A DNA stretch of 64,000 nucleotides, from positions 1 to 64,000 of the forward strand of contig CAJNYD010000357.1 in NCBI GenBank assembly GCA_905331295.1, written 5' to 3'. A model generated the notes under the pieces. It was not told the DNA's origin, searched no databases, and saw only the letters and a list, made by a program, of their open reading frames with translations. The position numbers were made by a program, and so were the translations under genes. The stretch comes from Rotaria socialis (taxonomy: Eukaryota). Positions 1 through 64,000 of the stretch are shown in pieces; position 1 is the stretch's first letter, and every line of letters begins with the position of its first letter.

Positions 1-779
1 GAGACAATTTTGATTTAAATGATTGTGTTGGTATCGAAATTCATTCTGTTGATCGAACAAATACAGATCCAAAATATTTGCCATGTATCATTGTTGAAAA
101 ATATGAAAGGAATAATATTTTTTTATTTAAATTGATTTGTCAATATGGGTCTTTGAACAACACCTTTGAAGCTGGGCAATTAATGAATCTGAAAGATGCT
201 TGTCCTAATGATTTGAAACTTGTTAATATTGACGATCTTAAGCCTATTACCATTATTGAGGCTTCAAGACTTTATTCTCGTGGTTCAACAACAGGACGTA
301 CTTGTAATTGTCGAGGCAATTGTGCGATGAAAACATGTCCATGTAAAAAAGAAAATGTTTTCTGCTCTACCAAATGTCATTCAAAGAGAGGTGGATGCTT
401 AAACATGGATTAAAAATAATTAGAACTAAATAATGTTTGTTAAAAAGTACTGTAAAATAAAAAAACCTATTCACACTTAGATTATTTCTCTTTCTTCGCG
501 TTCTTTTAACTATAAAAAAGATATTTGAATTTTGCCTAGTCAAAATTAAAATTATAATTTTGACTGAGAATATATTAGTCAAAATTAAAATTTTGAATTT
601 TGCCCAGTCAAAATTAAAATTAAAATTTTGAATTTTGCCCAGTCAAAATTAAAATTATAATTTTGACTGGAAATATATCAGTCAAAATTGAAATTTGAAT
701 TTTGCCTAGGCAGAATTCTAATTCTAATTTTGCCTAGTCAAATTTCAAATTTGACTGGATTTTAATTTTGCCTACAACA
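1..779 (+). mobile_element. Right end of a DNA transposon (Ginger-like TGT...ACA terminus) with subterminal repeat array
   Basis: Downstream of the ORF, 525-775 holds repeated TTTGCC(T/C)AGTCAAAATT units and inverted AATTTTGACT units. The array ends in GCCTACAACA at 779, directly followed by (TA)n. Confidence 0.6.
3..413 (+). CDS. C-terminal part of a KRBA2/SCAND3-like (Ginger2/TDD-type) integrase-transposase with a terminal Cys-rich motif; 5' truncated by the window edge
   Basis: Frame is open from base 3: DNFDLNDCVGIEIHSVDRTNTDPKYLPCII...CNCRGNCAMKTCPCKKENVFCSTKCH. The VDR..DP and CxC...C...CxC.....C...CH pattern resembles the C-termini of these integrases. The catalytic core is outside the window. 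Confidence 0.65.
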   Translation, partial: DNFDLNDCVGIEIHSVDRTNTDPKYLPCIIVEKYERNNIFLFKLICQYGSLNNTFEAGQLMNLKDACPNDLKLVNIDDLKPITIIEASRLYSRGSTTGRTCNCRGNCAMKTCPCKKENVFCSTKCHSKRGGCLNMD

Positions 780-800
780 TATATATATATATATATATAT
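780..800. repeat. (TA)n microsatellite
   Basis: About 10 perfect TA units directly after the element end. Confidence 0.95.
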
Positions 801-2611
801 TTCTGAATCATTTGATAATTGAATGTGATGAGTATATCTTGTTGCTTTTAATGAAAAATTGTTAAATATATAAATCTAAACGATTTAGTGATCGTTTAAA
901 GAAAGGATTCAACTTTGAGACGGAGAGCTTGATGCCTGTATAAATTGATGCTATTCATTGCCATCTTTACCATTGAGAAAAGTGTGTTCAATTGAGTATA
1001 TACGTTAATCTATTATGTGAATCGGGAAAGAGAATAGTAATAAAAATTTGACTTTATGAAAAAATCTTCTCCTTCTTTTTTATGCATCTTCGGGGTAAAA
1101 GGTTTTTGTTTAAACGGAAAATTTCGAAGTCTATCCGACGTGAGATGGTTGAACAATGGATTTCGATATTCTAGCAAAGATCGTTGTTTTACCTATTGAT
1201 GAAAAGAAAATGAGCATCTCATAAAAACATTTGCCAAATTCCTTTATTATCGATTTGATTATGATTGCATTATTAAAAATATGATTTTCTTTGTGATAAT
1301 CATCTACAAAATGAATATCATTCAGATGATCTAACAATCTAGCATGAGTATTATCTTATCATATCAGATATTTTTCTTTTTGTGTTATTACTATTGATAG
1401 ATAGTTCAATTAATGCTAATACATTTAAGCGTATAAATAATAATTTATTTATGTCAGTTAGAATTAAAATTGATCTTAATGTCGACTGTTTCATTTATTA
1501 GTTTAATTGGACGTTTAAACAAAGCATTTTCAAGAGTAGATCTTTCAAATTATTTTAGTCAAAATTTCTCATATTTGGCAAATATTTTCTGATCTCTTCT
1601 ATATACTTGTCAGGTTTAGCAACAATTTATTTTAGATATTGAGCCATTTATATTTGAATGTTTATCATATTTAGAAAACAAAAAAAAATGATTTGAGAAA
1701 ACTAATCTGATAGACTAGAGATTACAATAAGTAAACATATTTTCTAATATTCTCATTAAAGAGGTAAATATATCTTATCAGATATATGCCTGCGATTTAC
1801 TCACATTAACTAGTGTGATCATGTCCTGTTGGCTAGTTTGTAGACCTTTTTATTTTAACATGTGGCATGATTCATAGTCTTGAAACTGGTTGTATTATCA
1901 AATATATTAAATTATCTAAATTAATAGAGTTTATCAAACTGGTGGCAATTAACTGTAATTGATAGTAGCGCATATTGTAGTATAAATAGTTATATGAAAC
2001 GTTAAAAGAAGATACGTCCTACACAAAAGCCATGAATTGAATCTAGTTTCACGTACATTTCTTTACGATAGAGTTCAAAACATTATCTCATAAAATTAAA
2101 ATTAAATTTTTTACTGAAAAAGTACTGGGGATCGTATACTACGTAGACATGCATATTTCTGGTGTTTATATTAAAGAAAAAGTATATTATTCGATTAAGT
2201 TTGGCAAAAAGCTTCGATAAAATAAAGAGAAGATGAAGCGTTTCAGATTTAATCAAGACTATGGAGCGAATTATAGTAGAAATTTTTCTTTCAAGTATTT
2301 CATGTAAAAAAACATCTGAACATTCATATTTTTACTTCTACTAACTTGACTTTATCAAAGATCGAACTGAATCATTCAATAAAACTCGTCAACGATATTT
2401 GGAATTCAATCTCTGCTAGCATTGCCTTACATATTGATGTTAAGCATAAGCTACTAATATAATGTCGGTTTAAAGTCACGATGACGGCTTTAATCTTAAT
2501 TGTCCTAAAAGAACATTTAACAGACACAAAAAGATTGAAATTATCCTATTTTTTCATTACTATTCTTCAATGCCATTTCTATTTTCATTGTTTTGATATG
2601 CTATATTTCCC

Positions 2612-2836
2612 ACCCAGTCAGACAAGCGTTGAAACAACGATGTTTTTTACGCGCAAAAAGCGCACACTTCAGTGTTTCATGAAGTTTGAGTGCTTTTCAG
2701 AAAATTGAGGAAGCTTGCGAATGACAGCATTGAGAAGGTCATTTGATTCGAAACAAAAAAACTCGTTTTAACGGATCAAAATGTGCGCTTTTTATGCGTA
2801 AAAACACCGTTTTTTTCAACGGTTGTCTGATTGGGT
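2612..2836. mobile_element. MITE (~225 bp) with long imperfect TIRs
   Basis: Left ACCCAGTCAGACAAGCGTTGAAACAACG versus reverse complement of right ACCCAATCAGACAACCGTTGAAAAAACG; similarity extends inward to AAAAAGCGCACA / TGTGCGCTTTTT. Confidence 0.8.
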
Positions 2837-3534
2837 ATAAATTGTGACGATATTTGGCTTAAAGTTATTTTAAATTTCTTTCGAGCAGAAAAACAGAAAA
2901 TGCTGAAGTACAAAAATTCATTATTTCACAAACTACTTCCCAATTCAAATGTCAGGACAATCGGAACAATATTTTGTTTTTATTTCTATTCGTAGTACCT
3001 CCTTTGTTTTTAAATAATTTCATCGGATCAATTTCTTTCTGCAACAATATTGCAAGAAAAATTGAGTAGTATATAAGACTATTCTAGTCTTTTTGTAATA
3101 ATATCATCAAATTCAATGCATTTTGTGCTGTACTGTGCAGAATATCTTAATGAGTAGAATTATGAACTCGATCTGACTTGCAACAAAAGTTAAAATCAAG
3201 TATAGTTCAGCTTGAGAACTTGAAAAAAAACTATTTCCATTAAGCATTTTAAGATATCCAGGAGCGATGCATGCCAAGACTGAAAGACTTTTCTTAATTA
3301 CAAGTCGATCTATAAAATATCATCTCTTTTGACTCCATACTTAGCTTCATTTAGTGTCAAGAATGTGACAAAGAAATACTACCGCTGACTTCAAACTGTT
3401 CATATCTACCATTATTTTCAATTAAACTGACGTTCCATAGAAAAACACGTACGAGCAAAAAAATCAGCTCTTGTTAAAAAAAGAGAGCAATAAGCGATGA
3501 AACATTTTGAACCATTCAAAGCTTATCAAAGATA

Positions 3535-4533
3535 ATGGAAGGATTGCATATAACTGCAGCTGTTCTAGGAGTATTAATTTATACTGCTGGATTTATTGGA
3601 AACTTTTTATCATTGTTCATTTTCATGCAAAAAGAAGTACGTAAAGTGTCAACCGGTCTTATTTTTTTACTACTGGCTATATTCAGTACAATTCATCTGT
3701 TTTCATTAATTGTTGAATTTATTGCAACCATTTCTGGCTTCGTACTTGTTCGAAACAGTATATTTCGATGCCAATTCATACTGTGGTTACAAAATGTAAC
3801 ACGTTCAATCTGCTCATTTTTAGCGGTTACTGTATCATTAGATCGTTTTCTACGCTCAGAATATCCAATTAAATCACGTATCTGGTGTACAACAATGAAT
3901 GTTGCTAAACTTTGTGTGATCTATTGTTTATTTTACATGCTATTATATGCAATTTTTTTTGATCCACGCAATGTTATGGATAGTAATGACCAATGTTCAT
4001 TTCCATATGACGATACATTTCGTCTAATAATTCTTACCATTATGCCATCCGTTCGTTTTGTATTAATTTGTATAATCCCAGTTATTCTTATGGGTATATT
4101 TGGTGGACGTATGCTTTATAATATTAAACGAGTGAAAAAACGAATTGCACAACAAAAAATGGTACGAAATGCAGCTATCGCTACTATTGCGATTCCAGAA
4201 TCCACCCGAAATGTAAAACATACTGGCAATCAAAATCGTGCAAAAACGCTCGATCGCATGTTACTTTTAATGGTTTTTACAAATATAATATCATATATAA
4301 TAACACAAACACCATTTAACATTTATACTGTTTATTATGGCTCTGAAGCATCAGACAGTTATAAAGCATATGCATTAATGAGAGCGTTTCTTCTTCTATG
4401 GAGTTCAATCTATTTTGGTATTGGTTTTTACGCATATTTTATAACTGCAACACAATTTCGGAAACAATTCTTCTCAAATATGAAATACATTTTCACTTTT
4501 AATCAACCTTTACAACATCAGTCGAACACATAA
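3535..4533 (+). CDS. Orphan rhodopsin-like (class A) GPCR, single exon, 332 aa
   Basis: Seven hydrophobic segments, GN in TM1 (GFIGNFLS), SLDRF (DRY-like) after TM3, P in TM6 (TQTPF), and F(R)xxF helix 8. Confidence 0.85.
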   Translation: MEGLHITAAVLGVLIYTAGFIGNFLSLFIFMQKEVRKVSTGLIFLLLAIFSTIHLFSLIVEFIATISGFVLVRNSIFRCQFILWLQNVTRSICSFLAVTVSLDRFLRSEYPIKSRIWCTTMNVAKLCVIYCLFYMLLYAIFFDPRNVMDSNDQCSFPYDDTFRLIILTIMPSVRFVLICIIPVILMGIFGGRMLYNIKRVKKRIAQQKMVRNAAIATIAIPESTRNVKHTGNQNRAKTLDRMLLLMVFTNIISYIITQTPFNIYTVYYGSEASDSYKAYALMRAFLLLWSSIYFGIGFYAYFITATQFRKQFFSNMKYIFTFNQPLQHQSNT

Positions 4534-5949
4534 AAGAGCTATTCAAGAAAAATAAACCTAACTAATTTCCTTTCGCATTTTTCATCTTCTCCAAATATTT
4601 ATTTTATTGTAAAAATACTAGTAGATATTGAAAACAAGCATACCATATATACGTATATTTAACAACCCAGTGAAACATAAATCTTTAAAAAAGTTGGTTT
4701 TAAGAGAAAGTTTTTAGAAGCTCATAGAAAATGCCAAGAAACTTCTCTAGTAGGTGCATATCGTGTAACTCATTGTAGAAAAGGGTTTTGGATATCGAAT
4801 TTCTTTTGTCATACAGATTATCCAAAACAAAACAAAAAATGTTCTTTAAAGTTTAAATATTGCAACAATGAAATGTTTGATATGACTAACAGTTTCAACT
4901 ACAAACCCATAGATTCTTTGCAATGCAATTCTCATAGAGCTAGATTTTAAGTGAATGTGTATACTTTTAAAAGCGAAATATAGCTAAATTTTTATCATTG
5001 ACCGTTATCATCAATAGCAAATACACTTAGGTAAAGATCAGTTGGATAGCTGCAAACGTTCACTCATAGGTAATCCATCAAATTATCTATACTCAATCAT
5101 GTTTATATGACTTTAGTACACAAACATTTTTATTTACTCATGAGAATTAATTCAATTGTTTATCTAAACGAATAAACAGACAACATACTGACCGATATCT
5201 AAATCATTAGTAAACATTTGAGTTCTATTAATTCTTGCAATTTATTTTTGTATCTTTAGCATGCTGCTACCAGAACTGTTGAGAAAATATATTTTATTTT
5301 TTTTAGAATACATGATAAGTAATCATTCAAACGGTTACACAGATAATTGCCATTCACAACTTCCTCATTCAGTTAGTCTCTAACAAAAATATTGAACTGA
5401 TATATAAACTCGAAAATTTAAATATAGAGATTTCCGACAAAAGCATTCTAATTTCAGCTGTACAGTATATTGCAATTGCATTACTTTCCAGAAAAATAAC
5501 TTTCTAGCGACTAAACATGGGATCAATTTTTTTCCGTTTTTTACTAACTTTAACCTCATGTAAAAACAAATAAGGGTAAAATCAGATTATAATAGATTTT
5601 AATTAGCTAAAATCGGTTATAATCGGTGCCACAGTTGTTTCCCAATACTACCGCTTAGAACAAATTTCAGTTGATTTTTATCTGTTTTTAATCAATCACA
5701 AATCACACTAACATCTGATTCAAAGTAATTGTGATCGTTTGAGATTGACATCAGACACATAATAACATCTCATCAACTACTTCCAGTAACGCTGATTTAC
5801 AATTAGCAAGATTAGACTAATTTTTACTTTCATGAAAGTACTCTCTCAAAAATTCATCAATATTCTATAAATTACATTACTCAGCATTTTTACTTCCTCA
5901 ACAAAATATACTTCTACTTCCTTATTTTCTGCTAACTCTATTCCACTCT

Positions 5950-6178
5950 CCCCTGACGACTCCGTGGGGAGAATCCGGGATTTGCCTGGGGAGAATTGAT
6001 GAGATATCTAAATAAAAAAAAACTCGTTAATTTTTTAAATTTAAAAAAATTAAAAAGAATTTATTAAGTAATTAGATATTTCATCCATTTTCCCCAGACA
6101 ACTCCCCGGGGAATCCCCGCTAAACAGCGAAATTCCTAGGGACTATCTGGAGATTCTTCTAGGGGAAGTTGACTAGGG
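5950..6178. mobile_element. Degenerate MITE-like inverted-repeat element
   Basis: GC-rich island with internal inverted repeat TGCCTGGGGAGAATTGATGAGATATCTAA versus TTAGATATTTCATCCATTTTCCCCAGACA around an AT-rich spacer; CCC...GGG ends are weakly matched. Confidence 0.5.
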
Positions 6179-6907
6179 AAACGAACTGGTGATACTGCTC
6201 TCCGAGAAAAAGGAAGACATCAATGAAAACAATCGCTATCAAAACGAACAACAAATTTGAACATATTCCATTTGAATCAATGGAGCAAAACAAAATTTAT
6301 CCTTAATATTCGTTTTGAAGCGAAAGGAAGAAATAACGAAAAATCAACTCAACTTTGTATTAAAAGGAAACCTGTATTATAACCCAGGAATGTGGAGGTT
6401 TTGTGTAATCAATTACTTTTATGGGAAGTACGGTAAAGAGTGTTACATTTTTTTCTTTGAAAGGGGTTTCATGTTTCAGGCTATCGTGTATTACATCAGA
6501 TTTTCGATGCGATTTTCCAGATAATTGAATCGTTGTTCTAAATTCAAACCAGGTCATATATGTTGAAATCGCGTTGTTCATGTGCATAAAAAACCTTGTT
6601 CAGCGTCTCAGGTTCTGTCTTGTTCTTACATATATCGAATCTAAATAGGTTGTTCCATCATTTTTGTGGAACTCACATATATTTTCGAAGAAAATGATGA
6701 GTGTAAATTTAAAAGCGAGATTTTTGCGGCTCCCAACCCAATCCTCCTCTCCAATACAGATATTAATGAGTTTAAAATTGTGCTAATTAGGAGTTTGAGT
6801 AATTATACTGGTATTTCTTCCTTTTTCAATTACAGCCTGCACTAAAAAAGCAATACTTGCCAATTACAGACCATAGTAACTAGCTTAGTGTACCATTACA
6901 GGAGTAA

Positions 6908-7203
6908 TCCAGGTCGAACAGTCCGGCCTGGAAGCGACCGGTTCCGGGTAGTCCCGTTGATTTTGTGCAAGCAGTATACCAGTTGGAAAATTTTCGGATT
7001 TTTTCTGGTGATTTCCGATCAATTCCTGCCAGAAAGCACTGGAACTTGACAGGAATCCGCCGGAATAGTCCGGCCGGATTTTTGACAGGAATACTGCTTC
7101 CATGTCCCAGTGATTTCCCGTGTTTTCTGCAGCATTTGGTGACTTTCCCGCATATTTCTTGGAGTATCCTACGGGATCCGGTGACCGGAATGTTCGACCT
7201 GGG
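6908..7203. mobile_element. MITE (~296 bp), GC-rich with CCGG-rich interior
   Basis: Left TCCAGGTCGAACAGTCCGG versus reverse complement of right CCCAGGTCGAACATTCCGG (17/19 identical). Confidence 0.8.
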
Positions 7204-9324
7204 TAGCTGCTTAATTCGACTTCGAATATAAATGAAAAAAAACACTTTCATGTTTTCACGCCATCGCCGGGAAAAGACTTGGTTTTTTTACAAATTATGA
7301 AATTTACAAATCGACTTCACTCCCATTTATGATTCAGGAATAGATTTAGATATTCGTTTTTTGTAAGCTACAAAATTTATATTTTCGAAGTCAAATGTAC
7401 TGAGAACGTTGATATTGTAGTAAGTCAGGCTTGTCAGATAGTCATAATTCTCGTATAGACTTTAGAGAAATGTGTATAAATACATTTAGTGGAATTAAAA
7501 TGTTTTTGGATGGAAGATTTTGTAAAGGCTCTCATTTGGGGAATGTATAATAGTAGAACTAATAGTTAGTCTGCTAAGCAATTAGATAGCTTACATAGAC
7601 TGGCTGCTGTACTTTGTTGTCGTAGCATGGTTATACATTTAATAGAATGATATTTTTTAATATATTATATTTTCTAATGAAGAAGTATGACAATAATCAT
7701 CAGTGAAGAATATAATAATATAGAAGATGTTAATAATAAATAATAGCACTGATAATAACCGGGAAGAAGAAAAACCAACAACTGCGTAATAGCGAACGAA
7801 AATCAATCACGGAGTAGTCATAGTAGAAATATGCCGTAACAAATCAAAATAGAGATTATAGCAACCGATAACACGAAGAAACGCTTTGCGCCAGTGAGTG
7901 TCATCTACTGGCGCTAACAGATTTTGATTTCTTTTGTGTGGGGTTCTAATATTGCTGCTGAAGAATGTGTTTTATTGAGAGCAGCAATTAAGAAAATCGC
8001 GTCTGATTGTTGGTTTTGAATTGTAGTGGTTTTAAGTGTTCTAGTATATGTGGTAGTATGAGTATCTATCTTCCGACGTTGCCTTCGAATAGGCAATTTT
8101 TTTCGCATGGTAGTGTATTGGATTGTTTTCATTGACTCGTTGCGTAGTCGACGGTGAACGTAAGTGTGTTTTGACTATTGTGCGTTCCATTCTGTATACT
8201 TTCGATTGTGCGGATGAAAAGCTTGAGTGCATTGTATGAGCTTGATTTATGAGTTCGTTTCATTTCGCCATTGTTTTCTTTCTCTCTGCTTTGTATGAAG
8301 TTGCTATAAATAGGTAGTTTACATAGTGCTTCACAAAATTAGAATGTATTTTATTTCGTTCACTTTTATGGCAAGTCAAATGCTTTAATTTTAGGCATAA
8401 ATCATTTAGCAGATATTCTTCCTATGGAACTTATAACATTGCATTATATTATATAATTGGATTGTTTCTTGTTTTATTCCGGTGTGCCGCATAGGAAGGG
8501 TGTGGAGTGTGCCTGTGCAGGTAGACTCGCGTGTCCGCCTTTCTTCACACCCACACTTGTCATGTTGTGTGTGGGTGTGTATAGACCGGCATGTCCGGCT
8601 TTCCTCAAAGCCACACTTGGATCTTATCATTGGTGGGATCCATGGGGCCCTTATGGTTGAATTGGTGAAGCTGATATTTGTTGAGCGTATAGACCTTACT
8701 GGTTTGTAAATCTAAAGAAAATTTTAGCACGATGGAATTAGCTGTTCTTGAGATGTAGTGTAGTCAAAATCAGATTTGGTGAAGCTTGAAATTCGAAGGT
8801 TTAAATTTGAAACTTGAAGTTTCAGTTGAATCCAAGTTTCAAGTATGAGATATATGAATTTATAAGCAAAAATTATATGCCTTCGCGATTGATAAATATT
8901 AATCATGAAGAAATTCACATTTGCATCAGTTACGCAGCCCAAATTGTTTCAGACAAGCGCCGCTGCAGTGTTCTGCACTTCAGGAAATCTATCCGATAAG
9001 TACTCATGTAAGAACATAAATTATCTTCGACAAGAACGCTTATTCTACGTTATAATGGTTGTGAACTCCCTAACAACGACTTGATGAAGGCCAACGTTTC
9101 AGAATAAGATAGCACAATACATAAAGAAAAAAACTTGAATATTACGTGCGATACCAAACGGGAAAATCTGAATATAACCTCTCTCAAACTTAACTCCTAG
9201 TTGGGTTTTGAATTTAGCTATTTTAACCTACATACAATTCAGTTCGCTCTATAATGCATTCAAAAGCAAAATTGATTCTAATATATGATTAGTAGTAGGA
9301 GTTTATTTTAAACGAATCTAATCT

Positions 9325-9669
9325 CAATAGTTATAATCGATTCGAGAAACGAATCAATTGCTGTGGATTTTAAGTGCGAAAAAAATAATAAAATACTTAT
9401 GAAAATCAATTCTAATTGATAAATAAAAACCATAGACAATCGATTGTAGTCGCTTTAATCGATTTTATGCGATTAAAGTAAAAAAATCGATTATAATTGA
9501 TGAAAAATCTTTGATTCCTAATCAACTTCTAAAAAAATCGATTAGCCTTCAATTTAATCAGAAAAAAATCATAATTGCTCGGTTTTTATCAATTATTTGT
9601 GATGCGAATCGATTATAATCAAAAATGTGTTGATTTTTCACGTCAATTGTTTTACATGGGACTGACCTA
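9325..9669. repeat. AATCGATT-motif array, probably the subterminal region of a decayed non-autonomous DNA transposon
   Basis: Many copies of AATCGATT/AATCAATT; ends in GGGACTGACCTA (reverse complement TAGGTCAGTCCC, hAT-like TAG start). No matching left end identified. Confidence 0.35.
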
Positions 9670-10393
9670 TTGAAATTGGTGTTTTTAATAATCGAGCCCA
9701 AATAGGATGACCTAGATACTGTGAAAAAGTTAATACTCTTCATATGAGTATTCTATATGAGTCATGTTATATGGATATTTAATCAGACTAAGATGTTTCT
9801 AAACATAATGAATATCTCATTCATTGTTGTCTTTTTTAAACCCACCTATATTTCTTATTTCATATACAATTTCATACACGTGTGAGCGCGTTCATATGCA
9901 CGAAAATGATCACAAAAAAAAAGAGAAAAACAAACATACAAAAGTCGCTCAACATAAACAAAAAAAACAGACACAGGCATGGACATACATTTAAACATCA
10001 AGCGAGCAGCATTCAATAAATATGAGCACAGCAAAGATCATAAGACAGAAGAAAAGAAAACTTTCTAACTATCTTAAGAAGTTCTCATTTTATTTGTTTC
10101 TTTTTCCGCTATTTTCAGAAGTATTTTATCAGAGAGATGATGCCGATAAGTGATGTGGCGATCATATACGAAAAACCTCCTTGGATAATAAACAAGAAAG
10201 CAAATGTGCAATAAAGTTCAAGTAAAAAAATAAGAGATTTAAAACAAACACAAAGATGCGTGCGCTGTAGGAGATATTTCTAACTGTTACATGATCAATG
10301 AAGGAAGATACGAAAAGAAAACGGATAAATCGGTTAGATCACAATGCGGAAATATATGAGTATAAGCAGCAGTCACTTTCTTTTGTATTTTTT

Positions 10394-13300
10394 TTATGTT
10401 GTATCAAGTCTGATTAATCGTAATTTTGCTGAATCAACAAGTACAGTTGCGGCCTCATTTGTTCCACCACAGTAATGTGATGATGAAAAAACAGTTAAGA
10501 GACGGCCACTCAATTGTACCTAGAGTTTTTCGATGAAGTAAAGCATATATTTCATTTTTTTAAATAAACTGAAGTTATTTTTTTTCTATTACTTTGAAAC
10601 CAACTTGTTGTACTTCATGAGCACGTATAACATGTGTAAAATTATTCTTATCGAGGAAAGCTAGCAGTGCTTCACATGTAAAATAATTTCCAGTACTTCT
10701 TCGTGTATTATTAAAAAAACCACCGTTAGCACCATTAGGTATTTGACCAATAGTATTTGTATCAATTGAGAAGGGATCATTCCACATTATTTCCCAGGCT
10801 AAAGGTGATTCGTTTTCAGGATCAATCAACGGTACAACGACATCATTCACAGTAGAAATGAAATCACCAGGACAAGATGTAGGACTTGGAATGCCCCCAT
10901 GTAAACAAAGAATCTATTACAAGATATTAAAAAATATCGATTATGACGCTGATATGAATTACACAAGTGGCATACTTTATCATCAATGACTGCAGCAAGT
11001 GGTAATACATCAAACACCGAATTGATTGAGTCCCATACTTCTTTACCAAGTATATCACCAAATTTGCCAATACATTCTCTACGGACAGAATAGTTTATGG
11101 TAATTCATGAATGCTTAACAATAACAAGAATTAAACACAATGTTTCAGATATTTCAAAAACAATTTATGTGTAGGTGTCAGATAAATATGTTGATTTAAT
11201 CTTAAAAATGCGTTTTATAAAATTTACTTAAGCAAAATTCCAGTGAACAACACTTGGTACGCAGGAAGTGCTTTAAGTGTGCAATATGACTTTAAATTCA
11301 AGAGAAAAGAAAACAAAAGTGGTTGGCAAAGTATTTAGTGAAAGAATTTATTCTTAGCCTATGGAAGGGAATATCTGTAACTCTTATATGTATAGAAGAA
11401 ATTTAGTAAATCACTGAATAAATATAGTATTGAATATTTCTATCATACTTTGACTGAATGCATTGACAATTTTAGTATTGATAGCAGAATATTCTTAAGA
11501 GAAACATTACCAAAATGGTATTTTAAAATTTCATTAAATAATTTGCATCTTTAATAGATATTATTTGCCGTCATAATATCAATCTTACACATAAAAACAG
11601 TTGTCGAGAAATTTGTTACTTACTTGTAATACCCTTTGATATATTATATATATGACTTATAGAAAATCTTCTATTCATATAAAAGTATGAACTCATTTAG
11701 CTAAAGCGTAATAAAGAGAATCAATTTTTTTGCTCGGTCAGTGACATATTCCATACGTTCTATAATCTTTTCAAGCTGCTTAAATTATGGAGTTTGTGAA
11801 CAAAAAAGGACTAGCCTCACCAATATTGATTTTGTTTGAAAACAAAATCAATTTTTTACAGCATAAAATATTGTCAAATTAAGTTACTGAGCGGGGAAAG
11901 TTGAGTGGAAAATTGAGTCTAATATAACATAAACAGTATTATTATAGTGCTTTAGCACGATTTTCTTACTCAACATTATCGTTTGTGGTGAAATGCGAAA
12001 ACCTATTGTTATACATTTTCTCCAAAATAAATTTTTAGTTTTATCTCTTCGTTTATATAAAAAAACAAGTTCTCTATAAAGCTCAAAAAGATTTATTTCT
12101 CAACAACAACTTCACTGAAATGATAGCTTACTTGAAAAAGCTAAACATTTGCTGCACTTTTCTTATTTCATGATTTCCACGTAGCAGTATCACTTTCTTT
12201 GGACATTGATATTTTGCTGCTAATAAATAAATAATAACCTGAAAGAGAAATTTTTTCTGTCATTAAAAAATCTGTTAAATTTTTCACTAAAAAAATCTTT
12301 ACTTCAAGTCCATGAATACCACGATCAACATAATCACCAAGAAATAGAAATGATGCTGGCGATAGAAGTGGTGTTGCACGCCAGAGAGATTTTTCAAAAC
12401 AAACTAAATCTTGGTAATTTCCATGAATATCACCCAGTACATAACAAGGTGATGTTAATTTAACACATCGTGGTTCACGTCGAATTATTTCTCTCACTTC
12501 TCTACATAAACTAACGACATTTTTCGCTAAATTGATGAATGCACTCGGTGTCCACATCAAAGCATCTTTTGTTTGATCACGTTTTTCAAAGAAACGTAAT
12601 AAATCTTGAATATCCGTTGCTACTGTTTTCTACAATTATCAAAACGAATATTCATAAAACAATAAACAATGCGAATATTTTCTTACTCGATCAAATATTT
12701 CTTCGGACGGTGACCGAGGTAAATTTCTCAATGCATTTTCTGTTGTTGTACTTAATTGATCACTACGATTCATTGAACGTAATGATTCGACTTGAGCAAG
12801 TGTGCCAGATTTTTTCAGTGTAACACAATGATCAGCTATTTCATAATTTACATTTGACTGTCCTGAAATATATATTAAAAAGTCAAACAAACATTAATTT
12901 ATTAATTTTTATTCAAAATTGAAGTCCTTGTTTTTTCTTACCACGATCAAGTTGGTTGTCTGTTTTCACATCTTTATATCGTCTAAACTTATTCAGATGA
13001 AGAAAAAAAAAGACATTGAAAAAGAAAATATTTACCTGCACATTCGTAATAAATCTTGCACATTAGTACTGAGACGAAATAGAACAGATGTTCCACGATA
13101 TTTTAATTGACCAACAGAATTTAAAAAATCAGTTAATTGTAATAGACTATTATTTTGCACGTTAAAAGAACTAGAATATATATTAAATGTTAGAAAATAT
13201 CTATAGATAATCATCTTACATACTTAAAAGCAGAAAGAATTTCACTGTTTGGTGGAGTATCATTATTTGTTTTACCAGCTCGGAGAGTGTAAACATCAGT

Positions 13301-14665
13301 ATGAAGTTCTCTATTAAAATTATAATTTTCATTATTCAATATGCGAATATTCAACACATTCTTAATTTTTGAACGAATAAAACGTACGTTAAAAAAAGCG
13401 TTTCTTTTTTAAAGAACAATGATTATACTCAAACTGGCTTTAAAATAAATAATACTTGCCGAAATTCCTCCAAAGTCATACTTCCAGTATTTTTTAGATT
13501 ATAAAAACGAAATATATATCGACAACGTTGTTCGGCAGGAGCGCCTAAAATTAATATTATCATATGAATAATATAATATAAATTTAAATTTTTACCCCCA
13601 TGAGAAGTACTTGGATCCATCGCTGCTAATCCTTTAAAATGAGGAAAAACAATCATGTTTTCAATTAATCATAATTCAATGAATTAACAGACCAAGTAAA
13701 TAATCTGAATAAGTTAAATAAGATTTTTGTTGAGCATCAAAAGCTCGAAAATAAGCCTGTATCTTTATTTTTTCTCCTGTAGATAACTTATTATCCATGC
13801 CTTCGACAAATGCTTGAAAACTCATATATTCACTAGGAAAGGTATATGAATAAAATTCTTTAAAAATACGTTCTTGTACTAAAATAAAATAAACAAAAGT
13901 GAAATTCTATTCATGTCAATGAATGCCACTTTAATTTACTTTTTATATTAAATTTGGCAGAACCCATAAGTTGTTCTTGTGGTGAAGCAATTAGTTGATT
14001 ATTTGGATCAGGTTGTTTACAATCAATAAATTGTAGGATGGATTCTTCAAATATTTGTCCACCGGATATGAAATCATCTAAATAAAATCAATAAAAAATG
14101 TTGACTGATCAATAAATATATGTATATATATAAACTGATTGTTTTACCCCAACCATTGACTTGTTGGCGTTCAAGAATATTTTTTAATAAATAATAAGGT
14201 TCAAGCCCAAGTAATTCTCGATTTTTAATGGCTGTTTTCATTCGTTCAAAACTCATCCATATCGAATTTACTAAGTTAGATCCATTTGCACGCGCCTGAC
14301 AAACATATAAATTGTTTTATTTAATTTTTTATTAATTAAAAATCTACTATTACCAAGCGTCCCTTAGTGATAAGATAATATGTTTGTGTACTTGGTAAAC
14401 ATGGTAATAGATCACTACAACGAATCTTAAGTACGTTAACAACTTCAAAATCATATGGGCATAACTAAATACAGTCACAAAGATATTAAAAATAAATAGG
14501 AAATCAGAAACGTACTTTGCTAGTTATTCGTTTAGCAGCAATAGCTCGTGTTTCACTTTGCTTGACTTCATCAAACGGAAACCAATAGCCGCGACCAAGA
14601 GTTTGCTCTACGAGAAGTAAGGCATCCACTTCTTTGTCGATGATAACACATACAACCAGCTTCAT
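10394..14665 (-). CDS. Multi-exon PPP-family Ser/Thr protein phosphatase with N-terminal Nudix-like segment and EF-hand region
   Basis: Catalytic motifs GDIHG, GDYVDRG, LRGNHE (after splicing), CLHGG, RAHE and TVFSSSHYCG. EF-hand-like IFRFYNLKNTGSMTLEEF. Putative start MKLVVCVIIDKEVDALLLVEQ at 14665 and stop after RLIRLDTT at 10394. Confidence 0.85.
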
Positions 14666-17600
14666 TTCATCTCTTAAAAAAATACAACTGTTTTTTTTTT
14701 TTTGATGACGAGAAAAGAGTAAGAACGAAAAATCAATTGTTTACTTTGTTCCAAACATTACATATACACAGAAGTAACGGAATGGTACTTTATACAATCC
14801 AATAAAAAACTAGCATAGATGGCGAAGCCACAAGAGTCGAATATATAGGTTTCAGATTACTTGAAATTTGTACAGTTCATACTAAAGTTACGATCGAATC
14901 ATAATTTATTTTTGCAGCATATTTATAGGTTTAAACCGCTAGTTACAATTCTTTTTGTTGTTTATAGTGCTGAAAAATAACAAATTTTTGTTTAAGTCAC
15001 CTTAGAAAATGTTTTTGAGGATAAATTACATCTTTCAAAAGTAAATATTGAATTGTACATAGCAAATAGCTTGAAGTAGAAATCCTTCATCACATCTGAA
15101 GGTAATTTCCATAGAAAATACGAATGAGTTTAATCATCTTCGAAGATCAAGTTTACATATCTATGAAGAACTTTCATTAGGGAATAAATACACAATAGAA
15201 TTATTTACGCCTCACTACCAAAAATATGTTTCACGACAAAATAGATCACAAGACTTTTTTGTGAAGAAAGTTTTTTTCTTACTAGTACCGACGTGTTATT
15301 GAATCAAAACTTCTGTTAAAGCCCATAAAATACGAGTTCAAAAATAGCAGTACTGGATGTATTTGTTCTCAACAGACGATCATATTTATACTTTCTTTTT
15401 TTAAGTGTCAAGATATAGATCCTATAAAACTTTCTCTTTTTAAGCTTACTTTAGAATCAAAGCGTTTTCCGTCTACGGAAATTAATCACATAATTTTATC
15501 GATAGAAGTTTGTTTCTCAAATAATTGAACTATGTTGTTATGCATCTAAGGGTATTTCAAAAGAATAAAATCTTCATATGAATCAGTTAAATAGAAGAAA
15601 TGAGAGTATTTTGCATTATATGGTCATATTATAGTAAGACAATGTTAGACAGTAGATTGTCACAAAATAAGCACTAGCCAGGAATATCAAATAATCACAT
15701 AATTTAACATGGATTTGTTAAAACAGCTTCCACTCTAATATCGAATAGTTTGTTGTCATATTTTTATTTTATTTATTTGTAGTCATTGTAACATTAGTAT
15801 AAAGATTTCAGCTCATTTTCTGATTATTCAAGTAAGACCGTGTTAAACGTTACAAACATTTCATTAAATTCAAATTTTTATTTTATTACATAAATAGAGA
15901 AGATTCCGTTGAATTCTAACTTTTAAAAATCATTAAAAGGGAAATTTTGTTGTTGTTTCGTTCATGAAAGCGATTAAACTTTTCTTTTTGATTCAATCAA
16001 TATTATTATATATAATAAAGACTCTATATGCAAACGAGAACAGCATTGAGAATGACATGAATGAATATTCATGAATTGCTCTTGGTTTCATCTAAATGAT
16101 TTATAGGTTTGATTTGTGTACATGATAGATGAAGACTAACAAGACAAAATCCTCGATGAAGCAGACAACACTTGATTTGGTTATCTCTAATCAAACAAAA
16201 AAGAATACTGTTGACAATTGTCAATTCTGAATTAAACTATTTTTGATTGCTGATGTCGTTGGTATATTCAAAACAAGCATTTTACATCTGATAAACTGTT
16301 TGAAATTCAACATCTATGATAGATTCATTCAGTTTGATATGAGAATAGGTATTCATTCTTTTTTTGGCACAACATTAAAATCTATATAGAAAAATTGCTT
16401 TTATAGTTTACAGTTTTTTGAACTCAGATTGAATCTTTATAACATCTATGATATTTTTAAAAATAGATTATTCTGTCAACAAGTATTATTGACTTGACTG
16501 CTACTATCAATTATTCTAGTTGCATCCGTCATCATGAGTGAAGTATTTATTCATAGGAAAGCTTATTTCTTCTGACTTACATCAAACTGTCGAAGGAGTT
16601 TTATCCAAAATTTAGATATAAATACATGCATTATGTTAAAACGGTAGGTTTACTTTTTTTCTTACAGTTTTCTGTTAATTAACTGTTATGAAGTTTTAAA
16701 TAAATCATTTCATTTTTACAAAAAACTTTCATGCGTGTTACATAATTATTGAGAATGATTGGTATAGTTTTTACATTTCGATCTCTGAAGTTCATCCCAT
16801 TCATCAGCTGTATATGTGTGTACTATATTTTCTCTGGATGAACAGCAAAATTCTGAAAGAATTCATTTTCTTGCATTCTTTTCTCTCTTGTACTTCGTCT
16901 AAAACAACATTTTGAATTCAAATGAATGGTTTGAGGTGCCGTAAACAAAATGCAAAATATTAATAGTCAACCAGATTTCTTTGATGTAGCATGGCTGTGC
17001 GGTTAGAAAGAAGTTGTCGAGCTGTTTAACAGCATGCGTCCAACAACATATTATCCTAATTTTTTTTCGAACTGACAACGACTGGAAAAATTCGAAATGA
17101 AAATAAAAACCTGATCACGATGTTTATTGAAGTAGAATGGCCAATTAAAAACAAAAAAAACTCTTTCATTCTCTAAATGTATTGCTTTATTGTGTAATAT
17201 TTTCGAAAGATGATGCTTTATGCTCTGAATGCAATATTACCGATACAGGCATAAGTTCAACACTATTCAAATATAACACGAAAAACAGAATGTTCTATGA
17301 AAATCGGACTGTTAAATCTACAAATGAGTTTGGTTCCTTTAGGTTCCATGATTATTTATCATTCTAATGATTGCTAGATCAGAAAAAATTGATCAATCTA
17401 TTGTTGCTGATATTTATATAATACACTGCTGCTGGAAAAAAAGTTGTGATATTGAAACGTTTATAAATTATAGAAAAAACATTTTAATATGTATTGAATT
17501 TTTAATTGTTCCGATTTTATTTTTTTGTCATCAGTCAACACCATGTTTAAAGTCGGTATCAAAAAGTATATTGAAATGTGTACCACTAATCATAAGATGT

Positions 17601-18577
17601 TGTTTATTAAAATTTTATCAATATAAAATACCAGATTCATCGGTCCGATTTGCACAGTAATATATTTTTTTCTAACTCAACATATATTTGCTTTCATGCA
17701 ATATTTGAATAGTGCTGAAGTGACGTGTCTATCAGTGCTTTTGCACTGAGATTCGAAAAAAAATCACTTACTGAAAGTTTTGAAAGAGAAACCGCATTCT
17801 GAAAAGGAACATTTTCTTTGAAAATTGAGTAAATATCTGCCATGAAAAAATTCTCGGTTTTTCATGCTGCCTTTTAAAATTTTCCTGGTTATTTGTAGTT
17901 TCACGAAAATATTTAATTCTTTTTTTGTATCTTCAATATTGTCTTATAGAGCTCAAAAAAAAATAGTCTATTCAATCGTGCGAAGACATTTGCTTGAAAA
18001 TTCAAACGGATTTTTGAATTACTGGTACTCCATCTGAACTGTACACGACGAGACATAAACTGAAAAAGTTCCTTCTATGGAACATGGTACGATTAGTCAG
18101 GAAAGACTGCGTCATGAACTAGGAAACTGGTAAAGAAATGACACCAGCTCTGTTGTAGAAACATGTCTTTAGATTTCTAAGTGGAATTTGTAATTAAATG
18201 TGTGGAACGTTTATTTATCACTCTCGCTTCTAACCCTAATCATTGACAAACTAGATTAGCCATCTTCTTCGCTTTTCAGCTGTTAGATGTCTTCATCGTT
18301 TATTAATCAAACTAGTTCTTTGGATTAAGCGTAAAGCTAATTAATCATTACTTACTTTTTTATTCTCTTTACGTATGATTAGAAAAAACGAAAGAAAATC
18401 TATTATTGACTGAATCACACAAGTTTTTATTGTATTTTATGTTCAATGAAAAATTTCATCACTATTTTTCTTATACATAAAAGAATAAAAGAAAACCAAA
18501 AAACACCAGAAAAGATAACCGGGCTCAAACACAAGAAAAAAAATTTATATACAAATAGACAGCAAAGAAAGAGAAAA

Positions 18578-21500
18578 TCATCTATTTGTATGTTGTCGCG
18601 TTACTTGCTGAGTTTTAACTGAAGTGATCGATATAGACTTCGATTTTTTAATACAAATGCCAAATGTTATATTCCAAAAAGCCATACGAAATTGTTTTGA
18701 ACAATATGCATAAATAAATGGATTGATAACTGAATTAAAATATCCAAGCCATGTTATTAAGGTACCAGTCTGAGGACTAAATGAATATATTTCCGGCGGT
18801 ATAACATACATAATGAAAAACGGTAACCAGAAAAGAATGAAGCCACCAACAACAACAGCTAGCGTTTTAGCTGTTTTTTGCTCTTTCATAAAACGAATAC
18901 GTTCACGACGATGAACATCATGTGATGGATTCTGTGTGTTTCCACTTGATTGATGATGACGATTAGATGATAATAAAGTATTATGATTTAGATTTTCCAC
19001 AACACGCAAACTTGCATTTGATGTCACCATCATTGCTGCACGATTATTTGCATCGTTTGAAGATAATTTGTCATCGTAATCCTCATCATAATCATCATCG
19101 TATGTTAATGAATGATTTGGTGTACAATAATAAATTTTTTTATTTTTATTTTCCTTTGAATTATTCAATGGTGTTAAACAAGAATAACAATAACAACAAG
19201 AACGCTTTGAATTATCCATCTTATTGACATTTTTACGATGAATCGATACTGATGATTGATTCGATTGGAGTGAGGAATTATTATTTGGTGCTATTCTATG
19301 CTGTTGTGGTAAATTTTCAATTGATTTCGTCATTTGCGGTACATTTGTTCGTCGACGTGTAGGTTTCGTTCGTCGATTTATACGAGTCTGTTCGGGTAAA
19401 GTTCTATGTTCATGAAAATTTGGATCTCTTGAATTATTAGTCGGTTTCTGTTCAATTAACGACGTACATTTCGATAACCTTTTCGGATACTTTATTTCTT
19501 GTAATTTTATCTGTTCATTTGATGACAATTGTGTTCGATCATGTGTTAATTCATTTAATGATTGAGTTATTTGATATACACATTCCATAGAACATGAATT
19601 GTTTTCTTTATTAGACAATAAGATGTTATCGACTTCATTCTGAGCAGAAAAAAAAGAAAATTATTTCAATTAAATCAACTTGTAAAAGTGTAAGGAGAAA
19701 TTATGATTTCATTTTTTTAAACTTTTTCAATAATAATTACAGATTAATTAAATGTTTTTATTATATTTTCCGCATTTGATTTTACTTGTTATTCTATTTA
19801 TCCTGGACCAAAATGCCAATTAACATTCCTTGGTCAATATGATCGAGTCTCGTTCAATCTAATGTGCACTGTATCACATATTATCTGATTTTCTTTCACA
19901 AAATAAAATATCAATAAAAGGATGTTTTGGTACTATCTTCTTTTCTAGAGAGATTAGTTAAAAATTTGATTAATGAGGACGTTATACTCATGCAATGCAT
20001 ATAGAAGCTTTTTTTTTTATAGAAAACAATAATGAAGCATTCAATAATGTGTTAGATTTTTACTACTTGGTTACATTACTAACATAAAACTAATTTCATT
20101 TATATATATATATCATGGTCGTTGGAAAACTTATTCTACACAACGTCTTAAGTAAAGTAGCTCTAAATTTAATTCAGATTAGTCTGCGAACATTATACGC
20201 CATGTGATCTTTCGCATATTCCTCGAGTAAACTGATTCTATTTATGATTTTTCTACATATCTCTAGTGAATATCCTACGAAATCCCTAGTATTAATAGCT
20301 TTACTACTTTTTTTTCAATAGAAAACTAATTACTTCCAAAATTAGTTTGTTTATCAGATTAACAATGTTTATGCTTTGCTTTATTTAACATCGATTATAT
20401 CATCATAGTCGGCTAACAGTGCTTTGTATAAATAATTCTTTTTTTATCTTTAACGATTCATAGAATTGTGCAAAACAAAATGAAGCCTTAATTACCATTA
20501 ACGTGATTATAGAGATACCGTTGCGATTTACGTTTAGTGAATTTCGAAAGAAATTCATATATCACTACCATAAAAAGATCTGCAACCAATGAACTGGAAA
20601 AGAATACTACGAAATTTTTTTTCATGAGTATCTTATTTCAATTGTTCTATCAAAAAAAAAAAACGTTTTGTTTTTTTCCATTATGATTTTTTGTTTTGTT
20701 TATTAAATTTAGCTTTAATTTTATTTTCTTCTGTTAGAAAAATGAATTTAATGCAAGCCTGAGTCATAAAATAATATGTTTACTATTATAGAAAAATCAT
20801 ATGTATTTACGGTGTAAATAGAAGAGAAGAGTATGTTTCTCGTGTATTTCTCTCTATTTGTAACGAAAGTCGCATCTTACTTGGGTTTTATCAGTAAAAT
20901 TTGTTGAACTATATATTGTTGAAGTTTTAAATGATCGATTTTGTTTTTTTTCTACATTCAAATCATTTTTACTTCTAATTGATGCTCGATCAAATGAATG
21001 TGATCGACACCTAATCAATGATGGTAATGAATTTTGAATATTTTTTAATTCGTAACATGGTGAATCACATGTACGAAATTGATATTGAGCGCCGATATGC
21101 GACATATATTTACGTCGACGATAATAGTTTTCCTTGGATAAATGAGTTATTTTTCTTGTTGATATTGTACATGGGCGACAAAATAATGTTCCTGCCGTTG
21201 TTACTTTAGAAGTTAATGGTGGTGTATTCGGTGTCGAATTAGAACAATCATAATAATTACTCGTATTCATATTCATATTATTATTACTTGTAAATCGATA
21301 AATAAGAGAACCATTTGGTTTTTGCTCAGTATTTAGACAATTATTATTAAATGGTGATAATGATCTTTGATGATTTATACTTGCATCATTCTGTTGAAAT
21401 CTTTTTCGAAAACATAAACAACAACAATAGGATTTTTCACGTCTTTTTTTAAGATCTTTATTATTAGTATCATTGGCACCATTCGAAGTATTTTTAATAT

Positions 21501-22670
21501 TGATTAAACCATTTTGATTTGTTTTTGAGGGTGACGTTTGTATTGTTCTATTTCGATTATTATTATTATTATTATTATAAAACTTTTGCATTAAATTCTC
21601 ACGATCATACACAACCATAAATATGCGTATATATACAAATATCATAATAAAAGCTGGAATATAAAATGAACCAAGTGCCGAGTAAACGACATAACCTCGA
21701 GCCGTATTCAAATCGCATTTATGATCACGTTCAACCTAAAATGTAAAAAAATAAGAACTTTAGAATTTTTTCTTTCATAACTATAAATATAATCTTTTTA
21801 TATGGTATTAATCTGAAACTATTTCCGACAAGAAGCTTGTCTTTTAGAACAAAAAAAAGAGAGAGAACTTCATTTGAAAGCTATAAAATATTCTTTTGGT
21901 TTATTAACTTCTATTGTAACTAAAAGTCTATTCTGTAAAAACAATAATGAATAGAAGGATTGAGAAAAAAAATATCGGCTATAATTTTATAGTATTCATG
22001 TCTCATAACCTTTAAGTTAAATGTTCTCCACTGTAATTTTCATTATTAATCTTACGAGGGTGTCAAATGTTTTCAAGAATCTTTCATAGTTATAAATTTA
22101 TACCGTATATTTTCTATTCGAATCACGCCAACCAAATATAGGTGGACATGTAATAACAACTGAAGTAATCCATACAAGTAAAATCATGATACGAGCAAGA
22201 AATTTCGATCTATACGCAGTATATGTTAATGGTCTTGTTATAGCCATATAACGATCAACAGATATACAAGTTAAATTGAGTATACTAGAAGTACATAGAA
22301 GTACGTCCGATGATACCCACAGATCACACAAGATTAAACCAAGTTGCCATGAATGATCACGTTGATGATAATAAATACTTAATGGAAGAACAAATATCGC
22401 AACTAAAGCATCAGCAAATGCTAACGATGCTATAAAATAATTAGTTACTGTTTGTAAACGTCGTGTACGAAAAAAAGCACATATAACAAGTAAATTACCG
22501 AAAAATACGCTTATATCGATAAATATCATGCATGTTAAAGTTAATAGTCTTGCCGAAACAGGCATTGCTGATGTAATTATTGTTGATGATGATATTGTTT
22601 TTATTGTCAGATTGTTGTTCAGTGTACCGTTGACAAGATCGACATAGTGTATAGGCGTTAAAATGCTCAT
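18578..22670 (-). CDS. Biogenic amine GPCR (octopamine/alpha-adrenergic-like), 3 exons (22670-22104, 21735-20881, 19639-18578), ~827 aa
   Basis: TNYFIASLAFAD, TM3 CDLWVSSDVLLCTSSILNLTCISVDRY with the amine-binding Asp, YSALGSFYIP, KEQKTAKTL, WLPFF, WLGYFNSVINPFIY; GT-AG junctions are in phase. Confidence 0.9.
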
Positions 22671-25600
22671 TGTAATTATTCATGATGCATAGCTTCAAAT
22701 TCAAAAGAAAATACTCACTAAATACAATAAATATATTGAAATCTTTTTGAAAACTCCAGAACTAACAACAAAAAATAAAGTAACATGAGACAAGCCGAGT
22801 TTGTTACTAAAATTATGGAGATTCTCATTCTGTTTTCTTGCCTTTCTTTCTCTCTCCGTCTCCGTCTCTTTCTCTGTCTCTCTTCTTTTTTCTTTTCCGA
22901 TTACATCTAGGGTGCGTGTTTTCTCTAATTACAAAAGAAAATCTAAAAAGAAAAGAGAAAAAACAACAACAATAACAGCAGTCATAATTCAGTTTATTAT
23001 AGTTCTCCCTTTGTTTCTTTTGTCTCATTGAATTAATCTTTACCTCTCTTCCTCTCTTGCGCGTTCAAATGAGAAAACAACAAAAATATAATCACAATCT
23101 GCTCAACTATGTGATCTTCTACTCAACTGACCGATACAATAGACATTGTGTGGACAAACAAACATTCAAATGAATTATACGATATTCTATTTTTATGTCT
23201 TATCCATGTAATGTATATATACATTTATATCTAGGTGTTTCTTCCTATAAGAGTACTTAATCTATCTAACTGCCAGAGGAAAAATAAAAGGCATTATGTA
23301 TGTATATCTAGATATATGTACCAAGATGAGGAAAAGGATTTGTTAAACACAATATATTTATGAGTAGATTGACTGTGTGTGCGTGTGTGTGTGTGTAGAA
23401 GCTAATGTAATCGACAGTTTATTGATCGTTCTATGTAGGAAAATCTTTAATCACAGACAATTGTATAAATCTAGTATTGTGCTGAATGATTTATGGTATA
23501 AATATGTCAATTATTCATCTTCTTATTAAAAATCACGTTATTTCATATAATAAAGAATGAAAATGCTTAGAATTTTACAGCTCTTTCTCTCGTGAATAAT
23601 TAACATTTTGTAATGCATAGGGGGAGTAAAATAGATACAAATGTAGCTGTTGTTGGTCAAATAATAAAGAACTAATAAAAATAAACTTTAATGACTCTGT
23701 CATTGATCACTATAGAGTTGGTTTCTTTGATTGTCAGAAGTAGGAAAATAGAATGTCTATTTCTATAGTTTTCTTCATTCTATCAAAGACATCCGAATAC
23801 ATCTATTTTATTTAGTTCTGCTAGAAGAAAATCTATACGTCGTCTACTGATGGAGTTTTGTATGTCAAAGAACTTTCTAATTGTTATTGTTCGACATTGA
23901 TAAATAAGTGAAATAACTTAATAAAACAAAATAACATAATTATCACTTAATTGACCACATTTGAGTGACTGTTTAGCTCTATCTAATACAGAGAGGATGA
24001 ATGAGGAAGACAAAGAGAAAGACAGAATATAAATAATTGTGTCCCTATTTTTTATAGTTTTATTCCTATAAACTTATTAATTACGTTTATCAGTACTTAA
24101 ACATGCTACCTATGTTACTCATAAACCTATAATATATATATATACATATTTCTTTTATCAACTAATTTCATCAAATGAATCAGGATTCAAGAAAAATAAG
24201 TTCAAACACATGCGAATATCAATGCAAAACATCTGCTTATGCAATTTAGCTCTCTTATGTGCAGAAAGAACCATTCAACCTTAATTGAGCAAGGCGATCT
24301 AGTGAAAAAGATATTACATATCGATCCGACCACACTCGAGAGAGCTATAATTTTCATTAGATCTACTGTCATTGGTTCGTTACAATGATAATGATCAATA
24401 GAATTATAATGGGATGGAAATTGCATGCAAGAGGATTGCCACTATGTCCACAAAATAAATCATTTATCACATGTGACATCAGTCCAATTAGCTTTCCTAC
24501 TACTCTCCCATACTCGGTATAGTTAATCGGATGTTGCAAGCTACAAAACTGATAGTCACACAAAAAGAAGAGAAAAAAAGACTGAACGCGGTCTTCTAAT
24601 AAGTTGGTTTCTGTTCATTCCACGAAACTACTTCTCTAAATCGTCTCATGTGTCAGAAATCTAATCAAATAGTTATATATCTGTATGAGAAATTTCTTGC
24701 TTTCTATTCAAGCTTAAAAGCGAGTACTAACTAAATGGTTTCGTCCCTAGGATATAATAGTTTTCTTTTTTCATTATTTATTTATCGTTTATGGCACAAT
24801 TGACTATAGTTTTACAAATCTTTCTAAATCAATTTTAGACTATGTTTAATTTGTATCGTTCATAAAAATATATTAAACTATTTCTTATAGATTGTATTCA
24901 AATAAAATGAAAAGATATCTAAATTAAAAAATATATGATTTTTTTGAAAACATATAGAGTGTTCGTCTCATTAATTCTACACTACACTATCAAGCAATCA
25001 TCTAAAATATTTAGCAAAGAAAAAAAAAGAAACACTGTTACCAAAGTATATCTCGAGATTATAATGTCGCTTGATAACATATTGATCGTTAACAGGAAAT
25101 TAGAGAAAAACGATAGGCTTTATTAATAAAAAAAGAGAATCATTGAAATATGACATTGCACGAACCTCGTCGACCTTATCATTCTAATCCATAATCAAAA
25201 AGTAAATATATGCCAATTCATATAACCATCAACGAACGAATAGGCGATGCCGCGTAACTTTCTCGTGTCATTTAATCTAGCGAAAACTGAACTTAAAAAT
25301 ATGGCAAATCAGTGTGATGTTGAATGATATGTCACATGAGAATAGTTTCAGTTAGCTTTCATAATGACAATGATGTGAGTAAGTACTATGAACTTTGTAA
25401 AAACTGACGTATACAACTTTTCTTAAAAAAAACGACGGATTGACACATCACACTATTATTATTATCTCACATTGATTTAGATATCTAATGAGAAATGTTC
25501 ATCGATATATTTAATTCGTGTTCTCATTTACTAACATTGATACAGGAAAATCAATTATTCAAAAATATATTGAAATGGACAAGAAAAAAATACCTGGATC

Positions 25601-27139
25601 AACGAATTCTCCCAACAACATACCCGTTTGAGTCGAATGACCTATAGATTTTACTACTTAATTATGTAAGACAGATGACAAGCAGTATAGAACTAATAAT
25701 AGCAGAGAGAGAGAGAGAGAGAGAAAAGATCTTTAATTATTTAATATACTATTCAATGATAATCTACTTCTAAATTCATTTTGTAGAGTCGGCATTAATG
25801 CCTTCAAGGATAATATCAACATTTCTAAATAAAGAACTATATGATTTTTGTGCATAATCTACCTAGAGGTGACTTGTGATATTTTTATGTTTGATATGAA
25901 TGACAACAAAACAAGAAACAATTATCACACGAACGACCAGACACATCTAAAACTGACTTAATACTGAACGAAAAGGAAAGTTAAGTCATACTTTTTATTA
26001 TTTCAGATAAACTCGGAAAAAAAACAATCATGTATACGTGCCATTTCAAGTTTAGACGATTGTTTGTTCTCAAAGTCATTCGCATCCTGTCTAACACGAA
26101 ACTAAACGACTAGCTATATTTTTCACGTGAATATGACCGAAAGCGCCGTATGCTTATATACGTTACTGTCTATGATAAGAGAATATAATCATATAGAAGA
26201 AGCAGAAATGCGAGAAATCAACATGATAGAACCACTGTGCGCGAACTAATCTGATTGACAACGGCGCCGATTGAAATCAGATGAATCTCCTGTTGTTTGC
26301 TGCTTGTCGCCAAAAGTCAATGATGATAGGCGAGATAAAAACGAACAAACTATGTTTTGCGATCTCTTCAATATAAAGCACCGATTCAAGAATCCATCAA
26401 TCATAGGGCGAATTATAAGTGAATCATCTCCAATTTCAATGCGTTGTTACAAAATTCAATACGACCTTGGATTAGAAAATAAATATAAAATAATATATAC
26501 TTTTCGTAATCAAAAAGCAAATAAGATTGAATTGTCGCCCCGAACAAGCATGCTTTACTATCATTTATTCGAATCATTGGATCGATTTGGGTCGTCATTG
26601 AAACGGATCTCCTTTCAAGCCTCGAGACTCGTGTGCTAACAGAATGCTAGAGCGACTTTTCAGTCTCTATTATTCTATTACTTTTGCTTTGCCCTCTATT
26701 ATTCAGCGTTGACAGTTGATCATCACCATACGTGTAGTGTGCCTCAAGCACTACACAATAGGTTATATGAAAACGAGAATTAGAGCGAGACACAGAGAGA
26801 AAAAGAAATATGTGAAGAGAGAAGCGAGAAAATCTTTCCACCATTGAGATAGATATCATATTCACACTTGTTTTTTCATTTTTAACCCATTAATATTTTG
26901 TCAACACGTTCGAGTCATGCGCTTGATAAGTAAATTCAACAGCTGAATGCAAATGAGAAATCAATTTTGTTTTTCTAATAGAAAAGTTATCTGTCTACTT
27001 GATATAACCACAAAAATGACATGAACGCAAATTAAAAAACAAAACATGAACACAGGTCAAAAAACGATAAATTAATTGATTCCATCGAATATGCTAGGAC
27101 GCCCCATGTAAATACTCATCCATACATAAGCATGCAACA

Positions 27140-27186
27140 AAATAAATAAATAAATAAATAAATTTATTTATTTATTTATTTATTTA
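27140..27186. repeat. Inverted microsatellite (AAAT)n-(TTTA)n
   Basis: About 5 AAAT units directly followed by about 6 TTTA units. Confidence 0.9.
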
Positions 27187-27384
27187 TTGGAATATTTGAA
27201 GAAAGACATTGAAATTAAGAACATAAATACATAGGAACAAAACAGAAACAAAAAAGCAAATATCTGACATTTGACATAGTTTACTCATATGACTTAATTG
27301 AAGAATCAAAGATTGTTTTTTCTTTTTGTTAAATATACAAACATTCAACACATTAAGGAAAACAAAAAGAAGAATTTAAACGTT

Positions 27385-28297
27385 TTAAATATGTGTTTTT
27401 TGTCGTTTTGACATTGGAGATTCATCGGTAATGTGAAGTTCAATGCCACTATCATATTCTGACGTCATAGACTAAATAAATATTATCCAGATAAAAAACA
27501 ATAATAATTTTTTGCAGGAATCCTATACATACATTAAAAACATTTGTTAAATATTCACAATGTTCATTTTTCGCTTGTAGTTTTTCATTTTCTTTAGTTA
27601 ATTCGTCGAGTAATTCATGCAGCTAAAAAAATTAGAAGAAAATGTTTTTCTCCTATATATGGATTCTGTTTTTTTTTCTTAAATAGATATGTTACTTGTT
27701 GATTTTCTCTCAATTCATCGTCAAGTTTTATTCGAGCACGTTCAGCCAAAATTTTCCAATAACAATCAGATGCTCGGCCTAGAACATCAAAGGTCATAAC
27801 TTCGTTTTAATCGAACGGGAAATTCAGATGCATAACAAGAAATATTGAAAGCAATGTAAATAAAGAGAAATCGAATGAGATATTTTGATTGAATGCATGC
27901 AGAGTTATAACTTGGATCTAATAATTGAAATAATACAATATTGACAAGAATGATTAATATAGTGAGGATTGAATTTCGTTCCGCATAACATAATTATTTA
28001 GTGAGCATATTAATATTAAAAATACGCAGCTCGAACGTTCATGATTGATCATAAATTATGTTCTTATTTACCTTTAATAAACTTTTCAAATTCGTCATCA
28101 TTCATGTTTTTTCCTTGTATTAACATATCATCTAAATAGTTTGGTGTATTTGTACATTGCGAAGTGTTTTGAATAGTATCTGTTTGCACGCATATCGATT
28201 GTGTTGATTTAAACAGTGGCGCTGAATAATTTTCAATAGAATTCAATCGATAAATACTATTTGTTGCCGAAGATGTCGACGCTGTTTTTTTTAACAT
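27385..28297 (-). CDS. GMNN: Geminin-family coiled-coil protein, 4 exons
   Basis: Spliced RASDCYWKILAERARIKLDDELRENQQLHELLDELTKENEKLQAKNEH matches the geminin YWKxxAExRRxAL...ENxxLH coiled-coil; last exon SMTSEYDSGIEL...KRQKTHI*. Confidence 0.7.
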
Positions 28298-28645
28298 GAT
28301 CAATATTATTAATTTTTAACAAAAATCAAAATCTAAAAATTTTCTATTTATGATATATTTGGAAAAAATGGAATGACATGTTTTAATAATAAAATTTACA
28401 CGAGTGAAAAGCGAAATTACATATGCACCAGCAAACTTTGATAGATAAAAAAAAGAAAAGAAAAACAGGAAAATCTTCATGTAAAAAAAATCAAAGATGA
28501 ATAAACACACCTATTTAATGCATTCTCTTTTCAGAGTTAAATGAAAAATCTCTAAACACATACACCTGTTCTTTAATTTGTTTGATAAATAGAAAAAGAA
28601 AAAGAAACGAGCAACAAGCAGTTCCTAACTATAATCTTGAAATTT

Positions 28646-30035
28646 TTATTCAACTGGTCGCGTACGATTAAGTGCTGATTGTAATTCACCTGTAAAATTA
28701 GCTTGTTGTAAACGAATACGACCTTGATTATTTTCCGAATTACGTAAACTATTTAAAATATCTTTTGTTTTTCCAAAATAAATAGAATTAAGTGTTTGTC
28801 GAATTTTATTCTCCATTTCTTCAACCATTTTACCAATATTAATAATATGTTGAGAGAAATCTGTTATTTGATGATCGGATTCGAGTTGACGTTGTAGGCT
28901 TCCACCTAAATTCATCATGCCTGACATTGTTTTATGTGTTTGTAGCCAAAGCATCACTGTTGATGTTAGTTTATAGTGTGCTGAACGACCACTTTGTTTC
29001 TCTTGTACTTCGACAACATGTATCGAATCCCAGCAACCTTTTATTTTTTTACTACCATCACCAACTTTTTTTATAAGTATAACACCAGCAAAACCATTTT
29101 CAAGATCCCAAAAATAAACTGATGAAACACCACCTTCAAAATACATTTCACGATATTGTTCAAATGCTTGATTAGCTTCAATTTCTAATTGACGAAGACG
29201 ATCCGATGGAAGATTTCCTAAATAAGAGAAAATGTTTTAATTGCTTTGTGTTTTTAAACTCTTGTTCAGTCAAAGAAAAAGAACTTCAGAATTTTTTATA
29301 GAGGAAAATCAAAGTTACAGCATTTTTCATTTTTTTGATCTCATATGGTCAATAGGATGAAGTCAAATGATGTAATATTTACAACAGCGTCAAAATATTA
29401 TTACTATTATCTTCATTAAATTATCATTAGCAATGATCAATAAATATAGATAATAGGTTAAGTATAGATTCTCAACATTTGCGTTACTCTCTAAATATTC
29501 AAATATGACAAAAAGATATATTTTAAAATACATCATATTGAAACGTCATGAATATTCAAGCTTGTACTACATATTATTTTCGTTTTGTATTTGAAAGCTA
29601 GAATTATTTCTCTGAAATAACTACAATGTTCATAATCAATGGGAACTCTTCGTGGATTTATATGTCTCAGCAATGTGCTCTCACGTATTTCAGTATCCAT
29701 TTTGTTTTTCAAAGCAAAAAATTCTGTCTCATCGCATATTTTATGTAAAACAAACCATCAAACGGTGGCGAATATGTATTGGTCCAGGGTGATCGATATG
29801 AATCGCCATCACGATTATAATCACATAATAGATAATCTTTTCCAACAGTTCGATCACGAACAACTTTAAGAGGTTGATCAACAGCAGCTAGAAGTTCTTC
29901 AGTTAAATCGGGTACAAGATCAATAAGATCCGAAAGATTCTTTTCCACTTGTTGTGGTGGTAGCCGTCTCATTAAATCTAGTGCACAATCTAATTGTGAC
30001 TCGATCGATACATTTGTTGTTGTATTACTCGTCAT
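28646..30035 (-). CDS. CAPZB: F-actin capping protein subunit beta, 2 coding exons
   Basis: [85 protein letters not shown]. Confidence 0.97.
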
Positions 30036-30744
30036 CTGAAGAAAAAGAATAATATACATATTTGCCACTATCAAAAAACAACAACAACAACAAAGCTTTC
30101 AAATGAAAAATATTTTAGGACAAAAAAAAAGAAAAGACAAACTTTATATATATATATATATATAAAACTGAGTATCGTTTTGTATAAAAATCATTCATTG
30201 GTTCACATTTATTTTGCCTTTTTTACTGCCGAGCGTAAAACCCGATTTACCTAGAAATAAAAAAAAACAACCGTATTAAGGAATCAATGTGATTAAGTAT
30301 TTAAAGAAAAATTCTGTTGTGTTTTTTGTTTTCAATATCTCAAACAAACATGCATAACAAGTAACTCTTGAGTGTCAATCAGTCATTAAGCATCAGTCAA
30401 AAAGTAGCCATTCAAGAAGGTTTATGTCATTTCTTTGTTGATCGCTCACGAGCACAACAAAATAAAATCAACAGAAAATATTCTGCGTGATATTAATTAT
30501 CAAATAAAAATGAAGTTTAATTCTTTGTTTTCGCTCGCATACACAGATAAACGACGTCGTCGAAATATATATCGTACAAATTGAATCCACTAAAGAGCAG
30601 AATGATGAGGAGACGTGTGATTTTTTTCTTTAATTAATATAAATAGTGTGTTGTTTAAATCAAATCTCAAAATTATTTCGGCGTGTTTTGTTTTTGTCAG
30701 TTATGTCTACCATCACCAGTAAGAAAAATAGCAAATATGTGCTC

Positions 30745-31714
30745 TCATCGACTTACAGTATCGCCTAAACCTAGACGAGGTAATATATTACGTTCAGCAG
30801 CGTCTTTGTTTGCTGCTATAGGTAATAAGATTTTTTTCAATTATGAACTTTATTAATTATATTTCAATGAAAAACTGCTTACTTTGTGGTTTATACAATT
30901 CTTTCATAAGAGCAGTGAATGCTTCGACTGTACGCGCACGATCATGAAGATTAACGAACCATACTCGATTACCCACTATAATGAAAAAATAAGTTAACAT
31001 AATTCTAACGAATTTCATTCCAACTAACCAAAACATTTATCTTTCGCTGTCCATTGTTCTCCATCTATTTGAGTAAAATTTGACCGACGTTCATCTAATA
31101 CAATTTCATTACATAGTACGAGTATCGGTAAACTCTGTGCAAACAAAAAAAATATATTAGAGATAAGTAAAATTTTTCTTTGTTTTTGCAAACTTCTTTT
31201 TTGTTTTTATCTGTTGTTTTAACTTCAATAATATCTTTAATAGCTTTACAACATTCAAAAGATTCATTTGAACGATTATCAAACACAAGGATAATAGCCT
31301 AAAACTAAATATGTAAATAAAAAAATAACAACAATTAAATAATAAAGAAACCCACATCAATTAAAGTCAATAAATGCCGAATATTAGAAATTTCTTCACC
31401 AGGTGAAGTTTTCTAAAATAAAAATTTAACAGAAACATAAAAAATATGAAAAAAGAATCATTTTTTACCACACCACCAATATCATGTACACGAAGTACGA
31501 TATCTTTTTCATTTAAACTATTATCATATTGTATACAATATGTATCTTCGATTGTTTCTCGATATGACTAATAATCAAAAATGTAAAATCAACATAAAGC
31601 TTTTTAATTATTGCTAACTTTTTCTTCTACTCGTCCATAAGCCAATTGTTCAATTAATGATGTTTTACCAACGGCATTTTTGCCCCAAACTAATACTTTA
31701 AATAATTTACCCAT
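30745..31714 (-). CDS. NKIRAS: kappaB-Ras (NKIRAS)-like small GTPase, ~7 short exons
   Basis: Manual translation MGKLFKVLVWGKNAVGKTSLIEQLAYG...ETIEDTY...LRVHDIGG...AIILVFDNRSNESFECCK: P-loop GxxxxGKT and the NKIRAS-like EQLxYG/ETxED pattern. The exact 3' end is uncertain (30745 or ~30701). Confidence 0.7.
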
Positions 31715-32325
31715 AGAAAAAAAAATATTGCTATTTGAATAATCTCATTTTTAAATCTAAAATAAAAGTAAGAGAAACAAAATAACTTTTTAACCGTTGT
31801 ATTATGTGTATGTTTTTTTTTATTACAAAAGCTAAGCCAAGTAATAAACAAATCCGAATGAGTCTTTTGTGTTTTTTTCTTTTTTCATATTTACACGTAC
31901 GAGAAACAAAGAAAAACAAATCTAACAGAACGAAACGAAACATAGTTATAATGAATAATATTTTTTCTCTTCACTATCTATATCAATGTTTAACAACAGT
32001 AAGAGAAAAAAAACGAAAAAAAAATGCTCTTCAAGAAACCAAAAAAAAAGCATTTTTTTCTAGTACGATTGTTTCGATCACTGTCACAATGAGACGTGTA
32101 TTTGTATATACATATATATTTATATATTTATATATATATGCATATATAGATATTAACGAGACAAAAAATGAAAAGTAAGACAACAAGAAAAAACTAACAG
32201 TGACAGATGGCTAATATGATCACATTCAAGACGGACATTATATTCTTGCCTATACGTGTGTAAATCGAAAAAGAAACTTTTAGCAAAATAGATTGTTGAT
32301 ACATTGGTTTGTTTTTGTCCATTCT

Positions 32326-35300
32326 TTATTTGTGATTTTTAGACATATTACGTAAGACTTGTGATGGAACGAACTGAAGAGTCGATCCACCTGACATACG
32401 AGGTGAACTTATTTGTTGCGGTGTTTGGGGTTGTGATGGCGAAGAATTATGAGATACATTAGGACTAGATATTATATGAGGTGATCCCATACGAATGTTG
32501 TTCGATTGTGCTGGTGATTGTTGTTGTTGCATTGGAACTGGATTGCTTACCGGTCCAATAGGAAAACCAGGATATGTATTTGGAGGAATTAAATCAAATG
32601 GTTGAAAAACTGGTAAAGCAGGTAATTCATTTGATATTGTTGGAGGTGTTAGATTCATGTTAAATTGTTGTTCAGATTGCTGAATTGCACGTTGCAGAAT
32701 GGACAGAGGTCCTTGTTGTTGCTGTATTGATTGCGATTGTAATGGGTTGTATATTGGAGATTGTTGTTCAATTTGAGAAGATAATAATGGCGATGGCGGT
32801 GCACGTGACATACTTTCAATTGCTTGAGCAAAGACTGAAAGGAAATGAAAAACAAAATGTAAGAACAGCTTTCATTTAGTCAGTATTTTTGTTTTTTGTT
32901 TCGTTGGATTTGTTTTTAGTTCTTATCAACTTTTAGCAGAGTCAAGATAACAAAGGATAAGTTACATACTTGTATTTGGCACTGCTTGTCGTGGTGGTGT
33001 GTCCCATATTTGTTGATGCATCATAAAGATATCACCAGATTGTTGTTGCTGTTGGTTTGACATTGACGTTGTTGGAATGGTTCTAGACGCTTGTTGAATA
33101 AATGAAGACAGATCATTAGATTTTTGTTGTACTATTAGTGGTGGTATTGCATCCGATACTTGCTGCTGAACTATATTTGATTGAGTATTCTGCTTCTGTT
33201 CTAGTGGATTTGGCATTTGTTTTGATGCTTGAATGGCACGTGATAGTAAGGAATCTATCTGTGGATTAGTAGACGAGATTGGTACAGATACTCTTGCGTC
33301 ACTGACGATTGGCAAGGTTGTATTTTTTGATGAAAAACTAACTTCTGGTTTTGGAAGCTTTTCAACGGATGGTGGTTGTAACACAGAATTCGTTTGACTT
33401 TGTAATGCTAATGATGAATTCGTTGCTGTCGCTTGAGGCAATGTCGATTTTTCTTTCGATGTTGACGATGCAGGATTTCTTTTTGTTTCTTGCTCTTGAA
33501 TAGGGGTAGTTGTTGTTTCAATAAAATTAGGTTTCTCTTGTGTAGATGCTGTTATTGGCGCAGATTTTGTTGTTGTTGGAGTATTATCATTCGTAGTTCG
33601 TTTAAGAATTCGAGTTGGTGTTTGCTGCTGCTGCTGCTGCTGCTGCTGTTGTTGTTGTTGTTGTTGTTGTTGTTGCTGCTGCTGCTGACCTTGAGTTTGT
33701 CGAGGTGTCGATGATTGTTCTGATGATCGTTTGTCCCAAATGCTTTCACCTGGTGCTGATCGTTGTTGTTGATAATTAGTTATTGAACGAGTACGAAGCG
33801 AATGAGAATAATTAAGTAAATGATAAGAACGAACTTTAATTCGGCATTGCTGATTATTTCTGCCCAATAGAATAGCATCAAGACTATTTTTTGGTAAATG
33901 GTCAAATAAAACTTCATAGTACGTATCTAGATGTGTTTGACCAAGCATAACACCAATGATTGTACCACGTGTACCAATCGGCACACCAGTGCCGAGACGA
34001 ACAGTAATAACACGATCATAGAGATCATAACGAGTTTCAATGTCAGAATCACACATACCACAGGATTCACTTGGTTTAAATATACGGTTGACTTCAAGTG
34101 ATATTAATTTAGTTTTTTCATTAGAACTTTTTATTGAATGTTTCTATGATTGATAAAAATAGAAAATAATAAAGAAAGTTTTAGTGAATAAATCAGCCTA
34201 CTGTATAGAATAATTTTGTTATTCGATCAATTTCTTTAATAACAGGTGCATCAAGTACTTGCCAAGCACCATCCATTAGTGATATGGAATATGTTGGCAG
34301 ATTTTTAATCCAAGTACGAGCATCTTGTAGTCGAGATTTCCTAGAAAAATTCAATAATAAATATTTCTTTTATTTTTTAAACTGAACTAGAATGATAATA
34401 TTCATTGATAAGATTTAATCAAATCATTTCTTTTCAGCTATATATGGAAGATGTTTAGTTGAATCCTTATGCTGAAAATTTCAAAGTATTGCTATGCAAA
34501 TCCTAAAGAGTGATGCATGATTTTTAGATGTCTCAAAAGTAGAGAATACTAAGAACATTAAAAAATAAAGACTCGATAAATAAAATTTAAAAACAAGCAT
34601 CTTCTCTTTTTCAATCAAATCCTCTCTAAAGGTTTTATATTTCCATAATAAATGAGTAACAATTCTGTTTATTATATTTATTGCATGATTCATAGTCTTG
34701 ACGATGAATCAATTTCTCTTGTATTAATCGCAGAATATGCGTAGATATTTTTACAATACCAACAAAATTTGAAAACCTAGATTATAATAATCTGTATGTA
34801 AAAAAAGTAAGATCCTGTGACTATTAATATATTTAGTAACTTTGACTTTTCTTACTTTAGGCACTGTTTATTTGTAAAAGCGTCTCAGACGATCACACAA
34901 AACCTGTCTTATTATAAATTTTCTCGAAACATTAACTCAAGTGATATTAATATTTCAACTTCAGATGTATAAATTTTAATTTAAAAGAAAAGTAATAGTG
35001 TAAATTATTGAATTATTAGAAAATGTTTGTATATAGATAGAAATCATCAACATATTTATATGTTTTATCATGTACATAGAACATTCGATCATTCCCATAC
35101 TAGCAGTCGATCCGTACCCTTTTCTTATTGGCCAAATATTTAATTCTGGATATGAATCATCTTTCGGTTTTCTTATCAATTCTGCAATAATTTCAGGAAA
35201 TCTAAAAAAAAATATATTTTACAAATCTATTCATATGCTGAGAAATAACAAATACTAACTGTAACATATAATCAGAAATGATGAGTACTGCTGCATCTGA

Positions 35301-38300
35301 ATATAGCCATACTTGTTCTTCTTTTTTCGTATAACCATAAAGCTATTCAAGAAAAACATGCTAAATATACTTTTACATTTGAATATATTATTTGTTTACT
35401 TGTTTAACAGGTTTATTTGCTTTCCATGAAAATCCTACATTAATTCGATTTACATTGTCACGTCGTCCTGTTCCAGTAGTTACAATAATTGTGCCTGTTA
35501 ATTTTGATATAACATAGGGCATTGTTTGTAGATACTGAGCAATTTCTTGTGCTGTCCAATATTGTAGTTGTAAACGGCTAAGTCGATTCAATGACGCATG
35601 TATATCAGGTTGATTTGTTATATCGGATGGTTCCATACGACATTCAATCATATATTTTTCATTGTTATTTTTAACTATCTGTTGTACATAACCCATACAT
35701 GAGTAATAAGGTGTCTGAAGCGTAAAAATTGGATCATTGAGCTTAAAATAATCATGAATTGTTTCAGGAAATTGAAATAAATTATATTTATAATTTTTTA
35801 ATGTAAGTAAAGTTGTTTGTAATGGATAAGCTACAGCTTGATTTGAAAAACACATTATCGTTTGACATTTATCTGATGTTAATGAACATTTTGTACGATA
35901 ACCAACTAATGGACATACATAAAGTAATAAAGGTATGGGCCCTATTTTAACACCTTGTCGGTTTTCATATCGCCGATTAATATTGATTGCTTTTGTATAT
36001 TCTGATTGAGTTTGTGATGCATCCAACGGATATGTTTTACTTGATATAGATTTATTATTTTCATCGCTGATTTCAAATGGATAACGTGATACATAAATTG
36101 GTGTTTGATTGTAATTTTTATTATCTTGATTATCATCATTTGTCAGTGGTCGAAAACTAAAATGTGAACCACCAGGAATATTTGACCATGTGTAAAAATG
36201 TCGAAAATCACTGATTGCGCAAACAATACCATATTCAAAATGTGGCCAATTAACAAAAACACGTTTACCAAGATAACGTTCGATTAGTAAATGACGATTT
36301 GTTATTTGAAATGGTTGACTACTATCATTATCTTTTGGATCCCATTTTTCATTATAAGCTATACAATCAGTATCAGGTTGATGAGTTAAATTTAATACAA
36401 GTGTTGTCGATTTTGAACGTGATTCGAATATATCGACAACACCTTGTTTAAAATCAAATGTATATGGTAAAACATTTAGAACAGGAAATTTAGGAAAGTA
36501 CACCATACGAGATTCATCAAATCGTCCATGCTTAAACGTTGAACCATCATATAGAAAATAATCCATTGAATATTCAGTACAAATTGCACGCGTTTGACTT
36601 AATGGTGGAAAATATGGATTATTAGCAAATGTATTACTGATCGGATGTAAGGTTGGCGTCGATTTGAAACATAATGATGAGCAATGTTGATTACGACTTT
36701 TCTCATTAGCATCAAGATTTGCATAATATTTTCTTATAGAATTTAACAAAAGTTGCTCATCAATGAATGGTAATAGAACAATAGATTCCCAATCTTGTTT
36801 TTTTTCATTTTGATCTAATTGAAAATCTTCCGGATAGAAATGTAATAATGGACTTTCAGAATCGATCATTAATGGCTGTAAAGCATTTGGTAATAAATAA
36901 CGACTAGTTGGCGGAAGAACAGCTAAAAGAAATTTTAAACATTTATTATCAACACATAAATATATCGATGAGTACTAGAAAAACGAAATTAAGCTTTTGC
37001 TTTTCTTTTGATAATTCCAAATAATATGTATATGATTTTTTTTTTTATTATTGAGCAAATCAAAAAAAAAAGACAGACATTAGCATTTTAGATAATAATT
37101 TGCGAATTTCTATTTCAAAAGATTTTGACTTAAACAGAGATATTGAACAAAATCTTTTGCAATCTTAAGAATACCATCTAAGAAAATTTTTTTTGGAATG
37201 TTGATCGAATCCTCAATAGACTATGATGATAAGTCATGACAATGATGTTTGGATTCTCATATACGTACTATTGAAATCAATTTGATTTCAATTCAATAAA
37301 GTTCATTTTCAAGTTATATATCTACGTATATCAGAGATGTTGATAGTTGTATGCGATTTTTTTCTCCGAATCCTCTACAAATTGAACGATATTTTTTATT
37401 GTGATCGATGAGTAACACACTATAGGTTACAGAGGTGTCAACACAATCCAGACTCCTTCCAGTTTCAAACACACTTTTCTAGTTAAATATTCAACAATAA
37501 ATTAGTTAACTTTTTTTTCTGAACACATTCCTTTTTTTTGTAACCGATGAAACACTTTCATGTGATTTGAAAAAATAAAACTTGAAGACTAGCTCGATTC
37601 TCCATGATTTAATGAACTGCATTTCTAGTTTCATGTATCTAAAAGAAGATCTAAACAGATACTCTATGTGCAACAAAACAAAAGATTTAGAAATACAAAG
37701 CAAAAGTTTTTAACTAGTTGAATCTATATAAATATGACACGTAAAAAGTATAACGCATACTTGAGCCATGAATCGAACAATTCAAATGAAAACAGAGTAA
37801 CCTTGCAAGATTTGTTTTTTACAAACATCTGTTCTATTGCATCAAAATTGAACTATTCGCATATGCCTTAGGAAAAGTTACGTCATCATTTGAAAAGTAT
37901 TCAGCAGTTAAAAAAATTACATTTCACTACCTGAATAATAATCAGTTATACTTTGCCTTTCAAAGAAAAATAATATCATATATTTTACTCTATTATCTAT
38001 GAACTTTCTAGCGATTTATAAAAATGCTTACCTAAAAGTTGTTCAAATGGTTTAAATGGTGTTCCTCTTTGAAATGTAAATTGCCAATGTTTAAAATTAT
38101 TTAAATCTGATAAGTATGGTGCATAGTGATGTGGATAAAACCATGACCATGATGGACAACCTTGATAATAATATTTTAAAATCCATTGTAATGCTTCAAT
38201 GTATTGTTGAACATATGCTTGAATTTGTTCTGTTGATACTGATTCACTTTTCATTTTACGACGATAATATTCATTTTTATGTTGACGAAATGTAATGTCG

Positions 38301-40355
38301 ATCGTTGATCGGCAATCATCGTTTTCATTTGTACTATATTTTGATGACATTCTTAGAAGCTTCTTATGTTCATCGTCATTATCACTATCTCGGTCAAAAT
38401 CCGATAATGGGCCATCATCATCAGCATCCGGATAGACTGGTCGTTGAGGAACATCATCTGATGATGAAGATGAAGAAACATTTGATGGTTTTCGTTCAAG
38501 AGCTATAAAACTATCAATCATTTGGCCATTAGAATCATTTTCATTGCTACCATTCGGTTCTTTTTTAGGAGCTATTGATGTTCTTATCATTAATTTTTCC
38601 ATAATTTCAAGACTAAAACCTGAATTAGGAATTTGATCTTTATCAAGTTCAAATTTTTTTGGAGTTGACCCAAATTTTTCTAACGATTCGTTATCTTTTT
38701 TAAATCGATCATAATCGTATTTTGATAATTCTGTTAAGTAAATTTGAAAACGTGATAAATTTAAATCACCTGATTCATTCATATAGCCTTTAAAACAAAT
38801 ATTGAAATAATCAATTTATTGTTTGTTTTGCAAAAAGATTTTATACAAACCATCAAGTGTTGGTAATACTTTTTTATAGGTTTCCCAAAGCAGCGGTAAG
38901 GCATCTTGATTGATATGAACATGAGGCAAATGTGGGATGAAATCATTACCAACTAAATAACCCATAAGTATCCAATCATCAACAATACACTCAATATCAT
39001 ATGGGAATTTCAATTTATCCTGAAAGCAAAAACAAAATATATATTTGACAAATCTTTGTTTACTTTTCTTTACTTTAGTTGAACGAAATTCTAAATCGAT
39101 ATAATCACGTAGTAAACATAATTGTAACAAATGCCAATTGATTTCTTCTGGCGTAAGACTATGAAATATAATAAATGATTGAAATGAATTGTTATGTAAA
39201 ACAAACTTACATTTTTGAAACTTTTTTTGGGCCATATTTAACTTCTTCGCGTAAAAGTGCAAAATGCATTTCATGTGTTACTAACCCAAGCATAATCTAG
39301 ATCAATTTTTTTATTCTTCATCTATCTTAATAATAAAAATTATTGACATACTAAATCAGCATCGAGTCCATATAAACAATGTCTTGTATTAACATCATAT
39401 CCTGGTTGTGAACGTGCATAACGAATATATTCCATGACTTTGTGTTCACCCTCGCCTGGTGTCTATTTCATTGAGATAAAGAATTGAAATAAAATTTAAA
39501 AAGAAAATGAATATATTTGATACATACCAAATGTCCAGATAAATAAATGTCAACACCTTCCCACAATGGATCCGTAGTGAGTTTAACATTGATAAAATAT
39601 CTCAGTTGTTCATCAAGATTTGCCATAAATGTCGTTCCTTAAAAAAAGAGTAAAGAATAAAAATAGTATTTTTATTGATATCTCAATATGAAATAGTATA
39701 ATAGTTTTTCCACTGCATCAAAACTACTTTTCTAAGATGGATGTGAAAAAATCTATATCACTCATTCTATATAAAGACAAATATTGATAATATAAAAATA
39801 CCAGGTGTAATTGCATTCGTATCAAAATGATTAGCCATAGTTTCTTTTAATGTTTGACCAGTTTTTTCAGATAATGTTTTTAACTTTTTCATTCGATCTC
39901 GACCAGCTCGAAATCGTCTTGATCGTTGTTGATTCATCTTAGCTCGTGGTGCAACACCATCAACAGCCATATAAAAAACTTTTTTGGGCTTGATCATACG
40001 AAAAAGGAACTTGAAAAAAATAAGCAACATCATTTACGTAAATTATTATTTTAAAATTCAACTACTAACATCAATATAATGAAAAATATTTCGAAATATT
40101 TCTTCTTCTGTTACATTTGTGTCACAATTATCATCATTTACATGTGAGCATGCATGAATTATTCCATTCATATCCAAGTAGAAATTGTCAAAATCAGGTA
40201 TCTTTTATTTTAAAAAAAAGGAAAAAAATATTTTAAAATTTATCAAATATATATATATATATAGATATCAATAATCATACCTGATTATCATTAATCACTC
40301 GGCTAATATTAGGATATCGCTCGGATACCCATCGATAGAATTTAGGTACACCCAT
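32326..40355 (-). CDS. XRN1: 5'-3' exoribonuclease 1, multi-exon
   Basis: [101 protein letters not shown]3-like LYDRV...VPIGTRGT, and C-terminal FVPSQV. Confidence 0.96.
33623..33687 (-). repeat. Coding CAG/CAA repeat (poly-Gln, ~22 Q) in the XRN1 C-terminal region
   Basis: (CTG)n(TTG)n(CTG)n on the + strand within ORF 32962-34056. Confidence 0.95.
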
Positions 40356-40928
40356 GATTTTGAGGAGTTAAATTAAAAAACTGCTTGTAAGCAGAATGGA
40401 ATTTTATCTTTGAATGTTCATATCTAAAATGATTAAATGACAAAAGAAAACACTTATCCATTACACGCTAAAGCTCGTCTATAATGATTAGTGCAAATCT
40501 ATTGTCACATAATACGGAGGTATTCAAACTATATAAACAGTTGTCCAATCTTTTTATTTATGTTGTTTTCATTCGTTGACCTGATTAAGTAAGGTTAAGA
40601 TAATCTACATACACTTGAAGCTACATACACGAAATCGCCATTGAACCGAATGACATACCTCCTCTGAATAATGAATGAAGCATTTACCAGAGGTCGCTAG
40701 TCATCGTCGTGCGTTTGAATATTTTTATTTCGCCGTAGACTATTTGATATATTAGAAACTTCGTTTTATATAGATTTGAGAAAAAATACAAATACTTATG
40801 CATCAAAATCTTCAAATAGCTTCTGCTTATGTTAGACTCTAATGAAGTTTGTTTGAAATTCATAATGCTAAATATTGTGCTAAGAGATCAATTGATGATA
40901 CAGATAATTTCTTTTTAATCAGATGCAT

Positions 40929-40996
40929 AAAAAATAATCACAAAAAGAAAAAATAATCGCAAAAAGAAAAAATAATCACAAAAAGAAAAATAATCA
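40929..40996. repeat. Short tandem repeat (~19-20 bp unit AAAAATAATCACAAAAAGA, ~3.5 copies) inside the element
   Basis: Directly visible tandem copies with one substitution. Confidence 0.85.
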
Positions 40997-42349
40997 ACAA
41001 GAAAAGTCTTACAAAAGCGTACAAAAATAACACAAATAAATGGTTGGAAAACACCAGAAAAGAAACATCTAGATTAAATTTCAAAAATAAGAAAACCCAG
41101 TGATGAAAGTTTGGGTTTCATATCAGAGTACAAAAAATAATATTTACGGTTCCATAATGAGTTATTAGATAAAAGATTTGATTGTAGAATAAATAGTTAC
41201 AATATTCATTGAGGAACAATTTTCAATGATCGAATTGATCCTACTATTAATTTCTATTTGAGAATCAATGAAAGAAAAAAATTTAGTTGACATAGAATTA
41301 ATTGTTATTTTACTTACATTAGTACATTTATTCAAGACACGTACTGGTATCGGTTGATTGAATTGAATCGAAGTAGATGTTGAAACTGCTATTGCCTAAA
41401 CAAAAGTAAAAACAATATTGTCATTCATTTGATGTTATGTTTCCAGTGATTGTTTCATTCCTCTACATGAGACTTTACTTCATACGAAAAACATGCATGA
41501 AATGAAAGTCTGATTTCAAATACTTTACATATTGGTATTATCTCTTTATAATGAACCAAAAAGTTATGTCCATCTTTGTGAATTACAAATAGGTTTATTG
41601 AATAAAACCGAAATGAAGTGTGTCTGTAATCTGCGATTTTTTTCATGTATAGCTAAAGTTGGTTATTTGTCTTTGGGATGGGATGTGATGGATCAAATGC
41701 GTCAGTAGTTAAAATTAGTGAAAGTATTTGTATCTTACACTGTATAGAAAACTTAGCACGAAGATATTTTTATTTTAGGAATAGTTGATATTTGATAATG
41801 TGTCAATTCAGTTAAATAATCTCATTCGAGGAGATAAATATGAAAATTTTCTGTTTAGCCAGAAAGCTTGCTTACAAAATTCAAAATAAATTAAAGAATA
41901 AACTTTTATTATTTGATGACGTTGAAACAGGTGTTTAAAAGAAAATAGAGATTCCTATATTATGAACAATTTATTCATTCAGTATTGCTAGAAGTTTACT
42001 GAGACGCTAAATTTTTCTCAAATCAGTAATATAAATTTCAAACAGTTATTATTTTTAAACTGTTTGTGTATATAAAATACAATATCTTTGACAAATTAAT
42101 CTAGGCAATTAAGAGCATGTCGCTAGATTGATGAATATGACAAATATAGGGAAGTTATCAATTATTCTTCCCTTGTATCTTTTGTAGTTTTTCGATGGAC
42201 GAAATACTTCTTTCATTTATCTCTTGTCTAAAGACTTGAAATTTCAAACCTGTTGAGAAATTGAAATTTTTGGTGTACATAGCAAACTCGCATTGTTCTC
42301 GTCGATGTTATTGGTATTTGTAGCAAGCTAAAAACACATGAAAAAGAAT

Positions 42350-45300
42350 TTATATATAGGCGATTGCATATAAAAAGTTTGTGTTCGAGGTTCGAATACG
42401 TTCAAGCATAATTAATCTACTATTAGCAAAAAGTTTTGCTAGTTTCTCACCATTACCAATTAATGTATTCATGCCACTAATTTTCCACCTTTGTTTGATT
42501 TTTGTTGCCAAAACCAATTTATTATTAACGTCAGAAACCACCGATAAGAAAGCTACTATGTCGTAGACACTTGACGATGCACATCCTATATACGAATCAT
42601 CCAAAAATGGATAAAAGCATACAGCAGGCGGAGGTTTAGATGACAAATTTGTTGAATTTTTAATATCATTAACTTTTAAAATTATAACCGGTGGACCTAA
42701 AACATTAATTTTTATATAAATTAGAAGATTCCGACTTACTAAATCTTTCATGCAGAATATATATTAGGAGACGCCCTTGAGTCTGACAAATGAAATGGAA
42801 AAGATATAGTATAGAGGACCCACCTCTCTCTAATCGTAATAAGACCGATGATTATGAATTAAAATTAGAAAGTATCCATGACAGTTCGAAAATGTAAATC
42901 TTTTCAGAAGCACAATAGAAAAATTCCTTTTTAATATAGATACAAAAATATATACTAGACAATTCCGTGCATTCTAATATATCAAATAATATCCAGCCGA
43001 GTTTATTTTTGATAGAATACGCTAAAAATAGTTAGTTCATAGTGTGAAGTTCATCTGTGTAATCACTTTTCTCAAGTAAAACCTAGCAAACTATACATTT
43101 TCTTACAATCAGAAATTTTGATTTGTCTCGACATCAACATAGAACATTTATCACATATATGATCAGATGCATTGTTAGCAAAATAATTTGCTAACTGTTG
43201 ATTAAAACGAAATTGATTTTCAACCATACTAATTTCAATATAACTTATGTTAAATCTTGTATTAACAGTATGCTTACAAGATGTACAACGATAATTTTTT
43301 TTAACCGATATTGAATAAGAAATGATCGGAAGAAGAATGTTATGAATAATAAACGACAGTTGTTCACTCGTATCGATTGGAACATTGACAGTTATGTTGA
43401 ATTGGGTGTTCAATAATTTGTTTAGTTCAGTGCTGGTTTTTTTAGGTGGCTTAAGACGATTACAGCCCGATATCCAGTTGTTAATGAAAGAAAGTATATC
43501 GACAAGTAAAGGCGTTTTCATCAGTGTTGGTCGATATGTTTCACGAACAAATTTAATTGATAGTAAAAGTCCAATCGATATATTAAGCCAATATGCAACA
43601 GACAGATGTGGTATAAGAAGAGCATCATTAATGTTTGATGAAGAAATAATTAAAGAATTTTTTAAATTATTCATGATTGATGTTTCTGGTGTTTTAGCAT
43701 AGTGTCCATGACCACGTCGATTAGATTGTCTCCACCGTTCTTGTACATTTTTTAATTGCTGAGAATTTGTTTCATTATCAGTATCTTGAAACATGGTAGC
43801 CATAAGTGATATTGAAAACTTCTCAACCATTTTCTTCATATCATTAACAAGAATTTCTAATATAACATCAGATCTACACCGAGTCTGTATTCCTATAAAA
43901 GAAATAAAATACATCTTATGATCAGTTTTTGATTTCAATATAAAACATTTATTACCAAGTTGTGTTCTCTTTACAATTGACATTCGTCTTTCTGATATTG
44001 CATTAGTACGTTGATTATGAGTAGATAGAAGTAAATTATCGAAGGCGCGAACAGTGGATGCACCGTGCCGTGATAGATTTCCTGAAATTATGAATTTTAT
44101 CATTAGGTTTCTATCAGCTAACAATTAAATATAATCACCAAGTAAAATATTTGACCAGATAGGAATCGTTGGAATGCACCGTTGATTGATATATGATAAC
44201 CATTGTCGAGTACCTTTCGATGCTTTGTCAGATGACGAAAAAGCACCATTGTTCTTTATACAAGTTGTTAAACATTCATTATAAATAGCTTGCAACTCTT
44301 GTTTGAACGGACTATCGGCTTTATTTAATTCTTCTTCTTCATCAATAATCTAGACAAATAAAGAATAAACTCTTGTAAACTATTCTTCGAAAAATATCTA
44401 CAGATTCCAAAGGACTTCTTAAAACTAAATAGTAACATCAGATAAATAAAAAGAGATTCACACTTAAGACTTTATAACTTCAAGTGAATTCAATGTTTCG
44501 AACAGATTCAAAACGTTTGTAAAGCTAGATATATGCAAGAATAATTTAGAAAAACTGCAGCTAAAGCATATCTATAAACTTTATGTAACTATACTTCGTT
44601 AAATAATAAATATGATAATAAAAGTCTCGAATATCAATCATTGCCATATGACAAGTATACCAATTTCTGTTTAGGTCTATGTTCTGAAAACTGTTCTATA
44701 TTTCAGTACATTTAACTACTCTATTTTTCTTCGGAAAAAAATTATATCACGATATTTGTGCTATTTACCGATTTATTAATATTTGATGAATTCAAGTGAG
44801 ACGTAGTCGATCTTTTTCTTTTGTTATTAGTTTTAATATTTTCATTTGTATTCATTGTATTATGATCATAATCATCAAGTTCATTATCATCATCGAATGC
44901 AAATGGATCATTGATATTCGTACGTATTTCTTTTGATTGATGGATTGCTCGTGATGAATTTGGATCATTTGTTATATTACTAATACGAGAAAGTAGTGTT
45001 GCATGATGTTGTTTGAAATTAATGTTATCATTTGAAGCATAGTTAAAAAAAACTTGACAAATTAAACGCCAATTATCTTTAATTTCTCGCCATGTACTTG
45101 TATTAACAAGTAGCGCGATTGCCCACATTGCAATCTCACGAACATCTTCAGGTAAATATTTATTAACACGTTTGCGCATATCCTACAACATTCAATAATC
45201 AGTAAAATAAAAATCTAATTAAAAAAAAAGAGTATTTTCTTACCAACATGAAATGAGATAAACATGCATGAATATTTGTTTTGGATAAGTCATTTCGAAT

Positions 45301-48300
45301 TGCTGCATTAGTAACAATACGATAAGCACGTGCAAGAAATGCTGAATAATTTTCATCATTCAAGCCATATAAAGCAGCTTGAAGAAAGACCTGTGCACGA
45401 TCCGACAAAATTATCGCTGGTCTAGGAAATGAATCTTTCTTGTGAGGAAATACCTGAACAAAATTTTAAAAAATTAAGAAAAACAAGAATGGAACATCAA
45501 GATATTAATAATGAATTTCCGTGGATATTTTTATGCCATAGCAACTGAGTGACTATATCTATCATATTCTAGTTCTAAAATTTTCAACAATAAAGTATTA
45601 TCAAAAATATTATCATTTCTAATCTATTATTCGAGATATCACATTCAACAATCTTTGAAGATGAAGAATGATTATCGATTATTTTTTTAACTTTCTCATT
45701 TTTAATACTTCTTATTCTATACTAATCTAGTATATATGCATCACTGATATGTCAATTGTTGTATCGACTCAACGACAATAGTAGTAGCTGATAGGATTAC
45801 AGAAAGTATCTATTTAAACACTAAAAAACAGTACATTTACCTTTCTGTAGCATTCTTTGAATGCTGATAACCATTGTTTAACAGTAAAAAGTGTTTGAGA
45901 TTCGGATAACATAAATGTTAATGGCACTAAGCTATCTTCATCGACTATATTCGGATGTGTTATCGTTAACTCATAATATAAACATTGTTTAGATGATGAG
46001 TTCTTAACAATACCACCAGTAGCATCCCATGAAAGAACAGATTCTGGACGATTTACAATAGAATCATATAATCTAATTGAGGCTTCAGTAAAAGCAACAA
46101 CACAAAATGGTCGAAATTGAACAATTTGAAGCGCACCTTTGATTATTCCGTCACTATTCATTTCTTGAGCTAATTTATCATGTAATTGTAAGATTCCTAA
46201 ACTAATGTCTGGTGATAGTAAAGATTCAGCATTTGCTTCAGCTTTTATTTTTTTAAATACTTTTTTCGACTTGCCAGTTGCATCATAATTAAAACCTTTT
46301 TTTTCATGTATTGTTCTTTTTTCCTCATATTGAGCATGAACGCGATAAACAGAACCACCAGCTTTAAATTTATCCATTATTGCTCGTCGTTGAGAACCAC
46401 GAATTGGACGACCAATTTTTTCATTGACACGATGACAAATTTTTCGATTTATTGCAATAACGAAGCAATAACCATTATTTAAAACATGAACTTTGCACTT
46501 GAAGTGGCAAACATGGCCACTACATTTTAGAGTGCATCTATGAAGAAGAGCCGTTGGCTGTGATATATTTTTTCCGAAATAACGTGTGCAGATGCACATA
46601 CCACAATATGCATTGTAGTGTTTTAAATGAGGTAAGAGTGTATTGAGATACTCAATATTCACCTTGTTAATTATTTTAGCATTTTGATCTTTTTTATAAC
46701 ATTCATCAGCATTTACATCATTAAGTGTTGTGGATGCGTGTCCACTTTTCGACTTCTTTTTCAGCAATGCTGATAAATCCGATGTTAAACCCAACATATT
46801 CATTTTTTTATCAGATTTTTTCTTTAATTCTTCTTGTCGATATTGATTCATTTTTAAAAGTTCAGTTTCATTTAAACGAAAGTGATGTGTTTGTGAAAGC
46901 GTTGCTTCAAATACTTGTTCAATTCGAACACCTGCTGCCACTGAAGCTAATTTCTTACAAGTTTCTAATAGAAAAATAAAAATTATTGTGTATATAATAT
47001 AGTACTTGAAGTTTTCTTGAAAATTGAGTAAGCTTATCAGTAGTTAACTAAGAGAGAAATTACAATCATATTGGCGAATGCGTTTATTTTTCATCATAGC
47101 GATATCTTTGTGTGGAAATTCACGTTATTGCTACATTTATTTTGGGATAATTATCGATCCAATTAAATAAGCTATTATTCAGGCTAATAAATAAACGTTG
47201 ATAAATGATATCCAAGGGGTTTATGCTTAGCTATTAATTATACTTCATATAGTAATTAAATGATTATCTCTAAGATATTAAGAGAGAGAGAGAGAGAGAG
47301 AGAGAGTAAAGAAGTTTGCTAACGGAATAGCCAAACCCAATTACTCATTGGTATATCTATAAAAAATTATTTTAAGACGAGTTAAGAATGGTGAGCAACA
47401 CGGAAATCATGATAATATATGCATTCATTTGACGTACCCATTCGTGTTTCTTCACCATCAGACACTTCAGCTATAGAATCATCACTCGATTCATTTGAAA
47501 TAAATGAAAGTTCTTTAGAAGATATTGATGGATGTAGTACTTTTAAAGTAGAAGAACAATGCAAATAATATAAATAAATTCAATAACATTGGACCATCAT
47601 TCATACCTTTATTTGATACATGATAAAAATTCTTTCGATTTTCTTCGATTCGATCAATTGAACATTGATTACCGATTGTTATACTACTTTCTGTTTGCCC
47701 AAGAATAGGTTCATTATTTAAAATGGTATTTTTTCTTGAGCTAACTACTGACATGGTATTTTTTAACTTTGATCGAACCTTATTTTGAAATTCTTCTACA
47801 ATAGAAAAAATAAACATAAATAAATTTCAACTGAAAAGAGCCCAACCATCCTCAAATGGTATCATTGTCATCATATCAATCAAAGAATTGTTCCTGGATA
47901 GCTGTTCGTTCAGTAATGTAATTGATGTATTTATAGGTGTTGAATGTGCTGGAACCTAAAAGAAACTATTTGATGGCCAGGCATATGGTAAAATTATATT
48001 CATACGGAAGAATTTAAAAAAGGAGAATTCAAAACGATGTTATTTTCTGGTGTTGAAGGCATTAATGTTTGTGGTATTTGTTGAAATGATTCATTCATTG
48101 GTATGGACGTAGGACATACTTTCGCATAAAATAGCATAAAAGCTTCTGGATGATTTAAAACTTCATTTGATGATACATGTTGACAGTGTACATCATCAAC
48201 TAGAAACCAACGGTTGCCAGATGACCGAATATACGAGTAATAGTGGCCACTATTAAGATTATCACCAATATGATTGATGACGGCGTACAATTTGTATAAA

Positions 48301-50058
48301 TTATTAGTTGATGAATTTATATTTTGACTTTTATCGTTTGCAGTAAATAAATCCGATGTCATATACGAAGTAACATTTAACAACTCATTATAATTTACTT
48401 TATGCAAAAGTTTGTCAATTGAATCAAATGTAGCAGTAAAACGTTTGAAATTGATAATTAATATTGGTGATAATTCATTAATAGTAATACGTTTATCAAG
48501 TGTTACAAATTTGTTACAATTACTACATTTAAAGTTATTTATTTCTTCTCGGTTAACGAAATGTGCAAGAGCATCCGTCAAATGGTTGTAATTATTTATT
48601 TCAATTAATAACATACTAGTAATTTCTTCTTTTTTAAAAGTGTACATACACGCCTGACATTTTCCAGATGATAGAAGTTTTATATTAAATATTTGATCAA
48701 TAATTGTCGGTTTCATAGGAAGAGTAGATGGTATTGATAAATGTGACGATAAACAACAATTAAAATGATCTAACAATGTAATCATAAATTCGCACACATC
48801 TTCTTGTTCTCCCACATTAAATATACGTGATATTAGATGTACATGAGTTCTGATGGAGTCGGCTGATGGAATAGTGACGCAACTCGATTCAGTAGATTTG
48901 TTTCTTGGTGGTGGATGAATTAACAAGATGATTTTTGTTAATTCACAGATAGAACAAAATTTTCTTTCACTTGATAATCTACCTAAAATTAAAAAATAAC
49001 TAAATTTTATAAATATGATTATTTATTTGAAACTGTATATATTGTATTTTGAGTTTCATTGAGATGCTTATTGAAAATTATTTCTTAGTAATAGATGGTA
49101 CTCACATGTATTTAAGTTATCAACTTGTTCAAATAACCATTCGGTCAATGGAGGTGTGCTTCCCAAACATTGTAAAGCTGCATTAATATAGCAGGTTTTA
49201 TTATCTTGGTTTCTTAAACCAATCATTCGGTTTCGTAACGAATTCCAGTTCATTGTTGGCTTATTACTAAAAACATTAGGATGCTTTGAATTAACAAGAA
49301 GACAATCAGAATTATTTTGCAGATCAGATGGTTTTTCTAATGGTGTTGTATCAAATATATCCCTTGGAAATTCATCAATAATACTTGTTATTCCTAAACA
49401 AAGCAAAACTAGAAATATATCAATAAAGTAGTTTTAGCTTGCTCTCACGTTTTTCCTGCGATTCAGCATTCAAAGTTAAAGACAAATTCTTATTTTGGTC
49501 ATTATTTTTATATTGCATACATTGTACATCAGTAAATAATTCCAATGGTGGTGTTGAATGTAGAATTTTTCGATAGAATACCATGGAGTCTAAGATGATC
49601 CTGCCATTGCTAGATATATAAGATTTCCAGACTTCTGGAATATCAATATCTTGAAAATATAATGAAGGATCTACTTCGTAATGAAGTAAACGACTAATAA
49701 ATACTAAATCTATGGTATTTGGTATGTATTTGATATAGCCCTCAGGATCGAGTTGGCTATGAGCTTCAAATAAATCATCAGTAAAAAGTAATAAACATTC
49801 TTCTACAAGTAAATTTGCTGCATCTCTATCGATTTTTTTCATTAAAGATAAAGTTGAAACAACACCACAAGGATGCTGTAAAAGTTGGCGACAGGCTTTT
49901 TTCAAGTGTAGCTCGTGGTCAGTTATAGTTCGTTGAGCACATGGTAAAAGGTTTTCGAGTTCTTTCATGTCTTCATCAGTAACACCAATATTTTCAGCAT
50001 TACGAATATTTTCGTTAGTTGATCGATCAGGACTAGAACATTCTGAACAAGCATCCAT
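42350..50058 (-). CDS. USP (peptidase C19) + MULE/NOF-type DDE transposase + inactive USP-like domain fusion protein, 13 exons, ~1830 aa
   Basis: In-phase GT-AG exons 50058-49449, 49393-49106, 48982-48006, 47955-47847, 47795-47607, 47539-47438, 46964-45841, 45453-45244, 45182-44769, 44349-44139, 44081-43956, 43892-43107, 42696-42350 (5493 nt). USP motifs GLRNQDNKTCYINAALQCL, EQEDVCEF, HIGDNLNSGHYYSY, WFLVDD. Transposase motifs LSWDATG, ILSDRAQ, ACLSH, WSNILLG, RTNAISE. Confidence 0.8.
47281..47306. repeat. (AG)n microsatellite in the intron joining the USP-side and transposase exons
   Basis: About 13 AG units. Confidence 0.95.
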
Positions 50059-53000
50059 TTAACAATAATCTAAAATGAACCGAAATAAAAATTTAATATC
50101 AATATAGACTATCACAGATGAATACATTCAAGTAGTTTAGTATACACAGCATGTAATATTTATTTTGTTCTTTTCAAGAAATATTAAAACAAACTTAGAT
50201 TACAAATATTGAAAAATTGCAATAACTATATATAGTCAGATACTCTACCTTTACACATGTCTCCTAATCTTATGAGCAAGCATGCTAATGATATTTTTTT
50301 TATTCAAGTAGTGTTTTCAACGTTTGTCTTAGATTCATAGTTGCAAAAGAATAATTAAGTCATTGTTCATACTAATCTGAAATTCATAAAGTTATCTTCG
50401 CGTAGCCTTTAATAACACAATCGTAGAAGAGTATTTTCCTATTGATGCTTTTAATCTGAAAATAATTTGTTAGAAATACTTTTCTAGTCGATATTGTTTA
50501 ATAAACGACTATTCTGATAGAGAATCAATATACTTATCAAAGAGATAATTGAATGTAATTATAACGTCGAGGATATTGTATTTAATAAATTCGTAGTAAA
50601 CTGCTGTATCAGTCAATATTGCAAGATAAGTTTCGGGTTCATATCTCTAAATAATTTCAGATTACCTTTTGTAAAAGTTAAATATGGCCTACAAAAACTT
50701 GTAGATATAAAAATAATGTCTTCACTAAGATCAAGATAGAATCCCCGATGAAAACATTCCGATAATGTGTTCATGACGCATGATATATTTTTATGTACGC
50801 GATATACGTCTGTCGTTATGGGTAACTAAAAGAAAAGTCCGAATGATCACGTGCACGTTCTGTTTACACTGGTTAAATCGAAATGAAGCGATTGTTTCAA
50901 TAAATGATAGACATGTAAATAAACCAAAACATATAACTTCACTACAAAAACTTGAATATCACAAATTTAGTTTTATTCATTATGAAAAAATTCAATGAAA
51001 GCATTTTATTAGCTATGCAATATTACTTACACCATATTAGGAGATTCTATATCAAGTGATGGAGTTCTCCCGTAGTAAATTCTTTCAATTTTTAGTAGAG
51101 CAATTGATTTATCTAGTTGTGTTATGGTTGAATAAGAATGAAGAGTACACGATCCCTTTTGTTTCGTTGTGTTCTGTTATATCATTCTGCAACAATCGAT
51201 ACTGTCAGATAATAGAACAGAGCATTATGCAATACAAATATAATCATTTTTATTTCGATCTAGTAGATTCTATAAAATGGCTAGTAAGCTATTTTTTTTA
51301 TTTCATCAGATATTCAATGAGCAGAAGTGTTAGCTTAAGGAATACTTAATTCATAGTCAACAAAAAAATCGTACTAAAACTGTACGTTGATATCCACGAA
51401 CATAATTGATGTTATATGAAGAAAAACGGCATATATGGAATATGTATGAAAACAAAACATGCCATTCTATGCAATTCATTATTAAATTTCATGCTAATCA
51501 CTGTTTATTGATTTATAAATTTAAATGTCCATGAGACTCAGCTCTTCAAATAAACAACGCGATGTCTTTTATTTTCAGTTGTTAATTGTTTTATTATTGT
51601 TTGAGTTTTGAATTTAAGTCAATTGAATATATCAAGCTAGTCATGGATGATCAAAACATTGCTTTATATATTTGCTAGGATGTATTTGCTTGATGTGAAG
51701 CAATTGATATGGTACAATAGATTCTGTCTTGCTGTTTCTTTGAATTTTCAAATGAAAAAGAAAGATAGAATAACATTTTCAGTTTTGCTGTACTCTGCAG
51801 TTATCTGTATTGCCTAAATAAAATTATTTTGTTCTAAGCTATTAATAATAGCTTCAGTGAAAACTATTTGTTTTTGAAAACATCTTTAACATGGTTGTAA
51901 TATTTCGTAGTCTAGAAATTAGTTGTTATTTCTATTGAGCGTAGTTAACAAAAAGAAGTATGATATATGTAAGCATGGCAGTTGGAGACAAAAGCTAGGC
52001 CTGTAACACAAAAGTTAATCAGAAGTATTCAAAATTGAAATATCATTGAAACAAAAAACGTATAAGTACATGAATCTCACAAGACATATGAATGTAAAAA
52101 CTTTCTTTTTATTTCTCTTGTTTGAATAATCAATCTGAATTTAGAAAAAAATGAAATTTAAGATAGTTATTTACTGATAATACTCCAATTTTGTTCTAGG
52201 ACTTGTTCAAAATATTATTTTATTTTATATGATACAATGATAAAAATCATTAATTAGTGTTCCAAGTCAAAAAACATCATCAAGTCAAAGTACAGATGCG
52301 CATTCAAAAATTGTTCTTTTGTCTCGCATCAGCTGATATTCTAATTACAAAATGGTCATGATAATCTAAAAACCCAATATCATATAATGTGTCTACATAT
52401 TAAATAGTAATAAGTTACAAAAAAATGTTAAAAAAGCATAATAGGNTTACATATATCATACTTCTTTTTGTTAACTACGCTCAATAGAAATAACAACTAA
52501 TTTCTAGACTACGAAATATTACAACCATGTTAAAAAAGCATAATAGGAAGGCACTTGTTGAGATACAAGGAGACAAGTCTACAGTAAATGTGTGTATTCG
52601 ATAAAAAATGTGTATGCGAGAGAAACAGAAACGAATATATATGTATATGTATCTAAGTCATACAGAAACAGAAAGAAAAAGCCCATGTGACATAGATGAA
52701 CAATTTAATCATATTTTATCAAAAAGTTTAGTCAATAGAATATGCCATACTTATTTGCATTCTGTTAGAGCTGTCAAATCTTAATTGTCAAATATTCAAT
52801 ACAAATGAGATAGAAATATTTCTATAATCGTATGCATCGTTGAGGTGCACAGTTGCCCTTGTGAAATAGAATAATTTGTTGGTAAAGTTACTCAAATCAA
52901 ATTTCATTTTCAGACAACAACATTCTGCCCAATTTTATTCTATTAGATAGCAACTTTCTCATTCATTTCATTTGTTCACAAAAAAAATACTTTCTAAGTT

Positions 53001-54562
53001 TAACTTTGATCTTACAAATGACCTACTCAATAAAAGAAATAAAAATTTGATATAAAGACATTCTAAATGTCGATTCAGCTACAACATGGTTTCTTATATG
53101 ACTGAAGAACTTCTCTGATCATCGAGCACATCTTACAAATGCAAGTTCACGTTGAATAGATGTGAAACACTCGTATCATTTCATCGTATACAGTTCAATC
53201 TTATTTTTAATTCAGCAGCTATAGTTACAGTCAACATTGACTTCGAATTGTAGATCCATCTTTTCGTCATATGACTATAATAGTATATTGCAGTAAAGAT
53301 TCCAAAAGCTAAATAAGGTACGAAACGTGTATCCAAGATATACGAAAATTTTCGGGGTACGGAGTATGATATATTTGACAGCTCTGTGTACACTGTTGTG
53401 ATCAACTAACTATTTTGTTCTCATCTAAGTTGTTTGAAAAGCCTGTTTAGAAGGTTTTGAAACTAAATGATTACATGTAAACAAGCGAGGTTATTGCGTT
53501 CCTTGAATACTCTTTAATGTAACATATAGATTTATGCTATTATATAAAACTCAATTTATCAATCTTGCTAATTTTACCAAAGATTTTCAACGCTAACACA
53601 GTTTCTATCATGACGAGTATCAATCTACAGTACATATAGTATGCAAATGAATACATTTAGGATAAAATTATATATATATATATATATACAAGACTTTTAC
53701 ATGTGCACATTAATTAATCCCACATTTTCAATGCTGCTTTTCAGGATGTATAATTTTTAATTTATTAGTAAATATGTTTTATAATTCTCTATACATTGGT
53801 TGATGTTCTTCGTGAATACTCCACATAATAATCCAAAATAACATTTACTATTCAAGAAATGATACCTAAAACAAAACTTAATATCCAATAGGGTATATTT
53901 CCAACGATTCAAAATATCTATTGAACTTTTATGAACTTAACGATATTTTCAGCATCCGTTATGCTAACGCAATAGTAGAGAGAGATATAACAACGTACAT
54001 TGTTAAAACAAAGTGAGTTTATTTGGGTTATTTGAAATAAATGTTCAAATTATCTTAAATTGCCTTTCGCCTGTTCGTGACTATCAAATAATCTTTATTT
54101 TTACTTTACTATTTGTTTCGTTAGAATTTTTGTGTGCTAAAATTATATTTTTGAACTGTGGATGATTAAAAGTCAAATGAAAGATATGCTATACCTTTCA
54201 CTTCAAATCAAAAGTATCATTAGCACCTAGAAAAAAAGACAAAATGATCAATTTTAGTTTAATCACAGGTATCATTCTTGTATAGCATCAATATAACTAC
54301 AATTATTTATATAGATTGTTGATTTTAAAATCTTTTTGTGAAAACTGCGTCACACAATATAAAATTCAGACACTTGTGTTAGGTTCACCTCATGTAGTAC
54401 ATTTGCACGAATATCATATCAATACGATGTAGTCGTCAAAAACAAAATGATTAATGGAAAGTATTAGGTATATCATGGAATGTAATCTGATTGGTGTAAA
54501 TAAGAAAGGATATGCTACATACACTATTGTATGTAGCGTGTGAATGTAGCTTATCTTAACCC

Positions 54563-54967
54563 ACAAGTGAACGTGAACATCGATATACACATGAAACTCA
54601 ACCTGTAGATGAATATAAACCGGAACACAAACCACAGCAATTATCAATGGAAGAACGCAAACGTATACATAACCGATCATGCACCTTAAAACAACGCAAA
54701 CGATTATATCGACAGGAAATCGTTTGTGAAAATACGGATGCTCGATTTACCACTACGAAAATAAAACAATTACTACGAGAACGAAATATTGAATTTTCCG
54801 CTATTAATCGATCTCAATCAAAATTGAATAAACGAACTTTATATATAGGAATAAAAAACATCAATCACATGCCGCGATACGAAATCCTAACCAAATATTT
54901 ATTCAGCACCGCCAATTATAATCGTTATTCAAGTGATCGTCATCATCGATCTAATTCTCGATATTGA
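54563..54967 (+). pseudogene. 5'-truncated basic ORF of unknown function abutting the right TIR
   Basis: The frame of ORF 54647-54967 (MEERKRIHNRSCTLKQRKRLYRQEIV...TLYIGIKN) stays open upstream (TSEREHRYTHETQPVDEYKPEHKPQQLS) to the TIR boundary. Confidence 0.45.
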
Positions 54968-56330
54968 ATTACATTGATCAATTCTCACCAACACAAATTG
55001 ATTTATTATAAATGATTCTATATTTTATCGCACAGTACGATATAACAGTATCAAATACATTGATATCGATGATTAAATGAATTATAAATAAACATGTGTT
55101 CGACTTGCACTTAATGATCACCACATCATGATTTATCTCACATGATCTGGATTGTTGAACAAGCGGAAACATTTTTTCTATAACGTCTCATGATCCATTT
55201 TTTTTTCCTCACATTTTCTTTAAAGTGATGTTATATTTGCACTGATCTCAATCTCCTACTTCATAGTATCTCATTTGGTTTATTTTGATGATTATATTAG
55301 ATTGTGATGTTTTCTTTTTCTTTTCCTTTCTTGCTCGATCAGATTTTGTTATTCAAGTTCAGATATCTATGTTGCACACGGAAAAAATCTTCGTTATTAT
55401 TATTATTTGTTTTTCGTGTTAGATTATCTGCTATTTTTTCTCTCTTCCTTCTTTATTATATGGTAATCGTTTACCTTCATATTTCTCTCATCGTCTTTCT
55501 CACTATATTTTTTTGGGAATATTAAACATATCCATTGTTCTTTCGTTAGTGATTTTTTTGCTATTTGTTTAAATGTTGATAAGCCACATTTTTGTCAACA
55601 TGGGAGAATGTTACAGAGAGGTCACCAGTCAACATTACATTGTTATCTGCTGCTCTCTGTCCTTCTCGTTATTCGTATCTATATGGAGGGATGTTCTCCT
55701 ATTTTTTGGAGAGATTTATATGGTTAATTTTGGTATAAGAAGAATAAAAACGATTGTGCGTAAGCACCAAAAATTATATTGATTGATATAGAGAGAAGGA
55801 GGGAAACGCTCACATATCCCCTTTATATGCCATTAGTATGGAAACTTCTAGAACTTTCTTGACTGTTCTATGAAATTTTCAAAAACAACGCAAAAACTTT
55901 CTTGCCAACCCAATATTTTACATATTTGTTCAGGATTGGAATTCTCACATCATAATTGATGCAGTGAGCACAATATGATCATTATGAGATACCAGATTTA
56001 AAAGAAGAAATATCCAAATAAGTTTTCACTATCAAATCTCACATATTTTCTTGCTTACCATCAAAAATAATATGCGGTTCAGAATTATTTATTCAAATAT
56101 GAAAAAAACAATAAGAAAACAATACGCATTTTCAATACGGTCTTTCAACTATGCAACTTGTCGAGCTGCTTTTTCATCTATGTTGTCTAGTTTTCAAATA
56201 ACAACCAGATGTTCGCTGATGCTGATGTACTACTTCTAAATTCATCGATGACACTTCATAACTGATACTATATCCGTATCACTCTACATTAGAGATTTTG
56301 TAAGGCGATTTTCTAAATATTTAAATACTA

Positions 56331-57541
56331 CCCAGGTGACCAAAAGACTAGTAAAAAGACTAATCTTTTTTCTAGACAAGTCGGCCGTCCAGTCTAGTCT
56401 TTTTCTCAAAATGTCCTAGTACAGGACTAGTCTGAAATCTCGTATAGTCCATAGTGCCCGTCTGGACTATGAAAGTGACTGGAGTCATTCTATTTGTCAT
56501 GCGTAGTCTTTTTCGAAAAAAGTCTAGACATGCTGTACCATCCTGACGCCCGTCAAAAATATGATTCTAAATAAAAGTAAGAGCGTCTATGACGCTTTAC
56601 ATGACGAGTTGTGGTCTTATATAATGACGAGATCCTGACCAGTCTAAACTGAAATATTTTATGACTACAACTAGATTCGAACACACATACCAACTATTAC
56701 TTACCCATCGTTCAGACCATTGAGCCATTTGATCGAGAGATCAATTTATCAGTATTACTAGTCATTCTAAGATGTTTTAAAATACGAATTTTTTCTAAGT
56801 TTTATTCAATTTTTCATATGAATAAAAAATATTTTTTTATAAATTCCAAAATTATTCAGATGAAATTGAATAAAATAAATTGAAAACTGTGGTTATTTTA
56901 TCTCATGTTTTAGTCATTAATTTAGCAATTCACCAGGACAATTTATTCAACAATTTTTTTCCTTCTAATATTCATTTAGATAATTCAGAATTCGGACTGA
57001 CGATGTACTTAAAAAATAGAATAATCTTTACGAACATACAACGGTTTATATCAGCCTAGGAGCAGTCCTTCTAGCTACCATTAAAGGCATTTTCGGGTAG
57101 TGAGAATCAGTTTCCATCAAGTGATTTCTGCACGCATAGTATATGGAAGACGCCCATTTGCATTTTAGAATATATACATAGACATAAGGCTTACTGTATT
57201 ACGGACTGCCGTCAAGACGCCAGTCTGATTTTTAATAGTATTATAAGTGTCTCTAATGTTGTAACCTAACTTTCTTCTCCCTTTTTTACAATATTTTTCC
57301 CTTCTATGTGCTAGTCCAGGTGGGAGTAAATGAATAAACAGACCAGTCTAGACGGGTAAAAGGACAAACGGACTAGTCAGAACGATGCTCTGGGATAGCT
57401 TGGACCAGTCCAGACGGGTAAAAGGACAAACGGACTAGTCACAATAGATATGGAAGACGTATTAGACTAGACTTGACGGATATAGCAGACTTTTTGGACT
57501 AGTCATGTCGCCAGTCCTCCCTATTTTTTTGCTCACTTGGG
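56331..57541. mobile_element. Non-autonomous DNA transposon (~1.2 kb) with CCCAG-type TIRs and GACTAG-rich subterminal repeats
   Basis: Left CCCAGGTGACCAAAA versus reverse complement of right CCCAAGTGAGCAAAA (13/15); many GACTAG/CTAGTC motifs at both ends; a ~39-bp direct repeat at 57341-57379 and 57403-57441. Confidence 0.75.
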
Positions 57542-57869
57542 GAAGCGTATGTTATAGCAAAGCGTTTCTAATTCTCTTTGACGAAACCTATGTTATCTAT
57601 ATTGTTGAATGTTCTTTCTATTATGATTTACTTTGTTGTCGTTTCTCTTTAGTTTTTTTTATAACAAAGTATACGACTGATATATATCTGGATATTCAAT
57701 GGATGTTTTTATTCCAGTTGTTGCATACTGCGTTTTGAGCCTCTCTTGTGCTGATTCATTAACAACTTTCGTGCCTCTGAACGAGTCAATTAATACAGCT
57801 TAGTATATAAGAAGTTCAACAATAATTGATTATTTGAATTAATTTTTGGTTTATTCTTTTTTGTAAAAA

Positions 57870-60800
57870 ATGAAAGATCAAGAATTACCATCAGAATCGA
57901 CATCACGTCCAATTTTTCGCCAAAATCTCAATATAACAACTAGTTCAGCAAATATGCACACTCGAAATAGTTCTTCTTCAAAAGATCTTAATAAAATCGT
58001 TAAACTAACTTCAACAACAACAAAAAGAAATAATCCAAAAACAAAAAAAAACAATTTGGTTCACGAAAGAAAAGAACATATATTCAATCAACACCGAAAT
58101 CTAAAATACCAACAACAATCTTTGACAATTATAGTAATTAGTACTCATGACGATATGATTGGTGATCATGGTTCAACACCAGTACAAAAATCACGTTCAA
58201 ATAATTCTTCTACATGTCAAATTAACATCAATGTAGAAGAAAATTTAATTCATCTTGATGATCCTCTGGCAAGCGATGAAACAGATAACAATGAACCTAA
58301 TCCACCATCGAATGTCGTGCCAAAAACAACTACTAAAACCAAACAAGATGTATGGGAGTACTTTACGAAACAATATAATGGAGAAGTTAAATGTAATTTA
58401 TGTCCGAATTCGTCAAAAGTAATACATCTTTTTCTTTTATTAGACCTTAGATGTGACTATTCTAGAAAAATATAGGTTTCTTTCGAATAATTTAATTTTC
58501 CACAAGAATTGCCTACGGTGTGTTATTTTACTTATTGTTTTTACTGCTTTTTCTAGGCATTTCCAAAATCAAACCAATTATCGGATACAAACCTTCGTAG
58601 TCATCTCGGTCGAGCTCATAAATTTACAGATTTTCTTTATCCATCACAACGTCCAACGAAACAATTACCCGAACAAGAAACTCTATCTGTATCTGGTCAA
58701 AATAAAAAAGCGTTAGATACAGCCGCTATTCAAGCAATTATTGAAGACACACATGCATTCAATATTTTTCGTAAATCTGGAATGCAAAAGTTTCTGTCAT
58801 TGGCTACACCAGGTTATCGTGGTCCAAATCGAAAAACAGTTGTTAAACGTTTGAAATCTATGTACAAAGAACGACGATCAACAATTCGTAATAATTTATC
58901 ATCCATTTCGGATATATCATTATCAGTTGATATTTGGAAAAGTATCCGACAAGATCATTTCTTATGTTTATCTGCACATTATTATGATGATCATTATGAC
59001 GCTAATTCACATGTTATTTCATTTCGTCGTTTTCTTGGTACACATTATAGTGATCGAATAGAACAATTTATTAGTCATGAAATCGAAAAACTTAATATTG
59101 AAGCAAAAATACGTTCAATAACAACTGATAACGGAGCTGATATCCGATTAGCTGCACAAAATAAATAAAAGTTTGGAACAAGAATTTCATGTTTAATACA
59201 TGTTTTGAATTTAGTTGTACAAAATGGTATGTGGTTGTTCAAAATACCAAAGCGACAAACGTAAGCAATCTTTCTCTACAAGAAGAGGGTGACAGAATCC
59301 TTTGACAAACAAATAACTGTATGTTTACATTAGATGATTTTTTAATTGATAGACCAAAACAAAGTTATGCATGAATGAAGAATCCCCACTCTCAGGTTTT
59401 CTAGCAAGTTTTTAATTCTATTGCACATTATTAAAGGTTTTTCTCGTTTGAGCTATGTGGAACAAAATAGCATATGCTCAGATATATATGCAGTCAAAGA
59501 TTTGCTAGTTGACTCGTTAATTCTTTTTTATTTCTGGAATGTACTTAATTCTTTCAGGTTTAGTCAGCATAATCTAGCTGGCATGTGAGCTATTGAAAAG
59601 TCGAAGCGTAGAAATGTCTCTTTGGTATACTTTATTTAATGATCTAAGGCTAAATTGATAATGCTACAAATTTATTTGTTTCTTAAAAGTTCGTAAAAGG
59701 AGAAGTACACGATCAAATGATTAAACAATCATTTGATATTTATTCTATAAACATCTTCATTTATATCAAAGTCGATTGAAAATTGGTATCGATAGGACAT
59801 ACGGAAGATTGCTAAAATAAATGAAATTCGTATTGTGCAATACTATAGTCAACGCTATTTATTTTACAGTTAATTTATTCAAATATCTTCCGTTTTAATG
59901 TATTAAGGGCTTTTCAACTTTCATTGAAACAAAAAATGTCGAAAAATAAAAATATCAGCGCCGGTGGCGCTTAATTCTATTTCGACAGTCTTATTTCGAC
60001 CGAAGTTGAGAGAATTTTTTTATTTCTAACTGCTTAAAAACTCATGCAAATCAGTTGTCTTATATATAATTTTTATCTATAAGCAGGAACACTTGTGTTT
60101 TATTCTACTTTGTTTAGAAAGAATGAAATTATTGCTAAGCTGGTTCTATATTTTCTTGTCGAATATGTTTTAAAGTAGTTGAAAAGATAATTTTATCTCG
60201 CGTTTACTTAAACTCAAAATCGAGGAATAGCTTCTAACTGACTGAATGCATGTTAAAATTTAATTGTTGCTTCATATTTTTTCCATAAAATGCATTTTTG
60301 TTCTTTTCTTTTCAAATAGTTTAACATTATCTTCATCAGCAAATACCACTTCATCAACAATAACAATAACAAAATCAAATCGAACATCATCAAAAACAAA
60401 TACAATCAAATCAAATACAGCATCATCCTCATCCAATAATATTAAATCAAATTCAGCATTATCAGCATCAAGTACAAGCAAATATAATACAACAGCAACA
60501 GCACTTCCTGATTCATTCACTGAAGATGATGATGATGATTTTACAATAAATGATGATCAAGTTTTGGACGAAGTAAGTGATGATAACAAAAGTGATAATA
60601 TGAGTGAAGGTAGTGATATTGACAAATCATCTGATAATACATCAATAACAACATCATCATTATCAGATAATGAATCGAATTGGTCATCTCCAGAAAACAA
60701 TACTGATAATGATGAATTAAATGAACCATTATCATCAACAATTACAGAAGAAGAAGAATTTCTTAGTCGATCATTTGCTGAACCATCAATTCTATTAATC

Positions 60801-62383
60801 AAAGTCAATGTTATTCTTAAACGTGTTCGAAGACTTGTGGCAATGATACGAAATACAAGTGGATTGAATAGATATGTTATCAAAGAAATAAAATTACTAT
60901 TGGAAAATATAAATCGTCAACGAGAAGCTCAAAACAAAAAGAAGATTAACTTTAAACATTTTACATTGGATATGAAAATTAGATGGAATTCGTCTTTTAT
61001 AATGATATCACGTTTTGTATTATTTAGTCCTATCATTACTTCATTAACACATAATCCATCTAAAGAAATCAATTTGAAACCACATCAATACAGAAAATTA
61101 AAAAAACTGTCATTTACATCACTTGATTGGTCTATATTAACAGCACTTGAAAATGTTCTTGAACCATTTAATCATTCAACAAAAATTTTTTCAAGTCGTC
61201 GGCGACCAACTTTATCCATCAATCAATCTTTTATTCATGCTCTAAGAAATTTTTTAACACTAGCCGATGATGCACCATTAACAATCGAAAATTTATTAAA
61301 AAAACAACTATTGTTGAATCTCAATTTTTATTTTGATAAACATGTTAGTGATGAACAATGTAAAGCAATGTTGGTATGTATAAAAAAAAGAACGTGCTTT
61401 GAAGAAAGAAGATGAGAAACACTTTTGATTGTTGTCTACACATCGAAAAATGAATAGCATTTTGTTTCATTTATTATCAAGCACTTTTCCGACTTGCTTC
61501 TAGAAGATAAATTAGGCATTATAACTATTTAAATTGTCATCAAGTTTGCTGTTGTTTATCTGATTACATGTTTTTCTAAATTCGTCTTTTTCATTTCGTC
61601 TTCGGAAATAAAATCTATACAAGCTAAAAATTAGCTGTTATCATTCATCTTTTCATTTCCATGTATTATTAGTTCAAACGATTTCATCAGGTCTTCGGTG
61701 AGGGCTTTCCGTATCGAGAAATTAGAGTCATTAAGATTTTAAATCATAGTAGAAAAGCAATACTCTGTTCAAAAGAGAATTATGAAATATACAATAATGC
61801 TTCTTAACAATTATTTTCAATAAAAGTCATGCTTTTCTCATTTTGTGCTTCATTACAGATATCCTCGTTTCTTGATCCAACAACGTATCCATTTTTGAGT
61901 TGCAATGATAAAAAAGAAGCAGAAACCATCATCTGTAATGAAGCTAAACAACATTATAAAAAATTAAATTCTCAATCATTAACATCATCAAATCAATCAT
62001 CAATAACTAAACCATCAAATAAAGAACAACAAAGTAGTCAAGCAACGATATTGCAAAATTTTTTTTTAACTTGTGGTATTAAACTGCAAGCGACATCAAC
62101 TGCTTTTAAACCATCAACTATAAAAGAAGAAATTGCTCAATATGTTGCAACGGTTAATCTTTATCAAACTTTTAGCCAATACTGGTATGCAAATAAAGAT
62201 CGTTTACCTATTTTATCTTCATTTGTTCGTCAATACAACATCATATGTGCGACTTCCATTGATTGTGAGAGTTCCTTTAGTATTGCTGGCTTTATTCATC
62301 GTAAAAATAGATCTTCATTGGCACCGTCAACCTTGAGATATTCAATGATATTACGTGAGCAAGTCAAAAATGAACAAACATAA
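57870..62383 (+). pseudogene. hAT-superfamily (zf-BED, ZBED-like) transposase gene, 4 exons (57870-58418, 58557-59260, 60320-61373, 61859-62383), with one in-frame stop
   Basis: BED finger VWEYF...CNLC...NLRSHLGRAH; SLSVDIW, ITTDNGA, CLIHVLNLVV, IRWNS, and dimerisation domain W...LPILS...ATSIDCESSFSIAG...RSSL. TAA at 59166-59168 interrupts AAQNK*KFGTRISC. Confidence 0.88.
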
Positions 62384-63624
62384 TTTTTCATGTATTTGTT
62401 GATGGTTTTTTAGTCTCGTCTTTTTGTTTTTTTTGTGCGTTAACTTATAATATTTTTCTTGTACATACAGAAAGATTATGTTGCTTGTCTATGAGTATAT
62501 TTTTTTGTATTATCAGGGAGCGAAATAAAAAGAACTTCTCGTTAAGCTTTGATCTGAAAATAAAATAGGTATTGATATAAGATGTATTCTTTTACGAATG
62601 TGAAAAAAGACGATTTTCTAGTTTAGCCTGTAGTAAAAACAAAAATCGAGATGGCTATGTATAAAAATCTCAAACATAAAGTTAAGTTCTATGCATAACA
62701 AAAAGAGCGTATTATTTCGATTATCATTCAATTTTTCCTGCATAAATGATTCAATTTAAAACACTTAAGATTTTCTATCTATATCATAAGTGTTGCTCTT
62801 CATTTTTAAAAATTGTCTTCGATAATCGAGAAATTACAGCTATACGAGTAGAATAACGAAAACAAATGGTAGCTACATAGGTAAAATAACCGCTAGATAT
62901 GGGTTTCAATTATTTTCATTTCTCTTCATTGTCAGTATACACGATTTTGTTGCTCTTAACGCCCCAGGTAGTCGTGATACAATAGAAATAGTTCTATATA
63001 AGCAAGATCACTCATGAATTGACGAGGATACCTGTTTTTTAACAATTTCTGCATAAAAATATGAATAGTAAACTTTCATATGTACTAGAGAGGTCAGTAA
63101 TCGCTCCGTCATCGGTTATTGTGTACGTGATAACTAAAAATTGATGGCTTAAATTTTTCCACCAAGAAAAAACTACTTTGCTAAAACAAGATTTTTCTTA
63201 ATGTTAGATTCCACGTTTGTGAATCAGAAAATTTGAATCTCTAAACGCTTCTTGAAAATATTTCTGATAGTGTTTTGTTGAAAACTTCACTGTACACATG
63301 GGGATACTTGATAGTGAAAGGTATTTGCTTAAATTCCATAACTGATCACGCGTTCTCTCATAATTTGATTTTCCGATAGTTGAATCAATATCAAAAAGTT
63401 TTATTTTTATTTGATAATTCGTGATCCATATAAAGCTCAAGTGTCTTACGGCGCGTAACAACAAGTAAATCCTGTTACATTAAAATTCTATATTGTAAAA
63501 TATGTAATTACATCTTTATTCAATGCGATTTCGTTGTATTTGGTTAAAATAATTTTTTGAAGATGCGAAGATGAGATTATGGCAAAAGTCAAGAATGATC
63601 ATCGAATACTCTATCAATATATCG

Positions 63625-63746
63625 ACTTTAATTTAGACTTTAATTAAAGTTAAAGTGTTAAAGTGTTTTACTTTAACTTTAACATTTAAAGTTTAAAGTA
63701 TTACTTTAACTTTATTTTTTAAAGTAAAGTTAAAGTGCCACCCCTA
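63625..63746. mobile_element. hAT-like right terminus with ACTTTAA/TTAAAGT subterminal repeats
   Basis: The repeat array ends in GTGCCACCCCTA (reverse complement TAGGGGTGGCAC, typical hAT TAGGG start). A matching left end was not found in the window. Confidence 0.55.
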
Positions 63747-63756
63747 AGTATAACTT

Positions 63757-63855
63757 CGTTTACGGCAACAGTAAACGACTACAAAATACGGTCGCCGTTT
63801 TTCACCGTGAATGATAGGTATACGGCCGCTTACGCCTCAGGTTGATCGACCTGGG
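63757..63855. mobile_element. Truncated right end of a CCCAGGTCGA-type MITE
   Basis: GC-richer tract ending TCGACCTGGG|TA, the same terminal 10 nt as the right TIR at 7194-7203. Confidence 0.55.
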
Positions 63856-64000
63856 TATGCATATATTTTTTTTATTTGAACATGTGTATAATTTGTGTAT
63901 TCATTTTTTTGTTAATGGTTTCGCAGAAAGTTATTTTCTTTAAAATTGTGTTTGTTATATATTTTTTTAATCTAAAATGCAATAAATGTGAAAGAAAAAA

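Follow-up and report, generated by a model that had tools for sequence, protein, structure and literature searches.

The locus raises the question of whether a transposon of Rotaria socialis carries a deubiquitinase in the same reading frame as its transposase, and of what such an enzyme would do for the element. The window is a stretch of 64,000 nucleotides from contig CAJNYD010000357.1. We lean towards the following answer: a bdelloid Mutator-superfamily transposon of 14 kb has 13 exons predicted to encode a USP36-like deubiquitinase joined to a DDE transposase, and the USP acts in cis, so that the transposase and its complex escape degradation. Transposon-borne proteases of ubiquitin and SUMO (Ulp1, OTU, VTD and UCH) have been noted for years and, in the reports consulted, their role is a proposed one.

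The gene occupies 42350..50058 on the minus strand. Its 13 exons (50058-49449, 49393-49106, 48982-48006, 47955-47847, 47795-47607, 47539-47438, 46964-45841, 45453-45244, 45182-44769, 44349-44139, 44081-43956, 43892-43107 and 42696-42350) are joined through 12 GT-AG introns into a frame that runs for 5,493 nt (1,830 aa) uninterrupted by any stop. The earlier note had put the open reading frames together in this way, and the product is the same, letter for letter, as the public NCBI Rotaria socialis gene model P0026; another NCBI model, P0027, differs from it at two sites. All of the motifs that the note had named are present in the spliced product, namely C271, QED at 359, H546 and D562 in the USP, and WDATG (D1072), SDRAQ (D1151), CLSH (1197-1200) and TNAISE (E1442) in the transposase. 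An in-phase GT-AG path alone is weak evidence, because a splice-chain search gave further stop-free chains in the same window. The automatic search over-called exons and the models were then curated by hand, those of two related elements (L001 and L004) with the window model as guide. The acceptor of intron 5, AAG, is weak. Proteins of the family do not naturally terminate at the 42350 stop: about 200 aa of P0002/P0041 (99.9% identical) are absent from the window copy owing to an internal deletion, behind which three terminal exons are stranded (42327-42250, 41395-41318 and 41253-41209; 41209..42327, minus strand) that match the tail of P0002 at 100% in tblastn. The deleted 200-aa block bears a weak likeness to half a USP (E 5e-4 and 4e-3 in a set of seven sequences).

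The N-terminal side of the protein contains a USP36-like C19 domain (aa ~255-588; 48117..49241, minus strand). As the note had expected, each of the two USP exons gave a Pfam UCH match (E 1.8e-5 for one and 4e-34 for the other). The note saw a resemblance to USP17/36/42, and USP36 (PDB 8bs3 and 8bs9; aa 249-590, E 1e-34) was the closest solved relative, with Ubp8 next; USP36 led the next family by 44 bits in this comparison with solved structures. Alignment to human USP36 recovered the Cys box, QED, the finger CxxC pairs, KRF, GHY and the Asp, and together with the Pfam match and the residue tally it upholds the intact triad, QED box and finger pairs. The catalytic codons are on the minus strand at 49193-49191 (Cys), 48245-48243 (His) and 48197-48195 (Asp). 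The Cys was found in 13 of 20 rows, the other seven having no such stretch and none a substituted Cys, and the His in 19 of 20. The Cys-box exon was missing from all seven models of one R. sordida subfamily, and also from P0005, P0007 and P0010; the gene models may have skipped the exon, or it may truly be lost. The dN/dS of the domain, a check proposed in the note, was 0.35-0.44, a rough ratio like the others given here because dS was near saturation. By this measure the domain is under purifying selection with its function kept, and it is likely an active deubiquitinase. For the USP half, the fold model was of unusable quality (pLDDT 40) and was left out of the fold searches. A conserved region nearer the N-terminus (aa 28-170; 49549..49977, minus strand; 41% identity and dN/dS 0.55 versus L004) had no match in Pfam or the ESM Atlas.

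The DDE core of the transposase (43990..46026, minus strand) comprises D1072 (46026-46024), D1151 (45402-45400), a CxxH motif (45264-45253) and E1442 (43992-43990). D1072 was present in all 25 rows, D1151 in 23 and E1442 in 19, the misses being gaps or truncations, and CxxH followed the second Asp in 23 of the 25. This motif also occurs in hAT, P and Kolobok and is not diagnostic alone. Taken with the triad, the terminal inverted repeats (TIRs) and the 9-bp target site duplication (TSD) of the family in L001/L002, it agrees with the note's assignment to the Mutator superfamily. The Pfam MULE match that the note had expected was not obtained, PF10551 being absent from the window ORFs and the bdelloid models. 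The fold match to ISCth4 was middling (Z 6.8, rmsd 6.4, 224 residues aligned; model pLDDT 56), and the top ESM Atlas rows (0.94 and 0.93) were MULE-bearing or unnamed clusters, with agreement in 10 of the 10 best family matches. Ahead of the core, a low-confidence model predicts a WRKY/GCM1-type DNA-binding domain (aa ~780-942; 46414..46902, minus strand); its VIA scores, Z 5.8 with AFT2 and Z 5.4 with WRKY33, were below the level standing out from common matches.

The protein ends in a second USP-like domain (aa ~1545-1828; 42359..43620, minus strand), which has a USP fold (Z 10.3; Foldseek E 2e-8) and can be aligned with P0022, whose USP is intact. The catalytic Cys and His, present in P0022, were found in none of the 17 bdelloid-clade rows that span the site, so that this domain is a pseudo-enzyme with the USP fold kept. 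Distant relatives formed 2,086 clusters at E<=0.001. Among 40 long relatives scanned, UCH was found in 20 (C-terminal in 19), Ulp1/C48 in 11 and PHD in 10, and the 13 C-terminal USPs examined had the Cys in every case and GHY in 12. A third homologue search, confined to proteins of 1,933-5,000 aa, gave five bdelloid matches. Pfam found neither PHD nor Ulp1 in the window element, and no PHD in the window ORFs or the bdelloid models. Because the N-terminal USP scored 123 bits to human USP36 versus at most 33.5 bits to the C-terminal USPs of the family, we infer that the two had separate origins. The ancestor may have had the form (PHD)-DBD-DDE-USP-Ulp1. In one bdelloid branch, Ulp1 and the triad of the C-terminal USP would have disappeared, and the same branch would have gained a USP36/42-like catalytic domain from the host at its N-terminus. 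It is likely that the N-terminal USP was taken from the host and replaced an older, dead C-terminal copy; the USP trees, which were built quickly and have long branches, do not tell which step came first. The family offers a natural experiment, with an intact ancestral USP, a branch in which it is dead, and a second, probably host-derived USP under purifying selection. Because the branch with the dead USP gained a second one under such selection, USP activity appears to be needed and not incidental, which suggests that the elements likely require ubiquitin removal for their movement.

How the enzyme serves the element is a separate matter. USP36 and Ubp8, the closest solved relatives of the domain, are histone H2B deubiquitinases, and it is possible, though on balance unlikely, that the fusion is real and the USP acts on chromatin. 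The DNA-binding domain would tether it to element ends or target sites, where removal of ubiquitin from H2B/H2A or from repair factors (PCNA) would open the site or steer break repair. The three delimited elements all adjoin host gene starts, each lying about 250 bp or less from a host start codon, and the PHD fingers in a quarter of the scanned relatives would also fit. In the USP36/scrawny/Ubp10 group, however, H2B deubiquitination mostly serves silencing, and the anti-silencing function via H2B suggested in the note was not supported. Moreover, the part captured from a USP36-type protein is the catalytic domain alone, now inside a transposase, and unrelated proteases (divergent USP, Ulp1, OTU and VTD) fill the same slot across transposons, which a general role fits better, although a role in repair pathways has been proposed for transposon proteases in a passage of Bao 2010 (PMC2836005). 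Rather doubtful, too, is a broader proposal that a transposase-fused deubiquitinase is indispensable to a large Mutator family, Rehavkus-like and comprising ~2,000 clusters, that the bdelloid branch was re-armed with a host USP36 domain after its C-terminal USP died, and that the DNA-binding domain delivers it to ends and promoters to erase histone ubiquitin; if true, this would be a transposon-encoded, sequence-targeted histone deubiquitinase. We prefer the protective role in cis, in which the USP would strip ubiquitin from its own transposase and its complex, and the deubiquitinated complex would escape degradation. The VTD deubiquitinases encoded by Helitrons are active and have been proposed to protect transposition proteins (PMC9741609).

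Both roles presuppose the junction between the USP and the transposase. It is formed by a phase-1 intron of 473 nt (46965..47437, minus strand), whose position and phase are the same in L001, where it measures 61 nt, and in L004, where it measures 280 nt. Position and phase agree likewise for every one of the 11 introns from the USP onwards. The three linker exons before it (47438..48005, minus strand) are in frame and free of stops in the window element, L001 and L004 (109/112/67, 189/195/219 and 102/105/99 nt), and their protein evolves almost neutrally (dN/dS 0.86-0.99 at dS ~1) with the frame kept; in neutral simulations with 0.5 substitutions per site, an open frame was kept in 6 of 5,000. 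A search with the transposase exon gave 22 long homologues, of which 15 have the N-terminal UCH domain; they come from seven species of the genera Rotaria and Adineta. Quick trees of the USP and the transposase have their main groups in common. On this conservation we predict a single fused frame, as did the note across 47438^46964. It is improbable that the USP is a separate gene of the element, with transcripts ending in intron 6 and the transposase starting from M758 or M797. Such an arrangement is known from Helentrons, in which UCH has been stably captured in an ORF separate from RepHel (PMC11417382), and public models of the same DNA do split the gene: P0034 has the USP only, and P0024 and P0031 have the transposase from M797, a residue common to 8 of the 12 models that contain the motif. 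Intron 6 is also long and AT-rich, and no RNA crossed the junction in one same-species run (contigs) of patchy and low coverage, as at XRN1. In that run the neighbouring host genes were spliced and the element gave four short, low-identity pieces only, and the run counts neither way. However, the phase-1 donor and acceptor are kept in three elements, with an intron of merely 61 nt in L001. The conserved segment 760-796, which supplies strands of the predicted DNA-binding domain, precedes the first Met of exon 7, and M758 is in none of the other models examined. In relatives, moreover, transposase and USP lie in proteins nearly filling their contigs (P0130, 1,711 aa on 5,884 bp).

The extent 42350..50058 given in the note is correct for the gene and not for the element, which spans 13,969 bp (40593..54561, minus strand) with one N gap at 52446. 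The note identified the Mutator transposase but overlooked its TIRs, and it mentions neither the internal deletion nor the dead USP at the C-terminus, nor the large ancestral family with Ulp1 and a C-terminal USP. The 5' TIR (54528..54561, minus strand) starts GGTTAAGATAA, has a repeated CTACA-type submotif and belongs to a conserved end of ~95 bp, which matches the end of L001 at 79% over 95 bp; the 3' TIR (40593..40629, minus strand) shares 17 of its first 18 bases. Two TIR matches were found in the window, a number reached in none of 100 shuffles, and a three-way alignment was also made of the ends, which are homologous in the window element, L001 and L004 (10,414 bp). L001/L002, one insertion of a metagenome relative seen twice, is an element of 12,111 bp with a perfect 17-bp TIR and a 9/9 TSD; the flanking match is 6/9 in L004 and 5/9 in the window copy. 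Because the metagenome relative has this perfect duplication, the element is, to judge from its ends, a mobile Mutator-superfamily transposon. Kolobok, with a TTAA TSD, was rejected: GGTTAA lies within the conserved TIR of all three elements, and the 9-bp TSD of L001 lies outside it. An 88-bp perfect inverted repeat at 51885-52534, which abuts the N gap, is not the TIR of the element.

These features bear on a further explanation of the locus, domestication as a host gene or a USP that is an inert passenger, which we regard as very unlikely. The window copy has no clean TSD, near-identical proteins are common to several assemblies, and the loss of the Cys-box exon from some subfamily models would also suit this explanation. 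Against it, the TIRs are intact, the neighbours of the window element, L001 and L004 are unrelated, and the USP retains its triad at a dN/dS of ~0.4. In R. socialis there are at least three subfamilies (100%, 67% and 36% identity), and copies at least 99.8% identical differ in internal deletions and in the 3' neighbour. None of 40 pattern matches to relatives in viral contigs was confirmed. USPs cleave after the C-terminal Gly-Gly of ubiquitin. Processing of a polyprotein of the element by its protease, as suggested for OTU-MULE fusions of Medicago (Babu 2006), is most improbable, given that the protein has only two GG dipeptides, which both lie in the transposase, and that Pfam matched nothing ubiquitin-like.

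Compared by description only, Rehavkus/MuDR and the window element are alike in having a single ORF, predicted in the latter, DDE with CxxH, TIRs and, in the L001/L002 relative of the latter, a 9-bp TSD. Table 1 of PMC6446971 gives Rehavkus a 9-bp TSD, TIRs of 26-400 bp, a PHD finger and a 3' minisatellite, which lies ahead of the TIR, and it names a USP neither for Rehavkus nor for any of its 50 MULE groups. In the window element, in contrast, PHD and Ulp1 are missing, and the protein has a USP36-like domain at its N-terminus and a dead USP at its C-terminus. A short 19-bp tandem repeat lies in its 3' subterminal part (40916..40990); the 3' region of L001 is repetitive. The relatives look Rehavkus-like in their PHD and 9-bp TSD, where the note had named NOF-FB, and no named Rehavkus or NOF sequence was among the homologues of the element. 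A passage of PMC2836005 records Mutator transposases that carry Ulp1 and PHD. MuDRF, a distant MuDR branch with a GCM domain in fungal and protist hosts, likewise has one protein and a 9-bp TSD, and its description mentions neither protease nor ubiquitin (PMC3164196). Helentrons (HLE2) with UCH, OTU, Ulp1 or VTD also carry deubiquitinases, but they are rolling-circle elements with the UCH ORF separate, whereas here TIRs are present and the USP is predicted in the transposase frame. The note knew of no fusion of a C19 USP with a DDE transposase, yet XP_001314237.1 of Trichomonas vaginalis, with transposase_11 (PF01609) and Peptidase C19 in one protein, is already in print (PMC2836005, Bao 2010); its transposase family differs, and the passage is a one-line mention without element structure, selection or activity data. 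A search of the open-access literature found no paper on a Mutator-USP fusion. New here is the recognition of the C-terminus as a dead USP; the novelty as a whole is smaller than the note had claimed. The system is compact, as the USP36-like domain can be assayed alone and the complete element has defined ends. In UniRef, several family proteins bear the name 'Ubiquitin carboxyl-terminal hydrolase 36', and counts of bdelloid USP36 are therefore probably inflated by transposons.

As the earlier note had proposed, the gene in the window can be read as a single frame: 13 exons on the minus strand, spanning 50058-42350 and joined through 12 GT-AG introns, give 5,493 nt and 1,830 aa with no internal stop. 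Every motif named in that note was found in the spliced product, and both USP exons matched Pfam UCH. However, the window is AT-rich eukaryotic DNA (about 29% GC) with short introns, and because stop-free GT-AG chains are easily found in such DNA, the open frame alone is little proof. The DDE motifs D1072, D1151, CxxH and E1442 were kept in every covering row of a 25-row alignment. A low-confidence structural model (pLDDT 56) of the homologous protein P0001 matched ISCth4, which we take to be an IS256/Mutator-type transposase, over residues 254-725 (Z 6.8); at the transposase N-terminus the same model matched AFT2 (Z 5.8) and WRKY33 (Z 5.4). An ESM Atlas search returned MULE clusters at 0.93-0.94, and the expected Pfam MULE match was absent from the window ORFs and the homologue models scanned. 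Membership of the Mutator superfamily is well supported, because these motifs, fold and Atlas matches are joined by terminal inverted repeats (TIRs) and a 9-bp target-site duplication (TSD).

The resemblance of the N-terminal domain to USP36-type enzymes held up, since USP36 was the best solved relative (123 bits, E 1e-34), followed by Ubp8 (79 bits). Among 20 rows with an N-terminal USP, the Cys was kept in 13 and the His in 19. The Cys was never substituted; the Cys-box stretch was absent in seven rows, of which three were 5'-partial and four had the exon skipped. In one R. sordida cluster the stretch was absent from all seven models, which may be a real loss. The dN/dS comparison suggested earlier gave 0.35-0.44 for the USP; the transposase core had 0.18-0.29, and dS was close to saturation. 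The USP tree (a quick tree) and the transposase tree share their main groups, which argues for long co-inheritance. Judged from sequence, the USP36-like domain is intact and very probably fused to the transposase.

The earlier note overlooked a dead USP at the C-terminus. In the predicted structure the last 290 aa adopt a USP fold (Foldseek E 2e-8; VIA Z 10.3, rmsd 8.8, 209 aligned) that lacks the Cys and His and is still constrained (dN/dS 0.28-0.34). Because a single open genomic frame of 350 codons holds both E1442 and the greater part of this domain, their fusion requires no assumption about splicing. Searching 1.84 billion representatives with a profile returned 2,086 clusters at E≤0.001. 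Domain scans of 40 longer proteins, taken from the 150 matches listed, found UCH in 20 (C-terminal to the transposase in 19), Ulp1/C48 in 11 and PHD in 10. Thirteen C-terminal USPs were examined; all kept the Cys and 12 kept GHY. Some relatives nearly fill their contigs (e.g. P0130, 1,711 aa on 5,884 bp), and one distant relative is a sea cucumber protein. Outside its own group, the pseudo-USP of the window scored best against the intact C-terminal USP of the bdelloid protein P0022 (E 1e-8), and the N-terminal USP reached at most 33.5 bits against any C-terminal USP. We infer that the ancestor would have been a (PHD)-DBD-DDE-USP-Ulp1 protein, and that in one bdelloid branch the C-terminal USP may have died, Ulp1 been lost and a host USP36/42-like domain been captured, in whatever order. 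The distinctive point is that a dead ancestral USP was apparently replaced by a newly captured one.

The chances seem somewhat better than even that the USP deubiquitinates in cis and would thereby protect the transposase and its complex. We favour this because unrelated protease classes occupy the same slot across transposons and because the domain sits in the same polypeptide. Helitron VTD domains were shown to be active DUBs, and a protective role was proposed for them (PMC9741609, Erven 2022). The main rival, that the USP acts on histones or repair factors at element ends or targets, is a lesser but appreciable possibility; the anti-silencing role put forward before was not borne out by anything in this analysis.

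In-cis protection places both domains in one protein; that they are separate genes we regard as improbable. Three public models (P0034, P0024, P0031) do split the gene, while another (P0026) is identical to the whole 1,830-aa product, and the transposase exon had 100% identity to Rotaria socialis proteins in the homologue search. According to PMC7943196 (Nowell 2021), R. socialis models were built with BRAKER and RNA-seq, which is no proof of coverage at 47438^46964. An N-terminal UCH domain was present in 15 of 22 long transposase-exon homologues (seven Rotaria and Adineta species) and a C-terminal one in a single homologue; in the remaining six none scored above cut-off, and two of these six are incomplete models belonging to the window's own subfamily. 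A reciprocal USP search gave 11 matches, 10 of which had already been found with the transposase query. Since the homologues are predicted models, independent support was sought in two related metagenome elements, L001 and L004. When their hand-curated models were compared with the window gene, each of the 11 introns from the USP onwards lay at the same position and in the same phase; L001 has one additional 47-nt intron. The key phase-1 intron is conserved in all three and is just 61 nt in L001. The linker is nearly neutral (dN/dS 0.86-0.99, 21-26% identity), yet its three exons are free of stops and every length difference between them and their counterparts is a multiple of three. Out of 5,000 neutral simulations, 39 kept it open at 0.25 substitutions per site, 6 at 0.5 and 2 at 1.0. 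The 46964 acceptor has the strongest pyrimidine tract among 11 in-frame candidates, and a conserved segment (760-796) lies upstream of the first Met of exon 7. M797 is common to 8 of the 12 models where its motif could be located, so a shorter transposase isoform may be made as well. The fused frame proposed earlier gains from the conserved introns and in-frame linker and is weakened by the split models and M797; on these sequence comparisons, a fused isoform is highly likely to be made.

The inverted-repeat search paired 40593-40629 with 54528-54561, and the 18-base TIR end occurs twice in the window (two matches in none of 100 shuffles). Among 100 pattern matches in a metagenome scan, 31 were related loci, with two distinct complete elements: L001/L002, one 12,111-bp insertion present on two contigs, with a perfect 17-bp TIR and a perfect 9-bp TSD, and L004, which measures 10,414 bp and has a TSD matching at 6/9. 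In each of them the USP precedes the transposase, the architecture anticipated for further copies, and their ends can be aligned with those of the window element. As the flanking 9-mers of the window copy agree at just 5/9, this copy is old, rearranged or minus one flank. A 135-codon open frame at 54560-54967 (+) begins exactly at its 5' boundary. The opposite flank holds no upstream part of this frame, and Pfam gave no match above cut-off; it may be a truncated piece of another element and a possible cause of the missing TSD. All three insertions lie immediately upstream of a host start codon, beside different neighbours: XRN1 in the window, with its ATG 237 bp away from the TIR; in L002 a VPS9-domain gene, at about 190 bp; and in L004 a JAB/MPN gene, at 86 bp. 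This agrees with the tendency of MULEs to insert in or near genes, as noted in PMC6446971. In four models (P0050, P0004, P0072, P0030) the predictor joined adjacent host sequence (cytochrome P450, RRM protein, C2-domain-like start, unknown tail), so that the family has further neighbours that are not syntenic. Among R. socialis proteins that share at least 99.8% identity, internal deletions and 3' neighbours vary: P0041/P0043 have lost most of the USP, about 200 C-terminal codons are missing from the window copy, and the P0030 tail is not in the window. At least three subfamilies coexist in this species. The window element is a real, mobile Mutator-superfamily element, and a domesticated host gene or a USP passenger is very unlikely. 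Polyprotein processing by the protease can be given hardly any credence.

The earlier note knew of no C19 USP-DDE transposase fusion; PMC2836005 (Bao 2010) already names one protein, from Trichomonas, that combines transposase_11 with Peptidase C19, and it also lists Ulp1 in Mutator elements. OTU-MULE fusions are described in PMC1702500 (Babu 2006), and MuDRF without a protease in PMC3164196 (Cantu 2011). Helentrons, according to PMC11417382 (HELIANO), carry UCH in a separate ORF, whereas the USP here is very probably fused to the transposase. The words protease, peptidase and ubiquitin are absent from the text searched of PMC6446971 (Dupeyron 2019) and PMC13359780 (2026 arthropod MULE survey), and term searches of PMC6431247, bioRxiv 2021.09.26.461848 and PMC3169594 gave nothing relevant. 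No paper on a Mutator-USP fusion was found in the literature searched.

Several motifs are conserved in all three elements: CCAATCA, some 68 bp in from the 5' end (window 54561-54467), and, within the 3' end (window 40593-40700), GCCAT and AGRGGKCGCT. In sequence they are similar to CCAAT-box, YY1 and CTCF sites. In the 5' region of the window element, at 51885-52534, a perfect inverted repeat of 88 bp adjoins a single N (the gap at 52446) and has a 20-base direct repeat on either side; it probably reflects either an artefact of the assembly or a small polymorphic inversion. A palindrome of about 480 bp (L002 5908-6390, 83% self-complementary) is inserted in the 5' region of L001/L002, where tblastn found no N-terminal exons. 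Further palindromic, MITE-like repeats lie at 514-774, 2612-2836 and 5977-6106 in the window. A hAT-family transposase gene occupies 57867-62383 (+) in several ORF pieces (Dimer_Tnp_hAT, E 1.4e-9), and the repeat-rich region at about 56350-57500 may be the left end of this hAT element. Downstream host genes at L004 11990-17983 include a cpYpsA SLOG protein (Pfam E 6e-51) and long ORFs resembling, by eye, sialidase and glycoside hydrolase, which were possibly acquired horizontally.
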